Source: an uncultured Sulfuricella sp. (GTDB lineage Bacteria > Pseudomonadota > Gammaproteobacteria > Burkholderiales > Sulfuricellaceae). Taken from it: a DNA stretch of 64,000 nt. The stretch lies in assembly GCA_964527565.1 (NCBI GenBank), contig CAZGOY010000001.1, forward strand, positions 66,495 to 130,494. Direction: 5' to 3'. How positions within the stretch are numbered: position 1 is the stretch's first letter; the number at the start of each line of letters is the position of its first letter. Positions 1 through 64,000 of the stretch are shown piece by piece. A program made the translations under genes and the position numbers. The notes beneath the pieces were generated by a model. That model was given only the letters and a program-made list of their open reading frames with translations. It ran no database searches and was not told the origin of the DNA.

Positions 1-1
1 C

Positions 2-520
2 GTCAACCATGCCCATCTCGGTGCAATGGTTGAAGATTATCTGGGCGACGGCAGCCGCTTCGGGGTGCGCATCCGTTATTCGCCGGAGCGGGAGGCCCTG
101 GAAACCGCCGGCGGCATCGCCCAGGCCCTGCCGCTGCTGGGCGCCGCACCTTTCCTGGTGGTCAACGGCGATATCTATTGCGACATGGATTTCGCCGCGC
201 TCACGCTGAAGGAAGAGGACACTGCCTTCCTGGTGCTGGTCGATAATCCGCCGCAACACCCTGCCGGGGATTTTTCCCTGGACGGTGACAAGGTCGGCGA
301 CGAGGGTGAGCGCAAGCTCACTTTCAGCGGGGTGGGGGTTTATCGCCCGGAGATGTTCCGCGACATCGTGCCCGGCGCCAAGGCCAAGCTGGCGCCGCTG
401 CTGCGCGCGCAGGTGGCCGGGGGCAAAGTCGGCGGCATGCATTTTCGCGGGCGCTGGGAGGATGTCGGCACCCCGGAGCGCCTGCGCTGTCTGGATGAAG
501 CATTGAGGCAAACGGCATGA
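2..520 (+). CDS. murU: Sugar-phosphate nucleotidyltransferase, MurU / mannose-1-phosphate guanylyltransferase-like; C-terminal part only (5' end outside window)
   Basis: Frame is open from the window edge to TGA 518-520. Translation 'GVRIRYSPEREALETAGGIAQALPLLG..FLVVNGDIYCDMDF' fits the NTP-transferase family as remembered. The stop overlaps the pepP start (ATGA). Confidence 0.6.
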   Translation, partial: VNHAHLGAMVEDYLGDGSRFGVRIRYSPEREALETAGGIAQALPLLGAAPFLVVNGDIYCDMDFAALTLKEEDTAFLVLVDNPPQHPAGDFSLDGDKVGDEGERKLTFSGVGVYRPEMFRDIVPGAKAKLAPLLRAQVAGGKVGGMHFRGRWEDVGTPERLRCLDEALRQTA

Positions 521-1842
521 GGGCGCCCATGATTGACGTCGACACTTATCGCGGGCGCCGCCGCCGCCTCGCCCGGCTGATGGGTGAAGGCGTGGCGGTG
601 ATTCCTACCGCGCCGGAGCATGTGCGCAACCGCGACAGCGACTACCCCTACCGTTTCGACAGCTATTTTCATTACCTCACCGGTTTTGCCGAGCCCGAGG
701 CCGTGCTGGTGGTGATCGCCGGGAGGCGCCCGCGCAGCCTGCTGTTCTGCCGCGAAAAACATCCCGAGCGCGAAACCTGGGACGGCTTTCGCCACGGGCC
801 GCAGGCCGCGCGCACGGCGTTCGGCTTCGAGCGCGCCTACCCTGTCGCCAAGCTGGATGCCGTGTTGCCGAAGCTGCTGGAAGATCGGGAAAACCTGTTT
901 TTCCACCTGGGCGCGGATAGTGTCTGGGACGCGCGCGCGGTCGGCTGGCTCAACCGCGTGCGCGCGCAGGTGCGCAACGGCGTGGGTGCGCCGGGCGCCA
1001 TTCGCGACGTGCGCGTGCTGCTCGATGACATGCGCCTGGTCAAGGACGCCGGCGAAATCGCGCTGATGCGCCGCGCGGCGGAAATTTCCGCCGCCGCCCA
1101 TGTGCGCGCCATGCAGGCGGTCCGGCCGGGGGCCCGCGAATATGAAATCGAGGCCGAACTGCTGCATGAGTTCCGCCGCCACGGCGCGCAGGCGCCCGCC
1201 TATCCGTCCATCGTGGCGGGCGGGGCGAATGCCTGCACCCTGCATTACGTCGCCAACGATGCGCCGCTCAAGGACGGCGACCTGCTGCTGATTGATGCCG
1301 GTTGCGAACTGGACGGCTACGCCGCCGACATCACGCGCACCTTCCCGGTGAACGGGCGCTTCAATCCGGCACAACGGGATGTTTACCAGCTGGTGCTGGC
1401 GGCGCAGGCGGCGGCGCTGGCGTGCATTGCGCCCGGCAGGCACTGGGACGAACCGCACCAGGCCGCCTTGCGCGTGCTGGCGCAGGGCGGCATCGATCTC
1501 GGCCTGTGCCGCGGCAGCCTCGACGAAGTGCTGGAAAAGGGCACCTACAAGCGCTTCTACATGCACAAGACCGGTCACTGGCTGGGCATGGACGTGCATG
1601 ACGTGGGCACCTACAGGCAACGAGGTGCCTGGCGCGAATTTGAACCCGGCATGGCGCTGACGGTCGAACCGGGATGCTATATCCGTCCGGCGGACGACGT
1701 GCCCGAGCATTTCTGGCATATCGGCGTGCGCATCGAGGACGATGCGGCGGTAACCGAAAACGGCTGCGAGGTACTCACGCACGGCGCGCCGAAAAGCGTG
1801 GCCGCCATCGAGGAACTATTTTTATCAACCAAGGAAAAGTAA
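517..1842 (+). CDS. pepP: Xaa-Pro aminopeptidase (aminopeptidase P)
   Basis: 441-aa ORF with the M24B metallopeptidase signature 'HKTGHWLGMDVHDVG' and 'GVRIEDD'. An alternative ATG lies at 529. Confidence 0.9.
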   Translation: MRAPMIDVDTYRGRRRRLARLMGEGVAVIPTAPEHVRNRDSDYPYRFDSYFHYLTGFAEPEAVLVVIAGRRPRSLLFCREKHPERETWDGFRHGPQAARTAFGFERAYPVAKLDAVLPKLLEDRENLFFHLGADSVWDARAVGWLNRVRAQVRNGVGAPGAIRDVRVLLDDMRLVKDAGEIALMRRAAEISAAAHVRAMQAVRPGAREYEIEAELLHEFRRHGAQAPAYPSIVAGGANACTLHYVANDAPLKDGDLLLIDAGCELDGYAADITRTFPVNGRFNPAQRDVYQLVLAAQAAALACIAPGRHWDEPHQAALRVLAQGGIDLGLCRGSLDEVLEKGTYKRFYMHKTGHWLGMDVHDVGTYRQRGAWREFEPGMALTVEPGCYIRPADDVPEHFWHIGVRIEDDAAVTENGCEVLTHGAPKSVAAIEELFLSTKEK

Positions 1843-2570
1843 TGTTCAAATTTATTGTGAAGCGCGTTCTGCCGGCCATCCTGGCTCTGGGCATCCTGAC
1901 CGGCGGCGCCCACGCGGGACCGACGGAAGATGCCATTAAAAAGGTGTTGCAGGTGAAATTCCCCGATGCCAGTTCGCTGGCGGTCAGCAAGATTCCTGCC
2001 GGCAATCTGTATGAAGTGGTGGCCGACGGCGATTTCATCTTCTACACCGACGACAAGGTGAATTTCATCCTGCACGGCAATCTGTTCGACGGCAAGAACC
2101 AGCGCAACCTCACCGAAACCCGCATGAACGAATTGCACAAGGCGCAATTCGACAAGCTGCCGTTCGAGTCCGCCATCAAAGTGGTCAAGGGCAACGGCAA
2201 GCGCGTGGTGGCGGTGTTTTCCGACGTCGATTGCCCTTACTGCCGCCGCCTCGAAGAAGAACTGGCGAAGGTCACCGACGTGACCGTCTACACCTTCCTC
2301 TACCCCATCGACAGCCTGCATCCCGATGCCGCCCGCAAGTCGCGCGCGGTGTGGTGCGCCCCCGACCGCGTCAAAGCCTGGGACGACCTGATCAACAAGA
2401 AGATCGAGCCGAAAAACCCCGGTACCTGCGACAACCCGGTGGCCAAAAACGTCGAACTCGGGACAAAACTGGGCGTGCGCGGCACCCCGGCGATTTTCTT
2501 CGCCGACGGACGGCGCGTGCCCGGCCTGATGCCCGCCGAACAACTGGAAAAATTCCTCAGCGGCAAATAG
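1842..2570 (+). CDS. dsbC: Periplasmic thiol:disulfide interchange protein DsbC/DsbG family
   Basis: The internal ATG at 1842 overlaps the pepP stop. Signal peptide 'MFKFIVKRVLPAILALGILTGGAHA' and thioredoxin-fold CxxC 'DVDCPYCRRLE'. The upstream 56 codons of the listed ORF overlap pepP and are discounted. Confidence 0.8.
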   Translation: MFKFIVKRVLPAILALGILTGGAHAGPTEDAIKKVLQVKFPDASSLAVSKIPAGNLYEVVADGDFIFYTDDKVNFILHGNLFDGKNQRNLTETRMNELHKAQFDKLPFESAIKVVKGNGKRVVAVFSDVDCPYCRRLEEELAKVTDVTVYTFLYPIDSLHPDAARKSRAVWCAPDRVKAWDDLINKKIEPKNPGTCDNPVAKNVELGTKLGVRGTPAIFFADGRRVPGLMPAEQLEKFLSGK

Positions 2571-2582
2571 GGGTTGCGCAAT

Positions 2583-3278
2583 ATGGACCAGCCCGCCCCG
2601 CATGCCCAGGTCTGGGATCTGCCGCTACGGCTGTTTCACTGGTCGCTGGCGGCGCTGGTGGTCGGCGCCTTCGTCACCGCCAAGCTGGGCGGCGGCGCGA
2701 TGGTCTGGCATGGCCGCCTCGGGCTGGCGATCATCGGCCTCCTGGCGTTTCGCCTGGCCTGGGGCGTCGTGGGCTCCACCTACGCGCGCTTTGGCCAGTT
2801 CGTGCGCGGCCCCGCCGCCATCCGCGCCTATCTGCGCGGCGAATGGCAGGGGCTGGGGCACAATCCGCTGGGCGCGCTCTCCGTGCTGGCACTGCTGGGC
2901 GCGTTGACCTTGCAGGCCGCCAGCGGGCTGTTCTCCAATGACGACATCGCCTTTTCCGGCTACCTGGCGCCGCTGGTCGACAGCCACCTCAGCAGCGACC
3001 TGACCGGCATCCACCACTGGCTGGAAAAAATCCTCATGGCGCTGGTGGCGTTGCACGTGGGCGCCATTCTCTTCTACGCCCGCGTGAAGAAGCAGAATCT
3101 GGTGCGCCCCATGCTCACCGGCTGGACGGAGGGGAATCCCGCGCAATCCGCCAAGGGCGGCGGCGTTGCGGCCCTGGCGATGGCCGTGCTGTTTGCGCTG
3201 ACAATGGCCTGGGTTGCTTCAGGGGCGCTACTGCCGCCGCAGCTTCCCCCGCCGCCTTCCGCGGCACCGGATTGGTAA
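2583..3278 (+). CDS. Cytochrome b561 / Ni-Fe-hydrogenase b-type cytochrome-like membrane protein
   Basis: 'WDLPLRLFHWSLAALVVGAFVT' N-terminus and four hydrophobic helices with conserved His (HW, HHW, LHVG). ATG at 2583 is preferred over TTG at 2574. Confidence 0.7.
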   Translation: MDQPAPHAQVWDLPLRLFHWSLAALVVGAFVTAKLGGGAMVWHGRLGLAIIGLLAFRLAWGVVGSTYARFGQFVRGPAAIRAYLRGEWQGLGHNPLGALSVLALLGALTLQAASGLFSNDDIAFSGYLAPLVDSHLSSDLTGIHHWLEKILMALVALHVGAILFYARVKKQNLVRPMLTGWTEGNPAQSAKGGGVAALAMAVLFALTMAWVASGALLPPQLPPPPSAAPDW

Positions 3279-3470
3279 CGTTTCGGCTTCCCTGAAAAGG
3301 TCCGCCCCAAGACCAAACGGCTCCGCCAAGGTGCGGGTTCGGCGTTTTCTTTGGGTTGGGTAACTTCAGGCATTCTGGCCGCCCAGGCGCGCTTTGCCGG
3401 AGGGGCGTGTCATGCGCTGCCGGTTCAGCTATTTCCTTGTCGCTCAACGCCTTCGCTTCATCTTGCTCGG

Positions 3471-3498
3471 TTGACTTCCCCTTCCGCAACCTTACAAT
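3471..3498 (+). promoter_or_regulatory. Candidate sigma70-type promoter facing the 684-aa orphan gene
   Basis: TTGACT (3471-3476), 16-nt spacer, TACAAT (3493-3498). It lies about 210 nt upstream of the GTG at 3710. The predicted leader contains a 9-bp stem, tttatccgc (3544-3552) / gcggataaa (3594-3602). Confidence 0.35.
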
Positions 3499-3709
3499 CC
3501 CCATAGTCAACCGTCTGCCTCCCACAAGTGAGGTTCAACGAGGTTTATCCGCTGCCAATAAGTTTGACGGTTCTTGCAGGATTGGGCGGGGCGGCGGATA
3601 AACGCTATTCGTTGGGGTGCTAATGGCCCTGGGCCTGAATGGAAATTGAAGTGAGATGCGTACGACCTAAAGCCATAGTTCGACTCGTTGGCAAGCGGAG
3701 GGGGAAATA

Positions 3710-5764
3710 GTGAGTTCACAACAACGACAAATCGACAAAGACACTCGTCTTGTCCAGCAGACGCTTACGCTGACGAGCCTTGCAATATTGAAAGTAGACA
3801 TCGACGAGCGGCATCGAAATTACATCGACTACCTTGCGCAATTCGTCTTGAGCGTACTTGCTACACACAAGCCAGAACTGGTTACAGACACCAAAGTAGC
3901 TGAACTGCTCGAAGAAGACTTCGGACTGGTGGTGCCAACCAAGGGAGTTCAGCATGTACTACGAAGGCTAGCGAAAGACGGGCATGTTCGAAAGGAACAC
4001 GAAGTCTTCTATCCGGCAGCGAATCTGCCCGACGTCGGTATCGCGCCAAAGCGTGCAGAGGCAGCATCTCGGATACAACGCGTTTACGATGCCTTGTGTC
4101 GATTTCACTCCACAGTTCAATCAGAAGCAACTTGGTCAGATGCCGATGCGAGCAAAGCAATATTGGGGTTTCTTGGCAGATTCGCAGTGGACTGTCTCAA
4201 GAGCTATGTATTTAAAACCGCATTACCTCGGATACCAGATACAGGATCAAAGGAATTCTATGTTGTCGGTCGCTTTTTGCAGCATTGTCACGAATCAGAG
4301 CCCGGCCTTTTCGAGGATTTCATAGTCTTAGTCAAAGGCCAGATGTATGCTAATGCGCTTACTTGTCCCGACCTTGAGTCACTTGAAAAGAAGTTCGACA
4401 ACGTCACTTTCTATCTCGACACGCCCTTGGTTCTAAATTTGCTTGGACTGCAAGGAGCGGGGCTGTACCAAGCTAGCGAAGAACTCATCACTCTCGTCCG
4501 CGACCTGAAGGGGAGCGTAGGAGTGTTCTCGCACACGCTTGAAGAAACAAAAGGTGTGCTTCGTTTCGCTGCAAGGAATTTCGATAACCCTCAAGCAACA
4601 TCACGAATTCTGCGCGAAATGCGCAACAACGGAATAACGCTATCCGACTTGCTCATCTATATCGATCAACTGGCTGAGAGGCTCTCGTCATTCCATATCC
4701 GGGTGAAGACAACTCCTGAATATGTGAGTGATTTTCAAATTGACGAGACCACTTTCCAAGGCGTGCTAGTTGACGAAGTCCGCTATCAAGGCGACCACGC
4801 GATAAGAAACGACATTAATTCGGTTCGTAGCATCTACGTTCTCCGGCGAGGTGTTTCTCCGGCCAGACTCGAAGACTCCATAGCAGTTTTTGTAACGCCC
4901 AATCCAGCCTTGGCTAGAGTCGCCTTTGAGTTTGGAAAGACGCACAACTCATCCAAGGAGGTATCGAGTGTAATCACCGATTACAGCCTCGCAAACGTCG
5001 CTTGGCTTAAGGCACCGATGAAGCGCCCGACGCTACCCGAAAAGGAGACGATGGCGATCTGCTATGCCGCGCTAGAACCGAGTAAGGAGCTATTCCGAAA
5101 GTACGTTGAAATGATGGATCAGTTACGGAGTGCGGGGAACATCTCCGAACAGGAGCATGCAATTCTTCGTCTTTCGCCAATAGCGCAGCGCGAACTTATG
5201 GACTTTACATTAGGCGACGAAGGGGCTCTTACAGGCACAGGCCTCAGGGAGATTCTCACCCGAGTAAAGGAAAGTCTAATTGAGGAGCAAAAAACGATTG
5301 CTGCTGCTGATCGTGCGGTCGTTGAAGATCAATTGGCAAGCATCCAACTTACATTGGCAGAGCAGGAAAAGGCACATCATGACGCCATTATCAAAGAGCG
5401 AGATATTGGGCGTATGTTCAACGATGAAAAGGAGATGCTCCGCAACGACCAACATAGTGTCATCCTCACCGCATCTCATAGAGCAAGACTTGTTTCAAGG
5501 GCATTGACAATCTCGCTTATGGCTATTTTTAGTATGTTGCTCCTAGTGGGCGCTTTTGCCGGTGCCGGACTCATATCCGTCGGAACATCGACTATGCCAC
5601 TGGCAAAGGTCGCGCTTCCGGTTATCGTTGGTATTGCTGTGATTTGGGGGTGGTATAGCTGGCTAACCGGAAAGACCGTGCATGGAATTACGCAGCAACT
5701 TGAGTACGCTATCACGTTGCGAGTTTTCACTTGGCTTACCGGAAAACCAAGTTTGCCGGAATGA
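3710..5764 (+). CDS. Hypothetical 684-aa protein: winged-helix-like N-terminus, possible PIN-like core, coiled coil, two C-terminal transmembrane helices
   Basis: Long ORF in an AT-richer stretch. GTG start is preceded by GGAGGGGG 7-8 nt upstream. Motif 'VTFYLDTPLVLNLLGL' at aa 232-247, heptad-like charged segment at aa 520-580, hydrophobic helices at aa 597-622 and 629-652. I recognise no family. Confidence 0.7.
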   Translation: MSSQQRQIDKDTRLVQQTLTLTSLAILKVDIDERHRNYIDYLAQFVLSVLATHKPELVTDTKVAELLEEDFGLVVPTKGVQHVLRRLAKDGHVRKEHEVFYPAANLPDVGIAPKRAEAASRIQRVYDALCRFHSTVQSEATWSDADASKAILGFLGRFAVDCLKSYVFKTALPRIPDTGSKEFYVVGRFLQHCHESEPGLFEDFIVLVKGQMYANALTCPDLESLEKKFDNVTFYLDTPLVLNLLGLQGAGLYQASEELITLVRDLKGSVGVFSHTLEETKGVLRFAARNFDNPQATSRILREMRNNGITLSDLLIYIDQLAERLSSFHIRVKTTPEYVSDFQIDETTFQGVLVDEVRYQGDHAIRNDINSVRSIYVLRRGVSPARLEDSIAVFVTPNPALARVAFEFGKTHNSSKEVSSVITDYSLANVAWLKAPMKRPTLPEKETMAICYAALEPSKELFRKYVEMMDQLRSAGNISEQEHAILRLSPIAQRELMDFTLGDEGALTGTGLREILTRVKESLIEEQKTIAAADRAVVEDQLASIQLTLAEQEKAHHDAIIKERDIGRMFNDEKEMLRNDQHSVILTASHRARLVSRALTISLMAIFSMLLLVGAFAGAGLISVGTSTMPLAKVALPVIVGIAVIWGWYSWLTGKTVHGITQQLEYAITLRVFTWLTGKPSLPE

Positions 5765-5778
5765 GCCCGGGCAAATCT

Positions 5779-6703
5779 AATGGGGTCAGACTCTGAGGTC
5801 TCCCCACATAATGGGGTTGCTCATCAATAAGATAAAGCATATTGTTCATTAAAAACTGCACATGCATGGCAGGTTTATTGTCTTCTCTGTAGCGACCAAA
5901 CCACAAAGGAGAAACCGCCATGCATGCACTGACCATGTTACACCGCATTTTTTCCAGCCGTTGCCCCGCGATGCACGCAAAGCGCTTGACGTCGTTGCTT
6001 GCGGCGGTTGAAGCTGCGATCTCCGGGTTCAAACTGACCTTGAGCGATTTGGGTCGAGGATTGCGCGGCAAGGTTGCCGTTAAACACAACATCAAGCGCA
6101 TGGATCGCCTGCTCGGGAACACTCTGTTGCATGCCGAGATGCATGCTTTGTATGGGGCGCTCGCTGGTGAGTACTTGGCCGGAGTGAGCACCCCGCTGAT
6201 CGTGGTTGACTGGTCTGACCTGACCACGGTGCTCTCGCCACAGCCTCAAGAATGCGCGTACCCAGCGCGACCCTTGGCTTTTGGCGGTCTCGCCCGGATT
6301 GGCTCATTTAAGCGCCCAGGCCGTCACCGCCATTTACGCCCAACGGATGCAAATCGAGGAAAGTTTCCGCGATCTCAAGAGCGAACGCTTCGGTCTGGGA
6401 TTCTCCGCCAATCGCTCCACACAAAAGATGCGATTAGCGGTTCTGTTGCTCGTTGCCAACTTGGCCTCATTTGCCTTGCGACTGATTGGCGAAATCGCGC
6501 GCGAACGACAAATGGAATTTCAATTCCAAAGCAATACGAGACGTTCACGTCATGTTCTTTCCGTCATCTCCTTGGGGCGGCAACTCGTTCAGCTTGAACT
6601 CGCCGCTTTTCCACTTCGCGAATTCGAGGCTACGCTTCAGCGACTTCGATGCAACCATGCAGCTCTGGAGATTTGAGGGGAGACCTCAGAGTCTGACCCC
6701 ATT
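5779..6703 (+). mobile_element. Internally deleted IS4-family insertion sequence (about 0.9 kb between perfect terminal inverted repeats)
   Basis: GGGGTCAGACTCTGAGGTCTCCCC at 5782-5805 and its exact reverse complement at 6677-6700. The repeat extends to 27 bp, with AAT/ATT, over 5779-5805 and 6677-6703. It encloses transposase fragments. I could see no target-site duplication. Confidence 0.8.
5920..6676 (+). pseudogene. IS4-family DDE transposase, disrupted (N- and C-terminal parts in different frames, central catalytic region missing)
   Basis: N-terminal part 'MHALTMLHRIFSS...STPLIVVDWSDLT' (5920 to about 6230). C-terminal part 'AIYAQRMQIEESFRDLKSERFGL...' (about 6300-6676) carries the YREK-type motif. 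Their combined length is far below a normal IS4 transposase. Confidence 0.75.
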
Positions 6704-6761
6704 GGTTGCCATTGGTTGAGAGCGAAATTTTCTGGCCAAGGGAAGGGGGCGTTCCCCTGCC

Positions 6762-7913
6762 CTATTTGAAATACAGCCGGAGGCTATCCCAGGCGCGCTT
6801 GGCGATGTTGGCGACGGCCACGTTCTCCAGCGCCACCAGGGGAAATTCCGCATAGGGTTTGCCGTCCAGCGTCAGTCTGATGACGCCGACCCGTTGCCCT
6901 GCAGGCAAGGGAGCGAGCAGCGGCTGCTGGCTGACCATTACTGCCTTGAGGAAAGGATACTGGCCTTTCGGCAGGGATAGGTACAAATCCTCTGCAACAC
7001 CGGTATTCAGGGTGCTTTCATTCCCTTTCCACACCGGCAGCGTGGCGATCGCCCGGCCTTTTTCATACAGGCGGTGGGTGTCGAAAAACTGGAAGCCATA
7101 ATTGAGCAGTTTCTGGCTTTCAAGCGCGCGTGCGCTTTCCGACGAGGTTCCCAGCACTATCGAGATCAGCCGCCGTTGGTCGCGTTGGCCGGAAGCAATC
7201 AGGCAATAACCGGCGCTCTCGGTATGTCCGGTTTTCACCCCGTCCACGGTCGGGTCGGACCACAGCAGGCGGTTGCGGTTCGCCTGGTTGATGTTGTTGT
7301 ATTTGTATTCCTTGATGGCGTAGTACGAGTAAAACTCGGGAAAGTCGCGTATCACCGCCTGCGCCAGCAGGCCAAGATCGAAGGCGGTGGTGTAATGCTG
7401 CGCATGCGGCAGGCCGGTGACGTTCATGAAATGGGTATTCTTCATGCCCAGTTTCAGCGCCTGTTCGTTCATGCGCTCGACGAAGGCTTCCTCGCTACCG
7501 GCGATCCCTTCTGCCAGGGTGATGCAGGCATCGTTGCCGGATTGCACGATCATGCCGTGGATCAGCTGTTCCACGTTTACCGGTACATTCATCTGGATGA
7601 ACATGCGCGATCCCTCGGCGCGCCAGGCGCGCTCGGAAACCGGCAGTGTCTGGTTGAGGCTGATTTGCTTGCGGCGCAGGGCGTCGAAGGTCAGGTAGGC
7701 GGTCATCAGCTTGGTTAGTGAGGCGGGCTCCACGCGCTCATCAGCCTTGTGCTGCGCCAGGGTCTGGCCGCTATGATGGTCCAGCAGCAGGAAGGCGCGC
7801 GCAGCGACAGCGGGAACAGGAGGAGCTTGCGGGACGGGCGTGGCGGCGATGGCCTGGGCACCCACGAGAAACGACAGCAAAAACGGCAGGAACAATGAAT
7901 TCATAGGCGTCAT
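6762..7913 (-). CDS. dacC: D-alanyl-D-alanine carboxypeptidase (PBP5/6 family)
   Basis: Signal peptide, then the SxxK 'SLTKLMT', SxN 'QSGND' and KTG 'VKTGHT' motifs. Confidence 0.9.
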   Translation of the reverse strand: MTPMNSLFLPFLLSFLVGAQAIAATPVPQAPPVPAVAARAFLLLDHHSGQTLAQHKADERVEPASLTKLMTAYLTFDALRRKQISLNQTLPVSERAWRAEGSRMFIQMNVPVNVEQLIHGMIVQSGNDACITLAEGIAGSEEAFVERMNEQALKLGMKNTHFMNVTGLPHAQHYTTAFDLGLLAQAVIRDFPEFYSYYAIKEYKYNNINQANRNRLLWSDPTVDGVKTGHTESAGYCLIASGQRDQRRLISIVLGTSSESARALESQKLLNYGFQFFDTHRLYEKGRAIATLPVWKGNESTLNTGVAEDLYLSLPKGQYPFLKAVMVSQQPLLAPLPAGQRVGVIRLTLDGKPYAEFPLVALENVAVANIAKRAWDSLRLYFK

Positions 7914-7936
7914 TCTACCCTACACGTCTGCAGGTT

Positions 7937-8716
7937 TCACCCCGCGCCGGGACGCGCCGGAAATAATGTATCAGAGATGGCGTTGTGCAGCGTTCCTGCC
8001 AGTTCGCGCCGGTTCCGGCCATGCGGCGCCAGCAGGGCGGTGAAGTGCAATTCGGCCTGGATGGCCGGGCGCCGCAGGATGTTGCGCAGGCTGTCGCCGA
8101 AGGAGAGATCGTCGATATAGGCGGGCGCCGTGTCGGGTTCGCCGTTTTCACCAGTGTAACGTATCGCCACTGCCTGTAGCGGGGCATCGGCATCAATCGC
8201 CGGTTGCAGCAGCGCGGCGTGGAAATGCCGCACCTGGCGCCCATCGGTGGTGGTGCCTTCCGGGAACAGGGCGACGAAATCGCCTTCGTGCAGGGCGCTT
8301 TCGATGTCGCGGTTGGCGCGACCGGCGTCGCGGCGGCTGCTACGGTCGAGGAACAGGGTGCCGGTGCGGGCGGACAGAAAGCCGACCAGCGGCCAGCCGC
8401 GCACTTCGCTCTTGGCGACGAAACGCATCGGGTGCACGGCATTCAGCAGGAAAATGTCCAGCCAGGAAATGTGGTTGGCGGCTAACAGTATCCCGCCCCC
8501 GCACCCACTCCGTCGGGGAGCGTCTCCCCGTATGGTCAGGCGGATACGGAGAATGTCCAGCAATTTTGCCGACCAGTTACGGACCAGCCTGCTGCGTGCG
8601 CAGGGAGCGAGAAACGGGAACAGCAGGGCGGCGCTCAGTAGCCCCCGAAGCACATGCAGCGCCAGGCGTGTTGCGCGCGCCAGGCGGATGATGGGCGCGG
8701 TCTGCGGATAATTCAA
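7937..8716 (-). CDS. Lysophospholipid (1-acyl-sn-glycerol-3-phosphate) acyltransferase family protein
   Basis: HxxxxD box 'NHISWLDI' and 'FPEGTTTDG'. There is no in-frame ATG near the N-terminus. A TTG at 8716 overlaps the upstream stop (TTGA), so the start is uncertain. Confidence 0.7.
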   Translation of the reverse strand: MNYPQTAPIIRLARATRLALHVLRGLLSAALLFPFLAPCARSRLVRNWSAKLLDILRIRLTIRGDAPRRSGCGGGILLAANHISWLDIFLLNAVHPMRFVAKSEVRGWPLVGFLSARTGTLFLDRSSRRDAGRANRDIESALHEGDFVALFPEGTTTDGRQVRHFHAALLQPAIDADAPLQAVAIRYTGENGEPDTAPAYIDDLSFGDSLRNILRRPAIQAELHFTALLAPHGRNRRELAGTLHNAISDTLFPARPGAG

Positions 8717-9282
8717 AAGGCGATGCTGTCCACAACCAGGGTGTCGCGCAGGCCTTTCAACACGTTCTTGACGGCCTCGGGCGCTTCGATCTCGATGATC
8801 TGGTCGATGATCCACGATTGGTCCTGCTTGCCCATCAGTTCCATGATGCGGTTGCCGAGGTAGCGCAGGGTGGAATAGTCCGGCTCTTCGGCGTAGTCGA
8901 AGAGAGCGTAGTCGCCAAGGCGCGCGTTGAGCAGGCCGACGAAGCGCGTCCGGTAGTCCGCGTCCTCAGGCGGTCCAAAGCGTGCGAGTTGGTTGTCTTC
9001 AAGGATTTCTCCCAGGCGCTTGGCTACCGCCTGTACCACCGGCGCACGCAATTCGCCTCCCAGGCGCAGGTAGGCGACGCGGTCGGTCAACTGAACGAAA
9101 AAGGCGAGGAATTCGCCGATCATGTCGAAAGCCTGCTGTTGCGAGGCGATCTCGAATTTGTCCTTTTGAATATGCGTGACGGTTTCTTCGGTCACGCGCC
9201 AGATGATGAAGGCGATGACGCTGGCAACCTGTTGCACGGTTTTCGGCTTGTCGCCCTTGTGCCATTGGGATTTTATGCGCAT
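8713..9282 (-). CDS. Hypothetical protein (about 189 aa)
   Basis: ORF with plausible start 'MRIKSQWHKGDKP'. It is packed between sseA and the acyltransferase with overlapping stop/start codons. No family recognised. Confidence 0.55.
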   Translation of the reverse strand: MRIKSQWHKGDKPKTVQQVASVIAFIIWRVTEETVTHIQKDKFEIASQQQAFDMIGEFLAFFVQLTDRVAYLRLGGELRAPVVQAVAKRLGEILEDNQLARFGPPEDADYRTRFVGLLNARLGDYALFDYAEEPDYSTLRYLGNRIMELMGKQDQSWIIDQIIEIEAPEAVKNVLKGLRDTLVVDSIAF

Positions 9283-10172
9283 GGCAGCCCTCTTTCTCCC
9301 TCGTGGTGGCACGGTAGCAGGCCGCCCTCACCGGTTTCCACCGGGCGGGCCGGGTCGGTGATCCATTCGCTCCACGAACCGGGGTAAAGCCGGGAGCCGT
9401 GCAGGCCGGCGGCCTCCATGGCCAGAATGTTGTGGCAGGCGGTGACGCCGGAGCCGCAGGTGTGGATGACGTTTTCCGGCGCTTGTCCGCCGAGCAGGTT
9501 CAGATAGCTGTCGCGCAATTCCTCGGCGGGCAGGAAGGTGCCGCCCATGTCGAGGTTTTCCTCGAACGACCAATTGCACGAGCCGGGGATATGGCCGGCT
9601 ACCTTGTCTAGCGGTTCGCGCTCTCCGGTGAAGCGTTCTTCAGGGCGCGCATCGACGATGCGGCGGTCAAGGGCATGGCGGGCGGCATCGACTTCGGTGA
9701 CGTCCGCCCAGGTGTTGCGGTTGGGCCGGGCGCTGAATTGCGCCGGCGAAACGACGGGCATTTCCTGGGTCACGGGGTATTTGTCGCGCTTCCAGCGCGG
9801 CAGGCCGCCGTCGAGCAGGGCGACCGCATCGTGTCCCAGCCAGCGCAACAGCCACCACAGGCGCACAGCCATGCTGCCGAAACTGTCGTCGTATACCACC
9901 ACCTGCGTGCCGGGGCCGACGCCCCACTGGCCGAGCTTGTACGCAAGCGCCTCGGGATCGGGCAGGGGGTGGCGCCCGCTGGTGGAAGTGATCGGGCTGG
10001 ACAGGTCTTCATCGAGGTGCGCGTAACGCGCGCCGGGAATATGCCCGGCGGCATGGGCGCGCCGTCCGGCATCGGGGTCGGTGAGCGTGAAGCGGCAGTC
10101 GAACACCACCCAATCCGGGTCGTTGAGATGCTGCGCCAGTTGCGCGCAGGAGAGGAGTGTCGTGAATTTCAT
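9273..10172 (-). CDS. sseA: 3-mercaptopyruvate / thiosulfate sulfurtransferase (tandem rhodanese domains)
   Basis: 299 aa; active-site loop 'CGSGVTA' is typical of MST-type rhodaneses; also 'GHIPGA'. Confidence 0.85.
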   Translation of the reverse strand: MKFTTLLSCAQLAQHLNDPDWVVFDCRFTLTDPDAGRRAHAAGHIPGARYAHLDEDLSSPITSTSGRHPLPDPEALAYKLGQWGVGPGTQVVVYDDSFGSMAVRLWWLLRWLGHDAVALLDGGLPRWKRDKYPVTQEMPVVSPAQFSARPNRNTWADVTEVDAARHALDRRIVDARPEERFTGEREPLDKVAGHIPGSCNWSFEENLDMGGTFLPAEELRDSYLNLLGGQAPENVIHTCGSGVTACHNILAMEAAGLHGSRLYPGSWSEWITDPARPVETGEGGLLPCHHEGERGLPCA

Positions 10173-10229
10173 GTCTTGACGTGGGTATGAGGTGTCGGGG
10201 GCGAGGCGTCCGCCTCACCCCTCGCAAGG

Positions 10230-10562
10230 TCAGTAGCCGCCTTTGCCGAATGGCTTAGGCAAACCGGCAACCTTGGCGGACTGGCGGTTGGGTTGCATCG
10301 GGAACAGCGTGTAAAGGTGTTTTTTCCAGTCGGTGCCGGGGTGGCTGGCGTCGAAATCCTTGCACATGTTGCGGAAGTTCGGGGTGTGACCATGCTCCTT
10401 GTACTGCTCGCGCATGTAGTTGATGACCGTCCAGTGGTCGTCGGTAAGCTTGAGGCCTTCGGATTCGGCGATCACCGGCACTACGTCATCGCTGTAATCG
10501 GCTTCCAGCAGAAAACCCTCGTCGTCGGTCTCAAGTTCGGCGCCATTCACGGTGTAGCTCAT
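10230..10562 (-). CDS. TusE/DsrC-family protein lacking both C-terminal arm cysteines
   Basis: 110 aa, collinear with the genuine DsrC at 15476-15808. The arm reads 'RQSAKVAGLPKPFGKGGY' instead of 'KQACKIAGLPKPTGCI'. Confidence 0.85.
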   Translation of the reverse strand: MSYTVNGAELETDDEGFLLEADYSDDVVPVIAESEGLKLTDDHWTVINYMREQYKEHGHTPNFRNMCKDFDASHPGTDWKKHLYTLFPMQPNRQSAKVAGLPKPFGKGGY

Positions 10563-10607
10563 GGTATTTCCTCCTTTTGGTTGAGTGTGGGTAAAAATAA
10601 ATATGGA

Positions 10608-11174
10608 TTATACGAGTGCATTGATCGATTTGTGCGGAATGAAAACCCCGCAGCCCAGCTTGCGGTTGCCGCCCAGTCCCAGTTGCTGGACGCGGATGGC
10701 GTGTTCGACCGGCAGGCCGTGTAGCATCAGGCTGAAACCGGCCACCGCGCCATCCTCGGTGGTGAGGGTTTGCTGGCGGCCGCAAATGAAGCGGGTATCT
10801 ATGCCCAATTCATCGAGCAGGCGCATGATGTCGCGGGCAAAATCGCCTTCGTCGGCGCTGCCGGTGGTCACCAGTTGGGCATATAGCGGGGTGTGATGCG
10901 TCAGCGCCTTGACCTTGCCGGCACCGATAAGCAGCGCGTTGCCGACTACGCTGATGGTCTGGCCGTCCAGGGCCAGCGTGTCGTCCAGGCGTTCTTGCGG
11001 GATGCGGATCACCAGCTTGGCACGCCGGTTGAGGAGCAGCGTGCCATCGCCGCAGTCGGAGCCGTGCAGCGGGTGAATAGCGGCCAGGTTTTCCTGCGCC
11101 AGCCAGGGCAGCAGGCGCGCCAGTTCATCGAACAGGGCAAGGCCGTGATCCTTGGGGACGCGTGTGCCGCTCAA
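10608..11174 (-). CDS. Cas6/Cmx6-like RAMP-superfamily protein (orphan; no CRISPR array or other cas genes in the window)
   Basis: C-terminal glycine-rich loop 'QQLGLGGNRKLGCGVFIPHK', plus 'VPKDHGLALFDELARLLPWL' and 'IHPLHG' resembling the orphan type I-MYXAN Cas6/Cmx6 family as I remember it. The listed start is a TTG. The frame stays open 23 codons further upstream (to 11243) with no ATG/GTG/TTG. Confidence 0.5.
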   Translation of the reverse strand: MSGTRVPKDHGLALFDELARLLPWLAQENLAAIHPLHGSDCGDGTLLLNRRAKLVIRIPQERLDDTLALDGQTISVVGNALLIGAGKVKALTHHTPLYAQLVTTGSADEGDFARDIMRLLDELGIDTRFICGRQQTLTTEDGAVAGFSLMLHGLPVEHAIRVQQLGLGGNRKLGCGVFIPHKSINALV

Positions 11175-11239
11175 CCCGAACTGGACGTCGATAACCGCTT
11201 GGTCATCAACTGTGGGGGCGGATTTTTCAGCCGGCCAGC

Positions 11240-11494
11240 CTATTTTTCTTCTCCTGTTTGTGCCGCTGCTTTTTGCGCCGCAGACCAGTCCAGCAGGGCC
11301 TGCCCCCAGTGCTCAGCGGTGGCGGGGTCGATGTCGAAAACGGTAAAGCGCTTGATTTCCCGGATGCGTACGCGCAAAGTGCGGAACCCGGCGTCGTGAT
11401 CGACTTGCATCAGTTCGATCTCTTGGCGAAAGGGGGTGGCAAGGAACTTGCCGAGTGTGGTGGCCTGTTCCATGCCCATGCCGTAGTCGAGCAT
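11240..11494 (-). CDS. Hypothetical small protein (about 80 aa)
   Basis: ORF immediately upstream of the Cas6-like gene on the same strand. Its last codons carry the AGGAG that would serve the Cas6-like frame. No family recognised. Confidence 0.45.
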   Translation of the reverse strand: MLDYGMGMEQATTLGKFLATPFRQEIELMQVDHDAGFRTLRVRIREIKRFTVFDIDPATAEHWGQALLDWSAAQKAAAQTGEEK

Positions 11495-11554
11495 TTCGTG
11501 CGCCTCGCTTAGAGTGTGTTGCGTGAATGTTCGGGGGAAAGTCCTGCCGCATTA

Positions 11555-11642
11555 TATGGGGAATTGTTCGCCGAAGATCAAGGGGTGGCGCCCATACCCC
11601 AAGGTGGGGGAGGACCCCATACCCCATTCGGGTAGTATGGGG
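11555..11642. repeat. Cluster of four TATGGGG/CCCATAC heptamer-type motifs, including an 8+3 bp hairpin, in the divergent region upstream of dsrA
   Basis: TATGGGG at 11555-11561. CCCATAC at 11591-11597 and 11616-11622. GTATGGG at 11635-11641. CCCCATAC (11615-11622) pairs with GTATGGGG (11635-11642), and an inner CCC/GGG stem is also possible. Confidence 0.35.
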
Positions 11643-11859
11643 GCACCCGTGAAGAATGATAGAAAGACGGGCTCCATCGGTTGTAACATGCGGCCACGGT
11701 ACTAGGTGTTTCCCCGATGCGCGCGTTCGCTGATCGGGAAGCCGCGAGGAAGTACAAGGTGGCTCGCCACGAAATTTCAGGTTTTGCCGAAAGGGATGCC
11801 GGCGTTCCGGGTTTGAACTGGGAGACGCGTCCGTTTTAATTTTCTAGGAGATTGATGAT

Positions 11860-13161
11860 ATGGCCAAGAAACAATACGACACGCCAATGCTGGACCAGTT
11901 GGAAAGCGGCCCCTGGCCCAGCTTTGTAACTGGCCTGAAGCGCCTTGCCAAAGACAACGACATGATGGTTGACCTGATGGGTCAACTGGAAACCTCCTAC
12001 AAGACCAAAAAAGGTTACTGGAAGGGCGGCACGGTCGGGGTCTTCGGTTACGGCGGCGGCGTGATCCCGCGCTTCACCGAACTCAAGGACGAGCATGAGA
12101 AGCCCATGTTTCCTGATGCGGCCGAGTTCCACACCATTCGTATCATTCCGGCAGCCGGGATGCACTACACCACCGACATCCTGCGCAAGCTGTGCGACGC
12201 CTGGGTCGACAACGGCGGTTCCGGTCTGGCGGCGTTCCACGGCCAATCCGGCGACATCATGTTCCAGGGCATCAATACCGCCAACGTACAGAAGGCTTTC
12301 GACGCCTTCAACGAAATGGGTTTCGACCTGGGTGGTGCCGGCCCCGCCGTGCGTACCTCCATGTCCTGCGTCGGCGCAGCGCGTTGCGAGCAGTCCTGCT
12401 TCGACGAAGCCCGCGCCATGCGCCAGGTCGTCAACGCCTTCCTCGACGACATGCACCGCCCGGCCCTGCCGTACAAGATCAAGTTCAAGTTCTCCGGTTG
12501 CCCGAACGACTGCACCAACTCCATTCAACGTTCCGACATTGCCGTCATCGGCACCTGGCGCGACAGCATCCGTACCGACGAAGCGCTGGCCAAGGCTTGG
12601 TTCGCCAAGCACGGCATGGACGAGCTGGTCAACGACGTGATCAACCACTGCCCGACCAAGGCGCTGGCGCTGAAAGAAACCGCCAAGGTTTCCAAGGCTG
12701 AAGGCGTCTCCAGTGTCGCGGTCAACGACAGCCAGTCGCTGGAAATCAGCAACCACGACTGCGTGCGCTGCATGCACTGCATCAACGTCATGACCGGCGC
12801 GCTGGCTCCCGGCAAGGACAAGGGCGTCACTGTTCTGGTCGGCGGCAAGAGCGTGCTGAAGATCGGCGCAACCATGGGTACCGTGGTAATTCCGTTCATG
12901 AAGCTGGAATCCGACGAGGACTTCGAGGCGTTGGTGGAATTCGGTCAGAACCACATCGATTTCTTCGCCGAAAACGCACTGGAGCATGAGCGTAGCGGCG
13001 AGATGATCGACCGCATCGGTCTGGTCAACTACCTCGAAGGTGTCGGCCTCGAGATCGATCCCTCCATGGTGCTGCAACCGCGCGCCAACCCCTATGTCCG
13101 CATGGACGGCTGGGACGAGGAAGTGGAAAAGGCCAACGAACGCAAAGCCAAGGCTGCCTGA
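11860..13161 (+). CDS. dsrA: Dissimilatory (reverse-type) sulfite reductase alpha subunit
   Basis: 433 aa. N-terminus 'MAKKQYDTPMLDQLESGPWPSFVTG', siroheme/Fe-S cysteine clusters, and position first in the dsr locus. Confidence 0.95.
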   Translation: MAKKQYDTPMLDQLESGPWPSFVTGLKRLAKDNDMMVDLMGQLETSYKTKKGYWKGGTVGVFGYGGGVIPRFTELKDEHEKPMFPDAAEFHTIRIIPAAGMHYTTDILRKLCDAWVDNGGSGLAAFHGQSGDIMFQGINTANVQKAFDAFNEMGFDLGGAGPAVRTSMSCVGAARCEQSCFDEARAMRQVVNAFLDDMHRPALPYKIKFKFSGCPNDCTNSIQRSDIAVIGTWRDSIRTDEALAKAWFAKHGMDELVNDVINHCPTKALALKETAKVSKAEGVSSVAVNDSQSLEISNHDCVRCMHCINVMTGALAPGKDKGVTVLVGGKSVLKIGATMGTVVIPFMKLESDEDFEALVEFGQNHIDFFAENALEHERSGEMIDRIGLVNYLEGVGLEIDPSMVLQPRANPYVRMDGWDEEVEKANERKAKAA

Positions 13162-13203
13162 TAGGCCGGTCGAAAACGAACTAAACAAGTTTGGAGAGAA
13201 ACG

Positions 13204-14274
13204 ATGAGTGAAATGCGTGAACCGATTGAGAGCGGCGTACCAGATCACGTGCAGTACCTGCACCCGCTGATGAAGAAAAACTACGGCAACTGGAAATACC
13301 ACAACCGTCCGCGTCCCGGCGTGCTCCATCATGTGGCGCACAGCGGCGACGAAATCTGGACGGTGCGTGCCGGCACCCAGCGTCAGATGGACGTCTACAC
13401 CATTCGCACCTTGTGCGATATCGCCGACCAGTTCGCCGAAGGCCATGTCCGCTTCACCACCCGCAGCAACATCGAATTCATGGTGTCTGCCGAAGCCAAG
13501 GTTGCCCCGCTGATCGAAGCGCTGGGCAAGGGCGGTTTCCCGGTCGGCGGCACGGGCAATTCCGTGTCCATGATTTCCCACACCCAGGGCTGGCTGCACT
13601 GCGACATCCCCGGCACCGACGCTTCCGGCGTGGTGAAGGCGTTGATGGACGAACTCCATGATGAATTCATCAAGGAAGAAATGCCCAACCGCGTCAAGCT
13701 GTCCACCTCCTGCTGCGAAATCAACTGCGGCGGCCAGGCCGACATCGCCATCGTGGTGCAACACACCAAGCCGCCGAAGATCAACCACGATCTGGTGGCC
13801 AACGTGTGCGAACGCCCGACCGTCGTGGCGCGCTGCCCGGTAGCGGCGATTCGTCCCGCGCTGGTCAACGGCAAGCCTTCCCTGGAAGTGGACGAAGCCA
13901 AGTGCATCTGTTGCGGCGCCTGCTTCCCGCCCTGCCCGCCGATGCAGATCAACGATCCCGAGCATTCCAAGATCGCCATCTGGGTCGGTGGTAAGAACTC
14001 CAATGCGCGCATCCGCCCGACCTTCCACAAGCTGGTCACCTCCGGTCTGCCCAACAACGCTCCGCGCTGGCCCGAAGTGGCTGCCGTGGTGAAGAACATC
14101 CTCAAGACCTATAAGGAAGACGCCCGTCCTTGGGAGCGGATGTCCGACTGGGTCGAGCGCATCGGCTGGCCGCAATTCTTCGAGAAGACCGGCCTGCCGT
14201 TCACCAAGTTCCACATCGACGACTGGCGCGGTTCGCGTTCCACGCTGAACGCTTCCACGCATATCCGCTTCTGA
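13204..14274 (+). CDS. dsrB: Dissimilatory sulfite reductase beta subunit
   Basis: 356 aa with ferredoxin-like insert 'CICCGACFPPCP'; immediately follows dsrA. Confidence 0.95.
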   Translation: MSEMREPIESGVPDHVQYLHPLMKKNYGNWKYHNRPRPGVLHHVAHSGDEIWTVRAGTQRQMDVYTIRTLCDIADQFAEGHVRFTTRSNIEFMVSAEAKVAPLIEALGKGGFPVGGTGNSVSMISHTQGWLHCDIPGTDASGVVKALMDELHDEFIKEEMPNRVKLSTSCCEINCGGQADIAIVVQHTKPPKINHDLVANVCERPTVVARCPVAAIRPALVNGKPSLEVDEAKCICCGACFPPCPPMQINDPEHSKIAIWVGGKNSNARIRPTFHKLVTSGLPNNAPRWPEVAAVVKNILKTYKEDARPWERMSDWVERIGWPQFFEKTGLPFTKFHIDDWRGSRSTLNASTHIRF

Positions 14275-14293
14275 GCGTGAAATAAGGGCTTGT

Positions 14294-14326
14294 CTGCCGC
14301 CTGACGGCGGTAGGCAGGGGTGTTTT
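14294..14326 (+). terminator. Possible attenuator/partial terminator between dsrB and dsrE
   Basis: CUGCCGCC-UGAC-GGCGGUAG stem (one G-U pair), with a TTTTT run (14322-14326) a few nt downstream. Confidence 0.3.
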
Positions 14327-14351
14327 TACTTAGCTAACAGGATATTCAGGG

Positions 14352-14711
14352 ATGAAATTCGGAATCATGGTGAATGAAGGCCCTTACAACCATCAATCAT
14401 CGGATACGGCGTATCAGTTCGCCAAGGCCGCGATTGAAAAGGGGCATGAAATCCATCGCGTGTTCTTCTATCACGATGGCGTCAACAACGCGACCAAGCT
14501 CACCGAGCCGCCGCAGGATGACCGTCACATCGTCAACCGCTGGAGCAAGCTGGCGGAAGAGCATGGCGTTGATCTGGTGGTGTGTGTCGCCGCCGGCTTG
14601 CGCCGTGGCATCGTCGATGAAAATCTGGCGCCTGGCTTCCGTATTTCCGGGCTGGGGCAGCTGGTGGAATCGGGTATTCAGGCCGACCGCGTCGTTACCT
14701 TTGGCGATTGA
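14352..14711 (+). CDS. dsrE: Sulfurtransferase DsrE
   Basis: 119 aa, 'MKFGIMVNEGPYNHQSSDTAYQFAKAA', DsrE/TusD fold; gene order dsrEFH. Confidence 0.9.
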   Translation: MKFGIMVNEGPYNHQSSDTAYQFAKAAIEKGHEIHRVFFYHDGVNNATKLTEPPQDDRHIVNRWSKLAEEHGVDLVVCVAAGLRRGIVDENLAPGFRISGLGQLVESGIQADRVVTFGD

Positions 14712-14725
14712 TTTAGGGAGAAGAC

Positions 14726-15133
14726 ATGACTGAAAGCACAGGGGGTATCGACATGGATGAAGATTCCGCAGGTACCGTAAAAAAGTTTGCATTCATCAAC
14801 CGCAAGGCGCCCTACGGCACGGTTTACGCTCTGGAGTCTCTGGAAGTGGTGCTGATCAGCGCCGCATTCGACCAGGATGTCAGCTTGATGTTCATTGACG
14901 ATGGCGTTTATGAGCTCAAGAAGGGCCAGGGCACCAAGGCCATCGGCATGAAGAATTTCTCGCCGACTTATCGCGCGCTGGAAGGCTACGACATCGAGAA
15001 GCTGTATGTCGAGAAGGAATCGCTGGAAGAGCGCGGCCTGACCGAGGAGGATCTGCTGGTCGATGTGCAGGTGTTGAGCCGCGCCGACATGGCTGCTTTG
15101 ATGGAAGAGCAAGACGTCATTTTAAGTTTCTGA
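14726..15133 (+). CDS. dsrF: Sulfurtransferase DsrF
   Basis: 135 aa, 'KKFAFINRKAPYGT', TusC-like; GGGAG lies upstream of ATG 14726. Confidence 0.85.
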   Translation: MTESTGGIDMDEDSAGTVKKFAFINRKAPYGTVYALESLEVVLISAAFDQDVSLMFIDDGVYELKKGQGTKAIGMKNFSPTYRALEGYDIEKLYVEKESLEERGLTEEDLLVDVQVLSRADMAALMEEQDVILSF

Positions 15134-15146
15134 TTGGGGACGCATT

Positions 15147-15446
15147 ATGTTGCATATCGTGAACAAATCGCCGCTGGAAAAAAGCACCCTGGACAGCTGT
15201 CTTGCGCACGCCAAGGCCGGCAGCACCATCCTGCTGATTGAAGATGGCGTGTATGCCGTGACCAAGGGCAACAAGGTCGAGGCTGCCATCAAGCAAGCCA
15301 TGGCAAACTGCACCGTGTGTGCCCTGTGGCCGGATCTGGAAGCGCGCGGCATGCAGGACACGGTGATCGACGGCATCAAGCAGGTCGATTACAACGGTTT
15401 CGTGGATCTGGTTGCCGAGAACAACGCCGTGCAATCGTGGTTGTGA
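15147..15446 (+). CDS. dsrH: Sulfurtransferase DsrH
   Basis: 99 aa, 'MLHIVNKSP', TusB-like; third gene of dsrEFH. Confidence 0.85.
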   Translation: MLHIVNKSPLEKSTLDSCLAHAKAGSTILLIEDGVYAVTKGNKVEAAIKQAMANCTVCALWPDLEARGMQDTVIDGIKQVDYNGFVDLVAENNAVQSWL

Positions 15447-15475
15447 TTTTTTGCTTTTAAATCAAGGAGATAAAC

Positions 15476-15808
15476 ATGGGTTTTGAAATCAACGGCAAGA
15501 CGTATGAAACCGACGAAGAAGGCTACCTGGTCAACCTCGCCGAATGGGATGAAGAAGCCGCCAAGTACCTGGCCACCGAAGAGAAGGTTGAAATGACCGA
15601 AAGCCACTGGGAAGTGGTGAACTTCCTGCGCGAGTACTACAACGACTACCAGATTGCTCCTGCTGTGCGCGTGCTGACCAAGGCCATCGGCAAGAAGCTG
15701 GGACCGGAAAAGGGCAACAGCAAGTACCTGTATGAGCTGTTCCCGTATGGTCCGGCCAAGCAGGCATGCAAGATCGCCGGCCTGCCGAAGCCGACCGGTT
15801 GTATCTAA
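15476..15808 (+). CDS. dsrC: DsrC, the sulfur-carrier substrate protein of DsrAB/DsrMKJOP
   Basis: 110 aa ending 'QACKIAGLPKPTGCI', with both conserved arm cysteines (CysB-X10-CysA). Confidence 0.95.
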   Translation: MGFEINGKTYETDEEGYLVNLAEWDEEAAKYLATEEKVEMTESHWEVVNFLREYYNDYQIAPAVRVLTKAIGKKLGPEKGNSKYLYELFPYGPAKQACKIAGLPKPTGCI

Positions 15809-15932
15809 GCGTTACCAAGCTGTAAAAAGACGACTCAGGGGAGGTGGCTTCCGCCGCCTTCGCCTGGTCAAGAATTCTGAGCTGCGCAAGCCTGTGTGCT
15901 GAGCGCGCAAACATTGAACCGGGGGAAGTTTC

Positions 15933-16661
15933 ATGTCTTTTCTGACCGTGCTGTACGCCTGCCTGTTTTACGCGGCGACCGCCATATTGGTGGGCGGGCT
16001 GGCATACAAGATACGCGATTACTTTCGGACGCCGGCACCGCTGAAGATTCCGACCACGCCTGCACCGACCACCACCGGTGGCGTGATCTTCCGCATGGCA
16101 CGCGAAGTCGCCCTGTTTGAAAGCCTGTTCAAATCCAACAAGTGGATCTGGCTGTTCGGCTACCTGTTCCATGGCGCGCTGGCCTTGGTGTTGCTGCGCC
16201 ATCTGCGCTACTTTCAGGAGCCGGTGTGGTCGTGGGTAGCCTGGATTCAACCTTTCGGCACCTATGCAGGCTTCGCCATGGTGGCGGGTCTGGGTGGCTT
16301 GTGGGCGCGCCGTTTCCTGGTGGATCGCGTGCGCTATATTTCTACCCCTTCCGACCATCTGATGTTGCTGTTGCTCATCATGATCGGCATCAGCGGCCTG
16401 ATGATGCGCTTCGTCGCGCATACCGACGTCGTCGCCGTCAAATCCTTTTTTCTCGGCCTGATGACCTTCAGCTGGCAGCCGTTGCCGTCAGACCCGGCTT
16501 TGCTGCTGCATCTGGCGCTGGTGGCTTTGCTGATGATTATTTTCCCGATCAGCAAGCTGTTGCATGCGCCGGGCATTTTCTTCAGCCCGACGCGTAATCA
16601 AAAGGACGATCCGCGCGAGCGCCGCCACCTGGCGCCGTGGGCGGCTGAACTTGAGAAATAA
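15933..16661 (+). CDS. dsrM: DsrM, membrane dihaem cytochrome b (NarI-like)
   Basis: 242 aa, multi-helix hydrophobic protein with conserved His, at the dsrM position. Confidence 0.9.
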   Translation: MSFLTVLYACLFYAATAILVGGLAYKIRDYFRTPAPLKIPTTPAPTTTGGVIFRMAREVALFESLFKSNKWIWLFGYLFHGALALVLLRHLRYFQEPVWSWVAWIQPFGTYAGFAMVAGLGGLWARRFLVDRVRYISTPSDHLMLLLLIMIGISGLMMRFVAHTDVVAVKSFFLGLMTFSWQPLPSDPALLLHLALVALLMIIFPISKLLHAPGIFFSPTRNQKDDPRERRHLAPWAAELEK

Positions 16662-16710
16662 CCTTCTTTAAAATATTCCTTAAAGAAAAATCAGGATTCA
16701 AGGAGCAAAC

Positions 16711-18315
16711 GTGGCTGCGGCAAAATTCGAAGTACCGGCATTCAGAGAGTACCCCGTTCCCCCGGTAGTCAAGGAGGGGGCGGCGGCGCATCTCCAGTCG
16801 TTCCCCGCGTCCGCGCCGATCCAGGAAGCCATCGGCTTTCCCGGCCAACTGGTGGAAGACTGGCACGACAAGGCCATTGCCAAGATGGGCGAACTGCTCG
16901 GCAAATACCGCTCGCTCAAGGTGTTCATGGATGCCTGCGTGCATTGCGGCGCCTGCACCGACAAGTGCCATTACTTCATTGGCACCAACGACCCCAAGAA
17001 CATGCCGGTTGCCCGTCAGGAACTGATGCGCAAGGTTTATCGCCGCCATTTCACCTTCGCCGGCAAGTATTTTCCCGGCCTGGTCGGCGCCACCGACCTG
17101 ACTAAGGAGCTGCTGGACGATTGGTACAAGTATTACTACCAGTGCTCGGAATGCCGCCGCTGTTCGGTATTCTGCCCTTACGGCATCGACACCGCCGAAG
17201 TCACCATGGCCGGACGCGAAATTCTCGATTCTGTTGGCTACGGGCAGAAGTACACCAACGAAATCATGGGTAAGTTGCACCGCATAGGCAATAACCTGGG
17301 CCTGCCTGGACCGGCGCTGGAAGACACTCTGTCCGGTCTCGAAGAAGATATTTTCGATGACCTCGGCGTTCCGGTGAAGTTACCGATTGACGTTCAAGGC
17401 GCCGAAATCCTGCTGGTTACCCCGTCCGCCGACTTCTTCTCCGAGCCGCATGTGGAAAGCCTGATCGGCTACGCCAAGGTGTTCCATGCCGTCGGCGCTA
17501 GCTGGACCCTGAGTTCCACCGCCTCTGAAGCCGGCAATTTCGGCATGTTCATCGGTAGCTATGCCAACATGCGTCGTGCCGCACTGCGCATCCGTCAGGC
17601 CGCGCTGGAATTGGGCGTCAAACGCATCGTGGTCGGCGAGTGTGGGCACGCTTGGCGCGTCGCCTACAGTTTCTGGAATACCCTAACCGGCGTCGGTGCG
17701 GGCGGCGAGGACCCATTTTCCATCGAACTGCAAAAGCAGCTTGATCCGCGTTATCCGGCACCACAGCATATCTGCGAATACACTTACGACCTGATCCAGC
17801 AGGGCAAGCTCAAGTTCGACAAGAGCGCCAACGATCATCGCACCATCACCTTCCACGATTCGTGCAACGTGGCGCGCGGCTCGCGCATGGGCGACCTGCC
17901 CGGCGGCCAATTCGTCATCCCGCGCGCAATCATCAAGGCCGTGGCCAACAACTTCCACGACATGGCGCCGGAAACCATCGGCGAAGTTACTTTTTGCTGC
18001 GGCGGCGGCGGCGGTCTGCTGACCGACGACCTGATGGAGGTGCGCGTCAAGGGTGCGTTGCCGCGCATGGAAGCATTCAACAACGTGGTGCAGGAACACA
18101 AGGTCAACTTCCTGGCGCTGATTTGCGCTATCTGCAAGGCGCAGTTCACCAAGGTGGTGCCGTACTACGGATTCGACATGAGCATGGTCGGCGGGGTGCA
18201 CCAGCTGGTGGCCACCGCCATCGTGCTGGAGGTTCCCGAAGAGGAAGAGAATCAGGCTGAGGAAGAGAACGAGGCAGGCGAAGCAGTTACCGCCGGAAAA
18301 ATGGCCGAGGATTAA
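16711..18315 (+). CDS. dsrK: DsrK, HdrD-like iron-sulfur catalytic subunit
   Basis: 534 aa; ferredoxin-type cysteine motifs 'CVHCGACTDKC' and 'CSECRRCSVFCP'; CCG domain 'FCCGGGGG'. GTG start with AGGAG upstream. Confidence 0.9.
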   Translation: MAAAKFEVPAFREYPVPPVVKEGAAAHLQSFPASAPIQEAIGFPGQLVEDWHDKAIAKMGELLGKYRSLKVFMDACVHCGACTDKCHYFIGTNDPKNMPVARQELMRKVYRRHFTFAGKYFPGLVGATDLTKELLDDWYKYYYQCSECRRCSVFCPYGIDTAEVTMAGREILDSVGYGQKYTNEIMGKLHRIGNNLGLPGPALEDTLSGLEEDIFDDLGVPVKLPIDVQGAEILLVTPSADFFSEPHVESLIGYAKVFHAVGASWTLSSTASEAGNFGMFIGSYANMRRAALRIRQAALELGVKRIVVGECGHAWRVAYSFWNTLTGVGAGGEDPFSIELQKQLDPRYPAPQHICEYTYDLIQQGKLKFDKSANDHRTITFHDSCNVARGSRMGDLPGGQFVIPRAIIKAVANNFHDMAPETIGEVTFCCGGGGGLLTDDLMEVRVKGALPRMEAFNNVVQEHKVNFLALICAICKAQFTKVVPYYGFDMSMVGGVHQLVATAIVLEVPEEEENQAEEENEAGEAVTAGKMAED

Positions 18316-18386
18316 TTCAGGAAATTATTAGGTTGGGTGCGCCTCGCGAACCCAACGGCAACGCTGATTATTAAGGAGAGAAAGCA

Positions 18387-20405
18387 ATGTCCGTATCCCC
18401 CGATCAAATGAACAAGCCGGAAAATTTCAATTTTCGTCGCTACAAGGACGGCGCGACTCAATACCGTTCCTGGCAAGACAAGATTTTCGACGCAGGCTGG
18501 ACCCATAAGTGTCCTGAATACGTCCTAAGCACCCCGCCCTGTCAGGGCAGTTGCCCGGCGGGCGAGGACATTCGCGGCTATCTCAACATCGTGCGCGGTA
18601 TGGAAAAGCCGCCTGTCGGTGCCGACGGCAAGCCGTCCATGCCGTGGCAGGAATACGCCTGGCGCCGTTTGACGGAAGCCAACCCCTTTCCCTCGGTGAT
18701 GGGCCGTGTCTGCCCGGCGCCTTGCGAATCCGGTTGCAACCGTAACGAGCTGGAAGACCACGTCGGCATCAACTCGGTCGAGCACTTCCTTGGCGAATAC
18801 GCCATCAAGAACAACCTGAAATTCAGCCTGCCCGAAGGCGTACAGGCTTCCGGAAAGAAGGTCGCCATCATCGGTGGCGGCCCTGCCGGTCTGGCTTGCG
18901 CCTACCAATTGCGCAAGAAGGGCCATGCCGTAACCATTTTTGACGAGCATGAATTTCTCGGCGGCATGATGCGCTATGGCATCCCCGGCTTCCGTACCCC
19001 GCGCGACGTGCTTGATGCAGAAATTCAGCGCATTCTCGACCTCGGTGTGGAAGTCAAGCTGAAGGTCCATATCGGCAAGGACATTACCTTCGACCAGATC
19101 AAGAACGACTATGATGCCGTGTTTCTCGGTATGGGCGCCCAAGCCGGCAAACCGCTGCCGATTGACGGCTTTGATGCCCCCAACTGCGTCACCGCCATGG
19201 GCTTCCTGCGCGCCTTCAACGAGGGCCGCCTGAAGTATGTTGGCAAACGCGTAGTGGTTATCGGTGGTGGCGACACCTCCATCGACGTGGCGACGGTTGC
19301 GCGCCGTCTTGGTCATATCAAGGCGGTGCGCCCGACCGATCGTCCCGAGCACGTCATCGCCGGTCAGGTTGCCCATGACGTCGCTGAAGCTTCCGCCAAG
19401 GAAGGCGCCGAGGTCGTGCTGTGCTCCCGCGCTGCCGTTGAGAAGATGAACGCCAACAAGCACGAGATCGAAGAAGCGCTGGCCGAGGGCATCGAAATCC
19501 GCGGTGGCATCACCCCGGTTGCCGTGGTGAAGAACGCCGAAGGGCACGCCATCGCCTTGCGTGTTGCCAAGCTCGACGACAAGAATCAACCCATTCCCGG
19601 CAGCGAAACCGACATCGAAGCCGATCTGATCGTCTCCGCCATCGGCCAGGGCGTGGATTTCACCGGCCTGGAGCAATTCAACAACGGCAAGGGGCTGGTC
19701 AGCGCCGACAAGAACTACCAGGTTCCCGGTCAGAAGGGCGTGTTTGTCGGCGGCGACGTGCTGCGTCCGCACCTGCTGACCACCGCCATCGGCCACGGTT
19801 CCATCGCCGCCGACGGCATCGACCGTTTCCTCAAGAACGAGGACATCGGCAAGCGCCCGAAGGTTGACGTGCATTACTGGGATCTGCTGCGCAAGCAAAT
19901 CGAAACCGGCAAGGCACCAGAGGCCTTCCATACGCTGACCAAGGAAGAAGTCATCAAGGCCGAAGGCTCTGCCAAGGATATCGACCTGGGTGTGCGCGGT
20001 TCCGATACCGCCAAGTTCGCGGTGCATAACTTCGAAAACCGTTCGGAAAAATATGTGATTCCGCACAACGAGTTGTTCCTCGGTCACTTTACCTACAATC
20101 CGCGCAACGTCCGTGGCTTCACCATGCTGAATTCCGAGCAGGTGCTGGGCCACTTCGAGGAGCGTCTGGAAGCCTTGGACGACAAGCAGGCGGTGGCGGA
20201 AGCCAAGCGCTGCATGAGTTGCGGGCTGTGTTTCGAGTGCGACAATTGCGTTATTTATTGTCCGCAGACCGCCGTCAAGAAAACACCAAAGGCGCAGGCT
20301 ACCACCGGTCGTTACGTTTTTACCGACTACTCGCGCTGCATCGGTTGCCACATTTGTGCCGACGTGTGTCCGACCGGTTACATCAAGATGGGTTTGGGCG
20401 AGTAA
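18387..20405 (+). CDS. dsrL: DsrL, GltD-like NAD(P)H oxidoreductase with C-terminal ferredoxin domain
   Basis: 672 aa; 'VAIIGGGPAGLACAY' and 'VVVIGGGDTSIDVA' dinucleotide folds; C-terminal 'CMSCGLCFECDNCVIYCP' and 'CIGCHICADVCP'. Confidence 0.9.
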   Translation: MSVSPDQMNKPENFNFRRYKDGATQYRSWQDKIFDAGWTHKCPEYVLSTPPCQGSCPAGEDIRGYLNIVRGMEKPPVGADGKPSMPWQEYAWRRLTEANPFPSVMGRVCPAPCESGCNRNELEDHVGINSVEHFLGEYAIKNNLKFSLPEGVQASGKKVAIIGGGPAGLACAYQLRKKGHAVTIFDEHEFLGGMMRYGIPGFRTPRDVLDAEIQRILDLGVEVKLKVHIGKDITFDQIKNDYDAVFLGMGAQAGKPLPIDGFDAPNCVTAMGFLRAFNEGRLKYVGKRVVVIGGGDTSIDVATVARRLGHIKAVRPTDRPEHVIAGQVAHDVAEASAKEGAEVVLCSRAAVEKMNANKHEIEEALAEGIEIRGGITPVAVVKNAEGHAIALRVAKLDDKNQPIPGSETDIEADLIVSAIGQGVDFTGLEQFNNGKGLVSADKNYQVPGQKGVFVGGDVLRPHLLTTAIGHGSIAADGIDRFLKNEDIGKRPKVDVHYWDLLRKQIETGKAPEAFHTLTKEEVIKAEGSAKDIDLGVRGSDTAKFAVHNFENRSEKYVIPHNELFLGHFTYNPRNVRGFTMLNSEQVLGHFEERLEALDDKQAVAEAKRCMSCGLCFECDNCVIYCPQTAVKKTPKAQATTGRYVFTDYSRCIGCHICADVCPTGYIKMGLGE

Positions 20406-20411
20406 ACCACG

Positions 20412-20897
20412 ATGAACAATCCAGCAAGCTTCTGCTATTGGAAAAACGTGCTGAAATGGTTGGGCACCGTCCTCGCGGCGGCCGTCCTGCTGGCTGGCAC
20501 GCCTCTGGCCGGCGCGGGTGAGCGCAAGTTCGACGCCAAGGGCGAGCAGTGCGTGCGCGATGCCGAGTACATGCGCCGCAACCACATGGACCTGCTCAAG
20601 CATCAGCGTGACGACACCATGCGTCGCGGCATCCGCACCACGCAAAACAGTCTGAAGGGTTGCGTCGATTGTCACGCCAGCCCGAAGAACAATAGCGTGA
20701 TTGGCAGCAAGGACAACTTCTGCCAGGGATGCCACAGCTACGCAGCCGTCAAGCTGGATTGCTTTGAGTGCCACTCCAGCAAGCCTAAGGCTGCCGCACC
20801 CCACAATCACGGCTTGGCACCCCTGCCTGGCGTGGCCGGGCAAATGCAGGCCACCATGGCTGAACCTGCCGCCAACTCTGTCGAGGGAAGCAAATGA
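20412..20897 (+). CDS. dsrJ: DsrJ, periplasmic trihaem cytochrome c
   Basis: 161 aa; N-terminal hydrophobic anchor; three CxxCH motifs (CVDCH, CQGCH, CFECH). Confidence 0.9.
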   Translation: MNNPASFCYWKNVLKWLGTVLAAAVLLAGTPLAGAGERKFDAKGEQCVRDAEYMRRNHMDLLKHQRDDTMRRGIRTTQNSLKGCVDCHASPKNNSVIGSKDNFCQGCHSYAAVKLDCFECHSSKPKAAAPHNHGLAPLPGVAGQMQATMAEPAANSVEGSK

Positions 20898-21631
20898 GCG
20901 ACATGGATAAAAACCGCAGGCAACTGATCGGAGTCGGCGTTGCCGCAGCCGCAGGGCTGGTCATTGCACCCGGCGTAACCTTGCTTGACCTGGCTCATGC
21001 GCGTCCCGCCGATCAGGCGGCGGACGCATCCAAACGTTGGGGGCTGCTGGTGGATACCAGCAAATGCGCTACCGGTTGTACTGATTGCGTGAGCGCCTGC
21101 CATAGTGAAAACGGTATCGCTTCCACAGGTCGGCCGGAAACCGACGCGCAGTGGATACGCAAGATCGAATTGAAGGAAATCAAGAGCGGGCGTACCCATT
21201 CCCTGCCGATGATGTGTCAGCACTGTGCCGAGCCGCCGTGCGTGGACGTGTGCCCTACCGGCGCCTCGTTTAAGCGTGCCGACGGCATCGTGCTGGTCGA
21301 CCGTCACATCTGCATCGGCTGCCGCTACTGCATGATGGCCTGTCCGTATAAGGCGCGTTCCTTCGTGCACGAAGAGACCACCGACCAGAATCCGGACGTG
21401 CCGAGAGGTAAGGGATGCGTCGAAGGTTGCACCCTGTGCGTGCATCGTATCGACCAGGATCAATTGCCGGCTTGCGTGGAGGCCTGCAAGGCGGCGGGCC
21501 ACGAAGCCATCCTGTTCGGGGATCTCAATGATCCGCAGAGCGAGATCGCCAAGCGTATCGCCACTTACGCCACCAAACAGGTGCGCGCCGACCTCAACCT
21601 GAACACCGGCGTGCGTTACCAGGGGATTTGA
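20894..21631 (+). CDS. dsrO: DsrO, Tat-exported 4Fe-4S ferredoxin-like subunit
   Basis: 245 aa; twin-arginine motif 'NRRQLIGVG'; several CxxCxxC clusters; start overlaps the dsrJ stop. Confidence 0.9.
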   Translation: MSDMDKNRRQLIGVGVAAAAGLVIAPGVTLLDLAHARPADQAADASKRWGLLVDTSKCATGCTDCVSACHSENGIASTGRPETDAQWIRKIELKEIKSGRTHSLPMMCQHCAEPPCVDVCPTGASFKRADGIVLVDRHICIGCRYCMMACPYKARSFVHEETTDQNPDVPRGKGCVEGCTLCVHRIDQDQLPACVEACKAAGHEAILFGDLNDPQSEIAKRIATYATKQVRADLNLNTGVRYQGI

Positions 21632-21636
21632 CGGCC

Positions 21637-22845
21637 ATGAACTTTGAAAAATTTCATCACATTGAAGAGCGTGTTTTTTATGCGTTGGTGGGCATTCTCG
21701 GCCTGACCGTCCTGCTCGGAGCCGGTGCTTGGCACTACATGGAAGAGCATGGTCACGTCGTCACCGGCATGAGCAACCAGATCGTCTGGGGCCTGCCACA
21801 CGTATTCGCGATTTTTTTGATCGTCGCCGCCTCCGGTGTGCTCAACGTGGCCTCCATCGGCTCGGTGTTCGGCAAGACGGTTTACAAGGCGCGCGCACCG
21901 CTTTCCGGCCTGCTGGCGCTGGCCATGCTGGGCGGCGGCCTGGCGACCCTGATGCTCGACCTGGGGCGCTCCGACCGGCTGATTATCGCGGCCACGCATT
22001 TCAACCCGACGTCGATCTTCGCCTGGAACATCATTCTCTACTCCGGTTTCTTCGGTATCGTCGCCGCCTACCTGTGGACCATGATGGAACGGCGCATGAA
22101 CAAGTACTCCAAGTACGCGGGTTTCTCCGCCTTCATCTGGCGCCTGATTCTCACCACCGGTACCGGTTCCATCTTCGGTTTCCTGGTGGCGCGCCAGGCC
22201 TACGATTCGGCCTTGCTGGCGCCGATGTTCATCGTCATGTCGTTCTCCTGGGGGCTGGCGGTTTTCATCGTGGTGCAATCCGTGATGTACCGCTGGAACG
22301 GACTGCAACTGGATCCGGCGGTGATGCGCCGCATGAAGAACCTGCTGGCGGTGTTCGTTTCCGCCGTACTGTATTTCACGCTGGTCTATCACATGACCAA
22401 CCTGTACTTCGCCAAGCAGCATGATTTCGAGCGTTTCATTCTGCTCGACGGCGGGGTCTACACCACCCTGTTCTGGTTCGGCCAGATCATCGTCGGCAGC
22501 CTGATCCCGCTGGCGATCCTGTTCCACCCGCAGTTGAGCATGCGCTGCGGTGCGGTGATGAGTTCCGCGCTGATGATTATTTTCGGGGGGTTCTGCCAAC
22601 TCTACGTGTTCATCATCGGCGGCCAGGCTTTTCCGCTCAATCTGTTCCCCGGTTATGAGGCGACCAGCAGCTTCTTCGACGGGCGCATGCCGCATTCATA
22701 CAGCCCCAGCATGCCGGAATTCCTGCTTGGGCTGGGCGGCGTCGGCGTCGCCTTCCTTATCGTCGCGGTAGCGGTGCGCGTGCTGCAATTTATGCCGCAG
22801 GATGATTTCAGTCACCTGCCCAAAGCCAGCAACATCACCGACTAA
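21637..22845 (+). CDS. dsrP: DsrP, NrfD/PsrC-like integral membrane subunit
   Basis: About 400 aa polytopic membrane protein at the dsrP position. ATG 21637 is preferred over TTG 21628. Confidence 0.9.
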   Translation: MNFEKFHHIEERVFYALVGILGLTVLLGAGAWHYMEEHGHVVTGMSNQIVWGLPHVFAIFLIVAASGVLNVASIGSVFGKTVYKARAPLSGLLALAMLGGGLATLMLDLGRSDRLIIAATHFNPTSIFAWNIILYSGFFGIVAAYLWTMMERRMNKYSKYAGFSAFIWRLILTTGTGSIFGFLVARQAYDSALLAPMFIVMSFSWGLAVFIVVQSVMYRWNGLQLDPAVMRRMKNLLAVFVSAVLYFTLVYHMTNLYFAKQHDFERFILLDGGVYTTLFWFGQIIVGSLIPLAILFHPQLSMRCGAVMSSALMIIFGGFCQLYVFIIGGQAFPLNLFPGYEATSSFFDGRMPHSYSPSMPEFLLGLGGVGVAFLIVAVAVRVLQFMPQDDFSHLPKASNITD

Positions 22846-22856
22846 GCTCGGCACAT

Positions 22857-22919
22857 TGTAGGAGCGACCTCCAGGTCGCGAAGGGTCGCGGAATTCGCGA
22901 CCTGGAGGCCGCTCCTACA
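22857..22919. repeat. REP-like imperfect palindrome (GTAGG head), probably also the terminator after dsrP
   Basis: tgtaggagcgacctccaggtcgcgaa (22857-22882) and ttcgcgacctggaggccgctcctaca (22894-22919) form a near-perfect 26-bp inverted repeat 12 nt after the dsrP stop. Confidence 0.6.
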
Positions 22920-22937
22920 TCTCTGTTCCTACCCCCC

Positions 22938-24332
22938 ATGTCCCGCATCCTGATTTCCGCTGCGCATAAATCCTCCGGTAAAACCACCGTCAGCATCGGC
23001 CTGTGTGCAGCGCTCAGGCAGCGTGGACAAACCGTGCAGCCCTTCAAGAAAGGGCCTGACTACATCGACCCGATGTGGCTGTCCACCGCCAGCGGGCGCG
23101 CCTGCCGCAACCTCGATTTTTACCTGATGAGCGGCGACGAGATCGTCGGAAACTTCGTCCGCCACTCCGCCGGGGCCGACTTCAGCCTGATAGAGGGCAA
23201 CAAAGGACTGTATGACGGCCTGAATCTCGACGGAAGCAACAGCAACGCAGCGCTGGCTACCTTGTTGCAGGCTCCCGTGGTATTGGTCATCGACGCGCGC
23301 GGCATGACGCGCGGCATCGCACCGTTGATACTGGGCTACCAGGCTTTCGACCCGGATATCCGCATTGCCGGGGTCATCCTCAACCGGCTGGGCGGTGCGC
23401 GCCACGAAAGCAAGCTGCGCGCAGTGATCGAACATTACACCGACGTGCCGGTGATCGGTGCCGTGCATCACGACCCGCACCTGGAGATCGTCGAACGCCA
23501 TTTGGGGCTGATACCCAGCAACGAAGCCGCGGCAGCGCGCCAGCGCACTGCGGAAATCGGCGCCTTGGTCGGCGCCCAGGTCGATCTGGACAGCTTGTTG
23601 CAGGTCGGGCGCGCTGCCCCGGCCTTGCCGCCAATAAGTGACGCTTCCACAGAAACTTTTTCTGCGTCCGACTTGCCGAAGGTGAGGGTGGGGCTGGTGC
23701 GCGACCGGGCCTTCGGTTTTTATTACGCCGATGATCTGGACGCGCTGGAACAGGCCGGCGCCGAGCTGGTGCTGCTGGATGCCACGCTGGACACCCGCCT
23801 GCCGCCGCTGGATGGCCTGTTCATCGGCGGCGGTTTTCCCGAATTGCTGATGGACGAACTGGAAGCCAACGCGCCGTTGCGCGCGCAACTGCGAGACGCC
23901 ATCGAGAACGGGCTGCCGGTGTACGCGGAATGCGGCGGCCTGATGTATCTGGCGCGCAGCCTGACCTGGCGCGGCAAGACGCGCCAGATGGTTGGCGCGA
24001 TTCCCGGCGACGTGGTGATGCACGACAAGCCGGTGGGGCGGGGTTACGTGCGCCTGCGCGAGACCGCGGCGCATCCTTGGCCGGACGGCGGCATTGGGGC
24101 GCAAAGGCTGGCGCACGAGTTTCATTATTCGAGCCTGGAAAACCTGCCGGACGGCATGGCCTATGCCTACGAAGTGGAACGCGGCACCGGCATCGACGGC
24201 AAGTACGACGGGCTGGTCTACAAGAACCTGCTGGCCTCCTATGCGCATTTTCGCAGCCTGCAGGGCTATAACTGGGCGCGCCGCTTCATCGCCCACGTGC
24301 GTCGCGTGCTTCGGCAACAGCAAACGAATTAA
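22938..24332 (+). CDS. dsrN: DsrN, cobyrinate a,c-diamide synthase-like sirohaem amidase
   Basis: 464 aa; CbiA/CobB family features ('SAAHKSSGKTTVS' P-loop, C-terminal GATase 'ECGGLMYL'); dsr context. Confidence 0.9.
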   Translation: MSRILISAAHKSSGKTTVSIGLCAALRQRGQTVQPFKKGPDYIDPMWLSTASGRACRNLDFYLMSGDEIVGNFVRHSAGADFSLIEGNKGLYDGLNLDGSNSNAALATLLQAPVVLVIDARGMTRGIAPLILGYQAFDPDIRIAGVILNRLGGARHESKLRAVIEHYTDVPVIGAVHHDPHLEIVERHLGLIPSNEAAAARQRTAEIGALVGAQVDLDSLLQVGRAAPALPPISDASTETFSASDLPKVRVGLVRDRAFGFYYADDLDALEQAGAELVLLDATLDTRLPPLDGLFIGGGFPELLMDELEANAPLRAQLRDAIENGLPVYAECGGLMYLARSLTWRGKTRQMVGAIPGDVVMHDKPVGRGYVRLRETAAHPWPDGGIGAQRLAHEFHYSSLENLPDGMAYAYEVERGTGIDGKYDGLVYKNLLASYAHFRSLQGYNWARRFIAHVRRVLRQQQTN

Positions 24333-24356
24333 TCCATTTTTGACAAGGAGAACACC

Positions 24357-24716
24357 ATGATTACAGTGACTACCGAGGCTGCCGCGCAAATCCGCGAGGC
24401 CGCCGCGCAGAACGATGCCGAAGGCCTGGCGTTGCGTATAGCCGCGCGCCGCGAATTCGACGGCTCCATCCAGTACGGCATGGGCTTCGACGACATCAAG
24501 GAAGACGACACCTGCATTGACAGCGAAGGCGTCAAGGTGCTGGTCGCTCCCGCGCACCAGGAATTGCTGAGTGGTTCCACCCTGGATTTCGTGGAAATGC
24601 AGCCGGGCGACTTCCGCTTTATCTTCATCAACCCCAACGACACCGGCAGCTCCTGTAGCACCGGCAACAGCAGTGGCGGTAGTGGCTGCGGCGGCTGCGG
24701 CGGTGGTTGCCACTAA
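24357..24716 (+). CDS. dsrR: DsrR, IscA/HesB-like protein with an unusual Cys/Gly-rich C-terminal tail
   Basis: 119 aa; A-type carrier fold ('ITVTTEAAAQIREA', 'LRIAARRE..GSIQYGMGF', 'FIFINPN'); ends 'SSCSTGNSSGGSGCGGCGGGCH'; last gene of the dsr string. Confidence 0.7.
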   Translation: MITVTTEAAAQIREAAAQNDAEGLALRIAARREFDGSIQYGMGFDDIKEDDTCIDSEGVKVLVAPAHQELLSGSTLDFVEMQPGDFRFIFINPNDTGSSCSTGNSSGGSGCGGCGGGCH

Positions 24717-24746
24717 GGTGGCGCCGCAACGGGGACAGCAGTCATC

Positions 24747-25721
24747 ATGACCACGATTGCCCTCACCGCCGGTGAACCTGCCGGCATCGGCCCCGACCTG
24801 TGCGTGATGCTGGCGCAACACACCCAGGCGGCGCGCGTGGCGGTGCTGGCCGACCGGACACTGCTGGCGGCGCGCGCCGCGCAACTCGGCTTGCCGCTGT
24901 CCGTGTCGGAGTGGCGCGGCAGGAACAGCCAGCCCCCCCCGCCCGGCACACTGGAGGTGCTGCATCATCCACTCGCTGCGCCGGTAACGCCGGGCAAACT
25001 GGACCCGGCCAACAGCCGCTACGTGCTGGATACCCTGACCAGCGCCGCGCGCGGCTGCCTTGACGGCAGTTTCGATGCCATCGTTACTGCGCCGGTACAC
25101 AAAGGCGTGATCAACGATGCCGGGATACCCTTCACCGGGCACACCGAATTCTTCGCCGAACTGACCGGAACAAAGCTGGTGGTGATGATGCTGGTCGGCG
25201 GCGGCATGCGCGTGGCGCTGGCGACCACGCATTTGCCGTTGAAGGACGTGGCCGCCGCCATCACGCGCGATAGCCTGACCCGCGTCATCCGCATCCTCAA
25301 TCGCGACCTGGTGACGCGCTTCCGTCTGCCCGGCCCGCGTATCTTGGTGGCGGGGCTCAACCCGCACGCGGGCGAGGGTGGCCACCTCGGACGTGAGGAG
25401 ATCGAAGTCATCACCCCGGTGCTGGAAGCCCTGCGCAATGAGGGCATGAACCTGGAAGGGCCGCTGCCCGCCGATACCCTGTTCAACAAGGAATATCTGG
25501 AGCATGCGGATGCCGTGCTGGCCATGTATCACGACCAGGGCCTGCCGGTGCTCAAGCACGCCAGCTTCGGCAGCGGCGTCAACGTCACGCTGGGCATGCC
25601 CATCATCCGCACCTCGGTCGATCACGGCACCGCGCTGAGCCTGGCGGGAAGCGGCAAGATCGAGGCGGGCAGCCTGCGCGCCGCATTGCAACTCGCCATC
25701 GAACTGGCCGCTGCGGAATGA
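24747..25721 (+). CDS. pdxA: 4-hydroxythreonine-4-phosphate dehydrogenase
   Basis: 324 aa; '[13 protein letters not shown]', '[10 protein letters not shown]', 'TSVDHGTA' motifs. Confidence 0.9.
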
Positions 25722-26503
25722 GGCCCACACCCGCGCAGGGGCACACCCCGCGCAAGCGTTTCGGGCAGAATTTCCTCACCGACCAGTCAGTCATCGGCGA
25801 CTGCATGGCCGCCATCCATGCCCGGCGCGGCGACAAGCTGGTCGAAATCGGCCCCGGCCTGGGGGCGCTCACCCAGCCGCTGCTGCGCGCGCTCGATCAC
25901 CTGCACGTGGTGGAAATCGACCGCGACATCATCGCCCGCCTGCAACGCGACTATCCGCCGGAAAATCTCACTGTTCATGCCGGCGACGCGCTGAAATTCG
26001 ATTTCGCGAGCCTCGGCCAGCCGCTGCGCGTGGTCGGCAACTTACCCTACAATATTTCCACGCCGCTCCTCTTCCACCTTGCCGCGTACGCCTCCGGCAT
26101 TACCGATTGCCACTTCATGCTGCAAAAGGAGGTTGTCGAACGCATGGTGGCCGCGCCCGGCACCCCGGCCTACGGGCGGCTTTCCGTGATGCTGCAATTC
26201 CGCTTCGCCATGGAATATCTGTTTACCGTGCCGGGCGACGCCTTCAATCCGCCGCCCAAGGTGGAATCGGCTTTTGTGCGCATGATCCCGCTCGACCCCC
26301 TGCCGTACCCGGTGGAAGACCAGGCGCGTTTTGCGCACGTCGTTACCGCCGCATTCGCCCAGCGCCGCAAAACGCTACGCAACACCCTGCGCGACATTCT
26401 GGCGCCGCAGGACTTTGCCGCGCTGGGCATCGACCCCGGTTTGCGCGGCGAAACGCTGGGCGTGGCGGAATTTGCGGCAATCGCCAATTACCGGCCCTCA
26501 TGA
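25718..26503 (+). CDS. rsmA: 16S rRNA (adenine1518/1519-N6)-dimethyltransferase
   Basis: 261 aa; 'KRFGQNFL', '[11 protein letters not shown]', '[12 protein letters not shown]'; ATGA overlap with pdxA. Confidence 0.9.
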
Positions 26504-27453
26504 ACCTGCTCTTCATCCTCGATCCGCTTGACGGGCTCAAGCCCGGCAAGGATTCGAGCGTTGCCATGATGCGCGCCGCCGCCGCGCGCGGGCATGCCTT
26601 GTCCGTCCTGATGCGCGATGACTTGATGCTGGCCGGCGGCGTGGTGAGCGGAACCGTCCGCCCCCTGACGCTGAACGCGGGTGGCCGGGACTGGTATCGC
26701 TGCGGGCCGTGCTTGTCAGCCTGTCCGCTGGCGGATTTCGATGCCGTGCTGATGCGCCAGGATCCGCCGTTCGACACCGAATACCTGTACGCCACCCATC
26801 TGCTGGAGTTGGCGGAGGCGCAGGGCGCGCGCGTTTTCAATCGCCCCGCCGCGCTACGCGATTTCAACGAAAAGCTCGCCATCGCCCGTTACCCGGAATT
26901 GGCGCCGCCGACGCTGGTGACGCGGCGCGCGGAGCAGATCCGCGAGTTCCTCGCCGGGCAGGGCGACATCATCCTGAAACCGCTCGATGCCATGGGGGGC
27001 AGCTCCATCTTTCGTCTGCGCAACGGTGATCCCAACCTCAATGTCATCATCGAAACCATGACCGCGCTCGGGCACCGCACCGTGATGGCGCAACGCTATC
27101 TCCCTGAAATTGCCCAAGGCGACAAGCGCATCCTGTTGATCGACGGCGAGCCGGTGCCCTATGCGCTGGCGCGCATACCGCGGGAGGGGGAAACGCGCGG
27201 CAACCTGGCCGCCGGCGGCACAGGCGTGGCGCAAGCACTGAGCGAGCGCGACCGCGAAATCGTGCAGGCGTTGGGCGCTTCCCTGCGCGATGCCGGACTG
27301 TTCCTGGCCGGACTGGACGTCATCGGCGACTGGCTCACCGAAATCAACGTCACCAGCCCTACCTGCTTCCAGGAAATCCATGCGCAAAGCGGCTTCGATG
27401 TGGCGGGAATGTTCATCGATGCGCTGGAGAGGCGGGCTGGGGGAGCGGCGTGA
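26500..27453 (+). CDS. gshB: Glutathione synthetase
   Basis: The internal ATG at 26500 overlaps the rsmA stop. '[24 protein letters not shown]' and the ATP-grasp C-terminus 'EINVTSPT'. The upstream part of the 448-aa ORF overlaps rsmA and is discounted. Confidence 0.9.
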   Translation: MNLLFILDPLDGLKPGKDSSVAMMRAAAARGHALSVLMRDDLMLAGGVVSGTVRPLTLNAGGRDWYRCGPCLSACPLADFDAVLMRQDPPFDTEYLYATHLLELAEAQGARVFNRPAALRDFNEKLAIARYPELAPPTLVTRRAEQIREFLAGQGDIILKPLDAMGGSSIFRLRNGDPNLNVIIETMTALGHRTVMAQRYLPEIAQGDKRILLIDGEPVPYALARIPREGETRGNLAAGGTGVAQALSERDREIVQALGASLRDAGLFLAGLDVIGDWLTEINVTSPTCFQEIHAQSGFDVAGMFIDALERRAGGAA

Positions 27454-28457
27454 GCCGCATCCTGCTGGGGCTGCTGCTCCTGCCGCTGCTGCTTTCCTGT
27501 AGCCGCGAAGCCCCGGTTTACCAGCAGCAGAGTTATGTTTTCGGCACGCTGGTGGAAGTGGCGATTGCCGGCGAAAGCGAGGCGCGCGCCACCCAGCTTG
27601 CCGGACAAGTATTGGCTGAATTCGACCGCCTGCATCGCACCCTGCACGCCTGGAAGCCCAGCGAACTGTCGCGTCTGAATGAAGCGTTCGCGCAGGGGCG
27701 AAGCGCACCCCTGTCAGCCGAACTCGCGGCGTTATTGCGTGATGCCGCCGCCTTGTCGGCACAATCGGGCGGCGCGTTCAACCCGGCCATCGGCGGGCTG
27801 ATCAGCCTATGGGGCTTCCAGAACGATGAATTCACGCCGCGGCGTCCCGACACAGAGCAACTGGCGGCCCTGGTGCGCGCCAACCCGTCGTTGAGCGACC
27901 TGGTCATCGGGGACGGGGAAGTCCATAGCCGCAACCCCGCCGTGCGGCTCGATCTGGGCGGCTATGCCAAGGGCTATGCGCTGGACCGGGCGGCCGCGCT
28001 GTTGCGAAGCCAAGGCGTCAAGGGCGCGCTCATCAACATCGGCGGCAACATCCTGGCCATCGGCAACCGCTTTGGCCAGCCGTGGCGCGTCGGCATCCAG
28101 CATCCGCGCAAGCCTTCCGCCATCGCCGCGCTGGAACTCGGCGACGGCGAAGCGATCGGCACCTCCGGCGATTACCAGCGTTTCTTCGAACTGGACGGCA
28201 AGCGCTACTGCCACGTCATCGATCCGAAAACCGGCTACCCGGTGGAAGGCGTGCAGGCGGTAACGGTGGTCGTCCCGCCGGGTAAACTGGCCGGCACCCT
28301 GTCGGATGTGGCTTCCAAGCCCATTTTCATCGCCGGGTCCGCCAACTGGCGCGAAGCGGCGGCGCGCATGGGTATGGAACAGGCCATGCTGATTGATGGG
28401 CAAGGCGTAATCCACCTCACCGAGGCGATGAAAAAACGGGTACGCCTGATTAAATAG
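27450..28457 (+). CDS. apbE: FAD:protein FMN transferase (ApbE), lipoprotein
   Basis: Lipobox 'LLLSCS'; 'LGGYAKGYALD', 'GTSGDYQRFFELDGKRYCHVIDPKTG'. GTG start overlaps the gshB stop. Confidence 0.85.
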   Translation: MSRILLGLLLLPLLLSCSREAPVYQQQSYVFGTLVEVAIAGESEARATQLAGQVLAEFDRLHRTLHAWKPSELSRLNEAFAQGRSAPLSAELAALLRDAAALSAQSGGAFNPAIGGLISLWGFQNDEFTPRRPDTEQLAALVRANPSLSDLVIGDGEVHSRNPAVRLDLGGYAKGYALDRAAALLRSQGVKGALINIGGNILAIGNRFGQPWRVGIQHPRKPSAIAALELGDGEAIGTSGDYQRFFELDGKRYCHVIDPKTGYPVEGVQAVTVVVPPGKLAGTLSDVASKPIFIAGSANWREAAARMGMEQAMLIDGQGVIHLTEAMKKRVRLIK

Positions 28458-28470
28458 GAGCGGATGTGTC

Positions 28471-28935
28471 ATGGATGAAGACGCCTTCAGGAATACCCTT
28501 CAAGCCTTGAACCGGGACGACTGCCTCTTTGAAAAGGCCGTCCTGATCTGCCGCCATGCTTGCCGCAACGCCCGCATGATCGGCATCGGCGAACGTTCGG
28601 TGGTCGGTTGCAGCGCTCCGGCGGCGCGCGAAAAATGCCGCGAACTGCTGGCCCTGTTGCACAGCAACGCCACGTTTGCCCTGCATTTATCCGATACCTC
28701 GCGACTCGCGCACGGCAAGGAAATCCGCGTGCAATGCGGCGGGCTGCAAGGGCTGCAACAGGCACTGGCGGCGGAAGATGATGAAGGCGCGCGCGCGATT
28801 GCCGATATCGCCGCCCTGGTCGAGCAGGCCGAGACAAATTTCAATGGCCTGGAAAACCTGCCGTTCAGCAGGATGGTACGTGCCATCGTCCATTTCGAAG
28901 CGCGCAAGCGGCGGAAAAATCCGGATCGAATCTAA
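28471..28935 (+). CDS. Hypothetical cysteine-containing protein (154 aa)
   Basis: ORF with AGGAG upstream and native-looking GC content. Six Cys in the first 90 residues. No family recognised. Confidence 0.45.
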   Translation: MDEDAFRNTLQALNRDDCLFEKAVLICRHACRNARMIGIGERSVVGCSAPAAREKCRELLALLHSNATFALHLSDTSRLAHGKEIRVQCGGLQGLQQALAAEDDEGARAIADIAALVEQAETNFNGLENLPFSRMVRAIVHFEARKRRKNPDRI

Positions 28936-29027
28936 AATCCGGCCCATAAACCACAAGATTATCATTAAAGCAATATTTTGTTAATGTGTAGTTGTATTGC
29001 GAGCATTGCGCTGTTAAGATTTGTCTC

Positions 29028-30467
29028 ATGAAAGTATCTAAGGAAGAGCTTGTCGCCGTCCTGTCACAGTTCAATCCCTGGTGGCGTGACGAGGCGATTT
29101 CCGATCTGCCCAAGTGGCGGCGGGCGGCGTTCCGGGAGTTATACGCATGGACGACCAACCCGCCCGCCCCCCGCGCTGTCCTGCTTTCTGGCGCACGTCA
29201 GATCGGCAAAACCACGTTGATGTTGCAGGCAGTTGATGCCCTGTTGCGCGAAGGCGTGCCGCCCGCCAACATTCTCTATGCGACCTTCGACCACCCGATC
29301 CTGAAACTCGCCGGAATCGAGGCGGTGCTGGAAGCCTGGCGCGAGCGGGAGCCCAAGGTTGACGGCCCTGAATACATTTTCCTCGACGAGGCCCAGTTCA
29401 TCCGCGATTGGGGCACGTGGGTCAAACACCAAGTGGACTTCGCCAAACATCGGCGCATTGCCTTTACCGGTTCGGCGACGCCACTTGTCGAGGCCGGGCA
29501 GGAATCAGGCGTCGGTCGCTGGCACACGATCCGGCTGACCACGCTCTCGTTTTACGAATACCTCCAGATCAAGAATCTGTCACTCCCGGCGCTGCCCCGC
29601 CTCAAGTCCCTGCGCGATCTATTCGACTGGCCACAGTCGGACCTCTACCGCGTCACCGAATCTGCTGCGCCCTATGTCGGGCATTTCCACGAATACCTGG
29701 TGCGTGGCGGATTTCCGCAGACGGCGCAAGTCGAGAGCATCACCCAGGCCCAGCGTCTGCTGCGCGAGGACATCATCGACAAGGTGTTGAAGCGCGACAT
29801 GACGGCATTGTTCGGCGTGCGCCGCGTGCTGGATCTGGAGCACACCTTCCTCTACCTGTGCATGCACGATGGCGGACTGCTCGACATGGTCGATCTCTGC
29901 GCCAATCTGGAGGTCAAGCGACCGACGGCGCAGAGCTTCATCGAATTGCTGGAAGCGACCCACCTGATCTACCGCCTGCCGCCCTTCGGTTACGGCAAGG
30001 ATGTGCTGCGGGCGCGCTTCAAAATTTACCTGGCCGATGCCGCCATTGCACCGGCGGTCATGCTCAAGGGCAAATCCATCCTAGAAGACCCGGCGGCGCT
30101 GGGCGTGGCAACCGAAACGGCGGTCTTCAAGCACTTGTTCGCCCGCTACTATGCGCAGAACGTGCGCTTCACCTACTGGCGCGGCAAGAAGGATCGGGAA
30201 GTTGATCTCGTTGCCGAGGTGGGCGGCCAAATCATTCCCTTCGAGGTGAAATACCGCGCACAGCACACCGGCCTGCGCGACCTGAAAGGCTTGCTCGAAC
30301 TTTGCCGACAGAAGTCCATCGACCGTGGCTACGTGGTCACCAAGGCACTGGATGACTTCGGCACGATTCCCGACCTACCCGACACCAACACCCGAATTCT
30401 GCGCATTCCCGCGCCGCTGCTTTGCTACTGGATGGGCGAGTCCGAGCCTACCCCGGAACAACAATGA
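29028..30467 (+). CDS. AAA-family ATPase with DUF4143-type C-terminal domain
   Basis: Walker A 'GARQIGKTTL' and Walker B 'IFLDEAQ'; C-terminal 'YWRGKKDREVDLV..IPFEVKY' is typical of the AAA_14/DUF4143 architecture. ATG 29028 is preferred over TTG 28992. Confidence 0.8.
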   Translation: MKVSKEELVAVLSQFNPWWRDEAISDLPKWRRAAFRELYAWTTNPPAPRAVLLSGARQIGKTTLMLQAVDALLREGVPPANILYATFDHPILKLAGIEAVLEAWREREPKVDGPEYIFLDEAQFIRDWGTWVKHQVDFAKHRRIAFTGSATPLVEAGQESGVGRWHTIRLTTLSFYEYLQIKNLSLPALPRLKSLRDLFDWPQSDLYRVTESAAPYVGHFHEYLVRGGFPQTAQVESITQAQRLLREDIIDKVLKRDMTALFGVRRVLDLEHTFLYLCMHDGGLLDMVDLCANLEVKRPTAQSFIELLEATHLIYRLPPFGYGKDVLRARFKIYLADAAIAPAVMLKGKSILEDPAALGVATETAVFKHLFARYYAQNVRFTYWRGKKDREVDLVAEVGGQIIPFEVKYRAQHTGLRDLKGLLELCRQKSIDRGYVVTKALDDFGTIPDLPDTNTRILRIPAPLLCYWMGESEPTPEQQ

Positions 30468-30639
30468 GAGTGACACAGCAACAACTCGAAGCTCAACGCT
30501 GTATTGACCAAGTCTGTTACCAGTTTTTTGGGTGAGAGGAAGCCAAGCTGATTCGGCATCAATTTGCCATCTCGGCCTTTGTGGCGCCATTTTGGCGTCA
30601 GTGATACACTGGTCCGTCAAATCAACGTAGGAGGTGATG

Positions 30640-30951
30640 ATGGGTGCCACCATTGCCAAGCAGGATCGCATCGGTGCTCGCGTGCCCCACGAGGTTTATG
30701 AAACCTTGTGCCGTGCAGCTGAACTGACGGGAGCCACGGTCAATCAGTTTCTGGTGCAAGCGGCTCTGAAAGAGGCCCAGGAAGTCATCGAGCGGGAAGA
30801 GGTTATCCGCCTGTCAGCGCGGGACTGGAACTGGTTGCTCGACTTGATGGAAAGCCCGCCCAAGCCCAATGCCAGGCTGAAGACCGCCCTAATGCGTTAC
30901 CAAAAAGCCAGGCGAGACGATGAAGGTAATTCCTTTAACTGGGAGCCATGA
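30640..30951 (+). CDS. tacA: DUF1778 (TacA-type, ribbon-helix-helix) antitoxin
   Basis: 'RIGARVPHEVYETLCRAAELTGATVNQFLVQAAL'. AGGAGG lies 6 nt upstream. It overlaps the downstream GNAT gene. Confidence 0.8.
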   Translation: MGATIAKQDRIGARVPHEVYETLCRAAELTGATVNQFLVQAALKEAQEVIEREEVIRLSARDWNWLLDLMESPPKPNARLKTALMRYQKARRDDEGNSFNWEP

Positions 30952-31405
30952 CCGGCAAGCGTTTGACTGTGGCCGCCAGGAACTGAACGACTGGCTACGG
31001 CAAGTTGCTCGTCAGCATCAGGACAAGGGGCTGTCGAAGACCTTTGTGGCTATTCGCGATGAAGAACCCGCGCGTATCTGCGGTTATTACGCGCTGACGC
31101 TGGCTGAACTGGAAAACCGGCATCTGCCGGAAGTCCGGCGCAAAAAAATGCCGCGTCGCATCCCTGGGGTGCGCTTGGGCCGGTTGGCGGTCGACAGGCA
31201 ATACCAGTGCAATGGTCTGGGCGAATTGCTGCTGGTCGATGCCTTGGTGCGGGCGCAACGAATCCACACCGAGGCAGACGGTATGGGTCTATTCATCGAT
31301 GCGATTGATGAAGATGCCGCAAGATACTATCGGCGCTTCGGGTTCGAGGCTTGCCCGGATAATCCGTTGCTGCTGTTCATGCCGGTGCAAACAGAGACGG
31401 TTTGA
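30920..31405 (+). CDS. tacT: GNAT-family acetyltransferase toxin (TacT type)
   Basis: 161 aa; 'HDRQAFDCGRQELNDWLRQ', 'GYYALT', 'LGRLAVDRQYQCNGLGELLL'. Confidence 0.8.
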   Translation: MKVIPLTGSHDRQAFDCGRQELNDWLRQVARQHQDKGLSKTFVAIRDEEPARICGYYALTLAELENRHLPEVRRKKMPRRIPGVRLGRLAVDRQYQCNGLGELLLVDALVRAQRIHTEADGMGLFIDAIDEDAARYYRRFGFEACPDNPLLLFMPVQTETV

Positions 31406-31410
31406 CCAGA

Positions 31411-31608
31411 TTAAACGTCGCAGGGGCGGTCATACACCGCCATGATGGTTTTCAGTTCATGGAGCACCGCGCCGCGCTCCGCCATGTCCAGAGCAGCGGT
31501 TTCCGTCAGGGGTTCGTCGCGTTCCAGCGCGCCGATGATGCGTGTTACCTCGCGGCAACCGTTCTGGCAAAGCAACTCGATGCAGCGGTCGATTTTTGCA
31601 TGATCCAT
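31411..31608 (-). CDS. Hypothetical small Cys-containing protein (65 aa)
   Basis: Short ORF downstream of the LysR gene on the same strand; Cys at positions 9, 14, 18 and 63. No family recognised. Confidence 0.35.
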   Translation of the reverse strand: MDHAKIDRCIELLCQNGCREVTRIIGALERDEPLTETAALDMAERGAVLHELKTIMAVYDRPCDV

Positions 31609-31668
31609 GCGCGTGACTTTGAAAAAAGCAAGCAGATATTTTACCCCGGTGAACGTTTTATGACAGGC

Positions 31669-32580
31669 TTAATTACGGGATACCCTGGTTTGGCCGAACA
31701 GTTCCTGCCGTGCAGCACGACTAATGGTAATTACTGCGGGGTGGGTTAGCTTGCGTTCGACTGAAATGGCGTAGAACTGTTCTACCACATCCACCGTTGC
31801 GCCAATTTCGACCACATCGTACTGTCGTGCCACCAGTTCGGCAATTGCCGTGGGGGCGGGGAATATTCCCACGCCGGCCTGGCCGAAGGCTTTCATCAAA
31901 GCGCCATCGTCGAATTCTCCGATGATGCGCGGATGAATTTGTTGATCACTCAGCCAGCGCGTCAGCTTGGAGCGAATGGCGACTTCATCGCCCGGCAGCA
32001 GCAGTGGCGCGCCATTCAGGCACGCGGGGAAATTCCCGGAGTGGCGCCGCGCCAACTCTGCTGCCGCAAAAAAAGAAATCCCGCATTCTCCGAGGAAGTG
32101 GTTGAATCCGCGCACATCAACTGTATTCGGCATGGGAGCGTCGGCAATTACGATGTCGAGCCGATGCACCGCCAGTTCCGCCAGTAGTTGGGCGATTTTT
32201 CCTTCCCGGCAGACGATACGCGGCGGGTCGCTAACTGCCATCGCCGGTTCCAGGAGTTGGTAGGCGACGGATTTCGGAACGGCATCGGTGACGCCTACCC
32301 GGAATTGCAGCGGGCGCCCAGAGGGGCTGTGAAGCAATGCCTCTTCCAGTTCCTGTCCGAGCACAAACATCTCGTCAGCGTAGCTCAATACCAGCCGACC
32401 CGTTTCGGTCAAATCGAAATGGCGCCCAGTGCGGTTGAACAATTTCTCTCCCAGCGCCTTCTCGAATTGACTTAGTTGCCCGCTGATGGTTTGTGGAGTG
32501 AGGTGCAGACGCTCGCTGGCGCGAGTCACGCCGCCAGCCTTGACGACGACCCAAAAATAGTGCAGATGTTTGAAATTCAT
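31669..32580 (-). CDS. nhaR: LysR-family transcriptional regulator, NhaR-like
   Basis: 'MNFKHLHYFWVVVKAGGVTRASERLHLTPQTISGQLSQFEKALGEKLF' closely parallels the NhaR N-terminus as remembered. ATG 32580 is preferred over the longer ORF. Confidence 0.7.
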   Translation of the reverse strand: MNFKHLHYFWVVVKAGGVTRASERLHLTPQTISGQLSQFEKALGEKLFNRTGRHFDLTETGRLVLSYADEMFVLGQELEEALLHSPSGRPLQFRVGVTDAVPKSVAYQLLEPAMAVSDPPRIVCREGKIAQLLAELAVHRLDIVIADAPMPNTVDVRGFNHFLGECGISFFAAAELARRHSGNFPACLNGAPLLLPGDEVAIRSKLTRWLSDQQIHPRIIGEFDDGALMKAFGQAGVGIFPAPTAIAELVARQYDVVEIGATVDVVEQFYAISVERKLTHPAVITISRAARQELFGQTRVSRN

Positions 32581-32702
32581 GGTCTCGGTTAATTCCAGAT
32601 GGTTCGGTATTATCGAAGTTTTTTTCAATTATATTCGACTTTTTGGATGTGCAAAGATGTCCTACACTATTTTCGTTTCATAAATCGTGAAAGGACAATG
32701 CC

Positions 32703-33104
32703 ATGCGGATACACATTCAGTCGTCAAGCTTTGTACTTACCGAAGGTATACGTGAACATGCCGTGCGCCGCTTGAGATTCGCCTTGTCGCACGTGGCCGA
32801 TCACATCCGGCGCGTCACTGTCCATCTGTCCGACATCAATGGGCCGCGCGGGGGGGTGGATAAATGCTGCCGCATGGTGGTGACGATGGAGAAACTTGCG
32901 GAAATCGCCGTTGAAGACATCGAAAATGACCTCTATGTCGCCATTGACCGCGCGACCAGCCGCGCCGCACGTACAGTGACGCGCAACATTGATCGTAGCC
33001 GGGCGCAGCGCAAAAACAGTGCGCCGGGGCAGGAAATTCCTTCGCCCTGTGAAGCGGAGGGTCATAGGGATGAAAGGCGGAATGGAGAGAATCGGAGTGG
33101 TTGA
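32703..33104 (+). CDS. HPF/RaiA (S30AE) family ribosome-associated protein
   Basis: 'MRIHIQSSSFVLTEGIREHAVRRL...VTVHLSDINGPRGGVDKCCRMVV' fits the sigma-54 modulation / ribosome hibernation fold. Confidence 0.65.
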   Translation: MRIHIQSSSFVLTEGIREHAVRRLRFALSHVADHIRRVTVHLSDINGPRGGVDKCCRMVVTMEKLAEIAVEDIENDLYVAIDRATSRAARTVTRNIDRSRAQRKNSAPGQEIPSPCEAEGHRDERRNGENRSG

Positions 33105-34173
33105 CTGTGCAGGCCGAGACGTGGGCGCCGTTTCGGAAAAATCGGAAAATATCTCGCTGGCAACAGATCTGCTGCGGAAGGGCGGGGTGGTCGCCTTTCC
33201 TACCGAAACGGTCTATGGGCTGGGTGCGGATGCTGCCAATCCGCAGGCGCTGCTTCGGATATTCAAACTCAAGAAACGCCCACTCGATCACCCGCTGATC
33301 ATTCATATCGGCGATGCCGGGCGGCTGAATTATTGGGCGTCCAGAATTACAGACGACGCTTGGCGGCTTGCCGAGCTTTTCTGGCCCGGGCCGCTCACCT
33401 TGATTCTGCCGCGTCGCATCCATGTGCTGACGCTGGTTACCGGGGGGCAGGAAGCCGTAGGGCTGCGGGTGCCCGACCATCCGGTGGCGCTCGCGCTGCT
33501 GCGCAGCCTCGGCGAGGAAAAAGGGCTGGCTGCGCCATCCGCGAACCGTTTCGGGCGCGTCAGTCCGACTACCGCCGACCATGTGCGGACGGAGTTAGGT
33601 GATGGGGTCGACATGATCCTCGATGGCGGCCCCTGTCGGGTCGGCCTGGAATCCACCATCGTCGGCTTCACTGGTGCTGCGCCGGTGTTGCTGCGGCCCG
33701 GTGGGATACCTGCCGAATTGCTGGAAGATTCGCTCGGGTGCAAGCTTGAAAGGCCTGCTGCCAGCCCGCCGGAAATCCGGGCGTCGGGCTGCCTGCCATC
33801 CCATTATGCTCCATCCACGCCACTGGAAGTCTGGTCTGCCGGAACCCTGTGGCAGCGGGCAGAAGCGCTTTCGGTTCAAGGGAAACGTGTGGCGATTCTG
33901 GAAATGGATATGGAGCCACCTCCAGAAAGCTGCCAACAATTTCATTTTCCCATGCCGACGGGTGCGAAGGCCTATGGCCGCGCACTCTACGCCACCCTGC
34001 GTGCTGCGGACAGTGGTGGATTCGACCTCATTCTGGCGCAAATGCCGCCGCAAACCACCGCCTGGCAGGCGGTGGATGACCGGCTGCGGCGCGCCGCCAC
34101 GCTTTACTGTCCGGGTGCACCGCTGCCGCCTTTTCCGTCCCGCAGCGGAAAACCGGCGATTCCGGCCAAGTAG
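33070..34173 (+). CDS. tsaC: L-threonylcarbamoyladenylate synthase (Sua5/YwlC/TsaC, long form)
   Basis: 'VVAFPTETVYGLGADAANPQAL..KKRPLDHPLIIHI', 'WPGPLTLIL', 'APSANRFGRVSPT'. Start uncertain (ATG 33070 or 33082). Confidence 0.85.
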   Translation: MKGGMERIGVVDCAGRDVGAVSEKSENISLATDLLRKGGVVAFPTETVYGLGADAANPQALLRIFKLKKRPLDHPLIIHIGDAGRLNYWASRITDDAWRLAELFWPGPLTLILPRRIHVLTLVTGGQEAVGLRVPDHPVALALLRSLGEEKGLAAPSANRFGRVSPTTADHVRTELGDGVDMILDGGPCRVGLESTIVGFTGAAPVLLRPGGIPAELLEDSLGCKLERPAASPPEIRASGCLPSHYAPSTPLEVWSAGTLWQRAEALSVQGKRVAILEMDMEPPPESCQQFHFPMPTGAKAYGRALYATLRAADSGGFDLILAQMPPQTTAWQAVDDRLRRAATLYCPGAPLPPFPSRSGKPAIPAK

Positions 34174-35078
34174 CGGTTCGCCAGATTGTGGCTTTCCTGC
34201 TTGAGGAAATCCATGAAGGTGGCGGCGACCACCGTCAGGCGCTTGTCGCCGGGGTAGGCGGCGAACCACTGGCGGCGGATCGGGAAACCGGCTACGTCGA
34301 GCACTGCCAACTCCTCGCTGTTCCTTTCCAGCGCCAGGGTGTGCGCCGACAGCACGGCGAGGCCCAAGCCGCCGACCACCGCCTGCTTGATCGCCTCGTT
34401 GCTGCCCAGTTCCATGCGGATTTTGGGCGCCATCCCTTGCTCAGCGAAAAAGCGTTCGGCGGCGAGCCTAGTGCCCGAGCCCGGCTCGCGCACCAGGAAA
34501 TACTCTTGCGCCAAACGCTCCAAGGATACGTTTTCCTTGCCCGCCAGTGGGTGGTCGCGGGGGGCAAGCACCACCAGCGGGTTTTCCAGAAAGGGCTCGG
34601 CGCAGACATCCATGTGTTCGGGCGGCTGGCCGAGTATGTAGAGATCGTCCTGGTTGTCGGCGAGGCGTTGCAAAACTCTTTCCCGGTTGGTTACCTTGAG
34701 CGACACCTCAATGCCGGGATAGCGCTCGTAAAAAGCCCCAAGCAGGCGCGGGATGAAATATTTTGCGGTGGTGACCGCAGCGAGGCGCAATTTACCGGCC
34801 TTCACGCCCTTCATGTCAGAGATCAGCATCTCGAAACGCGACAGCTCTTCTAATATGAGTTGGCACAAGGCTTCCAGTTCGCGTCCCACATCAGTCAGGA
34901 AAATCCGCTTGCCGACCTGTTCCAGCAGGGGCAGGCCGACGATGTCCGTCAACTGTTTGATCTGGATGGAGACGGTGGGCTGGGTAAGGTGCAACTCCTC
35001 GGCGGCGCGGGTGAAGCTGAGATGGCGCGCCACCGCCTCGAACACTTTGAGCTGGCGCAATGAGGCATGTTTCATCAT
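34104..35078 (-). CDS. cbbR: LysR-family RuBisCO operon regulator CbbR
   Basis: 'LRQLKVFEAVARHLSFTRAAEELHLTQPTVSIQIKQL'; divergent from cbbL. Confidence 0.9.
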   Translation of the reverse strand: MMKHASLRQLKVFEAVARHLSFTRAAEELHLTQPTVSIQIKQLTDIVGLPLLEQVGKRIFLTDVGRELEALCQLILEELSRFEMLISDMKGVKAGKLRLAAVTTAKYFIPRLLGAFYERYPGIEVSLKVTNRERVLQRLADNQDDLYILGQPPEHMDVCAEPFLENPLVVLAPRDHPLAGKENVSLERLAQEYFLVREPGSGTRLAAERFFAEQGMAPKIRMELGSNEAIKQAVVGGLGLAVLSAHTLALERNSEELAVLDVAGFPIRRQWFAAYPGDKRLTVVAATFMDFLKQESHNLANRYLAGIAGFPLRDGKGGSGAPGQ

Positions 35079-35094
35079 GGTGTTTCAGCCGAAA

Positions 35095-35154
35095 TTATCA
35101 TAGATCAAAGTCTATCATTAGCATCGAAATTTACAATTATTATTTATGATAATG
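35095..35154. promoter_or_regulatory. Candidate CbbR operator / cbbL-cbbR divergent promoter region
   Basis: AT-rich block with ATTATCAT (35095-35102) and its complement ATGATAAT (35147-35154), plus TCATAGA-N6-TCTATCA. This is LysR-type T-N11-A-like dyad symmetry. Confidence 0.4.
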
Positions 35155-35243
35155 CCTCGCTATAGTGGCAACACGCTCAAACGAGCCACGCGCCATCCCC
35201 TCGGGGCGGCATACGGTTTAACCCACTAAGCAAGGAGCTTGCA

Positions 35244-36665
35244 ATGGCCGGAAAAACTTACAACGCGGGCGTCAAAGAGTACCGCGAAACCTACTGGGAT
35301 CCCAACTACACGCCGAAGGACAGCGATATCCTGGCGGTCTTCAAGGTGGTGCCGCAAGCCGGCGTGCCGCGCGAAGAGGCCGCCGCTGCGGTGTGCGCCG
35401 AATCCTCAACCGCCACCTGGACCAACGTCTGGACTGATCTGCTGACCGATCTGGACTACTACAAGGGGCGCGCCTACGCCATCGAGGACGTGCCGGGCAA
35501 CGACGAGGCTTTCTACGCCTTCATCGCCTACCCGATGGGGCTGTTCGAGGAAGGTTCGGTGGTCAACGTGTTCACCTCGCTGGTCGGCAACGTGTTCGGC
35601 TTCAAGGCGGTGCGCAAGCTGCGCCTGGAAGACGTGCGCTTCCCGCTGTGGTTCGTCACCACCTGCGACGGCCCGCCCCACGGCATCCAGGTCGAGCGCG
35701 ACAAGCTGGACAAGTACGGCCGCCCGATGCTGGGCTGCACCATCAAGCCCAAGCTGGGTCTGTCCGCCAAGAACTACGGCCGCGCCGTGTACGAGTGCCT
35801 GCGCGGCGGCCTGGACTTCACCAAGGACGACGAGAACGTCAACTCGCAGCCGTTCATGCGCTGGCGCGACCGCTTCGATTTCTGCCAGGAAGCGATCGAG
35901 AAGGCCGAGCGCGAGACCGGCGAGCGCAAGGGCCATTACCTCAACGTGACCGGCCCAAACATGGAAGCTATCTACGAGCGCGCCGAGCACGCCAAGGAAA
36001 TCGGCAGCCCGATCATCATGTCCGACTTCCTCACCATCGGCTGGGCCGCGCACAGCAGCCTGTCCAAATGGTGCCGCAAGAACGGCATGCTGCTGCACGT
36101 GCACCGCGCCATGCACGGCGTGATCGACCGCAATCCCGAGCACGGCATCCATTTCCGCGTGCTGACCAAGCTGCTGCGCCTCTTGGGCGGCGACCATCTG
36201 CACTCCGGCACCGTGGTCGGCAAGCTGGAAGGCGACCGCGAAGCCACGCTGGGCTGGGTGGACATCATGCGTGAGCGCTACATCAAGGAAGACCGTTCGC
36301 GCGGCATCTTCTTCGATCAGGACTGGGGCCAGATGCCCAGCGTCATGCCGGTGGCCTCCGGCGGCATCCATGTCTGGCACATGCCGGCGCTGGTGTCGAT
36401 CTTCGGTGACGATTCCGTGCTCCAGTTCGGCGGCGGCACGCTCGGCCACCCCTGGGGCAACGCTGCCGGCGCCGCTGCTAACCGCGTCGCGTTGGAAGCC
36501 TGCGTCCAGGCGCGCAACGAAGGCCGCAACCTGGAAAAGGAAGGCAAGGACATCCTGACCAACGCCGCCAACTCCAGCCCCGAGCTGAAAATGGCGATGG
36601 AAACCTGGAAGGAAATCAAGTTCGAGTTCGACGTTGTCGACAAGCTGGACGTGACGCACAAGTAA
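35244..36665 (+). CDS. cbbL: RuBisCO form I large subunit (green-like, form IA)
   Basis: 473 aa; '[18 protein letters not shown]', '[35 protein letters not shown]'. Confidence 0.97.
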
Positions 36666-36670
36666 TGCAA

Positions 36671-36710
36671 TGTAGGGCGGGTTAGGCGCATGGCGCCGTA
36701 ACCCGCCAGA
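36671..36710. repeat. REP-like palindrome (GTAGG head) just after cbbL
   Basis: tgtagGGCGGGTTAGGCGC-atg-GCGCCgTAACCCGCC forms a 14-bp stem with one bulge (36676-36707). Confidence 0.55.
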
Positions 36711-36744
36711 CGCAAAACCGAATTGTCGGGTTACGGCCTACGGC

Positions 36745-36931
36745 CTAACTCTACTTTGTCAGATTTCAAGACAAGTGGCGTTAGAACGTCCCTTCCCCCC
36801 ACGGGGGAAGGACAGGATGGGGGCGAGCAAATCATTCAACCGCTTGATTTAAAAGCCCCCACCCCAACCCTCCCCCGTTGGGGGGAGGGAGCCAAAACCG
36901 TTGCAAGTCAATCTGACAAAGTAGAACTAAC
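36745..36931. mobile_element. MITE-like non-autonomous element inserted in the cbbL-cbbS spacer
   Basis: Perfect 16-bp terminal inverted repeats tctactttgtcagatt (36750-36765) and aatctgacaaagtaga (36910-36925). Direct CTAAC copies flank the element (36745-36749 and 36927-36931). Internal G/C hairpins at 36888-36813 region and 36868-36889. Confidence 0.6.
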
Positions 36932-36955
36932 CCAACTTACGAAAGGAGCAATGAA

Positions 36956-37315
36956 ATGAGCCAAATGCAAGACTACTCGTCCCGCCTGTCGGATCCCAAT
37001 AGCCGCAAGTTGGGCACCTTTTCCTATCTGCCGCCGATGGATGCCGACCATCTCCGCAAGCAGATCCAGTACATCGTGAACCAGGGCTGGAATCCGGCGA
37101 TCGAGCACACCGAACCCGCGGAAGCCAGCAGCAACTACTGGTATATGTGGAAGCTGCCGATGTTCGGCGAAACCGACGTGGATCGCATCCTCGCCGAGAT
37201 CGAGCTGTGCAAGAAGGCTAACCCCGGCCATCACGTGCGCCTGCTTGGCTACGACAACATCAAGCAGTCCCAGGGCGCCAACATGATCGTGCACCGCGCC
37301 CCGATCAAGGTCTAA
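36956..37315 (+). CDS. cbbS: RuBisCO form I small subunit
   Basis: 119 aa; '[32 protein letters not shown]', '[11 protein letters not shown]'. Confidence 0.95.
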
Positions 37316-37329
37316 CCGCCGCAAAACAT

Positions 37330-37352
37330 GGGGTGCCCCACGGGGCATCCCC
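37330..37352 (+). other. GC-rich hairpin in the cbbS-cbbQ spacer
   Basis: GGGGTGCC-ccacg-GGCAtCCCC forms a stem with one bulge. It may act in partial termination or mRNA stability. Confidence 0.3.
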
Positions 37353-37376
37353 ACACGGAATTTAAGGAGCCATGCG

Positions 37377-38186
37377 ATGAGCGACACCACCCACGACCAG
37401 TTCCTGGTCAAAAGCCAACCCTACTATCGTCCGGTGGCCGACGAAGTGGATCTGTACGAGGCCGCCTACAACGCGCGCATGCCGGTCATGCTCAAGGGGC
37501 CGACCGGCTGCGGCAAATCGCGCTTTGTCGAATACATGGCGTGGAAACTCGGCAAGCCGCTGATTACGGTAGCCTGCAACGAGGACATGACCGCTTCTGA
37601 CTTGGTCGGGCGTTTCCTCCTCGACATCAATGGCACCCGGTGGCAAGACGGCCCGCTGACCACCGCAGCCCGCCTCGGCGCTATCTGCTACCTGGACGAA
37701 GTGGTCGAGGCGCGCCAGGACACCACCGTGGTAATCCACCCGCTGACCGACCACCGGCGCAACCTGCCGCTGGAGAAGAAGGGCGAAGTGGTAGAAGCCC
37801 ACCCCGATTTCCAGATTGTGATTTCCTACAACCCCGGCTACCAGAGCCTGATGAAGGATCTCAAGCAATCCACCAAGCAGCGCTTCGGCGCTATGGATTT
37901 CGACTACCCCGACGCCGCCGTCGAATCCGAGATCGTCGCCCACGAATCCGGCGTCGACGCCAAGACCGCCGAGAAGCTGGTTCAGGTCGCGGCGCGCAGC
38001 CGCAACCTCAAGGGCCACGGCCTGGACGAAGGCATGTCCACCCGCCTGCTGGTCTACGCCGGCCAGCTCATCGCCAAGGGCATCGCCCCGGCGCGCGCCT
38101 GCCGTATGGCGCTGGTGCGTCCGCTGACCGACGACCCCGACATGCGCGACACGCTGGACGCGGCGGTGGAAACTTTCTTCGGCTGA
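37377..38186 (+). CDS. cbbQ: CbbQ, MoxR-type AAA+ RuBisCO activase subunit
   Basis: 269 aa; '[18 protein letters not shown]' Walker A and 'YLDEVVEAR' Walker B. Confidence 0.95.
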
Positions 38187-38238
38187 AACGAACCGGCGGC
38201 CTTGCCGCTCCCCCCCACCTACATGACGAGGAACGGCC

Positions 38239-40569
38239 ATGAGCATCAATCTTGACGACTATCGGGACGACCTGGTCAAGGCCGCGCCCGAACTTGAAAA
38301 CACCCTGGACGCCTCCTTCCACGAGGCGGCGCGGACAATGTCGCCCACCGGCCTTAAGGACTGGCTTGACGGCGCACGCGGCATCGTGAACCTGGGCAAG
38401 GACGCTACCCTGCTTACCACTTACTTGAACGAAATGCCGCTGGTAGCCAAGGAGTGCGGCGAGGACGTCATCCGCGAGTGTGTGCATGCGGTGATGAAGC
38501 TTGCTTCGATGGCCTCGGGCGAGGTGCTCGCCCTGGTATTCGCCACCCTGCCCACCGCCGCCCGCCGCTTGGGCGACCCGGAGTTGCTGCGCGCCTACCT
38601 GCAATTGCTGCACCGGCTCGCGGCCAAGGCGCCGCGCGGCCTGCGCCCAATGCTCGGAGTGCTCGACGAGTTGCTTGGCAAACTCACTCTGTCCGGCCTG
38701 CGCCGCTGGGTGGATTTCGGCGCCGACGCCTATCGCCGCGACCTGCCTAGGCAAGCCGCCTATTTCTCGCTGCAAAGCGAGGACAGCAAGGCCGTCCTCC
38801 AGCAGGAACGGCGCGGCACCCTGTTCATCGACAGCCAGCGCAAGCTGAATTTCTATCTGCGCGCCTTCTGGGGGCGGGATTTCTATCTGCGCCCGGTTGC
38901 CGCCGACTACTTGGGCTTCCGCCCCTTCATCGAGGCGCGCGCGCTGCACCTGCCCGACGCTGCCGACGATCTCGGCGGATTGAGCGGCCAGGAACTGTAC
39001 CGCGCCATGAGCGCCCACATGGCCGCGCACCTGGCCTACACCAGCGAACCGCAGTCCGCCGAGGCGCTCGCCCCGGCGCAGCAGTTCTTTGTCGGCTTCA
39101 TCGAGGATGCGCGGGTGGAATGGTGCGCGGCGCAGGCGTTTCCCGGCATGCGCCGCCTGTGGAAAGCCTTCATGGTGCTGCCCAAGCCGGGGCACCCCGA
39201 ACACGAGTCGGTCGATCTGCTGGAGCGCGCCGCCCTGGCGCTGCTCGACCCGGTCGAGCGCAGCGGCGACGCCGAGGTGGACGGTATCGTCCTGCAATTC
39301 CACAGTAACATCGCCGCCAACCGCGACAACGGCATGTTCTCCTGGAATCTCGGGCTGGACCTGTTCAACCTGCTGGCCGCCCGGCGCGCCGTGCCGAGCC
39401 TGCGCATCCTGGAAAACCTGCGCATTCCCTACCGCGACGACAACCGCTTCGTCTGGTCGCTCGACCAGTTCGACTGGAGCGAATCCAGCGCTTATCTGCC
39501 GGCCAGCCAGCGCCAGACGAGGAAACACGTCGGCCTGATGGAATTCATCAACGAAATCGACGTGGAAAACGCCGGCGACGATGCCCAGGAAATCTGGGTG
39601 CTCAACAGCGAGCTGTTTCCCTACGAGGACGAAGGTGTCTCCTACAACCAGATGGAAGGCAAGGAGCCGGTTTCCGATCCCTACCATTATCAGGAGTGGG
39701 ACTACCAGGTGCAGTTGCACCGCCCCAACTGGGCTACTGTTTACGAACGGCGCCAGGGGCGCGGCGACCCGGCGCTGGTTGAGGAGGTGCTCACCGCCCA
39801 CAAGGGCGTGAGCCACCGCATCAAGCAGATCATCGACCGCCTGCGCCCGCAGGGCGTCTCGCGCCAGCGGAAACTGGAAGACGGCGACGAACTGGACATC
39901 AACGCCGCGGTGGACGCCATGGTGGCGGCGCGCATCGGACTCAACCCCGACCCGCGCATCACCATGCGCAACGTTATCAACCGCCGCGACCTGGCGGTGG
40001 TGATCCTGCTCGACCTGTCCGAATCCACCAACGAGAAGGTGCGTGGCACGGAGAAATCCGTGCTGGAGCTGACCCGCGAGGCCAGCGCCCTGGTGGCCAC
40101 CGCCATCTCGGGCATCGGCGATCCCTTTGCGATCCACGGTTTCTCATCGGATGGACGGCTCGACGTGCAGTACTTCCGCTTCAAGGATTTCGAACAGCGT
40201 TTCGACGGCGACGCGAAATCGCGCTTGGCGGGCATGAAGGGCGGCCTGTCTACCCGCATGGGCGCGGCCATGCGCCACGCCGGGCGGCACCTGCTGCAAC
40301 GCAGCGAGAAGCACAAACTGCTGCTGATCGTCACCGACGGCGAACCGGCGGACATCGACGAACGCGATCCGCAATATCTGCGCATGGACGCCAAGAAGGC
40401 CACGGAGGAACTGCGCAGCAGCGGCATCCAGTCCTATTGCCTGACCCTGGACCCGCAAGCCGACCGTTACGTGGAACGCATTTTCGGCGCCAACAACTAC
40501 ACGGTCATCGACCATGTGCAACGGCTGCCGGAAAAGTTGCCGGCACTGTTCGCCGCGCTGACGCGATGA
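38239..40569 (+). CDS. cbbO: CbbO, von Willebrand factor A-domain RuBisCO activase adaptor
   Basis: 776 aa following cbbQ; C-terminal VWA MIDAS 'LLDLSESTN' and 'LLLIVTDGEPAD'. Confidence 0.9.
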   Translation: MSINLDDYRDDLVKAAPELENTLDASFHEAARTMSPTGLKDWLDGARGIVNLGKDATLLTTYLNEMPLVAKECGEDVIRECVHAVMKLASMASGEVLALVFATLPTAARRLGDPELLRAYLQLLHRLAAKAPRGLRPMLGVLDELLGKLTLSGLRRWVDFGADAYRRDLPRQAAYFSLQSEDSKAVLQQERRGTLFIDSQRKLNFYLRAFWGRDFYLRPVAADYLGFRPFIEARALHLPDAADDLGGLSGQELYRAMSAHMAAHLAYTSEPQSAEALAPAQQFFVGFIEDARVEWCAAQAFPGMRRLWKAFMVLPKPGHPEHESVDLLERAALALLDPVERSGDAEVDGIVLQFHSNIAANRDNGMFSWNLGLDLFNLLAARRAVPSLRILENLRIPYRDDNRFVWSLDQFDWSESSAYLPASQRQTRKHVGLMEFINEIDVENAGDDAQEIWVLNSELFPYEDEGVSYNQMEGKEPVSDPYHYQEWDYQVQLHRPNWATVYERRQGRGDPALVEEVLTAHKGVSHRIKQIIDRLRPQGVSRQRKLEDGDELDINAAVDAMVAARIGLNPDPRITMRNVINRRDLAVVILLDLSESTNEKVRGTEKSVLELTREASALVATAISGIGDPFAIHGFSSDGRLDVQYFRFKDFEQRFDGDAKSRLAGMKGGLSTRMGAAMRHAGRHLLQRSEKHKLLLIVTDGEPADIDERDPQYLRMDAKKATEELRSSGIQSYCLTLDPQADRYVERIFGANNYTVIDHVQRLPEKLPALFAALTR

Positions 40570-40651
40570 AGCATGCATGATGGAAATTCAGCAGCGAGCC
40601 GCCATGGTGGCCGACGATTGGGCAATGCAAACCCCTCATGAAAATTTAACC

Positions 40652-41548
40652 ATGATTCATACGATATTTCAGTCCAGCGTTAATAGCCTGAAACTTCTAC
40701 ATCGTGGAAAAGTGCATGAGGTTTATGAGATCAACGGCCAGTTCCTGCTGATAGTCGCCACCGACCGTCTGCCCGTGTTCGAAATGGTGTTGCCAACACC
40801 GGTCCCGGACAAGGGTAAGGTGCTGACGGAATTGTCACGCTTCTGGTTCGGCAGGCTTGAGCATATCTTGCCCAACCATCTGACCGGCATGCCGCCGGAA
40901 ATCATGGTTGCTCCGCGGGAGTATGCGCAGATATGGCGGCGCGCTGTCGTGGTGAAAAAGCTTGTACCGTTGCCGGTCAAGGCCGTCGTGCGTGGTTACC
41001 TGGTCGGCGCCGGATGGAAGGAATACCGGAAGCACCATAGCGTGTGCGGTATTCCCCTGACCGCCGGGCTGCTGGAAGCCGACAAGCTGTTTCCCCCATT
41101 ACTTACCCTCTCAAGAAAGGCAAAGGAGGGCTCCCATCATGATGAAAACATCGGCTTCGCAGTAGCGGAAGAACTGCTCGGCAAGGAATTAGCCACTCAA
41201 ATACGCGGCATTTCCAACGCACTGTATACGGAAGCCAGCACTTATGCGCAGTCGCGTGGCATCGTCATCGTTGAGGCCAGCTTTGAGTTCGGCCTGGATG
41301 AGCGGGGAGAACTACATCTGATCGGCGAGGTGCTGACACCGGATTCCGCCTCCTTCTGCGCACTGGATCAATACCGTCCAGGGCACGCGGCGCCCAGCTT
41401 CGACAAGCAGCATGTCCATGACTGGCTGAAATATCGGGGCTGGAACAAACGGTTTCCCGGGCCGGAATTGCCTCCTGATGTTGTTGCCAAAACCATTGAA
41501 AAATATCGTGAATTGCTGATTCGGCTCACAGACCGGATTGGCGGATGA
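40652..41548 (+). CDS. SAICAR synthetase (PurC)-like protein, divergent at several catalytic positions
   Basis: Collinear with long-form PurC ('RGKVHEVY', 'ATDRLPVFE', 'NHLTG', 'VVRGYLVGAGWKEY', 'HHDENI', 'FEFGLDERG', 'EVLTPDS', 'SFDKQ'), but with substitutions described in the findings. AT-richer than its neighbours. Start uncertain (40577 or 40652). Confidence 0.7.
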   Translation: MIHTIFQSSVNSLKLLHRGKVHEVYEINGQFLLIVATDRLPVFEMVLPTPVPDKGKVLTELSRFWFGRLEHILPNHLTGMPPEIMVAPREYAQIWRRAVVVKKLVPLPVKAVVRGYLVGAGWKEYRKHHSVCGIPLTAGLLEADKLFPPLLTLSRKAKEGSHHDENIGFAVAEELLGKELATQIRGISNALYTEASTYAQSRGIVIVEASFEFGLDERGELHLIGEVLTPDSASFCALDQYRPGHAAPSFDKQHVHDWLKYRGWNKRFPGPELPPDVVAKTIEKYRELLIRLTDRIGG

Positions 41549-42438
41549 GTACTGTCATGCCGAGGATAAACCGGGATCTGAGCAGGGCACCAGTGGACGG
41601 CAGCATTTATTCGGGGCGCAGGGTGGCGCTGCTTACCCGTCATGGCAAGGAAAAGATCATCGCACCGGCACTGGTGCAGTCATTGGGTTGCCTGGTGACG
41701 CATGTGGATAGCTTCGACACCGATCAACTGGGCACCTTTACCCGCGATATTCCGCGCGACGGCACCCAACTCGAGGCGGCGCGCAGGAAGGCGCGCCTCG
41801 GCATGGAACTGGCGGGCCTCCCCCTGGGCATCGCCAGCGAGGGCAGCTTCGGGCCGGATCCGTTCTTCGGAATGTTTTCCTGGAACGTGGAGATGATTGT
41901 CTGGATTGACGATCTGCTCGGCATCGAGGTGGTGGGGATCGCTTCGGGCAAGGCCAGCATCGCCCACCGGATCACGGCGGACTGGACGGATGCCGAGGCC
42001 TTCGCCAGCGGAGCGGGCTTTCCCGAACATGGTTTGGTGGTGCGCCCGCAGTGCGAGGATGATTCCCGCATCCGCAAGGGTATCACCGACTGGCAGCGGC
42101 TCCGCGAAGCCTTCCACTGGGCCTGCGGCGAAGCGGATAACGGTTGTGCCTTCATGGAAACCGACGTGCGCGCCCATTTGAATCCGACGCGCATGGCGAC
42201 GATCGGCCTGGCGGCCAGTGATCTGGCGCGCAAACTTGGTACCCGCTGTCCGGCCTGCGGGATACCGGGCTTCCAACTGGCCGAGGGTGTTCCCGGCCTG
42301 CCATGCGAGGATTGCGGCGCCCCGACCCGGGAAGTTCGGGCGGAAATCCATCTTTGTGTAAAATGCGGCCACCGGGTGACCGTGCAGTTGCCTTCAGTGT
42401 CCGCTCCTGCGGGCCGTTGCGACAGTTGCAACCCCTGA
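41545..42438 (+). CDS. Hypothetical protein with C-terminal four-CxxC zinc ribbon
   Basis: 297 aa. Its ATG overlaps the PurC-like stop (ATGA). The C-terminus carries 'CPACG', 'CEDCG', 'CVKCG' and 'CDSCNP'. Confidence 0.6.
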   Translation: MSTVMPRINRDLSRAPVDGSIYSGRRVALLTRHGKEKIIAPALVQSLGCLVTHVDSFDTDQLGTFTRDIPRDGTQLEAARRKARLGMELAGLPLGIASEGSFGPDPFFGMFSWNVEMIVWIDDLLGIEVVGIASGKASIAHRITADWTDAEAFASGAGFPEHGLVVRPQCEDDSRIRKGITDWQRLREAFHWACGEADNGCAFMETDVRAHLNPTRMATIGLAASDLARKLGTRCPACGIPGFQLAEGVPGLPCEDCGAPTREVRAEIHLCVKCGHRVTVQLPSVSAPAGRCDSCNP

Positions 42439-42454
42439 CAAGGAATTAACGCGC

Positions 42455-43402
42455 ATGCCCGCTCTCGATCCTGTCGTCATGTTTTTCCTGCTGGGGCTGG
42501 CTGCCGGCCTGCTGCGCGCCGAGTTGCGTCTGCCGCCGGCGATCTACGAATTTCTCAGCACCCTGTTGCTGCTTGCCATCGGTTTGAAGGGCGGCGTGGA
42601 ACTGGCCAGGCAGCCGTTCGGTGCGCTGCTTCCGCAAATGCTGGCCGTGGCGCTGATGGGCGTCCTGCTGCCGCTGGCCGCCTACCCCGTGCTGCGCTTC
42701 GCGGGGCGCTTCAAGCGGGCCGATGCGGCATCCATCGCCGCCCATTACGGTTCGGTGAGCGTGGGCACCTACGCAGTCGCGGTAGCCTACCTCGCCTACC
42801 GGCAGGTTTCCTTCGAGGAGTACATGCCGGTGTTACTGGTGCTGCTGGAGATGCCTGCCATCGTGTTGGGGGTCCTGCTGGCGCGCGGGATAAACAAGAA
42901 TACGCCCTGGGGCTCAATGGCTCACGAGGTGTTGCTGGGCAAGAGCATGGTGCTGCTGTTCGGCGGCTTGCTCATTGGCTGGGCAGGCGGGGCTGAGGGG
43001 ATTAAACCCATTGAGGGGCTGTTCTTCGATCTGTTCAAGGGGGTGCTTGCGCTTTTTCTGCTGGAAATGGGGTTGATCGCGGCGGGCCAAGTGGGCAGCC
43101 TGCGCCGCCACGGCCTTTTCCTGCTGGCTTTCGGCCTGCTAATGCCGCTCGCTTCAGCGCTCGTGGGCGCAGTGCTCGCCTGGGTGCTGGGGCTATCCGT
43201 GGGCGGCACGGTGCTGCTTGCAACACTCGCGGCGAGCGCCTCCTACATCGCGGTTCCGGCGGCCATGCGCCTGTCGGTGCCGGAAGCCAATCCAACGCTG
43301 TCGCTGGCCGCTTCGCTGGGGGTGACTTTTCCTTTCAATATCCTGGTGGGCATTCCTCTTTACCACTGGCTCGCCGAGCACATCCATCGCCTGGGAGGGT
43401 GA
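42455..43402 (+). CDS. Sodium-dependent bicarbonate transporter family permease (SbtA-like)
   Basis: 315-aa polytopic protein. 'MPALDPVVMFFLLGLAAGLLRAELRLPPAIYEFLSTLLLLAIGLKGG' matches the Sbt_1 family as remembered. It is followed by a PII-like gene. Confidence 0.7.
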   Translation: MPALDPVVMFFLLGLAAGLLRAELRLPPAIYEFLSTLLLLAIGLKGGVELARQPFGALLPQMLAVALMGVLLPLAAYPVLRFAGRFKRADAASIAAHYGSVSVGTYAVAVAYLAYRQVSFEEYMPVLLVLLEMPAIVLGVLLARGINKNTPWGSMAHEVLLGKSMVLLFGGLLIGWAGGAEGIKPIEGLFFDLFKGVLALFLLEMGLIAAGQVGSLRRHGLFLLAFGLLMPLASALVGAVLAWVLGLSVGGTVLLATLAASASYIAVPAAMRLSVPEANPTLSLAASLGVTFPFNILVGIPLYHWLAEHIHRLGG

Positions 43403-43408
43403 CGCACC

Positions 43409-43711
43409 ATGACCATCGAACGCCGCAAGCTGATTACCATCGTCACCGAGGCAGCGCTTGAGCACGAACTCGTCCTCGAGATCGAACGTCTGGGGGCGCA
43501 CGGCCACACCATTACCGATGCCCGCGGCAAGGGCAGTCGCGGCATCCGCGACGCCGGCTGGGGGTGCAACGCCAACGTCCGCATCGAGGTGGTCTGCGCC
43601 GCGGACATCGCCTATGCCATCGCTGCCGCGCTCAGGGCGCGCTACTATGACAACTACGCCATGATTCTGTATATCGGCGATGTGGAAGTGCTGCGCCCGG
43701 AAAAGTTCTGA
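43409..43711 (+). CDS. PII-like signalling protein (SbtB-like partner)
   Basis: 100 aa; 'KLITIVTEAALEHELVLEIERLGAHGHTITDARGKGSRG' shows the beta-alpha-beta PII pattern with a T-loop-like 'GKGSRGIRDAG'. Confidence 0.7.
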   Translation: MTIERRKLITIVTEAALEHELVLEIERLGAHGHTITDARGKGSRGIRDAGWGCNANVRIEVVCAADIAYAIAAALRARYYDNYAMILYIGDVEVLRPEKF

Positions 43712-43742
43712 CGGAATATATGACAGGAAGATACTTGAGAAT

Positions 43743-46550
<2,808 letters not shown>

Positions 46551-46587
46551 AGCCAGAGAAGCAACCACCTAACGAGGAACGTAAAGA

Positions 46588-47085
46588 ATGAGCGAACAAG
46601 TCAAAGTCGGCATCGTCATGGGCAGCAGCAGCGACTGGGAAGTCATGCGCCACGCCTGCGAAATGCTGCGCAATCTCGGCGTGCCCTATGAGGCACGGGT
46701 GGTTTCGGCCCACCGCACCCCCGACCTGCTGTTCCACTACGCCGAAGACGCCCAGGCGCGTGGCCTGGCCTGCATCATCGCCGGCGCGGGCGGCGCGGCC
46801 CACCTGCCCGGCATGCTGGCGGCCAAGACCGCGCTGCCGGTGCTGGGCGTGCCGGTGCCGTCGCGCTACCTGAAGGGCATCGACTCCCTGCTGTCCATCG
46901 TGCAGATGCCCAAAGGCATCCCGGTCGCCACCTTCGCCGTGGGCGAGGCGGGCGCGGCCAATGCCGCGCTGTTCGCCACCGCCCTGCTGGCGCGCCACGA
47001 TCCGAGCATCGCGCTCCGCCTGGAGGCATTCCGTGCTGCCCAAAGTGAGGCCGCGCTAACCTCGACCCTGCCGGAACTGCCATGA
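46588..47085 (+). CDS. purE: N5-carboxyaminoimidazole ribonucleotide mutase
   Basis: 165 aa; '[14 protein letters not shown]', 'SAHRTPD', '[13 protein letters not shown]'. Confidence 0.95.
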
Positions 47086-48227
47086 TCCTGCCGCCATCCA
47101 CTCTGGGTATCCTCGGCGGCGGCCAGCTCGGTCGTATGTTCGCCGTGGCCGCGCGCACCATGGGCTACCGCGTGATGGTGCTGGACCCTGACCCGGACAG
47201 CCCGGCAGCCGCGCTGGCCGACATTCATCTGTGCGCCGGTTACCGCGACCCTGCCGCGCTGGAGCGCATGGGCCGCGCTTGCGCGGCGGTGACCACCGAA
47301 TTCGAAAACATCCCGGCGGACAGCCTGGAATTCCTCGCGCAGTTCTGTCCGGTGCGCCCCGGCGCGACCGCCGTCGCGGTCGCCCAGGATCGCCGCCGCG
47401 AGAAAACCTTCCTGCAATCCCACGGGTTTTCCACGGCGCCGTTCGCCGCCGTGGAAAACTACGGCGATCTTGCCGTGGCTTTCCAGTGTGTCGGCGCGCC
47501 CGCCCTGCTCAAGACCGCCCGCATGGGCTACGACGGCAAGGGGCAGGAGCGGATAAACAGCCATGCCGAGCTGCGGGCGGCATTTGAGCGGCTGGGCACC
47601 GCGCCCTGCGTGCTTGAAGCCTGGCTGCCGCTGCGCACGGAAATCTCGGTGGTGGTGGCGCGCGGCGCGGACGGCCAGAGCGTAGCCTTTCCGGCGGCGG
47701 AGAACCGGCACGCCAACGGTATTCTCGACATCAGCGTCGCCCCCGCGCCGGTCGCTAGGGAGCTGTCCGAGCAGGCGCTCGATGCCGCCACGGCTATCGC
47801 CGCTGCGCTCGATTATTGTGGCGTGCTGGCGGTGGAGTTCTTCGTGCTCGACAACGGGCAGTTGCTGGTCAACGAGATCGCGCCGCGTCCCCACAACAGC
47901 GGCCACTACACCCAGAACGCCTGTCTCACCTCACAGTTCGAGCAGCAGGTGCGGGCGCTGGCGGGCCTGCCGCTGGGCGCACCCGACCTGCTGAGTCCAG
48001 CCGCGATGGTCAACCTGCTCGGCGACTTGTGGCAGGATGGGCGCGAACCGTCATGGGGCAACGTGCTGAGCCAGCCGCGCGCCAAGCTGCACCTCTATGG
48101 CAAGCGGGGAGCCCGCCCCGGTCGCAAGATGGGGCATTTCAACGTGCTGGCAGAAAGCGCCGATGCCGCGCTCAGGACAGCGCTCGAGCTGCGCGACGCT
48201 CTGGCAGCGGATGAATCACCCCGATAA
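47082..48227 (+). CDS. purK: N5-carboxyaminoimidazole ribonucleotide synthase
   Basis: 381 aa; ATP-grasp '[11 protein letters not shown]', 'YDGKGQ', '[12 protein letters not shown]'; overlaps the purE stop. Confidence 0.95.
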
Positions 48228-48244
48228 CAACGCACGAGGCCATC

Positions 48245-49432
48245 ATGCCACTGGTACACATGAACGACATGCTAAATCACGCCTACCGCCACGGTTATGC
48301 GGTGGGGGCTTTCGATCTGGTCAGCCTGGATTTTCTCGAAGGCATCCTGGCGGCGGCGGAAAGCTGCCGGGCACCGGTGATTCTGAGCCTGGCCGAGTCG
48401 CATTTCGAACATTATGACTTCGACCTGCTTATGGCCGCCTGCGTCGCGGCAGCGCGGCGCACACCGGTGCCGGTGGCCATTCATCTGGATCACGGCGCCA
48501 GCCTCGAAACCGCCGTGCATGCCATTCGCGTCGGCTGCAACGGCGTGATGGTGGATGCCTCGGCCTTGCCCTTGGACGAAAACCTGAAGCTTACGCGCGA
48601 GGTGGTTGCCATGGCGCGCGCCTGCGGCGCGGCGGTCGAGGGCGAGTTGGGCTATGTGCCGGGGGTGGAGGGCGACGACGCGCAAAGACACCCCGGTGAA
48701 ATTGCCTACACCTCACCGGCGGAGGCGAAAGGCTTCGTGGAACGCAGCGGCGTCGACTGCCTGGCGGTGTCGGTCGGCACCGTGCATGGACGCATGAAGG
48801 GCGCGTCCAGGCTGGATATGACCCGTCTGGGGAAAATCAACGAGGCCGTCGGCATCCCCCTGGTGATCCACGGCGGCACCGGCCTTAGCCATGACCAGTT
48901 CAGAAAGCTGATCGCCAACGGCGTGGCCAAAATCAATTACTACACCGCGCTGGCCGACGCGGCAGCCGCCAGCATCCGCGAGCAGCTACGCAGCCATAGC
49001 GACGGCGGCTACACCCGGCTGGTCGCCGGGGTGCGCGATGCGGTGCGCGAGGAGGCGGCGCGCATGATCCGCCTGTGGGGCGGAGGCGGGCGTGCCGCCG
49101 AAGTGCTGATGCAATGCCGTCGCTGGCGGGAAGTGGAGCATGTGGTGCTCTACAATCCTGCGCCGACCGTCGCGGAACCACGGGTCGCCGAATGGGTGGC
49201 GCAAGGCAAGGAAAGTCTGGCGGCGATTCCCGGCGTGAGAAGCGTCGCCCACGGTACGGCGATGCGGGAAGGCGCCGCCTACCGTTATTGCTGGCTGATC
49301 CGTTTTTCCGGCGATGTCGTGATCGAGAGCTACCGCGACCATCCCGCTCACCTGCGCTACGCCGGTGAGGTGTTCCGGCCCGCCGCGCCGGACCGGCTCA
49401 CCATCGACTACGAGATCGACGGGACGGCTTGA
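48245..49432 (+). CDS. Class II ketose/fructose-bisphosphate aldolase fused to a C-terminal Dabb (stress-responsive alpha/beta barrel) domain
   Basis: aa 1 to about 285: 'YAVGAFDL', 'VAIHLDHG', 'VEGELG', 'LAVSVGTVHG', 'LVIHGGTG'. aa about 297-395: 'VEHVVLYN...IPGVRSVAHG...IRFSGDVVIESYRDHPAHLRY'. Confidence 0.8.
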   Translation: MPLVHMNDMLNHAYRHGYAVGAFDLVSLDFLEGILAAAESCRAPVILSLAESHFEHYDFDLLMAACVAAARRTPVPVAIHLDHGASLETAVHAIRVGCNGVMVDASALPLDENLKLTREVVAMARACGAAVEGELGYVPGVEGDDAQRHPGEIAYTSPAEAKGFVERSGVDCLAVSVGTVHGRMKGASRLDMTRLGKINEAVGIPLVIHGGTGLSHDQFRKLIANGVAKINYYTALADAAAASIREQLRSHSDGGYTRLVAGVRDAVREEAARMIRLWGGGGRAAEVLMQCRRWREVEHVVLYNPAPTVAEPRVAEWVAQGKESLAAIPGVRSVAHGTAMREGAAYRYCWLIRFSGDVVIESYRDHPAHLRYAGEVFRPAAPDRLTIDYEIDGTA

Positions 49433-49484
49433 TCCGCAGCGCTTGGCCGGAAGTAACGGCGTTGCTCGAAGTCGGCGCTTGGGC

Positions 49485-49624
49485 GCCCATCATGCCCGCA
49501 GCATCGCCCGTGTGCTGCTGGATACGGTTTGACCGGCGTGCCGGTGGTGAACGAGACGGGGGAGATGGTGGGCTTCATCTCGCGCGGCGACGTCCTGCCC
49601 TTCTATTCAGCGTGTTGGGAATGA
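49485..49624 (+). pseudogene. Possible remnant of a CBS-domain gene (C-terminal about 35 codons, one frameshift)
   Basis: 'IARVLLDT' then, one base out of frame, 'GLTGVPVVNETGEMVGFISRGDVL'. This reads like a CBS-pair strand-helix motif. No credible N-terminal part exists. Confidence 0.3.
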
Positions 49625-49626
49625 AA

Positions 49627-49654
49627 AAGGCAGCAACGTTGCCGTTGCTGCCTT
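49627..49654. terminator. Bidirectional rho-independent terminator between the convergent aldolase and cbbM
   Basis: Perfect 12-bp stem aaggcagcaacg / cgttgctgcctt with loop ttgc, flanked by A-run (left) and T-run (right). Confidence 0.7.
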
Positions 49655-49704
49655 TATGGACTCTCTGGCTACCATGCGGCCAGAGAGTGGGGCTGAGCGA
49701 ATTC

Positions 49705-51084
49705 TTACTTGTGCACGCCCAGCTTTTCGCGCCAGCCGGGGAAAATCCTGTCGGCATCATGCGGGAAGGACTCGAAGGCGCGGGCGAATTCCTTGTGCTG
49801 CTTGGCCCACTCGATCGGGTCGGCACCGGCCTTCCAGCACTCGTAGGACTGGCGCAGGGAGATCGCGCCGGCCGCCGGGCTGTCGATGTGGCCGAGGGCA
49901 CCGCCGCCTGCGGTGTTGATGACGTTGCCGTGGCCGAGGTTCTCGAAGAAGCCGGGCAGGCGCAACGCGTTCATGCCGCCGGAGATGATCGGCGTGGTGG
50001 CCTTCATGCCATACCATTCCTGATGGTAGTAGGGGCCGTCGGCGGAGTCGCGCTCGATCATGTAGGCGATGTTGCGGTCATCCTGCGCACCTTCCATCTT
50101 GCCGTAACCCATGGTGCCGACGTGGATGCCGGAGGCGCCCTGCAGGCGGGACATCTTGGACAGGCAGAATGCGGTGTAGCCGCGCAGCGCGGACGGCGAG
50201 GTCACGGCGCCGTGGCCGGCACGGTGGTAGTGGAGGAACTGGTTGGGATACTGGCGGCGGCAGGTGGTAACCATGCCGGGGCCGCCGACGTAGCCGTCGA
50301 CCAGAAAGGCCACCTTGTTGGCATCCGGGCCGAAGGTTTCCAGGATGTAATCGGCGCGGGCGAGCATTTCGTAATGATCGTCGGCGGTGATGTTGGCGGA
50401 GAATAGCTTGGCTTGGCCGGTCTCATCCATGGCACGCCGCATGGAATCAACCACCAGCGGGATCACTTTTTTGGTGGGGCAGAACACCTGGTTGCCTTGC
50501 GGCTCGTCGTTCTTGATGAAGTCGCCGCCCAGCCAGAATTGATAGCAGGCCTTGGCGAAGGGCTCGGGACGCAGGCCCAGCTTGGGCTTGATGATGGTAC
50601 CGGCGATGTAGCCGCCATCAACGCGTGGGCGACCGAGAATCTCCCACATGTCGGCGATGTTCATCGCCGGGCCGTCGTACTGGCGCAGAATCGAGCGCGG
50701 CACATAGAAATCGTGCATCTTCAGGCACTTGACGTCGCCCTGACCCTGGTTGTTGCCGATGCACAGAGTCAGGAACGACACCAGCATGGTACGACCGTCG
50801 ATGATGTTGCGGTCGAACAGGTCGATCGGGTAGGCGACTTTCATCACGCCCTTGGCTTCGTCGATGAAATACACCAGCGCGTCCACGCCCTTGGTGAAGT
50901 CATCGGTGGTGCATACTTCGACATTGGTGCCGGTAGAGGATTCGGCGGCGATGTGCGCGGCGACTTCCAGGTAGCCATATCCGGCGGCTGGCTGCATGTG
51001 ATAAGCGACGAGCACATGCTTGTCGCCCTTGATGAGGTCTTCTTCCTTCAGGCTTAGATCGGCATAACGATTTGATTGATCCAT
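49705..51084 (-). CDS. cbbM: RuBisCO form II
   Basis: 459 aa; '[18 protein letters not shown]', '[35 protein letters not shown]'. Confidence 0.97.
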
Positions 51085-51307
51085 GTTTTTTTCTCCGAGT
51101 TGGGTTAAGGGTGTTATCGCTAGCCACGTTGCCGTGGTGCATGTGTGTCACTATAAGATGCGCGAACCATAAAAAACAGTCAATGATTTTGATTGTGTGG
51201 ATAAGGTTTTAATTATGGATTTGGTGTTATGGGCTGCGGGTTGGCGCTTCACGCAACGAAGCCCAGCGTTTCGTTGTTGGGATGCGAAATTGGAGAGGCG
51301 ACAGGGA

Positions 51308-54300
51308 TTATGCGATGGCCCCTTCCACCAGCGAATACACGGAAGGCACCACCACCAGCGTCAGCAAAGTGGAGGTAATCATGCCGCCGATCACCGCCAC
51401 CGCCAGCGGGCCGTTGGTCTCCGCGCCCGCCCCCAGCCCCAGCGCGGCGGGCAGCAGCGCCAGAATCACCGTGAGCGAGGTCATTAGCACCGGACGCATG
51501 CGCACCGGGCAGGCATCGCGCAGGGCATCGTCGATATTCTTGCCCTGCTCGCGCCGCTGGTTGGTGAGATCGACCAGCAGGATGGAGTTTTTCGCCACCA
51601 GGCCGATCAGCAGCACCAGCCCGATCATCGAGTAGATGTTGAGGGTGTGGCCGGTCAGCCACAAGGCCATCACGCCGCCGATAATCGCCAGCGGTTGCGC
51701 CACCATGATAATGAGGGGCTGGATGAAGGAATTGAATTGCGAGGCCAGCACCATGTAGAGCAGCACCATTGCCAGGGTGAAGGCGAAGACCATATAGCTG
51801 ATGGTCTTGCCGAACTCCTCGGCTTGGCCGATCATCTTGACGGTATAGCCCAGCGGCAGGATGTCGGCGGCGGATTCCTTGACCTTGGCGACGGCGTCGC
51901 CGAGCGGGATGCTGGGGGAAGCATAGAAAGTGGCGGCGTATTGCAGGTCGAAGCGCCCGATGACCGCCGCGCCCAGAACCTGTTGCAAGCCGGTGACGCT
52001 ATCCAGGCGCAGCAACTTGCCGTCGCGGCTGCGCAGGTAAATCTTGTTGAGGTCGGCAAGTTCCCGGAATTCACCGTCCTTGGCTTTCAGGCGAATGTCG
52101 TAACGCTGGCCGTCGCCCGGCTCGTCGTTGTATTTGGCGACATCGACGCCGCCGGACAGCACGTTGAGCGCCAGCGCCACATCCCGGGATGACAGCCCGG
52201 CAGCGGCAATGCGCGTGCGGTCCGGGGTGAGCGAGAGTTGCGGCAGATCGAGCTGCAAATCCATGTCCATGCGCCCCAGCCCCGGCTCGACGGCAAGTTT
52301 TTGCTGCAACTGCTGCGACAGGCGCCCGACCTCTGCCAGGTTGGGGCCGCTCACCACGAATTGCAGCGGCTCGCCGCGCTGCCCGCCCACCATCGGATAG
52401 GGGCCGGCGAAAATGCGCGCGCCGCTGATCTGGGAAAACTCCTTGCGCAAGGCAGCAATGGCTTCCTGCTGCGAAACGGTGCGTTCGCCGCGCGGCAGCA
52501 TGCGCGCCACCACCAGCGCCTGATTCACCTGCCCCGCGCGCCCCAGGCCGATCAGCGCGAACTCGGTGGCGATTTCCTTGTGCCGGAACATGATTTCTTC
52601 AACCTGTCGCAAGCGGCTGTCGGTGTAATCGATGCTCGAACCCAGCGGGGTGCGGATGTTCACCAGAAAGCGGCCCTCATCCTCCTCCGGCACAAAGGTT
52701 TTGCCGACGTTGGCGAAAAAGAAACTGCTTGCCGCCACCGCCGCCAGCGTCATCGCCACGACTTTCCAGCGGTGCAGGAGCGCCTTGCCGAGCAGGTAAC
52801 GGTAAAGGTTGTCCATGCCGCCAAAGAAACGGTCAAGGGCGTAATAAACCCTGCCGTGCTGCTTGTCGACCTTGAGATAGCGCGAGCACAGCATGGGCGT
52901 GAGGGTGAGCGAGACGAACAGCGACACCAGCACGCCAAAGGTCACCACCACGGCAAAGGACTTGAAGAACTGGCCGATGATGCCGCCGAGAAAGATCACC
53001 GGGGCAAAAATCGACACCAGGGAAAGGGTGGCGGCAATCACCGCGAACACCACTTCACGGCTACCGTTGACCGCCGCCGCAACCGGGTCGGGGTCGATTT
53101 CCTCGCGGTGGCGGAAAATGTTCTCCAGCACCACGATGGCGTCATCCACCACCACGCCGATCAGGAGCAGCAGCGCCAGCATGGTCAGCGAGTTGAGCGT
53201 GAAGCCGGCAAAATAGATCACCGCCACCGCGCCCAGCAGCGATACGGGAATCGCGGTGGCGATAATCAGCGTGGAACGCACGCTGCGCAAAAACAGCCAA
53301 ACGATCAACGAGGCCAGCAGGGTGCCCTCGATCAGGTGCTCCTTCAGCGAATCGACGATTTCCTGGATGAACACCGCATCGTTGGAAACCACGTCCAGCG
53401 TCATGCCGGGCGGCAATTGCGGAATGACCTCGGTTTCCAGGCGCGCCTTCACCGCGTCGATGATCGCCACGGTATTGGTGTTGGCCACCTTGACGATGCC
53501 CAGCCCCACGGTGGTTTTGCCCATGAAACGGGCCAGCTGGCGGTAATCGGCGAGCCCGTCCTCGACTTCGGCGACCTGCTTGAGCCGCACCGGCGCCCCG
53601 TCGCGCCAGGCCACGATCATGTTCTCCAGATCGGTGAGGCGGTGGAATTCGAGGTCGAGCTTGATCAGGTTTTCGGTCTTTTCCCCCACCAGGAAACCGC
53701 CGGGCATCTGCACGTGCTCGCTGGCAAAGGCAGCCAGCAGGTCTTGCGCGGTAACCTGGTGCGCAGCCATGCGGGTCGGCAGCAGGTTGACGCGTATGGT
53801 GCGGTCGCGCCGTCCGCCCAGGCGCACCTCACCCACGCCATCGATGGTTTCCAGGCGTTTTTTGACCACGTTGAGCGCATACTGGTTGAGTTGCTGCTGG
53901 GTGCGGTCGCCGCGCAGCGACAGCCACATGATGGGCATGGTGTTGGTTTCCACCTTGGAAACCACCGGCGGGTCTGCTTCGTCAGGCAGGGCGCGCAGCA
54001 CCTGATTGACCTTGGCCTGCACTTCGTTGAAAGCAATATCGACCTTCTTGTCCAGCTTGAAGGTGATGTTGATGACCGACACGCCGGGCGAGGAAGTCGA
54101 CTGGATATGCTCGATGCCCGGCACGCTGTTGATCGAGGTTTCCAGCACGTTGGTCACGCTGGAATCGACAATGTCCGGGTTGGCCCCCTTCAGGGTAGTG
54201 GAAATCGAGATCACCGGAAATTCGATATGGGGAAAGCGGTCCATGCCGATGCGCTGGTAGCTGATGAAGCCGAACAGCACCAGCACGGCCGACATCATGA

Positions 54301-54343
54301 ACGCCAGCACGTGGCGCTTGATGGAAAGTTCCGGCAAGGTCAT
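51308..54343 (-). CDS. RND efflux transporter permease (AcrB/HAE1-like)
   Basis: 1011 aa, 12-TM plus two large loops architecture; N-terminus 'LSIKRHVLAFMMSAVLVLFG'. Confidence 0.95.
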   Translation of the reverse strand: MTLPELSIKRHVLAFMMSAVLVLFGFISYQRIGMDRFPHIEFPVISISTTLKGANPDIVDSSVTNVLETSINSVPGIEHIQSTSSPGVSVINITFKLDKKVDIAFNEVQAKVNQVLRALPDEADPPVVSKVETNTMPIMWLSLRGDRTQQQLNQYALNVVKKRLETIDGVGEVRLGGRRDRTIRVNLLPTRMAAHQVTAQDLLAAFASEHVQMPGGFLVGEKTENLIKLDLEFHRLTDLENMIVAWRDGAPVRLKQVAEVEDGLADYRQLARFMGKTTVGLGIVKVANTNTVAIIDAVKARLETEVIPQLPPGMTLDVVSNDAVFIQEIVDSLKEHLIEGTLLASLIVWLFLRSVRSTLIIATAIPVSLLGAVAVIYFAGFTLNSLTMLALLLLIGVVVDDAIVVLENIFRHREEIDPDPVAAAVNGSREVVFAVIAATLSLVSIFAPVIFLGGIIGQFFKSFAVVVTFGVLVSLFVSLTLTPMLCSRYLKVDKQHGRVYYALDRFFGGMDNLYRYLLGKALLHRWKVVAMTLAAVAASSFFFANVGKTFVPEEDEGRFLVNIRTPLGSSIDYTDSRLRQVEEIMFRHKEIATEFALIGLGRAGQVNQALVVARMLPRGERTVSQQEAIAALRKEFSQISGARIFAGPYPMVGGQRGEPLQFVVSGPNLAEVGRLSQQLQQKLAVEPGLGRMDMDLQLDLPQLSLTPDRTRIAAAGLSSRDVALALNVLSGGVDVAKYNDEPGDGQRYDIRLKAKDGEFRELADLNKIYLRSRDGKLLRLDSVTGLQQVLGAAVIGRFDLQYAATFYASPSIPLGDAVAKVKESAADILPLGYTVKMIGQAEEFGKTISYMVFAFTLAMVLLYMVLASQFNSFIQPLIIMVAQPLAIIGGVMALWLTGHTLNIYSMIGLVLLIGLVAKNSILLVDLTNQRREQGKNIDDALRDACPVRMRPVLMTSLTVILALLPAALGLGAGAETNGPLAVAVIGGMITSTLLTLVVVPSVYSLVEGAIA

Positions 54344-54355
54344 GGCGGCTTCCCC

Positions 54356-55459
54356 TTACTCGGACTTTTGCGCGAGCGGCATTTTCACCGTAACCGCCGC
54401 CTGGTCGCTAAGAAAGCCGGCGCCGTCCAGCGCCACAGTTTCGCCCGCCGCAATACCTTCCAGGATTTCCACCTGCCCGTCCGCGCGTGCGCCGGTTTTG
54501 ACGATGTGCTGTATCGCCTTGCCATCCGCCACCCGATATACCACCGCCCCGGCGGGGCGCAGCACCACGCTGACTTCCGGCACCGTGATCGCGCCCCGGC
54601 GGGTTTCCACCACGACGCCGCCATCCACCGACGCACCCGGCTTCCAGTCGCCGGGGTTTTTCACCTCGACGATGGCGTCGAAGGTCCGGCTGCCGCTGCC
54701 GACCTGCGGACGCAGTTGCGCGATGACGCCTTCCACTGCGCGCCCCGGCGCGGTGGGCGTGGTCAGTAAAACCTTTTGACCGGACCGGATGCGCGCGGCG
54801 ACGTTTTCCGGAAACGGCAGGCGCACGCGCAACGCGGTGCTGGTGGTGATCTGGAACACCGGCTTGCCCAATTCTATCCAGTCACCCGCAGAGGCCATGC
54901 GCTGGTCGATGCGTCCGGAAACCGGCGCGAGCACGCGGGTGCGGCGCAAATTGCGCTCGGCCCGCTCCAGTTGGGCGCGGGCGGCGGTCAGCTGTTCGGC
55001 AAGCGCGGCGTGCTGAGATTCGGTTTCTTCCATCTTCAGCGGCGAAATGAAGGCCTTTTTCACCAGTTCACGGTAGCGCGCCACCAAACGCGCCTGGTTG
55101 GCCAGCAGCGCTTCCAGGCGCATCGCCTCGGCCTGCGCCCCCTGTTTTGCCATCTGGTAATCCCCGGCCTCGATTTCGGCCAGCACCTGTCCGGCCCGCA
55201 CCGCGTCGCCCACATCCGCGTGCAGGCGGGTAATGCGCCCGCCCACCTCCGCCGCCACCCTCGGCGCGGAGGCGCTGTCAACCTCGCCCAGCGCGCGCTC
55301 GATCACCGGCACATCGCGCGTCTGCGCCTGGGTAACAGTGATGATCGCCGACGGCGGAGCGGACGGTTTCTTTTCCTCGCTCTTGTTGCCGCAAGCGCTT
55401 AACAGCGCTGCGCTCAACAACACCATCAACCAGGTGGAGAGGGGCAGGGTTTCCTTCAT
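54356..55459 (-). CDS. RND efflux periplasmic adaptor (membrane fusion protein), lipoprotein
   Basis: The internal ATG at 55459 gives 'MKETLPLSTWLMVLLSAALLSACGN' (lipobox), followed by coiled-coil hairpin and beta-barrel regions. The upstream part of the 601-aa ORF overlaps the TetR gene and is discounted. Confidence 0.9.
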   Translation of the reverse strand: MKETLPLSTWLMVLLSAALLSACGNKSEEKKPSAPPSAIITVTQAQTRDVPVIERALGEVDSASAPRVAAEVGGRITRLHADVGDAVRAGQVLAEIEAGDYQMAKQGAQAEAMRLEALLANQARLVARYRELVKKAFISPLKMEETESQHAALAEQLTAARAQLERAERNLRRTRVLAPVSGRIDQRMASAGDWIELGKPVFQITTSTALRVRLPFPENVAARIRSGQKVLLTTPTAPGRAVEGVIAQLRPQVGSGSRTFDAIVEVKNPGDWKPGASVDGGVVVETRRGAITVPEVSVVLRPAGAVVYRVADGKAIQHIVKTGARADGQVEILEGIAAGETVALDGAGFLSDQAAVTVKMPLAQKSE

Positions 55460-56139
55460 GATGTCGTACCGGGTGAAAAGGGTTTCGGGGTGATGCCGTG
55501 CAGCAGGATGTCTACCAGTTGGCCGCTGTAGGCCGTCGGGTCGGCGGATAGATGCTGCATGTCGGGCAAATGGCGCGACACTTCGCGCGACTGGAAAAAG
55601 AACAGGTTGGCGGCAATGAACAGCGTCGCCACCATGCCGGGATCCATATCGGCGCGCAATTCGCCGCGTTCCTGTTCGCCACGCATAATCGCCACCAGGC
55701 GCGCAAAACTGTCGCCGAACACCTGTTCCGCCAGCTCCCGGCTGCGTTGCGGATCGTTGCGGAGGATTTCGCGCTGGATCAGGCGGGCGGTCTGTTGGTG
55801 TGCCAACAGGTGCGCCAAATGCGCGCGCGCGAAATGATGGAGGCGCTCGGCAAAGCTGCCGGCAGCGTTTTCCAGGCTGTCCATGAGCGGGCTGGAACGC
55901 CGACAGGCCTGCTGCATCACCGCCAGGTAGAGCGCATTTTTTGAATTGAAATGGTGGAAGACGTTGGCCTTGCTCACCCCAGCCAGTTCCGCCACGGCGT
56001 TCATTGACACCGCGTCGAAGCCGGAATCGGCAAAGAGCCTTTCCGCCGCGGCAAGGATACGTTCGGCAGCGTCGCCGGGTAAAACCGGTGCCGCTGCGGA
56101 TTCGGTGGGAAACGGCATGCCTTCTCCATTCCGTGGCAA
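55456..56139 (-). CDS. TetR/AcrR-family repressor of the efflux operon
   Basis: HTH 'AVSMNAVAELAGVSKANVFHHFNSKNALY'. Its stop overlaps the adaptor start. An alternative ATG lies at 56118. Confidence 0.9.
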   Translation of the reverse strand: MPRNGEGMPFPTESAAAPVLPGDAAERILAAAERLFADSGFDAVSMNAVAELAGVSKANVFHHFNSKNALYLAVMQQACRRSSPLMDSLENAAGSFAERLHHFARAHLAHLLAHQQTARLIQREILRNDPQRSRELAEQVFGDSFARLVAIMRGEQERGELRADMDPGMVATLFIAANLFFFQSREVSRHLPDMQHLSADPTAYSGQLVDILLHGITPKPFSPGTTS

Positions 56140-56159
56140 GAAACGAAGGCCAAGATAGC

Positions 56160-56177
56160 ACTGACCGACCGGTCAGT
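56160..56177. promoter_or_regulatory. Candidate TetR operator
   Basis: Perfect 18-bp palindrome ACTGACCG-AC-CGGTCAGT, 21 bp upstream of the TetR ORF start. Confidence 0.5.
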
Positions 56178-56200
56178 CAACGGCGCCGCCACGGCGGTTT

Positions 56201-56938
56201 CTAACGGCCCAGTTCCTTCACCACGTGCTGCTGGCGGCGACTGACCGGCAGGGTTTCTTTCACGTCGTGCAGGCGCACCGTCCAGCCGCCGTCCGCGTCC
56301 TTCTCAAAACCGGCGATGGCATCGCGCGCCACCAGGCAGTTGCGGTGGATGCGCACGAAGCGGGCGGCAAATTCCTGCTCCAGGTGGCTCAGCGATTCCT
56401 CCAGCAGGTATTCGCGCTGCGCGGTGCGCGCGGCGACGTATTTGAGGTCGGCGCGCAGATAGAGTATCTCCGCTAGCGGAATCAGGGTGATCCTGCCGCG
56501 CTCGCTCACGCTCAGGTGGAGGCGCGCCTCATGGGCAGCGGCGCGCAAGGCGCCGGCGCGCGGCATGGCGGCCTTGCGCAGGGCGGCCAGCAGGCGTTCG
56601 GCGCGCACCGGCTTGAGCAGGTAGTCGATGGCGTTGACCTCGAAGGCCTGGATGGCGTAACTGTCGTAGGCGGTGGTAAAGATCACGGCGGGCGGGCGCT
56701 CCAGCCCGAGCAGGTGCCGCGCGGTTTCCAGCCCGTCCATTTCCGGCATGCGGATGTCCAGCAGCATCACGTCCAGCGCTTGTTCCTGGGCGAAGGCCAG
56801 AGCCTCGCGCCCGTTGGCGGCTTCACCGATGATGGCGAGCGGCAGTTCGCCGGCGCAGTCGTCAAGCAGGTCGCGCAGGCGGCGGCGCGCCGGGGCTTCG
56901 TCGTCAACGATGAGGATGCGCAGCGGCGGGGCGCTCAT
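56201..56938 (-). CDS. LytR/AlgR-family response regulator (REC + LytTR DNA-binding domain)
   Basis: 'ILIVDDEAPARRRL', 'DVMLLDIRMPEMDG', C-terminal 'FVRIHRNCLV'. No sensor kinase is adjacent. Confidence 0.9.
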   Translation of the reverse strand: MSAPPLRILIVDDEAPARRRLRDLLDDCAGELPLAIIGEAANGREALAFAQEQALDVMLLDIRMPEMDGLETARHLLGLERPPAVIFTTAYDSYAIQAFEVNAIDYLLKPVRAERLLAALRKAAMPRAGALRAAAHEARLHLSVSERGRITLIPLAEILYLRADLKYVAARTAQREYLLEESLSHLEQEFAARFVRIHRNCLVARDAIAGFEKDADGGWTVRLHDVKETLPVSRRQQHVVKELGR

Positions 56939-59900
56939 GGCGTATACCCAACCGCCAGCTCATTGGCAATCATCTCCGCCTGCTTCAACACCGTTTCCGT
57001 GGCGAGCAATTGCATGTCGGGCGGATAGCCGAATTGGCGCAAGGTGCGCTTCACGATTACTTTCAGTTTGGCTTTCACGCTTTCCTTGATCGTCCAGTCT
57101 ATCGAGGCATTTTCACGAACCCGTTGCGTCAGAACTACGGCCAGTTCGCGCAACTGCTCGTGTTGCATCAGTTCGCGGGCGCTCTGGTTATTGGCGACCG
57201 CCGTGTAGAACGCATATTCAAAATCGCTCAGACCCATGTGCCGGGCTTCATCGTCGGAAGCGACGATTTCCTTGCTGATGCGGATCAGCTCTTCCATGAC
57301 CTCGGCAGCGGTCAGAATTTTGTTGTGGTATTTTTTGATGGCGTTTTCCAGCATTTCCATCAAAGACCGGCTCTGCACCAGATTCTTTCTGGCGCGCGCT
57401 TTCAGTTCGTCGTTGAGCAGTTTTTTCAGCACTTCCAGCGCCACGTTCTTGTGCTCGTAACCTTTCAGTTCAGCCAGAAACTCATCGGACAGGATGGAAA
57501 TATCCGGCTTCCTGATGCCCGCCGCGTCGAAAATGTCGATGACCTGCTCAGACACCAGCGCCTTGTCGATCACCTGGCGGATGGTGGTTTCGATTTCTTC
57601 ATTGCTGCGCCCTTCGCCCGTGGCGTCGAACTTGGCCAGCTGGGCTTTCACCGCCTGGAAGAAGCCCACTTCATCGCGGGCATCCATCGCCTGCTCGTGG
57701 GGCACGGCGATGGCGAAAGCCTGGGATAGCGCCGTCACCTCGTCGATGAAGCGCTTTCTGCCATTCTCCAGGCCGAGGATGTGTTCTTCCGCCGCCAGGA
57801 TCAGCGACAATTTCTGGGCGGTATCCGCCTCGAAATAGTTTTCGTAGGCGAAGCCGTGGAACAGGGCGGACACCACTTCGAGCTTTTCCAGCATCAGGCT
57901 GACCGCCTGTTCCTGCGCCAGTGTCGGATCACCCTTGCCGCCCGCGTCGGAATAGAACGACAGCGCTTCCTTGAGGTCGGCGGCGATGCCCAGATAATCC
58001 ACCACCAGGCCGCCGGGTTTGTCCTTGTGAACCCGGTTCACCCGTGCAATCGCCTGCATCAGGTTGTGGCCCTTCATCGGCTTGTCGATGTAGAGCGTGT
58101 GCATACTCGGCGCATCGAAACCGGTCAGCCACATATCGCGCACGATCACCAGCTTGAGCGGGTCGTCGTCATCCTTCATGCGCTCGGCAAGCCAGCGGCG
58201 CTGTTCCTTGGTGGTGTGGTGCTTGGCCAGCAGCGGGCCGTCGCTGCTCGCGGCGGTCATCACCACCTTGATTGCGCCCTTGTTCAAATCGTCCGAATGC
58301 CATTCCGGTTTGATCTTGACGATTTCTTCATACAATTCCGCCGCGATGCGCCGCGACATGCTCACCACCATGCCCTTGCCGGAAAACACTTCCTGCCGCG
58401 CCTCGAAATGGCTGACGATATCCTGTGCGATATTGCGGATACGCCGCTCGCTGCCGATCAGCGCTTCCATTTTCGTCCATTTGACCTTGGCTTTCTGGGT
58501 TTCGGTCAACTCGTCTTGATCCAGTTCCTCGTCCAGTTCGGCAATTAGCTTCTTGCCTTCGTCGCTCAAGCCCACCCTGGCCAAACGGCTCTCGTAATAA
58601 ATCCGCACCGTCGCGCCATCTTCCACCGCCTGGGCGATGTCGTAGATGTCCACGTAGTTGCCGAACACCGCCGGGGTGTTCACGTCGGTTTTTTCAATCG
58701 GGGTGCCGGTAAATCCCAGATAAGTCGCGCTCGGCAAAGCATCACGCAGGTATTTGGCAAAGCCGTACACCACTTTTTTGCCGATCACCTCGCCGCTGGC
58801 GTCTTTCTCATCCACGGTTTTGGCGCTAAAGCCGTACTGGGTGCGGTGTGCCTCATCGACAATCACCACGATGTTGTGCCGGTCGGACAACTGCTCATAA
58901 ACATTGCCCGTCTCGGGCTGGAATTTCTGGATGGTGGAAAAAACCACCCCGCCGGAAGCCACCTTCAGCAGTTCCTTCAACTGCTCGCGGCTCTCCGCCT
59001 GCACCGGCTCCTGGCGCAGCAACTGGCGGGAAGCCGCAAAGGTATCGAACAACTGGTCGTCCAGGTCGTTGCGGTCGGTAATCACCAGCACCGTGGGGTT
59101 GTTCATCGCCAGCACGATCTTGCCGGTGTAAAACACCATCGACAGCGATTTGCCCGATCCCTGGGTATGCCACACCACGTCGGCCTTCCGGTCGCCCTTG
59201 GGCTGCTGCGCCACGCCGGGCAGGCCGTAGCTGGCCGGGGTTTGTTTCACCCCCAGCGGCTCGCTCATGTCCGCCGCCCGCAGGGTGGAGGCCACCGCCG
59301 CATTCACCGCGTAATACTGGTGATAGGCCGCCAGCTTTTTAACCGTGACGATGCTGACGATACCGGTCTTGGCGTCTTCCTTGCGGCACTTTTCAAAGAC
59401 GAGAAAAAAGCGCAACAAATCCAGCAGCGTGGCCTTGTTGAGCATCCCGACGATCAATGTCTCCAACTGGCTGACCAGGTGCGAGGCTTCCGCCTTGCCG
59501 TCCGCGCTTTTCCAGGCCATGAAGCGCGACAGGCCGGACGACAGGGTGCCCGCCCGAGCTTCCAGGCCATCGGAAATCACCGTAAAGGCATTCGCTGTAA
59601 ACAGGCTGGGAATGGCCTGTTTATAGGTTTCCAGTTGCCGGTATGCGGCCTTGATGGTGGCGTTCTCGTCGCTGGCGTTTTTCAGCTCGATCACCACCAG
59701 CGGCATGCCGTTGACGAACAGCACCAGATCGGGGCGCTTGTTCTGGTGGTTCTCTATCACCGTGAACTGGTTGATTACCAGAAACTCATTATTCTCCGGG
59801 CGGGCGAAGTCGAGCAGCCACACCAGTTCGCCGCGATCAAAGCCATCCTGCTGGCGGCTCACTTTCACCCCTTCGGTGAGCAGGCGGTGAAAAGCCTCGT

Positions 59901-60156
59901 TGTTCGCCAGCAAATCGGGCGAGTGGATGCGCTGCACCTCCTTGAGGGCGGTTTGCAGCAGCACCGGGGAGAGCTTGGGGTTGATGCGACGAATAGCCTG
60001 CTCCAACCGTCCGGCCAGCAATACCTCGTCGTAGCGGCTGCGCTCGGGCTTCTCGCCATCGGGGGCGATGTCCGGGCCGTGGACAGCGTCGTAGCCCAAG
60101 CGCTCGAACAGCTTGATGGCAAAATCTTCAATGGCGGATTCGGTGAGTTTGGTCAT
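56935..60156 (-). CDS. hsdR: Type I restriction-modification system restriction subunit HsdR
   Basis: 1073 aa; N-terminal nuclease 'DLVLFVNGMPLVVIELK'; helicase motifs 'HTQGSGKSLSM' and 'IVDEAHRTQ'; long helical C-terminus. Confidence 0.95.
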   Translation of the reverse strand: MTKLTESAIEDFAIKLFERLGYDAVHGPDIAPDGEKPERSRYDEVLLAGRLEQAIRRINPKLSPVLLQTALKEVQRIHSPDLLANNEAFHRLLTEGVKVSRQQDGFDRGELVWLLDFARPENNEFLVINQFTVIENHQNKRPDLVLFVNGMPLVVIELKNASDENATIKAAYRQLETYKQAIPSLFTANAFTVISDGLEARAGTLSSGLSRFMAWKSADGKAEASHLVSQLETLIVGMLNKATLLDLLRFFLVFEKCRKEDAKTGIVSIVTVKKLAAYHQYYAVNAAVASTLRAADMSEPLGVKQTPASYGLPGVAQQPKGDRKADVVWHTQGSGKSLSMVFYTGKIVLAMNNPTVLVITDRNDLDDQLFDTFAASRQLLRQEPVQAESREQLKELLKVASGGVVFSTIQKFQPETGNVYEQLSDRHNIVVIVDEAHRTQYGFSAKTVDEKDASGEVIGKKVVYGFAKYLRDALPSATYLGFTGTPIEKTDVNTPAVFGNYVDIYDIAQAVEDGATVRIYYESRLARVGLSDEGKKLIAELDEELDQDELTETQKAKVKWTKMEALIGSERRIRNIAQDIVSHFEARQEVFSGKGMVVSMSRRIAAELYEEIVKIKPEWHSDDLNKGAIKVVMTAASSDGPLLAKHHTTKEQRRWLAERMKDDDDPLKLVIVRDMWLTGFDAPSMHTLYIDKPMKGHNLMQAIARVNRVHKDKPGGLVVDYLGIAADLKEALSFYSDAGGKGDPTLAQEQAVSLMLEKLEVVSALFHGFAYENYFEADTAQKLSLILAAEEHILGLENGRKRFIDEVTALSQAFAIAVPHEQAMDARDEVGFFQAVKAQLAKFDATGEGRSNEEIETTIRQVIDKALVSEQVIDIFDAAGIRKPDISILSDEFLAELKGYEHKNVALEVLKKLLNDELKARARKNLVQSRSLMEMLENAIKKYHNKILTAAEVMEELIRISKEIVASDDEARHMGLSDFEYAFYTAVANNQSARELMQHEQLRELAVVLTQRVRENASIDWTIKESVKAKLKVIVKRTLRQFGYPPDMQLLATETVLKQAEMIANELAVGYTP

Positions 60157-60176
60157 TTTTTATTGACAATTAAAAA

Positions 60177-60197
60177 ACCACGTCCTAAGGACGTGGT
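60177..60197 (-). terminator. Rho-independent terminator (minus strand) immediately upstream of hsdR
   Basis: accacgtcc-taa-ggacgtggt forms a 9-bp stem, followed on the minus strand by TTTTTTAATT. Confidence 0.5.
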
Positions 60198-60290
60198 CAT
60201 CACCTGACTGGCTTTGCCTGTCAGAAGACCTGCTCATACGGGTACCTTTCTTGGTGTTGTCCCCACAACACTTAAATGAAAGGAAAGAGC

Positions 60291-60386
60291 ATGAGCAGGT
60301 TTGAAAGAGCATCGCACGTAATCTGGCATTGTCAATATCACATTGTATGGGTTCAGAAATATCGGTTTCGAGTTCTTCAAGTGTAA
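60291..60386 (+). pseudogene. IS200/IS605-family TnpA (Y1 transposase), N-terminal 31 codons only
   Basis: 'MSRFERASHVIWHCQYHIVWVQKYRFRVLQV*' matches the IS200 TnpA N-terminus (HxxWxCxYHIV..KYR). Small hairpins lie upstream (60251-60266). Confidence 0.7.
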
Positions 60387-60498
60387 ATCAGCGTGCAAAA
60401 CTGACCAGGAATCCGGGGTGATCAGCGTCCAAATTTGACCACCCCGGTTTGTGCCATCATCCGGCCCTTTTTGGCTGGAGCAACCTGGAGTGATTTGC

Positions 60499-60711
60499 AT
60501 GGAAACCATCGGCAAGATACGCCGCCGTCACAAGGTCAAAGGCGAGAGCATCAGCGCGATGGCCTTCGATCAGCCGCGACTGCGGACGGTCAAGGCGATC
60601 CTCGCCAAGGGGCTGGATAGCCAAGCCGAGCTACAGACGTTCGACGCGCTGGCCGAGACTTATACCCAAGGCGGCCGCTTTTGCCGTGACACGTCACTTT
60701 TATTGAATTGA
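60499..60711 (+). pseudogene. istA: IstA transposase remnant (N-terminal HTH start fused to extreme C-terminus)
   Basis: 'METIGKIRRRHKVKGESISAMA' looks like an IS21 IstA N-terminus, but the ORF is only 70 aa before istB. Confidence 0.5.
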
Positions 60712-60719
60712 GGCACACC

Positions 60720-61508
60720 ATGAATCCTATTCCCGAACTCTCCCCGCTGCTCAAGCAACTGCGCCTGTCCGGCATTCTCGATTCACTGGAGGCGCGCAAC
60801 CGCCAAGCGGTCGACAGCCACCTGGCCTACACGGAATTCCTGTCGCTGTTGATCCAGGACGAGGTGGCGCGCCGCGAGCAGACCAAGCTTCAATCCCGGT
60901 TGCGCCGCGCCAGCTTCCGCTCGCAGAAGACGCTGGATGGCTTTGACTTCGACCGTTTGCCCCAACTCAACCGGAGCTTGGTGCATGATCTGGCGACCGG
61001 GCGTTACATCGAAGAGAAGGTGGCGGTGCTGATCGCCGGCCCGTGCGGCACCGGCAAGAGCCATCTGGCACAGGCGCTGGGGCACGGCGCGGTGCGGCAA
61101 GGCTATGACGTGCTGTTCTCGACGCAAACCCAGTTGCTCGGTAGCCTGCACGGCGCGCGGGCGACCGGCAGTTATGAGCGGCGCTTCCAGCAGTTGGCGC
61201 GGGTGGGTCTGCTGATCATCGACGACTTCGGGCTGAAGCCGCTACGCCCGCCCCAGGACGAGGACTTCCATGATCTGATCGCGGAACGCTACGAGCGGAC
61301 GGCGACAATCCTGACCAGCAACCTCGACTTCGGCGAGTGGGGCGATGCCTTCGCCGCCAACAAAATGCTCGGCGCGGCTACGCTGGATAGGTTGCGTCAT
61401 GCGGCCTACCGGGTCGTTCTGGACGGCGACAGTTTCCGCGCACCGAGACCCATGCCGGACAACTCAAAACCATCACTTGCGAAAGGAGGAAAAAATACGC
61501 ATTCTTGA
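60720..61508 (+). CDS. istB: IS21-family helper ATPase IstB
   Basis: Walker A 'GPCGTGKSHLA', Walker B 'LLIIDDFG', 'TSNLDFGEW'. Confidence 0.9.
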   Translation: MNPIPELSPLLKQLRLSGILDSLEARNRQAVDSHLAYTEFLSLLIQDEVARREQTKLQSRLRRASFRSQKTLDGFDFDRLPQLNRSLVHDLATGRYIEEKVAVLIAGPCGTGKSHLAQALGHGAVRQGYDVLFSTQTQLLGSLHGARATGSYERRFQQLARVGLLIIDDFGLKPLRPPQDEDFHDLIAERYERTATILTSNLDFGEWGDAFAANKMLGAATLDRLRHAAYRVVLDGDSFRAPRPMPDNSKPSLAKGGKNTHS

Positions 61509-61586
61509 CCCCGTTCGAGACCCCGTTTCGGGTGCTTCCAGGTGGCGCCATTAGGCCGATCTTGGGTGGCGCCATTGGGGTGATCC

Positions 61587-61925
61587 GTGACAGCGCCCAA
61601 ATCGCTTGTGAAAATCAAAGACCGCATCAAGCAACAGACGGATCGACGGCTAACTCCGGTACCGCTGAGCGACGTGATGAGGAATATGAATGCCAGCCTT
61701 CGCGGCTGGGTCGGCTACTTCCACTACAGAAACTCCAGCAAGGTGCTCGACAAGGTGAAAACGTATGCGGAAAACCGCCTGCGAACGCACCTGATGAAGC
61801 GTCATAAGATCAGGGATCGGAACACGGCATTAGAGCGATTCCCACGTCAGAAACTTTATGCAGACTACGGGCTATACAAAGTTCCGGTAACGGCGGGCTG
61901 GAAGACAGCGCATGCCTCGGTGTGA
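61587..61925 (+). pseudogene. Group II intron reverse transcriptase/maturase, C-terminal maturase (X/GIIM) fragment only
   Basis: 'KDRIKQQTDRR...MRNMNASLRGWVGYFHYRNS...' is the maturase-specific domain. The RT domain is missing; it was cut at the IS21-like right end. Confidence 0.7.
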
Positions 61926-61937
61926 AGAACATCGGAA

Positions 61938-62013
61938 AGCCGTGTGCGTTAGTAGCGCATGCACGGTTTGATGAGGGAGGGCAGGCGAGAGCCTGTTCTC
62001 TACTCTACCCTAT
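61938..62013 (+). ncRNA. Group II intron ribozyme domains V and VI (3' end of a truncated intron)
   Basis: aAGCCGTGTGCG-TTAGTAG-CGCATGCACGGTTt (61938-61970) fits the 34-nt domain V consensus (AGC triad, 2-nt bulge). It is followed by the GAGGGCAGG/CCTGTTCTC stem with an unpaired A. The 3' boundary is approximate. Confidence 0.65.
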
Positions 62014-62072
62014 TTACTGCTGTGAAAATCAGACTCCCTTTGTTGTTTTCGCAAAACTAGCGGGCGGGTTTT

Positions 62073-62082
62073 TGTGTAAAAT
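62073..62082 (+). promoter_or_regulatory. Extended -10 promoter element (TGTGTAAAAT) of the first DUF1640-like gene
   Basis: TGnTAAAAT lies 28 nt upstream of ATG 62110. An identical 10-mer precedes the paralogue. Confidence 0.4.
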
Positions 62083-62109
62083 GAAGCAACTGTCGATGGA
62101 GTATGAATC

Positions 62110-62406
62110 ATGAGCGCAATTACTTTCGATACTCTCAAATTCGTAGAACGGTTGGAGAAGGCCGGGATGTCGCGCGAGTATGCCGCCGCGCTGGCGGAAG
62201 CGCAGAAGGATTCACTCTCCGAAGTGATGGATGCGCAGTTGGCCACCAAGGGTGACCTGTCCAAAATGGAAAGCACGCTGCAAAAAGAAATCCAGCGACT
62301 GGATTACGAAATTCGGTTGGTCAGGTGGATGGTCGGTCTGTCGCTGGCACTCTCCACTGGCATCTTGGCCTTGCTGGCGAAGCTGGCTTTTACCCTGCCG
62401 CACTGA
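62110..62406 (+). CDS. DUF1640-like coiled-coil protein with C-terminal membrane anchor (copy 1)
   Basis: 98 aa; 'MSAITFDTLKFVERLEKAGMSRE'; C-terminal hydrophobic 'WMVGLSLALSTGILALLAKLAF'. Confidence 0.7.
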   Translation: MSAITFDTLKFVERLEKAGMSREYAAALAEAQKDSLSEVMDAQLATKGDLSKMESTLQKEIQRLDYEIRLVRWMVGLSLALSTGILALLAKLAFTLPH

Positions 62407-62504
62407 ACGGGGTCAAAATAAACAAACTAAAGGACACCCACTTTGTTTAACGTAAGGTCCATTGTACGAATTGGGTGAAATGGTGAGAATATCTGAGCGA
62501 ATTT

Positions 62505-62514
62505 TGTGTAAAAT
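62505..62514 (+). promoter_or_regulatory. Extended -10 promoter element (TGTGTAAAAT) of the second DUF1640-like gene
   Basis: Same 10-mer and same spacing to ATG 62541 as copy 1. Confidence 0.4.
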
Positions 62515-62540
62515 GAAACGACTTACGGGGGGCATGAATC

Positions 62541-62825
62541 ATGAGCACAATTACTTTCGACACATTGAAATTCGTTGAGCGCTTGGAAAAGGCGGGTGCT
62601 TCGCGTGAGTTGGCTTCCGCATTGGTGGAAGTCCAGAAGGAAACGCTGTCGGAAATTATGGATTCCACGCTGGCGACCAAGAGCGACATTCGATCTGTGC
62701 GTGATGATCTGGTAAAAATGGATCGACGCATGGATGGCTTGGATGCCAAGTTCGATAAACTGTCGTGGATGATGGGTATTATTATTGCCTTGGCTGTCGC
62801 CAACTTCGCTAAGCAGTTTTTCTAA
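62541..62825 (+). CDS. DUF1640-like coiled-coil protein with C-terminal membrane anchor (copy 2)
   Basis: 94 aa; 37 of the first 50 residues are identical to copy 1 (counted by eye); C-terminal 'WMMGIIIALAVANFA'. Confidence 0.7.
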   Translation: MSTITFDTLKFVERLEKAGASRELASALVEVQKETLSEIMDSTLATKSDIRSVRDDLVKMDRRMDGLDAKFDKLSWMMGIIIALAVANFAKQFF

Positions 62826-62912
62826 ACTAGGCGGCAGGCCCAGCCCAATAAAGGGGTCAGACCCCTATTCGGCTCTATTGACGGCTAAGTGGCAACTGAC
62901 AAGGGGAGCGAG

Positions 62913-63293
62913 ATGGGCCTTACCTATGCGAGACTGAGATTAACCAATCTTTTCAATCGTCAGCAAGTGCAGGTCACCGCGCTTGTCGATACGGGGGCGA
63001 CTTTCATGTGCGTGACCGAGGAGATTGCCGTGCAACTGGGTTTTGATATTGACGAGGTCAGCCAGCAAACCGTTACCTTGGCGGATGGGCATCAGCGCAA
63101 AGTCCCGAAGATTGCGCCGATAGAGATTGCGTTCGAAAATCGCAGTTATGTGACCGAGGCGGTGGTGTTGGGAAATGAACCTTTGCTTGGCGTCATTCCT
63201 CTGGAGGCAATGGATCTTGTGGTTGATCCTCGCCAGCAGACGTTGACCGTGAATCCGCAACATCCCAATTATCCGGTAGCACTGGCTAAATAA
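62913..63293 (+). CDS. Retropepsin-like (clan AA) aspartic protease
   Basis: 126 aa from ATG 62913 (AAGGGGAG upstream); catalytic 'ALVDTGATFMCV'; 'LLGVIPLEAMDLVVDP'. Confidence 0.7.
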   Translation: MGLTYARLRLTNLFNRQQVQVTALVDTGATFMCVTEEIAVQLGFDIDEVSQQTVTLADGHQRKVPKIAPIEIAFENRSYVTEAVVLGNEPLLGVIPLEAMDLVVDPRQQTLTVNPQHPNYPVALAK

Positions 63294-63295
63294 TC

Positions 63296-64000
63296 GTGCC
63301 TCGCCGTCTCCGGATCGACCTGCCCGGCAATCCACAGCACATTATCCAACGCGGGGTGGATCGGCAGCCGGTATTTTTTTCCGATGACGATTGCAGCCTT
63401 TATCTGGACTGGTTAGGAGTCTATTCGAAAAAGCGCGGCATCTCGCTTCATGCCTACTGCCTGATGACCAACCATGTCCACTTGGTGCTGACGGCTCCAT
63501 CGGCGGCGGAGTTGGGTTGTTTGATGCAGGATATGGGGCGTCGCTATGTCCAGTATGTGAACCGTACTTACCAGCGTAGCGGCGGGTTGTGGCAGGGGCG
63601 CTATAAGTCCAGTTACATTCAGACGGAACGCTATTTGCTGGCATGTCAGCGCTATGTCGAACTTAACCCGGTGCGGGCTGAAATGGTGAAGGCCCCGGGC
63701 GAGTGCCGCTGGAGTAGCTACCGCGCCAATGCACTGGGTGTGGACAATCCCCTGATTACGCCTCACCACGAATACCTGAGCCTCGGCACATCGCCGGAAA
63801 ACCGTCTGCAAGCCTATCGTGAACTGTTTGCGGCGCAGGTGGATGACCCGGATTTGGCTCTTATCCGTGCCGCTACCCAGCAGGGTGTTGTGGTAAGTGA
63901 CGGATGTTTTGCCGAAGCTATCGAAAAACGCTTGGGACAAGTTGTGCAACCCAGACTGAGAGGGCGGCCAAAAAAACAGGATCAAACAAAGGGAGAATAA
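63296..64000 (+). CDS. REP-associated tyrosine transposase (RAYT; IS200-like Y1 family)
   Basis: 234 aa; 'HIIQRGVDRQPVFF', HUH 'NHVHLVL', catalytic-Tyr helix 'RYVELNPVRAEMV'. GTG start lies 2 nt after the protease stop. TAA is at the window end. Confidence 0.85.
   Translation: MPRRLRIDLPGNPQHIIQRGVDRQPVFFSDDDCSLYLDWLGVYSKKRGISLHAYCLMTNHVHLVLTAPSAAELGCLMQDMGRRYVQYVNRTYQRSGGLWQGRYKSSYIQTERYLLACQRYVELNPVRAEMVKAPGECRWSSYRANALGVDNPLITPHHEYLSLGTSPENRLQAYRELFAAQVDDPDLALIRAATQQGVVVSDGCFAEAIEKRLGQVVQPRLRGRPKKQDQTKGE

Follow-up and report, generated by a model that had tools for sequence, protein, structure and literature searches.

In an uncultured Sulfuricella sp., a low-GC islet carries a single long gene, and we lean modestly towards reading it as a self-contained, horizontally mobile and membrane-tethered PIN-like nuclease for conflict or defence; what we infer here is its activity as a nuclease, its substrate and trigger, its oligomeric state, and its defence phenotype. 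On this reading, the gene is a credible candidate for a single-gene anti-phage or anti-plasmid module. The features discussed below are located in Table 1, numbered along the window (i.e., the whole 64-kb stretch of DNA that was analysed).

Table 1. Features of the islet and of its 684-residue product, with positions in the window.
Feature	Position	Strand	Basis or remark
16-nt direct repeat CCCAGGCGCGCTTTGC, left copy	3382..3397	.	at onset of GC drop; possible islet boundary
Sigma-70-like promoter candidate, TTGACT-16-TACAAT	3471..3498	+	10/12; sole match within 3200-6800
Inverted repeat / stem-loop in 5' leader	3543..3603	+	14-nt arms, 33-nt loop
Shine-Dalgarno GGAGG	3697..3701	+	8 nt before GTG; read from sequence
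684-aa protein, coding sequence with its stop codon	3710..5764	+	ORF list and full-length homologue alignment
N-terminal helical module, aa 10-225	3737..4384	+	AF2 secondary structure, fold matches
Winged helix-turn-helix, aa 60-102	3887-4015	+	AF2: H60-71, H77-89, E93-96, E99-102
PIN-like nuclease core, aa 230-436	4397..5017	+	putative site D237, E279, D368, N398
Conserved helical extension past core, aa 442-505	5033..5224	+	helices H442-454, 459-474, 480-488, 490-500
Charged stalk helix / coiled coil, aa 509-596	5234..5497	+	continuous with TM1
Transmembrane hairpin, TM1 aa 598-616, TM2 aa 629-647	5501..5650	+	Kyte-Doolittle
C-terminal helix after TM2, aa 657-677	5678..5740	+	AF2; near-invariant G654 precedes
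Internally deleted IS, 925 bp, DDE_Tnp_1 type	5779..6703	.	starts 15 nt past stop codon
16-nt direct repeat, right copy	6788..6803	.	in 3' end of D-Ala-D-Ala carboxypeptidase gene

The first-pass annotation had described an AT-richer islet with one long GTG-start gene and a good Shine-Dalgarno sequence, set between a cytochrome b gene and a decayed IS, and each part of this description was found again. Thus, the islet holds one long open reading frame that begins with GTG behind a GGAGG motif, its upstream neighbour is a cytochrome b561 gene (Ni_hydr_CYTB match), and an IS remnant with its inverted repeats follows downstream. Close relatives keep the Shine-Dalgarno and start as GGAGGGA-ATT-GTG, independent assemblies carry an identical copy of the protein, and homologues with 56-79% identity align with it from end to end. 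In base composition, the GC content, which is 0.66-0.70 in the flank upstream, drops to 0.48-0.52 over about 3500-6000, and the lowest-GC 2-kb stretch in the entire window is that of the gene itself (GC 0.493). Moreover, its GC3 is 0.50, as against 0.71-0.86 in pepP, cytb, dacC, plsC, and dsrA. This atypical GC3 and the position of the GC minimum bear out the earlier suggestion of horizontal acquisition, as do the close relatives, which reside in unrelated contexts and share DNA homology only over the coding sequence and a short patch of the leader. The gene is intact, and its recent acquisition is supported.

The site itself is a strain-variable hotspot. A haplotype that is otherwise 99.97% identical diverges inside the IS and has other cargo there, and assemblies break or diverge within these 925 bp. 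The IS retains intact 30-nt terminal inverted repeats (5779-5808 and 6674-6703), whose core occurs in two exact copies where none is expected, together with a transposase fragment (DDE_Tnp_1, E=3.4e-5). The low-GC block is bracketed by two direct-repeat copies that match at 15/16 positions, though this pair could be a chance occurrence, as we estimate about 0.1-0.3 such pairs per 4.3 kb. When an empty site was sought, the exact cytochrome b561 protein was found in no other record, and a look-up with the carboxypeptidase returned the alternative haplotype and no clean empty site. For this reason a simple insertion is not provable, and an IS-associated rearrangement or an assembly branching at the site is equally possible.

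Upstream of the gene, the promoter that had been called strong-looking is present as a sequence, but such matches are not in excess over chance, with one observed and 2.2 expected from shuffles. Both the -35 and -10 boxes, plus the following TACAATCCCCATA-TCAACCGTC, are kept by L085, a relative with unrelated surroundings. The leader stem also stood as a feature, and its arms (3543-3556 and 3590-3603, 93% complementary) are longer than the 9-bp stem first noted; as a structured and conserved leader, it is not established. Here, L085 keeps the arms with a diverged loop, the stem is not found in L087, L088, and L089, and it is thus common to just one of five close relatives. A structured RNA leader or riboswitch is not supported as a conserved element, as the leader folds no better than its shuffles (z = -1.06) and matched no Rfam family.

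The nuclease assignment is carried by the central domain. Modelled alone, this core has a pLDDT of 84, and the AlphaFold2 (AF2) models order its elements as β1-α-α-β2-α...β3...α-β4-α-β5-α, which gives the three-layer α/β/α arrangement and the parallel sheet of about five strands that define the PIN superfamily. In three fold searches with Foldseek, every high-probability match was a PIN or PIN-like protein. Foremost among these were PAE2754, Rickettsia VapC2, PAE0151, the HARP RNase P, and a Mycobacterium tuberculosis toxin-antitoxin chain (7vwo_A), with probabilities of 0.99-1.0, target TM-scores of 0.55-0.63, and rmsd values of 5-6 Å. A phage 'PIN like domain' protein was matched in the viral fold library with an E-value of about 2e-3; no match reached E<=1e-3, the best being 1.2e-2 in the PDB and 2.1e-3 in the viral library. 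In the whole-chain search, the best E-values belonged to O-methyltransferases, which we rejected, given that they superposed poorly (TM-scores 0.08-0.20, rmsd 17-20 Å) and disappeared in the domain-only search; such matches reflect a generic layout of winged helix plus Rossmann-like fold.

Four core residues, D237, E279, D368, and N398, are invariant in 80/80 sequences, including the plasmid relatives at about 23-27% identity, and R379 and K434 are invariant as well. In the model, D237 ends β1 within the acidic motif FYLD237T, E279 lies in the helix after β2, D368 is at a helix N-terminus, and N398 is found just past β4, where the canonical fourth PIN position has Asn in place of Asp. PIN-like groups with 3-4 conserved acidic residues are on record (Matelska et al., PMC5499597), and the protein has D237, E279, and D368 along with N398. 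Together with R379 and K434, these residues look like a catalytic site. What had been offered as a weak guess of a PIN-like nuclease has accordingly gained in substance, as all high-probability fold matches are PIN proteins and the aspartate on which it hinged is invariant. No significant sequence or profile match to PIN was obtained for the family: the window protein has no Pfam PIN match at E<=1, PIN_3 appears in one of 52 members (E=0.011), and in an Enterococcus faecium plasmid relative the same region matches PIN_3 below threshold (E=5.7e-4; 21.1 bits, with the Pfam cut-off at 27). Similarly, PDB sequence searches with the single sequence, a full-length profile, and a core-only profile matched no PIN structure, and hhalign of the core alignment against two VapC/PIN sequences gave a probability of 0.2, which, with single sequences as templates, does not count against PIN. 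The matches to RNF8, anoctamin, and histone H4 in the PDB sequence searches were dismissed as coiled-coil or low-complexity noise.

Outside the core, the AF2 models of the protein (pLDDT 83-84) are in keeping with the architecture first sketched. The predicted winged helix near the N-terminus, likewise anticipated, appears as a helix-turn-helix with a β-hairpin, and the fold matches of the N-terminal module are the winged-helix proteins F93 and RosR (probability 0.95); Pfam winged-helix matches in family members are sub-threshold. Past the core, the helical extension contains an invariant P443 and near-invariant Y452, L472, L486, T500, and G502. A single helix (aa 509-618, pLDDT 85-95) then runs through the stalk into TM1, and the two hydrophobic helices (Kyte-Doolittle scores in 19-residue windows of 2.33 for TM1 and 1.92 for TM2) coincide with those originally noted, so that the picture of a soluble body, coiled coil, and membrane anchor holds. 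The stalk of ~90 residues is present in all members with poorly conserved sequence, and two C-terminal hydrophobic helices are found in 68/77 family members, the remainder having at least one.

The first-pass annotation had also viewed the membrane helices as an effector, for which no finding speaks in preference to an anchor. Many single-gene abortive-infection and CBASS-type effectors kill via small transmembrane modules, and with a two-TM hairpin kept family-wide and an Asn at the fourth PIN position, one might propose that the helices oligomerise on activation and so depolarise the membrane. The PIN-like core would then be a nucleic-acid-binding sensor and no nuclease. We regard this as very unlikely. 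Few parts of the protein are less conserved than the TM sequence, as for an anchor. The invariant residues, three of them acidic and the others the Asn, R379, and K434, resemble a catalytic site. Moreover, SLATT-type and other effector-TM Pfam models matched this region neither in the window protein nor in 52 relatives, in which only weak, non-specific DUF2207_C matches were seen.

The gene had been called an orphan, a label contradicted by the 676 matches of a word-indexed search and by the cluster representatives, at least 3,241 in number, of an exhaustive one, the latter spanning many bacterial phyla and one archaeal MAG. Scattered over more than 15 phyla, 113 relatives were counted among 185,579 species genomes (at least about 0.06%, as the scan was pattern-based). 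Twelve plasmid records carry family members, clinical Enterococcus and Klebsiella plasmids among them, and these copies sit among IS elements and adjoin replication genes; a search of phages for family members found none. The window protein has no significant match in Pfam, NCBIfam, PHROGs, or PADLOC, no member of the family bears a name, and a literature search for the family yielded no paper. Matches to DUF2207_C and DUF2280 were set aside as sub-threshold products of coiled-coil and TM composition.

RNase Y, in which a coiled coil links the nuclease head to a membrane anchor, loosely recalls this protein, and some relatives have housekeeping neighbours, as a membrane ribonuclease of RNA turnover with an incidental low-GC patch would. 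Such a housekeeping role is nonetheless extremely improbable and effectively refuted by the distribution, given so rare and scattered a family, with members on plasmids and within restriction-modification (RM) operons. It is also at odds with a codon composition atypical for the host, a context that differs for every close relative, and a near-identical haplotype that differs at the site.

The genomic surroundings of the relatives are what point to defence. In 30/77 full-length copies, the family gene (X) is part of an hsdM-hsdS-X-hsdR order, and all these belong to a sister clade (clade B), in which 30/59 copies lie between hsdS and hsdR, the position of PrrC, intermixed with solo copies. In 23/29 operons, hsdS and X are at most 20 nt apart, and in 14 of these the two genes overlap by 1 or 4 nt; X is mostly translationally coupled to hsdS. 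In most RM-linked operons, X directly follows hsdS and its start overlaps the hsdS stop. In view of this placement, of the mixing of RM-linked and solo copies in clade B, and of an anchor and long stalk that suit a tether, X might be no independent effector but an accessory type I RM subunit that holds or regulates HsdM2S or HsdR2M2S at the membrane (e.g., at sites of DNA entry or for restriction alleviation); the solo copies would then be derived or paired with unlinked RM systems. EcoKI is reportedly membrane-associated, which would favour such a role, and a literature search on its membrane localisation returned nothing usable. We hold this to be quite unlikely, since the gene is missing from most type I RM systems and the X-hsdR interval serves as a hotspot for cargo in general. 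Furthermore, the 18-member clade of the window copy (0/18 RM-linked, all solo, each in a different variable context) and the plasmid relatives have no linked hsd genes, and the hsd-free clade still keeps the invariant catalytic residues, which argues for an autonomous enzymatic function.

In the loci studied, other occupants of the hsdS-hsdR interval include Fic, RhuM, GmrSD (GmrSD_N), DUF1828/1829, ThsB-TIR, a reverse transcriptase, and a PIN gene, and solo copies adjoin a type ISP RM/SNF2-PLD cluster, CapP, TIR, and a putative CBASS cluster, the CapP-like neighbour being traceable in one locus only. With relatives in type I RM operons, beside defence genes, and on IS-rich plasmids, and with a strain-variable site in the window, the suspected association with defence is upheld. 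The PADLOC comparison, by which the idea was to be checked, came out otherwise: of 5,027 defence-protein models in PADLOC-DB v2.0.0 (2023), none matched the window protein at E<=1, and three RM-embedded and three plasmid relatives gave noise only (E>=0.003). As no known defence-system model matches, the case for a defence role is one of genomic association, and for the window copy it is second-hand, because its own clade is not RM-linked and many solo copies have housekeeping neighbours.

The same plasmid copies, placed between IS elements and beside replication genes, would also suit a fused toxin-antitoxin addiction module, in which the winged helix acts in cis as antitoxin and autorepressor of a PIN toxin and which serves mainly to stabilise the carrier DNA, not to ward off phage. 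PIN is the classic fold of VapC toxins, no partner gene is found near solo copies, and the winged helix and the inverted repeat downstream of the promoter could form an autoregulatory operator; clustering of toxin-antitoxin and RM genes is discussed by Matelska et al. (PMC5499597). However, this leaves the conserved membrane hairpin and long stalk unexplained, the inverted repeat is kept in one relative only, and the tight coupling to hsdS suggests a functional RM link beyond hitch-hiking. We therefore judge it rather unlikely, although addiction and defence roles can coexist. The adjacent small antitoxin gene typical of VapBC is likewise lacking, as all-against-all clustering of flanking ORFs showed no recurrent ORF (>=70 aa) by the solo clade.

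Set against known systems, the family resembles VapC/PIN toxins and the HARP RNase P, its best structural matches, through the core, with a Y-x-D-T that ends β1, the Glu helix after β2, an Asp at a helix N-terminus, and a V-T-x-N after β4. In contrast, the family protein is about five times larger than VapC, has a core enlarged by roughly 70 inserted residues, is membrane-anchored, has Asn for Asp at the fourth position, and is similar to VapC only below all curated thresholds. PrrC (EcoprrI, type IC) is comparable in that the sister clade occupies the same hsdS-hsdR slot and is hsdS-coupled. Yet PrrC is soluble and joins an ATPase-like N-domain (ABC-ATPase-like in PrrC/RloC) to a HEPN-type nuclease, whereas in the family a winged-helix/helical N-module and a PIN-like core are followed by the long stalk and the membrane hairpin. 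No homology to PrrC/RloC was detected in Pfam, NCBIfam, or PADLOC, the fold is PIN-like and not HEPN, and the window copy and its clade lie outside RM operons, the neighbours in the window being cytochrome b561 and the IS remnant. Other genes embedded in RM loci (GmrSD/TgvAB-like, Fic, RhuM, Abi-type) share the hsdS-hsdR niche but are unrelated in sequence, and X is fixed directly behind hsdS, while the other cargo is variable. Coupling of PIN-like genes to type I RM has been noted in general terms (PMC5499597), and the PIN.COG4956/YacL-type PIN-TRAM proteins are the one catalogued PIN-like group with predicted transmembrane helices (Matelska et al. 2017, PMC5499597). That combination of PIN domain and membrane helices is shared with our family, though the YacL-type proteins have four N-terminal TM helices, a TRAM domain, and a Pfam PIN match, while the family has a C-terminal two-TM hairpin and a winged-helix module, with neither TRAM nor Pfam match.

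Returning to the membrane-tethered nuclease, we envisage that the C-terminal hairpin would serve as an anchor in the cytoplasmic membrane, leaving both termini of the protein on the cytoplasmic side, and that the stalk helix of about 90 residues would carry a cytoplasmic head, formed by the N-terminal helical/winged-helix module packed on the PIN-like catalytic core. D237, E279, D368, and N398 would make up the metal-binding site of this core, and the head presumably stays inactive until it senses some signal related to infection. For the clade embedded in RM operons, sensing would probably proceed via the co-translated type I methyltransferase, much as PrrC is held latent by EcoprrI; in the solo clade, with the window copy, the N-terminal module itself would be the sensor. 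The PIN site would then cut either RNA or nucleic acid that is entering at the membrane, and phage or plasmid propagation would be halted. PrrC is known as an RM guardian that senses RM inhibition, a nuclease that lies latent and is encoded within a type I locus (PMC12707154). With more doubt than conviction, we put forward that the family may be a second and unrelated class of RM guardian, uncatalogued and spread over more than 15 phyla, whose membrane PIN nuclease, co-translated with HsdS, would dock on the type I methyltransferase at the inner membrane and fire upon RM disablement or DNA entry, the branch of the window and plasmid copies having turned into an autonomous immune sensor and effector in one gene.

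Should the prediction hold, thousands of proteins now labelled 'hypothetical protein' in most major bacterial phyla would become a defined class of immune nucleases. Catalogued defence systems have no protein that unites a winged helix with a PIN core, a long stalk, and a membrane hairpin, and for annotation the family merits a profile model of its own. The fixed position behind hsdS offers a testable handle on RM backup beyond the single well-studied case of PrrC. Moreover, the family lets one ask whether defence at the membrane, the entry point of foreign DNA, is a general strategy.

The X gene of the window (X being the 684-residue protein under study) is a recent acquisition. As the first-pass annotation had described, it is a single long open reading frame with a GTG start and a good Shine-Dalgarno sequence, lying in an AT-richer block between a cytochrome b gene (Ni_hydr_CYTB match) upstream and a decayed insertion sequence (IS). 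Here, GC is 0.66-0.70 in the upstream flank but only 0.48-0.52 across ~3500-6000, the 2-kb segment from 4001 has the lowest GC of the whole 64 kb, and the X gene itself (GC 0.493) has a GC3 of 0.50, versus 0.71-0.86 in those flanking genes whose phase is reliable (pepP, cytochrome b, dacC, plsC, and dsrA). We recognized the IS remnant by perfect 30-nt terminal inverted repeats, the core of which occurs exactly twice in the window versus 0 expected, and by a transposase fragment matching DDE_Tnp_1. Moreover, a 16-nt direct repeat is placed around the low-GC block of gene and IS, with its right copy falling within the carboxypeptidase gene, at the 3' end; this repeat may represent the islet boundaries or an integration footprint, or may be due to chance.

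Features of the window (nt) and of protein X (aa)
Feature	Position	Strand	Basis or remark
16-nt direct repeat	3382-3397 / 6788-6803		15/16 matches
Candidate sigma-70-like promoter, TTGACT-16-TACAAT	3471-3498		sole match in 3200-6800
Leader inverted repeat, 14-nt arms	3543-3556 / 3590-3603		
Shine-Dalgarno GGAGG	3697-3701	+	sequence
X coding sequence, 684 aa, GTG start	3710..5764	+	single long ORF
IS remnant, 925 bp, internal deletion	5779-6703		starts 15 nt 3' of X stop codon
IS terminal inverted repeats	5779-5808 / 6674-6703		
Cas6-like gene, 188 aa	10608-11174	-	
Second low-GC patch	60400-64000		GC 0.52
Presumed IstB-like ATPase	60708-61508		read from translation
Presumed group II intron maturase fragment	61587-61925		read from translation
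Two paralogous ~95-aa proteins	62110-62406 / 62541-62825		read from translation
Presumed retropepsin-like ORF	62889-63293		read from translation
Presumed Y1/REP-type transposase-like ORF	reaches window end		read from translation
Helical module with helix-turn-helix and beta-hairpin (60-102)	aa 10-225		AlphaFold2
Alpha/beta core	aa 230-436		AlphaFold2
D237	beta1 end		motif Y-x-D-T
E279	helix after beta2		
D368	N-terminus of helix before beta4		
N398	just past beta4		motif V-T-x-N
Conserved helical extension	aa 442-505		AlphaFold2
Single continuous helix, hydrophobic in last part	aa 509-618		AlphaFold2
Second hydrophobic helix	aa 630-653		AlphaFold2
Final helix	aa 657-677		AlphaFold2

The D-Ala-D-Ala carboxypeptidase recurs with identical sequence on L093, a contig from another assembly. 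Followed from window position 13913 down to 6566, L093 matches the window at 99.97% identity; it then diverges inside the IS remnant, of which it has only the last ~138 bp in common. Past this divergence (L093 7153-8400) are a toxin-antitoxin-like pair, which we take from its sequence to be of the BrnT/BrnA type, and a UDG-family gene, with X and cytochrome b561 not there. Metagenome contigs from the sample with the identical copy of X also break off at this point of the IS, and we therefore regard the IS as a polymorphic accessory hotspot with a population-level breakpoint; because the far flank of L093 also differs, a clean insertion cannot be called. Elsewhere in the window, a gene that lies beside dsrAB, flanked by dsrC/TusE and a DUF6967 gene, is annotated as Pfam Cas6 (PF09559) in the identical L093. 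We noticed neither a CRISPR array nor further cas genes in its vicinity, and it appears to be a lone Cas6-like gene within the sulfur-oxidation cluster. The second low-GC patch seemingly consists of mobile-element pieces, which we presume by eye from translations.

A strong-looking promoter and a structured leader had also been proposed for X. Shuffled sequence yields 2.2 sigma-70-like matches versus the 1 observed in 3200-6800, so the promoter match alone is not significant. The inverted repeat in the leader is real, and longer than first described, yet folding of the leader is no more stable than that of shuffled sequences (z = -1.06), and an Rfam search gave no match. The two promoter boxes and the two arms of the stem are common to the window and L085, a locus of unrelated genomic context encoding a protein 79% identical to the window X (77% by BLASTP), in which the loop has diverged; boxes and stem are absent from three other close relatives. 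What the close copies keep in common is the Shine-Dalgarno sequence and GTG start. On these results, the promoter is plausible and the leader stem unproven as a functional element.

The view of X as an orphan did not hold. A word-indexed search returned 676 matches, including the identical protein on other assemblies and homologs of 40-79% identity in Rhodocyclaceae, Desulfuromonadaceae, Geomonas, Syntrophobacter, Lysobacteraceae, and one Halobacteriota MAG, all of them 'hypothetical' and without a Pfam domain. An exhaustive HMMER search found 3,241 representatives of 50%-identity clusters (1,128 at E<=1e-30), and a pattern-based scan of 185,579 genomes (one per species) gave at least 113 relatives, a lower bound, scattered over Pseudomonadota, Desulfobacterota, Planctomycetota, Chloroflexota, Acidobacteriota, Nitrospirota, Bdellovibrionota, Verrucomicrobiota, Gemmatimonadota, Spirochaetota, Armatimonadota, and others. 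Distant relatives (22-27% identity) are carried by 12 plasmids, six from Enterococcus faecium and the remainder from Klebsiella, Pantoea, Sporosarcina, Arthrobacter, Hymenobacter, and Listeria, and none occur among 50,697 phage records. There is no model for the family in Pfam, NCBIfam, PHROGs, or PADLOC. A housekeeping role is effectively excluded, as the family distribution speaks against it. We also observed X as two adjacent ORFs in one genome (L048 9995-11965) and as two fragments ~1 kb apart with a minus-strand ORF in between in another (L070 5628-8592), which suggests occasional gene inactivation.

The AlphaFold2 model of X, built on a 52-sequence alignment, is a confident one (mean pLDDT 83, pTM 0.69). 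Its N-terminal module bears out the winged helix read from the sequence, since the whole-chain fold search matched the winged-helix proteins F93 and RosR at probability 0.95. The two hydrophobic helices are likewise confirmed, with hydropathy placing transmembrane segments at aa 598-616 and 629-647; at the threshold used, 68 of 77 full-length relatives have two such C-terminal helices and eight have one. The membrane hairpin is conserved in the family despite poor sequence conservation there, and an Arg-rich segment before the first helix and a short inter-helix loop suggest an N-in/C-in topology.

For the core, a PIN-like nuclease had been only weakly guessed. In the whole-chain search, every match of probability ~1 was a PIN protein (PAE0151, PAE2754, AF1683, HARP RNase P, and 7vwo_A, a chain of an M. 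tuberculosis toxin-antitoxin complex), with target TM-scores of ~0.6. A separate model of aa 223-505 (pLDDT 84) gave PAE2754, Rickettsia VapC2, PAE0151, HARP, and 7vwo_A as top matches, with the Rrp44 PIN domain and Exo1 weaker, and the best match among viral models was a phage 'PIN like domain' protein (E=2.1e-3, probability 1.0). As no E-value in the fold searches reached 1e-3, the assignment rests on consistency and not on any single strong score. Residue conservation supports it independently: in 80 sequences, plasmid relatives included, the only invariant polar core residues are D237, E279, D368, R379, N398, and K434, and in the model D237, E279, D368, and N398 fall at the PIN catalytic tetrad positions. 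Below threshold, PIN_3 matches the core segment in one family member (E=0.011) and the same segment in an E. faecium plasmid relative (E=5.7e-4, 21.1 bits versus a cut-off of 27). No PIN support came from searching PDB sequences with profiles or from hhalign with single VapC sequences as templates. From fold matches and conservation, we consider that the core probably adopts a PIN-like fold and has a functional metal site. An addiction module, which the VapC-type matches might bring to mind, appears unlikely. An effector that forms pores, its core serving as a sensor only, would agree with the conserved hairpin but is unlikely beside this invariant putative active site.

When the flanking ORFs of 80 X loci were clustered, one recurrent neighborhood emerged, hsdM-hsdS-X-hsdR on a single strand, a type I restriction-modification (RM) operon by its Pfam identities (HsdM, N6_Mtase and HsdM_N; HsdS, Methylase_S; HsdR, HSDR_N, SWI2_SNF2, and T1RH-like_C). 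In 23 of 29 operons, at most 20 nt separate hsdS from X, with 1- or 4-nt stop/start overlaps in 14 of them. On the other side, hsdR follows X closely in 6 of 21 operons; in the remainder, 0.2-6.4 kb of extra DNA lies in between, and the longer of these intervals hold typical defence cargo (Fic, RhuM, GmrSD_N, DUF1828/1829, DUF6978, ThsB-TIR, reverse transcriptase, a PIN gene, and IS elements). A neighbor-joining tree of the 77 full-length proteins has two clades; RM-linked copies number 30 in the 59-member sister clade, mixed among solo ones, and 0 in the 18-member clade holding the window protein. The sister-clade association is strong and position-specific. A role as accessory subunit of the type I RM enzyme, or as its tether, would fit this fixed position, though with the window clade entirely solo we judge it unlikely. 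In the EcoprrI locus, prrC occupies the slot that X takes between hsdS and hsdR. PrrC is embedded in its RM locus in a guardian role (PMC12707154), and PIN-like genes coupled to type I RM have been described in general terms, the X family not among them (Matelska et al., PMC5499597). Another frequent passenger of X-carrying RM operons is a ~540-aa Schlafen AlbA_2 and HATPase_c_4 protein, found in six loci (L026, L041, L045, L046, L059, and L065), mostly between hsdM and hsdS (e.g., L059 6865-8475).

Solo copies have no common partner gene in the flanking-ORF comparison. Their neighbors are housekeeping genes mixed with defence or mobile-element genes (CapP/M78 peptidase, DUF4411, TIR, type II/III methyltransferases, DUF1156, GajB-like UvrD, and IS200). 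The nearest relatives of the window X each occupy a different site, with nucleotide homology limited to the coding sequence. One, from Rhodocyclaceae (L083 1239-9347), lies directly 3' of a compact defence cluster made up of a PLD and SNF2 helicase (1025 aa), a type ISP-like methyltransferase/restriction protein (1386 aa), and a DUF3800 gene; another adjoins a small-ORF/HTH_3 gene pair and IS200, and a third has an ABC transporter on one side and a sulfatase-maturing enzyme on the other. Plasmid copies are flanked by IS elements and recombinases, and in Sporosarcina plasmid pSporoP37 (L092 10169-14784) X is one recombinase gene away from genes annotated as nucleotidyltransferase, ThiF-family adenylyltransferase, MPN-family, and SAVED-domain, which look like a CBASS-like cluster. 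The defence association first proposed is thus upheld by the sister-clade operons and by the many copies in defence or mobile contexts, but the window copy itself lies outside the RM-linked group.

The best-supported reading makes X a self-contained PIN-like nuclease, tethered to the membrane and serving in defence or in conflict between elements. It would stay latent until triggered through its N-terminal module or by the RM complex, and would then cleave nucleic acid, most likely RNA by analogy with VapC-type PINs, with protection or abortive infection as the outcome. Accessory nucleases associated with RM and with defence islands are already known as a kind; as far as our searches of the literature and of Pfam, NCBIfam, PHROGs, and PADLOC show, neither the X family nor its combination of domains nor its fixed place after hsdS has been described. 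The family is large and patchy, with a PIN-like fold and an invariant putative active site, and X, with the function that we infer for it, is a solid, testable candidate backed by many uncharacterised relatives.

Follow-up and report, generated by a model that had tools for sequence, protein, structure and literature searches.

A stretch of 64,000 nucleotides of Sulfuricella DNA (the window) carries, beside its dsr locus, an open reading frame that resembles the CRISPR endoribonuclease Cas6 and that has no canonical start codon for its conserved N-terminus. This locus raises two questions: what a Cas6-like protein does next to dsr genes, and where its coding sequence begins. Comparison with orthologous loci leads us to favor, at a probability of about 0.72, the reading that a Cas6-fold RAMP protein acts outside CRISPR as the product of a fixed dsr accessory gene in betaproteobacterial sulfur oxidisers, that its translation starts at AUA or AUC and that this codon is kept weak.

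The open reading frame encodes a genuine Cas6/Cmx6-type RAMP protein by both sequence and fold. It matches the whole PF09559 profile (positions 1-191; 205 bits for a cutoff of 26.7, Pfam E=1.3e-60), the NCBIfam model TIGR02807 cas6_cmx6 (160.4 bits for a cutoff of 98.85) and six Cas6 models of PADLOC. A profile search of the PDB retrieved the type I-B Cas6 8fcj_B (E=2e-29), and Foldseek, run on an AF2 model with a pLDDT of 74, ranked 8fcj_B and 8fcu_B first (TM 0.73), followed by Pyrococcus Cas6 and Cse3. The kinship with Cas6/Cmx6, which the original prediction had offered, is thus borne out by profile matches above curated thresholds and by predicted structure, as the best Foldseek matches are themselves Cas6 structures.

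The closest known system is the type I-B or 'I-MYXAN' Cas6 (Cmx6) represented by chain B of 8fcj, a type I-B CAST Cascade. The two proteins are homologous over their full length (28% identity) and share a double ferredoxin-like fold, and the C-terminal glycine-rich loop is near-identical (G-[LI]-G-G-x-R-K-x-x-C-G-[IV]-F), with GLGGNRKLGCGVF aligning with GIGGKRKMMCGIF of 8fcj_B. The Cas6-like gene differs in being fixed in a dsr locus with neither an array nor cas genes nearby, and in its probable AUA or AUC start, and the protein in a 17-residue disordered N-terminal extension that begins (M)GW.

We compared the window with 80 orthologous loci from Sulfuricella, Sulfuriferula, Thiobacillus and relatives, using tblastn synteny. 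All 80 show dsrB-dsrA and then, divergently, DUF6967 (where present), the Cas6-like gene, a DsrC-like gene without the C-terminal cysteines, a rhodanese gene and a gene for a 190-aa protein. Three Gallionellaceae-type loci, which form a sister clade, carry an equivalent module with TusA replacing rhodanese. Calling the gene an orphan, as had been done initially, was therefore misleading: it is a constant part of a conserved operon linked to dsr, for which our literature search found no description of the Cas6-like/DUF6967/dsr arrangement. In the proposed layout the Cas6-like gene would be second in the operon that diverges from dsrAB, between DUF6967 and the DsrC-like gene, with rhodanese or TusA and the ~190-aa protein following; the spacer hairpin behind the DsrC-like gene is the probable end of a three-gene transcription unit. 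The ~190-aa protein has no Pfam or NCBIfam match, is 39% identical to its homologue in one sister-clade locus (L083) and probably starts in reality at Met11, at 9282.

Table 1. Positions, in window coordinates, of the dsr-linked module, its control region and the proposed initiation site
Feature	Position	Strand	Basis or remark
Conserved ~190-aa protein, last conserved member of the module	8713..9312	-	in nearly all loci fetched
Two-domain rhodanese (3-mercaptopyruvate sulfurtransferase-like)	9273..10172	-	PF00581; synteny
Spacer with GC-rich hairpin after the DsrC-like gene	10173..10229	-	hairpin or intrinsic-terminator-like sequences here in most loci
DsrC/TusE-family protein without both C-terminal cysteines	10230..10562	-	PF04358 E=5e-32; strong AGGAGG Shine-Dalgarno, ATG start
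Cas6-like coding sequence (PF09559/TIGR02807)	10608..11243	-	proposed AUA start to TAA stop, 211 codons; HMM matches, fold match, orthologue alignment
DUF6967 (PF22295) gene, 84 aa, first in operon	11240..11494	-	Pfam E=2e-27; four predicted beta-strands and a long helix
Proposed near-cognate start codon AUA	11241..11243	-	codon counts, onset of conservation, onset of cas6-frame periodicity
Shine-Dalgarno AGGAG	11251..11255	-	exactly 7 nt upstream of AUA
Divergent control region, dsrA / DUF6967 operon	11495..11859	.	composite conserved element ~11586 to 11690
dsrA (11860-13161) and dsrB (13204-14274)	11860..14274	+	divergent, followed by dsrEFHC...; ORFs, Pfam NIR_SIR/DsrE/DsrC, tblastn synteny

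The two immediate neighbors of the Cas6-like gene are DUF6967, where present, and the DsrC-like gene. PUR-repeat and PC4-like single-stranded nucleic-acid binders are built from a beta-beta-beta-beta-alpha repeat that dimerises and binds ssDNA or RNA. DUF6967, with 135 homologues that are dsr-linked wherever their context was read, has the same topology in its AF2 model (pLDDT 89), and its best PDB matches are PUR repeats at weak scores (E=0.4-4, TM 0.5-0.66), so that a PUR-like nucleic-acid-binding fold is possible. The DsrC-like protein belongs to the DsrC/TusE/RspA family by its PF04358 and TIGR03342 matches and keeps the AGLPKP motif of the C-terminal arm. Functional DsrC has two conserved cysteines in this arm, in the motif AGLPKPTG-x-C-x (PMC8477390). 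As the original prediction had it, both are missing here: the DsrC-like protein ends in AGLPKPFGKGGY, whereas the canonical DsrC of the same locus (15476-15808) ends in CKIAGLPKPTGCI. The replacement is itself conserved, as orthologues share the C-terminus AGLPKP(F/Y)GKGGY, and just one of the 81 tabulated C-termini lacks the GKGGY end. Having lost both redox-active cysteines, the protein would be unable to serve as a DsrC-type sulfur or trisulfide carrier.

We searched the locus for an RNA that the Cas6-like protein could bind. The control region between dsrA and the DUF6967 gene holds a conserved element, present in single copy in the window, with the core CTACCC-N4-GGGGTA (11620-11635, minus strand). 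The strict core pattern recovers it in 72 of the 80 orthologous loci, and a related core is present in the sister clade. The element includes a hairpin at 11615-11642 that had first been assigned to a dsrA leader. RNAalifold returned no structure for the element on either strand (-0.8 and -2.9 kcal/mol) and zero covariation; single sequences fold better than shuffles (z ~ -2.1) because of the palindromes that they contain. The element appears to lie between two divergent promoters, an assignment at the level of weak consensus matches read by eye, with no sigma-70 promoter found at threshold when the control region was scanned. This position makes a DNA operator more likely than a segment of dsrA leader RNA, and the leader-hairpin assignment is not upheld. 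Elsewhere, an Rfam scan of 8000-14000 gave a sub-threshold chance match only, the spacer between the cas6 and dsrC-like genes yielded no conserved hairpin, and neither the operon nor the control region showed a covarying or repeat-like hairpin.

These observations bear on the possibility that the Cas6 fold was reused without RNA, for instance in a protein that scaffolds, or partners with, the Cys-less DsrC-like protein and rhodanese or TusA as sulfur is passed through the cytoplasm to rDsr. As this reading would have it, the Cas6-like gene is always next to a DsrC-family gene and a gene for a sulfur carrier, rhodanese or TusA, and the control region and the cas6/dsrC-like spacer gave no RNA target. 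The candidate catalytic histidines are also not conserved across clades: the main clade has H33 and H57 throughout, but the sister clade has other residues in their place and 8fcj_B does not keep them either, which leaves nuclease activity uncertain; H175 is invariant in both clades, and 8fcj_B has Ser in its place. We nevertheless regard a role without RNA as unlikely, because both clades keep the RNA-binding glycine-rich loop and the basic residues R80, R194 and K205 unchanged, DUF6967 bears a weak resemblance to single-stranded nucleic-acid binders, and the DsrC-like partner is unable to carry sulfur on its C-terminal arm.

A second possibility is that the protein is a working crRNA-processing Cas6 serving a CRISPR-Cas system elsewhere in the genome, its dsr neighborhood being coincidental. 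Its score above the 'equivalog' cutoff of TIGR02807 and a glycine-rich loop that hardly differs from the one in a Cascade-bound Cas6 are what such an enzyme would show. The absence of an array and of other cas genes from the 64 kb, as initially claimed, was borne out by TRF and direct-repeat scans, which found no CRISPR array in the window, and by a cas search of its 62 ORFs, among which Cas6 is the sole cas family matched. Across 81 loci, moreover, 860 kb of flanking DNA contain no CRISPR-like array, and 80 species-level genomes and the sister clade all share identical dsr-linked synteny, a strict linkage to a metabolic locus that is unexpected for a defence gene. We therefore attach very little weight to a crRNA-processing role. 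A toxin-antitoxin system, which the small upstream protein, the 4-nt overlap, the palindromic operator and the RNase had brought to mind, was also rejected, given the strict vertical dsr linkage and the ten lineages that retain the Cas6-like gene without DUF6967.

We next consider where translation of the Cas6-like gene begins. The database entry (10608..11174, minus strand) starts at a TTG at 11174 and encodes 188 aa ending in GLGGNRKLGCGVFIPHKSINALV. Upstream of this TTG, an in-frame ATA (11243-11241) overlaps the TAG stop codon (11242-11240) of the 84-aa ORF as AUAG, with AGGAG (11255-11251) exactly 7 nt before it, as the original prediction had placed them. The 23 codons from ATA to TTG contain no ATG, GTG or TTG, as it also stated; the open stretch is longer than the 23 codons then reported, extending 45 codons upstream of TTG to a TGA, and the further 22 codons likewise hold no canonical start.

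Orthologous loci point to this ATA as the start. The codon at the proposed site is ATA in 56, ATC in 23 and ATG in two of the 81 sequences (window and 80 loci). GGAG begins at -11 in ~69 of the 81 loci, at -10 in five and at -12 in one; it is absent from the two orthologues with ATG (L077 and L079), which start a few codons at most from the proposed site. The first codons form an I-G-W motif, encoded by AT[A/C]GGCTGG in 77/81 loci and by ATA AGC TGG in one more, and conservation sets in at this motif even in loci that lack the upstream gene. The ten DUF6967-less loci retain GGAG-N7-AT[AC]. The orthologue alignment spans 100% of the extended, 211-codon protein, and three loci (L016, L018 and L072) reach their first canonical codon only at codon 42-55.

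The pattern of substitutions changes at the same point. In the 12 codons before the I codon, 63% of single-nucleotide codon differences fall at position 3 of the DUF6967 frame, whereas in the 17 codons after it 69% fall at position 3 of the cas6 frame, so that codon-position periodicity switches from one frame to the other at the I codon. On a tree of 78 tips the codon changed between ATA and ATC at least five times and never to ATG, GTG, TTG or ATT. We conclude that ATA (11243-11241), and not the annotated TTG, is very probably the true start of the Cas6-like protein. Among the explanations initially proposed for the missing start codon, these comparisons favor a non-canonical ATA start, probably aided by coupling to the overlapping stop, and exclude a start-codon mutation or pseudogene, as the site is conserved in ~79 genomes. 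A sequencing error or real frameshift, suggested by an out-of-frame ATG ('ATG ACC AAG...') just upstream of beta-strand 1, was considered and found no support in the orthologous DNA.

Two further features of the start region deserve mention. In about 25 loci an ATG or GTG lies in frame 4-13 codons after the I codon (e.g. IGWPIESGM...) and may act there as an alternative start. The second codon, GGC, is near-invariant and hints at an RNA- or DNA-level constraint that an AUA/AUC start does not explain; no conserved RNA structure was seen in the start region.

The annotated TTG could still be the real start if upstream conservation were incidental or exerted at the DNA level, and it is the codon that gene finders call for the window protein (P0002, 188 aa). 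This TTG is a conserved Leu codon of an F-x-L-x-G motif, hence an NTG is often available at that position. Starting there would, however, delete the first six residues of the Pfam profile, which form beta-strand 1, and would leave unaccounted for the third-position, synonymous substitution in the cas6 frame over the 17 upstream codons. The Shine-Dalgarno sequence keeps its position relative to the I codon and not to TTG, and where the window has TTG, many orthologues carry CTG or lack a start codon. A true start at TTG is thus highly improbable, and the earlier suspicion that it trims a conserved N-terminus holds: the profile match begins six codons further upstream, and conservation at I-G-W.

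A programmed -1 frameshift at A-AAA-UAG would instead produce a DUF6967-Cas6-like fusion. ATA-type loci nearly always end DUF6967 with AAA followed by UAG; re-pairing of the Lys-tRNA in the -1 frame is conceivable and would make the codons that follow read I-G-W. Yet the stop is missing from that position in the 23 ATC-type loci, the ten loci without DUF6967 still have the motif, and no natural in-frame fusion occurs among more than 1000 homologues (161-235 aa). The sister clade, with a different offset of the two frames and an ATG start, and the lack of conserved structure downstream likewise speak against frameshifting, to which we assign only a slim chance. Gene callers place the start even earlier in about half of the orthologues in databases, giving 'MG.../LG...' proteins of 221-235 aa that begin at an NTG within the DUF6967 gene (CTG in the window). 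This choice is the least credible of all, since such an NTG arises where the final base of one DUF6967 codon meets the TG of the gene's conserved Trp codon, substitutions there follow the DUF6967 frame, an in-frame stop lies at most six codons before the I codon in 13 loci, and the upstream open frame has no canonical start in 42/77.

The AUA/AUC start that we favor has partial precedents. In E. coli, infC (IF3) and pcnB begin with conserved near-cognate AUU codons, by which their expression is limited or regulated. The Cas6-like gene resembles them in having a good Shine-Dalgarno sequence with no canonical start available and in keeping a weak AUH codon across orthologues, a retention that implies selection for low or IF3-sensitive translation; like infC, it starts within a few nucleotides of an upstream stop. 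It differs in that its codon is AUA or AUC and never AUU, in that this codon overlaps the upstream stop (AUAG) and in that the gene has no link with translation or RNA decay. The geometry is identical to that of the AUGA four-base overlap of termination-reinitiation, with the start at positions 1-3, the stop at positions 2-4 and the Shine-Dalgarno sequence inside the upstream gene, and a true ATGA stands at the junction in one distant orthologue (L079). Here, by contrast, the restart codon is AUA, and the arrangement persists without the upstream gene or, in ATC-type loci, with the stop three codons further downstream. A stop/start overlap of 4 nt supports reinitiation (PMC3592434), and in E. 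coli reporters AUA and AUC initiate at ~1-2% of the AUG level, the AUC product having been confirmed to carry an N-terminal Met (bioRxiv 10.1101/063800).

We propose that GGAG, 7 nt upstream, places the ribosome on AUA (11243-11241) for synthesis of a 211-aa protein. Where DUF6967 is present, ribosomes that terminate at the overlapping UAG would probably reinitiate as well, and coupling to this stop thus probably contributes to AUA initiation. Selection would hold the AUA/AUC codon weak and so keep the Cas6-like protein scarce compared with the neighboring DsrC-like protein, which is strongly translated. We infer that AUA and AUC are decoded as initiators, that coupling contributes and that low expression is a selected trait.

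The Cas6-like protein would still bind, and perhaps cut, a specific RNA stem-loop within a nucleic-acid-binding dsr regulatory module. Post-transcriptional control of dsr by this protein, as first suggested, is a hypothesis to which the conserved RNA-binding glycine-rich loop and the possible PUR-like fold of DUF6967 lend indirect support only. As a tentative extension, the Cas6-like protein, a PUR-like DUF6967 and the Cys-less DsrC-like protein may together form a domesticated dsr regulator that recognises a specific stem-loop or a G-rich element and controls either dsr transcription or the fate of dsr mRNA, with the AUA/AUC start making its level responsive to IF3 or growth state.

Public databases list many different N-termini for the Cas6-like protein, with lengths of 171 to 235 aa, and none of those inspected begins at the conserved I-G-W. 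Orthologues that pair a strong Shine-Dalgarno sequence with a weak codon, as opposed to those that pair a weak one with ATG, are informative on start-codon choice and for annotation repair, and the gene may provide a new, phylogenetically deep case of a near-cognate AUA/AUC start maintained by selection. Our comparison also defines a five-gene dsr accessory module (DUF6967, Cas6-like, GKGGY-type DsrC, rhodanese or TusA, and the 190-aa protein), in which the Cas6-like gene offers a concrete way into the poorly understood regulation of dsr genes. If our reading is true, it would represent a clear and widely conserved exaptation of the Cas6 endoribonuclease fold outside CRISPR into core energy metabolism, namely the rDsr pathway of environmentally abundant sulfur oxidisers.

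The protein encoded by the gene beside the dsr locus belongs to the Cas6/Cmx6 family by sequence and by fold, as originally predicted. Translated from ATA, it matches the Pfam profile PF09559 ('Cas6', E=1.3e-60) over the entire profile (1–191), beginning at residue 18, six codons upstream of the database TTG start. It scores 160 bits against NCBIfam TIGR02807 (type I-MYXAN Cas6/Cmx6; cutoff 98.85) and also matches six PADLOC Cas6 models. A search with a profile built from 28 orthologues yielded a single relative of solved structure, Cas6 from a type I-B CAST Cascade (8fcj_B, E=2.3e-29, 28% identity). The AlphaFold model (pLDDT 74, disordered at residues 1–11) aligns with 8fcj_B and 8fcu_B at a TM of 0.73, the next matches being Pyrococcus Cas6, Cse3 and Cas6e. 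Together, these matches establish the assignment; database entries label the protein 'type I-MYXAN Cas6/Cmx6', with inconsistent N-termini.

No CRISPR association accompanies the gene in the window or in the 81 loci. Tandem-repeat and direct-repeat scans of the 64 kb detected no CRISPR array and no cas family besides Cas6 matched among the 62 predicted window ORFs, in agreement with the original observation, and a k-mer scan of the 81 loci (860 kb in total) detected no CRISPR-like array. Other defence matches comprised a type I restriction system and a small number of unrelated models. Window ORFs with Pfam or PADLOC matches include two RuBisCO large-subunit genes, two LysR regulators, the restriction system, a SWI2/SNF2 ATPase, an IS21 IstB-like gene, a PEP carboxylase and an AcrB-type pump; this gene content fits an autotrophic sulfur oxidiser.

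The description of the gene as an orphan is contradicted by its conserved surroundings. A scan covering a single genome from each GTDB species confirmed 463 relatives, and the 80 best of these were retained as loci; they derive from Sulfuricella, Sulfurimicrobium, Sulfurirhabdus, Sulfuriferula, Thiobacillus/Thiobacillaceae and related uncultured betaproteobacteria. With the window neighbours as tblastn queries, 80/80 loci share one order, in which dsrA and dsrB are read away from a divergent series comprising DUF6967, the cas6-like gene, a DsrC-like gene, a rhodanese gene and a gene for a 190-aa protein. DUF6967 is missing in ten loci and a few contigs end early. The ORF upstream of the Cas6-like gene is PF22295/DUF6967. 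The downstream ORF encodes a DsrC/TusE-family protein with the conserved end ...AGLPKP(F/Y)GKGGY, which bears out its designation as Cys-less, as it has neither cysteine of the DsrC arm motif (PMC8477390); a canonical DsrC further along the window terminates in ...CKIAGLPKPTGCI. No Pfam or NCBIfam family was found for the ~190-aa protein, which occurs in nearly all main-clade loci and in 2/3 sister-clade loci.

Hairpins or terminator-like sequences follow the DsrC-like gene in most loci (L001–L079), suggesting that the DUF6967, Cas6-like and DsrC-like genes probably form one transcription unit. These hairpins are long and imperfect, and in many lineages tandem heptamers specific to the lineage make up both arms, examples being (TGGGTAA)n, (CCGGGTT)n, (ATCAGGG)n and (CTAGGGG)n. 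In other loci this site is taken by plain intrinsic terminators. The hairpin is retained despite fast sequence evolution of the spacer.

Positions of the features discussed (window coordinates unless a locus is named)
Feature	Locus	Position	Strand	Remarks
Cas6-like ORF	window	10608..11174	minus	TTG start, 188 aa, C-terminus GLGGNRKLGCGVFIPHKSINALV
Proposed ATA start	window	11243-11241	minus	
TAG stop of upstream 84-aa ORF	window	11242-11240	minus	
AGGAG	window	11255-11251	minus	
Spacer 3' of DsrC-like gene	window	10173-10229	minus	hairpins
~190-aa protein	window	8713-9312	minus	likely start Met11 (MRIKSQWHK...), overlaps rhodanese gene end
Composite element	window	11586-11690	minus	between dsrA and DUF6967 operon; strongly conserved
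Element core	window	11620-11635	minus	
TusA-domain protein, ~160 aa	L083	7205-7690		rhodanese slot
TusA-domain protein, ~160 aa	L085	5992-6465		rhodanese slot
TusA-domain protein, ~160 aa	L086	6017-6493		rhodanese slot

A sister clade of 565 proteins, ~39% identical to the window protein and named Gallionellaceae, Sideroxydans or Nitrosomonadales in source records, retains the same module in 3/3 loci read, with TusA instead of rhodanese. The sulfur-carrier slot is thus kept and its occupant is interchangeable. A TauD-family dioxygenase often comes next, and the last module gene (191 aa in L083) is 39% identical to the ~190-aa window protein. The DUF6967 family is small (135 proteins); a distant member, found in one lineage (L081/L082), lies divergent from dsrAB beside a CysG-like gene, with neither a Cas6-like nor a DsrC-like gene; the order there (4847-7195) is TauD, a 71-aa ORF, DUF6967 and CysG-like siroheme synthase. 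DUF6967 thus has a dsr linkage of its own, and in this lineage it adjoins DsrAB cofactor synthesis.

The Cas6-like frame is open past ATA to a TGA 45 codons before TTG, and these 45 window codons include no ATG, GTG or TTG. The 23 open codons first reported are correct as the ATA-to-TTG distance, also devoid of these codons, and fall short of the full open stretch. We confirmed that ATA overlaps the TAG stop of the 84-aa ORF and that AGGAG lies 7 nt before it, a gap typical of functional Shine-Dalgarno sites. Database orthologues have many different N-termini (protein lengths 171 to 235 aa), a conflict resolved by the DNA of the 80 loci. The I-G-W motif, AT[A/C] GGC TGG, is present in 77/81 sequences (window plus 80 loci; L067 has ATA AGC TGG). 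Its first codon, hereafter the I codon, is ATA in 56, ATC in 23 and ATG in 2, which answers whether orthologues carry ATG there. GGAG starts at -11 relative to this codon in ~69 of the 81 sequences, at -10 in 5 and at -12 in 1, and GGAG-N7-AT[AC]GGCTGG is kept in ten loci devoid of DUF6967.

The 'MG.../LG...' starts chosen by gene finders consist of the last base of a DUF6967 codon and the TG of the conserved Trp codon; the window has CTG at that position. Thirteen loci have an in-frame stop at most 6 codons upstream of the I codon (1 codon in L063), no canonical start precedes it in 42/77 loci, and in L016, L018 and L072 the first canonical codon comes only at codon 42-55, within the domain. 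Codon differences of a single nucleotide switch frame at the I codon: in the 17 codons that follow, 69% of them hit cas6-frame position 3 (53% are synonymous), whereas in the preceding 12 codons 63% hit cas6-frame position 1, equivalent to DUF6967-frame position 3; the pairs are phylogenetically non-independent but the contrast is large nonetheless.

A neighbour-joining tree requires no fewer than 6 changes of start-codon state. Of these, at least 5 are ATA/ATC switches within a 78-tip clade in which no change to ATG, GTG, TTG or ATT was found, although one transition turns ATA into ATG. ATC-type loci place the DUF6967 stop 3 codons downstream, showing that moving the stop is tolerated. ATG starts occur in the two orthologues that diverge most, only a few codons away from the I codon position (TTG-ATG-GAG... 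in L077; ATGA overlapping the DUF6967 stop in L079), and both lack GGAG. The sister clade also starts with ATG (M-x-N-x-x-P-E-M-x-D). The second codon (window 11237-11240) is GGC in 53/57 tabulated loci (GGT 2, GGG 2), a uniformity exceeding expectation from protein-level constraint alone; no conserved local RNA structure was found around it. Taken together, the motif, Shine-Dalgarno, upstream-start, frame-switch and tree results indicate that translation very probably starts at AUA/AUC and that this weak codon is maintained.

The infC and pcnB genes, which have an AUU start, show similar start-codon behaviour, whereas the Cas6-like gene uses AUA/AUC and overlaps an upstream stop. In E. coli reporters, initiation at AUA, AUC, AUU or CUG reaches ~1-2% of the AUG level, and Met is the N-terminal residue when AUC is the start (bioRxiv 10.1101/063800). 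Both reinitiation and de novo initiation contribute at AUGA overlaps (PMC3592434), the geometry of which the AUAG overlap shares, suggesting that translational coupling to DUF6967 likely contributes where DUF6967 is present; coupling is insufficient as the whole start mechanism. Fusion through a -1 frameshift at A-AAA-UAG was rejected: the stop is absent from that position in ATC-type loci, DUF6967 is missing from ten loci, no fused homologue was found and the frame offset differs in the sister clade.

The glycine-rich loop (G-L-G-x-x-R-x-x-G-C-G-x-F-x-x-x-K), R80 and H175 are invariant in both dsr-linked clades, whereas the invariance of H33 and H57 is limited to the main clade, other residues taking their place in the sister clade. 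This pattern makes RNA binding plausible and leaves cleavage uncertain. No RNA target was found in the cas6/dsrC-like spacer (short and T-rich, with no structure detected), by Rfam (no match) or in the dsrA/DUF6967 intergenic region. DUF6967 is predicted to fold as four beta-strands and a long helix (pLDDT 89); its best PDB matches, PUR repeats and PC4-like single-stranded nucleic-acid binders, are weak (E 0.4-4, TM 0.5-0.66), and this apparent resemblance is a lead only. We consider an RNA-binding regulatory role for the Cas6-like protein rather doubtful, and its main rival, a non-RNA scaffold in sulfur trafficking, less probable still.

The intergenic element comprises, in order, AT(G/A)TTAC, C(C/T)ATCAT...ATGGGT, CTACCC-N4-GGG(N)TA, CCCCC-N4-5-GGG(N)TA and TTGAT, which resembles a -35 box. 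It holds three related boxes (C-rich arm, N4-5, GGG(N)TA), in which a one-base bulge position is variable (GGGGTA, GGGTTA, GGAGTA, GGGCTA). The core, found in 72/80 loci by a strict pattern and once in the window, is the hairpin originally proposed for RNA-binding or cleavage assays. Its arms are invariant, its four central bases vary freely, and RNAalifold detected no consensus structure or covariation in the element on either strand. Weak consensus matching places the boxes between the two divergent promoters. A related core, ATGTTAAATAGCCCGAATGGGGGGG, is retained in the sister clade (L083, L085 and L086), and the element is missing in L081/L082, the sole lineage read with DUF6967 but no Cas6-like or DsrC-like gene. 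A possible RNA role is unsupported; the element is probably a DNA operator for the divergent promoters, with the Cys-less DsrC-like protein, which contains an HTH, as a candidate binder.

The literature searched contained no account of a dsr-linked Cas6, DUF6967 or the five-gene module. The dsr-linked protein shares sequence and fold with the Cas6/Cmx6 family, but CRISPR association was not seen for it where examined. We assign a probability of about 0.7-0.8 to the start site together with membership in an exapted dsr module; exaptation of the Cas6-like protein and its conserved weak start are well supported.

Follow-up and report, generated by a model that had tools for sequence, protein, structure and literature searches.

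A PurC homologue with an ablated active site, probably a pseudoenzyme, in the carbon-fixation operon of an uncultured Sulfuricella

The window analysed here, a stretch of 64,000 nucleotides from the genome of an uncultured Sulfuricella sp., carries between cbbO and a gene for an sbtA-like bicarbonate permease two overlapping genes, the first of which, called here purC', encodes a divergent homologue of the SAICAR synthetases, and the second a protein with a double zinc ribbon (Table 1). The stop codon of cbbO lies 8 nt ahead of the purC' ATG, and the permease gene is followed by a P-II gene. Further along the same strand are purE, of which the genome has two copies, and the single-copy purK; no terminator is predicted in between, and a promoter and terminator scan of positions 38000-44000 gave no site above the shuffled background. 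An earlier, sequence-only reading of this DNA had placed the two reading frames, their ATGA overlap and both flanking genes just as we find them.

Table 1. Features of the purC' locus and its surroundings (window coordinates)
Feature	Position	Strand	Basis or remark
cbbO (RuBisCO activase VWA subunit)	38239..40569	+	ORF; upstream neighbour of purC'
purC'	40577..41548	+	323 aa; divergent long-form SAICAR-synthetase homologue, ablated active site
25-codon N-terminal extension of purC'	40577..40651	+	no counterpart in canonical PurC
ATGA overlap, purC' stop / DUF6671 start	41545..41548	+	translational coupling, read from sequence
DUF6671 (PF20376) gene	41545..42438	+	297 aa; Pfam 141.5 bits (cut-off 23.8)
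Approximate recombination breakpoint	41700..41800		sliding-window identities, composition profile
Four CxxC pairs of DUF6671	42247..42429	+	C235/238, C254/257, C271/274, C292/295; two zinc ribbons
sbtA-like bicarbonate permease	42455..43402	+	Sbt_1 381.6 bits; immediately downstream of DUF6671 gene
P-II/SbtB-like partner	43409..43711	+	P-II 76 bits; directly after sbtA-like gene
purE	46588..47085	+	TIGR01162 208.6 bits
purK	47082..48227	+	NF004677 571.9 bits

The assignment of the first gene to the long-form SAICAR-synthetase family, made in that reading, is borne out by profile matches: the PurC' protein scores 169.3-169.8 bits against PF01259 (SAICAR_synt; cut-off 20) and 357.9 bits against NF010568 (cut-off 251). 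Against TIGR00081 it reaches 185.5 bits, just below the cut-off of 189.9, the canonical copy of the genome scoring 258.5, and among 61 related genomes it is the lowest-scoring full-length PF01259 match. PurC' is 59% identical to the canonical PurC of its own genome (contig C88, 293 aa) and 59-62% identical to canonical betaproteobacterial PurCs; about 120 amino-acid replacements (41% of the aligned residues) separate it from canonical PurC, with zero stops. In the alignment to the canonical copy the homology starts at M26, and residues 1-27 are predicted to be disordered (pLDDT <50, AF2). Positions 40577, 40604 and 40652 are candidate starts, and a Shine-Dalgarno sequence sought before all three ATGs was clear before none and favoured none. 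The AF2 model (pLDDT 85.7) matches yeast SAICAR synthase 1obg in Foldseek with E = 6.9e-35, TM 0.86/0.91 and rmsd 1.6 A; the SAICAR-synthase fold is predicted to be retained, which is to be read as a prediction because the AF2 alignment is dominated by canonical PurCs.

According to a search of 5.8 billion proteins, the closest relative of PurC' is P0122, 87% identical and encoded on the metagenome contig L022, where the genes stand in the same order, cbbO-purC'-DUF6671-sbtA, and where a homologous cbbO tail also precedes purC'. Beyond this sister copy no further close relative was found among these proteins, the next matches (62%) all being canonical, so that there is no wider PurC' family and the clade consists of two known sequences. 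The sister carries a similar N-terminal extension. The 4-nt overlap is found on L022 as well, and also between a canonical purC and DUF6671 on contig L024; the sbtA-like and P-II genes follow DUF6671 in the same order on L022 and L026.

The gene had been taken for a paralogue, and a canonical purC is indeed present elsewhere in the genome, on contig C88. It scores 255.8 bits on PF01259 and shares 94-95% identity with purC genes of congeners; the genome has a contamination estimate of 0.72%, and because C88 is only 2.3 kb long the assignment of this purC to the genome rests on binning. A comparison of C88 with the window gives a single match, purC against purC', at 69% nucleotide identity.

Alignment to the C88 protein shows that all four motif changes pointed out previously are real: TDRLSAFD has become TDRLPVFE, ADTKFEFG has become VEASFEFG, IDEALTPDSSRFW has become IGEVLTPDSASFC, and TPSTKA has become TLSRKA. 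The PurC consensus quoted there was correct as well, since the residues in question show 98-100% conservation across 119 close canonical PurCs; the active-site changes of PurC' occur in 0 of these 119, and its substitutions recur in P0122. Active-site residues were mapped through E. coli PurC and verified by residue identity, and the mapping was cross-checked against the active-site list of human PAICS (PMC9376930). Among the positions that are invariant in canonical PurCs, 13 of 25 in the active site are replaced in PurC' as against 12 of 94 others (odds ratio 7.4, p = 8.5e-5), 82 of the 94 non-catalytic ones being unchanged. The replacements, from E. coli to PurC', are K13 (R in the long form) to H47, S33 to P66, A34 to V67, D36 to E69, E90 to K135, S100 to A145, D175 to E233, F176 (T in the long form) to A234, K177 to S235, D191 to G250, S198 to A258, R199 to S259 and R215 to H281; kept in PurC' are G44, K45, K127, R139, K181, D189, E237, D256 and K277.

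The Mg2+ ligands of human PAICS, E97, D137, E193 and D207 (PMC9376930), correspond to E. coli E90, D129, E179 and D191, and its aspartate-binding residues T40, K191, K228 and R232 (PMC9376930) to S33, K177, K211 and R215. Two of the Mg2+ ligands are lost in PurC' (E90K, D191G) and two kept (D129, E179), the same being true for the sister copy. Three of the four aspartate-binding residues are gone, S33P, K177S (G in the sister) and R215H, and K211 alone is kept. The pocket for the 5'-phosphate of CAIR, formed in the E. coli enzyme by R94, S100 and R199, residues whose identities we verified in the sequence, has lost two of the three ligands (S100A, R199S), and R94 is kept in PurC' and is H in the sister. 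Of the ATP-binding loop (G-K-x-K), G44, K45 and V46 are kept, as is K127, the equivalent of E. coli K82; the K13 position is H47, and nucleotide binding may survive. Thus the catalytic and substrate-binding residues, whose loss had been suspected, are on this mapping largely ablated, and very probably PurC' no longer makes SAICAR.

The two copies of purC' differ by 49 nonsynonymous and 46 synonymous changes (Nd = 49, Sd = 46), that is, by a pN/pS of 0.34 (Fisher p = 4e-8), and show no indels across 323 codons. Judged from this comparison purC' is under purifying selection, and therefore it is not a free-running pseudogene, for which reason the choice between a pseudoenzyme and a repurposed ligase, as first put forward, was a fair reading. 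The window copy has accumulated 15 derived residues against 4 in the sister (p = 0.012), and former active-site positions differ between the two (S235/G, A258/S, C261/W, R139/H); the window copy may therefore be sliding toward loss. The stem branch of purC' measures about 1.0 substitution per site, canonical branches 0.03-0.2.

The partner gene had been assigned to no known family, which does not hold, as its product matches DUF6671 (PF20376). It has a conserved alpha/beta body (residues ~25-232) followed by the double zinc ribbon, and the four C-terminal CxxC pairs noticed earlier are confirmed, all eight cysteines being invariant in 25 homologues. DUF6671 proteins are found in many phyla: 2,439 homologues with 56-84% identity, and at least 554 matching stretches in the species-genome collection. 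The AF2 model (pLDDT 86.3) finds no match in the PDB at E <= 0.001, the best and weak one being the ITPase 2j4e (E = 8.7e-3, TM 0.25/0.37), with CinA and Maf similar; a Pfam scan of 25 members at E <= 10 returned zinc-ribbon noise only and no ITPase/Maf/YjjX-like family, and a literature search found no paper mentioning DUF6671.

The neighbours of these genes are inorganic-carbon transporters of the DabBA or SbtAB kind and enzymes that use bicarbonate, an association which is empirical and has no curated definition. In 38 of 80 genome loci dabA, dabB or sbtA lies inside the fetched flank, sua5 is present in 25 of 80 and purE in 10 of 80, and most members stand after dabA, sua5 or icd, or before a gene for a 185-aa unknown protein and an amidohydrolase gene. 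PurC is encoded beside DUF6671 in only 1 of these 80 loci, and is canonical there; a purC-type gene precedes DUF6671 in the window and in three other loci. DUF6671 occurs widely and in its own right as an accessory of inorganic-carbon uptake systems and was not invented for PurC'. A conserved two-gene PurC'-DUF6671 system was accordingly rejected, and with it the 'dedicated partner' of the sequence-only reading, in view of the 2,439 homologues of the one protein and the two sequences of the other. As purC normally sits in the cbb/inorganic-carbon operon in this lineage, the adjacency is inherited synteny.

Base composition had been described as AT-richer for the whole pair, and this is right for purC' (GC 0.549, GC3 0.63, neighbours GC3 0.75-0.86); in the DUF6671 gene it applies to the first ~200 nt only, the whole gene having a GC of 0.636. 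The end of the AT-richer stretch coincides with the approximate recombination breakpoint. At ~41750 the identity of the window to L022 falls from 0.87-0.93 to 0.69-0.87, and its identity to L026, which carries a Sulfurimicrobium-type block, rises from 0.62-0.69 to 0.82-0.94, so the upstream side is closest to L022 and the downstream side to L026.

Five congeners have no such block, being without DUF6671, sbtA and a second purC, and the block of the window is most similar to one from another genus; both observations fit the horizontal acquisition raised earlier as a possibility. A Sulfurimicrobium-like relative has a normal purC in the slot of purC', and in the genome G032 cbbLSQO is followed by a canonical purC and then by DUF6671-sbtA-sbtB. 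In the tree the origin of purC' is not significantly resolved because of its long branch: the AU test rejects neither a sister position to the purC of its own genus (p = 0.43) nor one to the G032 operon purC (p = 0.62), and the constrained tree that joins purC' to G032-type operon purC has a likelihood above that of the free tree. From the normal purC in the relative's slot and the block missing in congeners, it would be logical to suggest that PurC' is a disabled descendant of an operon-resident purC.

We propose, as the best and a reasonably probable explanation, that such a catalytically disabled descendant survives as a non-catalytic protein of the PurC fold. The ancestral purC would have resided inside a cbb/inorganic-carbon operon (cbbLSQO-purC-DUF6671-sbtA-sbtB...) of sulfur/iron-oxidising betaproteobacteria, and as a vertically inherited housekeeping purC is present on C88, the operon copy would have become redundant. 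Along one long stem branch it would have lost ligands of Mg2+ (E90K, D191G), of aspartate (S33P, K177S, R215H) and of the CAIR phosphate (S100A, R199S), its GC3 would have dropped from ~0.8 to 0.63, and the SAICAR-synthase fold, the G-K-V nucleotide loop, K82 and E179 would have been retained; the gene would then have been swapped by homologous recombination along with the 5' end of the DUF6671 gene. PurC' would thus persist as a pseudoenzyme, presumably made in a fixed ratio with DUF6671 via translational coupling, and would most likely act by binding DUF6671 or PurE/PurK; in two-hybrid screens of E. coli PurC interacts centrally with these two, and the review PMC10912719 reports all three as central interactants. 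A more specific version, which we offer as a rather doubtful one, has PurC' joined to DUF6671 in a complex; the former ligase would still bind a purine intermediate or an adenine nucleotide and, as the sensing or regulating subunit, would tie SbtA/SbtB uptake or the bicarbonate-consuming PurK-PurE step to nucleotide status. Were this so, the CO2-concentrating machinery would have a regulator derived from an enzyme.

It is possible, if somewhat unlikely, that purC' is merely redundant, without function and on its way out, its frame being open since the decay is recent and since stops or frameshifts would hit the coupled downstream genes (DUF6671, sbtA, sbtB, ppc, purEK). The GC3 of 0.63 is what AT-biased mutation under relaxed selection would lead to, changes accumulate faster in the window copy than in its sister (15 vs 4), former catalytic positions still vary between the two, a clade of two members among 5.8e9 proteins is a small one, and the ATGA overlap itself would give the reason for the open frame. 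However, selection against polar effects alone would leave missense changes unconstrained, and the pN/pS (0.34) lies well under 1, with zero indels; the 82 unchanged non-catalytic positions and ~120 replacements without any stop speak against free decay too.

The same stem burst followed by purifying selection would also fit neofunctionalisation, and PurC' might then be an ATP-dependent ligase that joins another acid to another amine, such as a carboxylated or carbamoylated bicarbonate-related intermediate, working with DUF6671. What the substitutions reshape is exactly the pair of pockets for the acceptor (Asp) and the CAIR phosphate; K82, D129, E179 and D196 have stayed, as has the nucleotide loop, and purC' has been inherited jointly with the DUF6671 gene's 5' end. 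We consider this improbable nonetheless, as phosphoryl transfer depends on two Mg2+ ligands that are lost, the remodelled positions vary (S/G 235, A/S 258, R/H 139) where a newly formed catalytic site would be expected to be fixed, and no wider family of such proteins exists. That PurC' still works as a SAICAR synthetase, an isozyme whose expression goes with that of the Calvin-cycle operon, is hardly credible: it does pass NF010568 (358 bits, cut-off 251) and Pfam, and relatives normally carry purC at this operon position, but the 13 replaced invariant positions include ligands of Mg2+ as well as Arg and Lys residues that bind substrate, the changes are seen in none of the 119 close PurCs, the TIGR00081 score falls below the cut-off, and a normal purC is present elsewhere in the genome.

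Taken as a disabled descendant of the operon purC, PurC' offers a clean, datable case of bacterial pseudoenzyme formation, with the active site stripped and the scaffold under selection, with a relative whose purC in this operon slot is intact, and with evidence of a dead allele moving by recombination; our literature search met no paper describing a PurC pseudoenzyme. The NCBI equivalog model would name purC' SAICAR synthetase, so that a metabolic reconstruction would count a purC that is almost certainly non-working. That purC, purE/purK, sua5 and ppc cluster with DUF6671 and bicarbonate transporters strengthens the view that many bacteria keep a set of genes for bicarbonate-using enzymes beside their carbon transporters, with DUF6671 as the main unknown there.

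Among known systems, PurC' is closest in profile and predicted fold to the long-form PurCs (EC 6.3.2.6; PF01259, NF010568), of which yeast Ade1 (1a48, 1obg, 2cnq) and Mycobacterium abscessus PurC (6yvq) have been solved. It keeps the equivalents of their G-K-V loop, K82, D129, E179, D196 and K211, and differs from them in lacking E90, D191, S33, K177, R215, S100, R199, K13, D36 and D175, in its 25-residue disordered extension, and in being a second copy beside a normal purC. With operon PurCs it shares the position after cbbO and before DUF6671-sbtA (G032, L026); elsewhere operon PurCs adjoin purE, ppc or fba, and some are fused to beta-carbonic anhydrase, but they keep every catalytic motif, and PurC' does not. 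The DUF6671 protein of the window is typical of the companions of DabBA/SbtAB, with its eight invariant cysteines and its place next to sbtA-sbtB. In concept PurC' resembles the trypanosome AdoMetDC 'prozyme', a catalytically dead paralogue that acts by binding (PMC5201418), both being paralogues with replaced catalytic residues, and PurC' keeping its predicted fold and purifying selection; the PurC' clade comprises two sequences, and the likeness is conceptual only.

The region reads cbbR, cbbL, cbbS, cbbQ, cbbO, purC' (encoding a divergent PurC homologue of 323 aa), a DUF6671 gene (297 aa), an Sbt_1 permease gene, a P-II/SbtB-like gene, ppc, purE, purK and a fused aldolase gene, all of them on the + strand except cbbR. 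An ATGA overlap joins the purC' and DUF6671 ORFs, which indicates translational coupling of the two. Between 38000 and 44000 no promoter-like site was found, and terminator-like matches did not exceed the shuffled background. The longest ppc ORF begins 32 nt within the sbtB-like gene (43680-43711), and the real start may lie further downstream. A Sua5/TsaC2-type gene, whose product is a bicarbonate-using enzyme, adjoins the cbb operon and overlaps the 3' end of cbbR. A short second TsaC-like gene lies on another contig of the genome, G000:C25, where a 194-aa YrdC/TsaC-like gene (L114:7002-7586) comes after a second purE (locus L114:6468-6974; TIGR01162 193 bits, 50% identity to the window purE); the only purK of the genome is in the window.

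Features of the cbb-purC' region (window coordinates)
Feature	Position	Strand	Evidence
Sua5/TsaC2-type L-threonylcarbamoyladenylate synthase	32989-34173	+	TIGR00057 185 bits
cbbR	34104-35078	-	
cbbO	38239-40569	+	ORF
purC'	40577-41548	+	PF01259 169 bits; NF010568 358 bits
DUF6671 gene	41545-42438	+	Pfam DUF6671 141.5 bits
Sbt_1 permease (sbtA-like)	42455-43402	+	Sbt_1 match
P-II/SbtB-like gene	43409-43711	+	P-II/SbtB-like
cbbM (form II RuBisCO)	49705-51084		

PurC' passes the NF010568 cut-off (251) and falls slightly below that of TIGR00081 (185.5 vs 189.9). The sequence-only reading had assigned it to the PurC family with altered motifs and asked whether a canonical purC exists elsewhere in the genome. 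One does, on contig C88 (PF01259 255.8 bits vs 169.8 for purC'; 59% protein identity), and all four quoted changes are seen against it: TDRLSAFD to TDRLPVFE, TPSTKA to TLSRKA, ADTKFEFG to VEASFEFG, and IDEALTPDSSRFW to IGEVLTPDSASFC at the equivalent place. Alignment with PurC sequences, another check suggested there, put the changed positions in columns at least 98% conserved among 119 close PurCs; PurC' departs at 25 of the 119 columns conserved to this degree. Full-length PurC matches in the 59 related genomes with PurC score 243-288 bits, purC' being the outlier.

For residue mapping E. coli PurC was aligned to PurC', and its numbering is used here. We take as its ligands K13, S33, D36, K82, E90, R94, S100, D129, D175, K177, E179, D191, D196, R199, K211 and R215; S100 and R199, ligands of the CAIR phosphate, are both replaced (S100A, R199S). 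All 16 residues are found at these numbers in the E. coli sequence, and they match the human PAICS active-site list by a constant offset (PMC9376930). In human PAICS, E97 and D137 are ligands of two Mg2+ ions, and T40, K191, K228 and R232 are assigned to the aspartate substrate (PMC9376930). PurC' has lost Mg2+ ligands (E90K, D191G) and aspartate-binding residues (S33P, K177S, R215H); K13 (R in the long form) became H, F176 (T in the long form) became A, and D36E, D175E, A34V and S198A are further changes. Mapping found 13 of 25 invariant active-site positions replaced vs 12 of 94 other invariant columns (odds ratio 7.4, p = 8.5e-5); the damage is therefore directed at the active site and leaves the scaffold alone. 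With a pLDDT of 85.7 and TM 0.86/0.91 to yeast SAICAR synthase (residues 1-27 disordered), the AF2 model predicts that the SAICAR-synthase fold is retained. Judged by its residues, the active site is ablated, and PurC' very probably makes SAICAR no longer. G10, K11, K82, R94, K123, D129, E179, D196 and K211 are retained. We give hardly any credence to an isozyme that is still active, and a ligase that has adopted new substrates seems unlikely.

Among 5.8 billion proteins searched, P0122 (87% identity) is the sole close relative, and all further matches are canonical PurC at no more than 62%. Its 3.1-kb metagenome contig, L022, carries a cbbO tail, purC', DUF6671 (ATGA overlap) and sbtA in the window's order, and the derived residues of PurC' are common to both. 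The two genes have 323 codons each with zero indels, and pN/pS is 0.34 (Nd = 49, Sd = 46; Fisher p = 4e-8), close to that of the DUF6671 gene (0.31); therefore protein-level selection has acted since the lineages parted, and purC' is under purifying selection. Signs of weakening are GC3 of 0.63-0.66 in both copies vs about 0.8 in canonical purC and neighbour genes, a window copy that departs from consensus PurC at 15 positions of its own vs 4 for its sister (p = 0.012), and certain former ligand positions that differ between the two. Plain decay, with the frame kept open by polarity, would accord with these signs and sits poorly with the pN/pS; we consider it a minority possibility, to be taken seriously.

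The stem shared by the two purC' sequences in the tree is about 1.0 substitution per site long, and canonical branches measure 0.03-0.2. C88 purC clusters with purC of three congeners (94-95% identity) and is therefore the vertically inherited copy; PurC' is its paralogue. AU tests leave the parentage of purC' undecided, the best likelihood belonging to the tree that unites it with the operon copies of a Sulfurimicrobium-like relative (G032). DUF6671, a second purC and sbtA are absent from five congeners. Canonical purC occupies the same operon slot in relatives: in the Sulfurimicrobium-type genome (G032, and contig L026) one comes after cbbL-S-Q-O, and there too a canonical purC 3' end stands ahead of DUF6671-sbtA-sbtB-sua5, whose sbtA shares 93% identity with the window copy. 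Further relatives have sbtA-sbtB-sua5-DUF6671-purE-purK-purC, ppc-purC-purE, or a purC::beta-carbonic anhydrase fusion within a cbb operon. The slot of purC' is therefore a normal purC home in this lineage.

The fusion protein (L112:8001-9515, 504 aa, PF01259 + PF00484; also P0132, P0133, P0148, P0163), its PurC part canonical, comes from related metagenome bacteria, in which its gene belongs to a cbbR-cbbLSQO-fba...purC::CA-purE-fba operon. In congeners G005 and G001 (L109, L110) housekeeping purC is immediately upstream of cbbM; in the window genome cbbM has lost its purC neighbour, and purC is on a 2.3-kb contig. Two purC fragments of the G032 bin, L106 (G032:C373) and L007 (G032:C163), overlap by 244 nt at 81% identity, both with catalytic motifs retained, and represent either two copies or two strains.

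By sliding-window identity the window, starting at the end of cbbO, is nearest L022 as far as about 41750 (0.87-0.93) and nearest L026 beyond (0.82-0.94); the AT-richer stretch ends at this switch. The locus is a recombination mosaic, and homologous recombination has therefore moved or kept the apparently dead allele along with the first ~70 DUF6671 codons. Synonymous divergence was compared over 40450-43560 against L022 and L026: pS between window and L022 is 0.20 in purC' (0.18 at 4-fold sites) vs 0.40-0.43 in the adjacent DUF6671 and sbtA. This halving fits a mosaic with a breakpoint near 41750; the exchange may have gone in either direction.

DUF6671 has 2,439 homologues (56-84% identity) in Proteobacteria, Actinobacteria, Firmicutes, Nitrospirota, Campylobacterota, Acidobacteriota and Planctomycetota. 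It comes after dabB-dabA in Acidithiobacillus and Ferrovum and near dabBA/cbbO in Sulfuriferula. Among 80 genome loci, the fetched flank holds dabA, dabB or sbtA at 38, sua5 at 25, an amidohydrolase at 24, a ~185-aa uncharacterised protein at 19, purE at 10, icd at 6 and purC at only 1. Given this association with carbon-uptake genes, DUF6671 is no dedicated partner of PurC', so that of the earlier interpretation of the pair the paralogue with an ablated active site stands, and the dedicated partnership and its expected co-occurrence do not. Genes for the ~185-aa protein and for a dihydroorotase-like Amidohydro_1 protein often follow DUF6671 (L017:8937-9494, 9667-10638; L024:1817-3553), and both are absent beside it in the window. 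The AF2 model of DUF6671 is confident (pLDDT 86.3) and has no significant PDB fold match (best ITPase, CinA and Maf, E ~0.01, TM <=0.28), a Pfam search gave nothing further than zinc ribbons, and we found no paper on the family.

We lean towards the view that PurC' survives as a non-catalytic PurC-fold protein and would act by binding. DUF6671 is one candidate partner, given the coupled translation and the co-inherited 5' end; PurE and PurK are others, and in E. coli two-hybrid data, as reviewed in PMC10912719, PurC is a central interactor of PurE/PurK. In the carbon-uptake setting of purC' the main unknown is DUF6671. PurC' itself, with two known sequences, is apparently a pseudoenzyme, new in the well-known PurC family.
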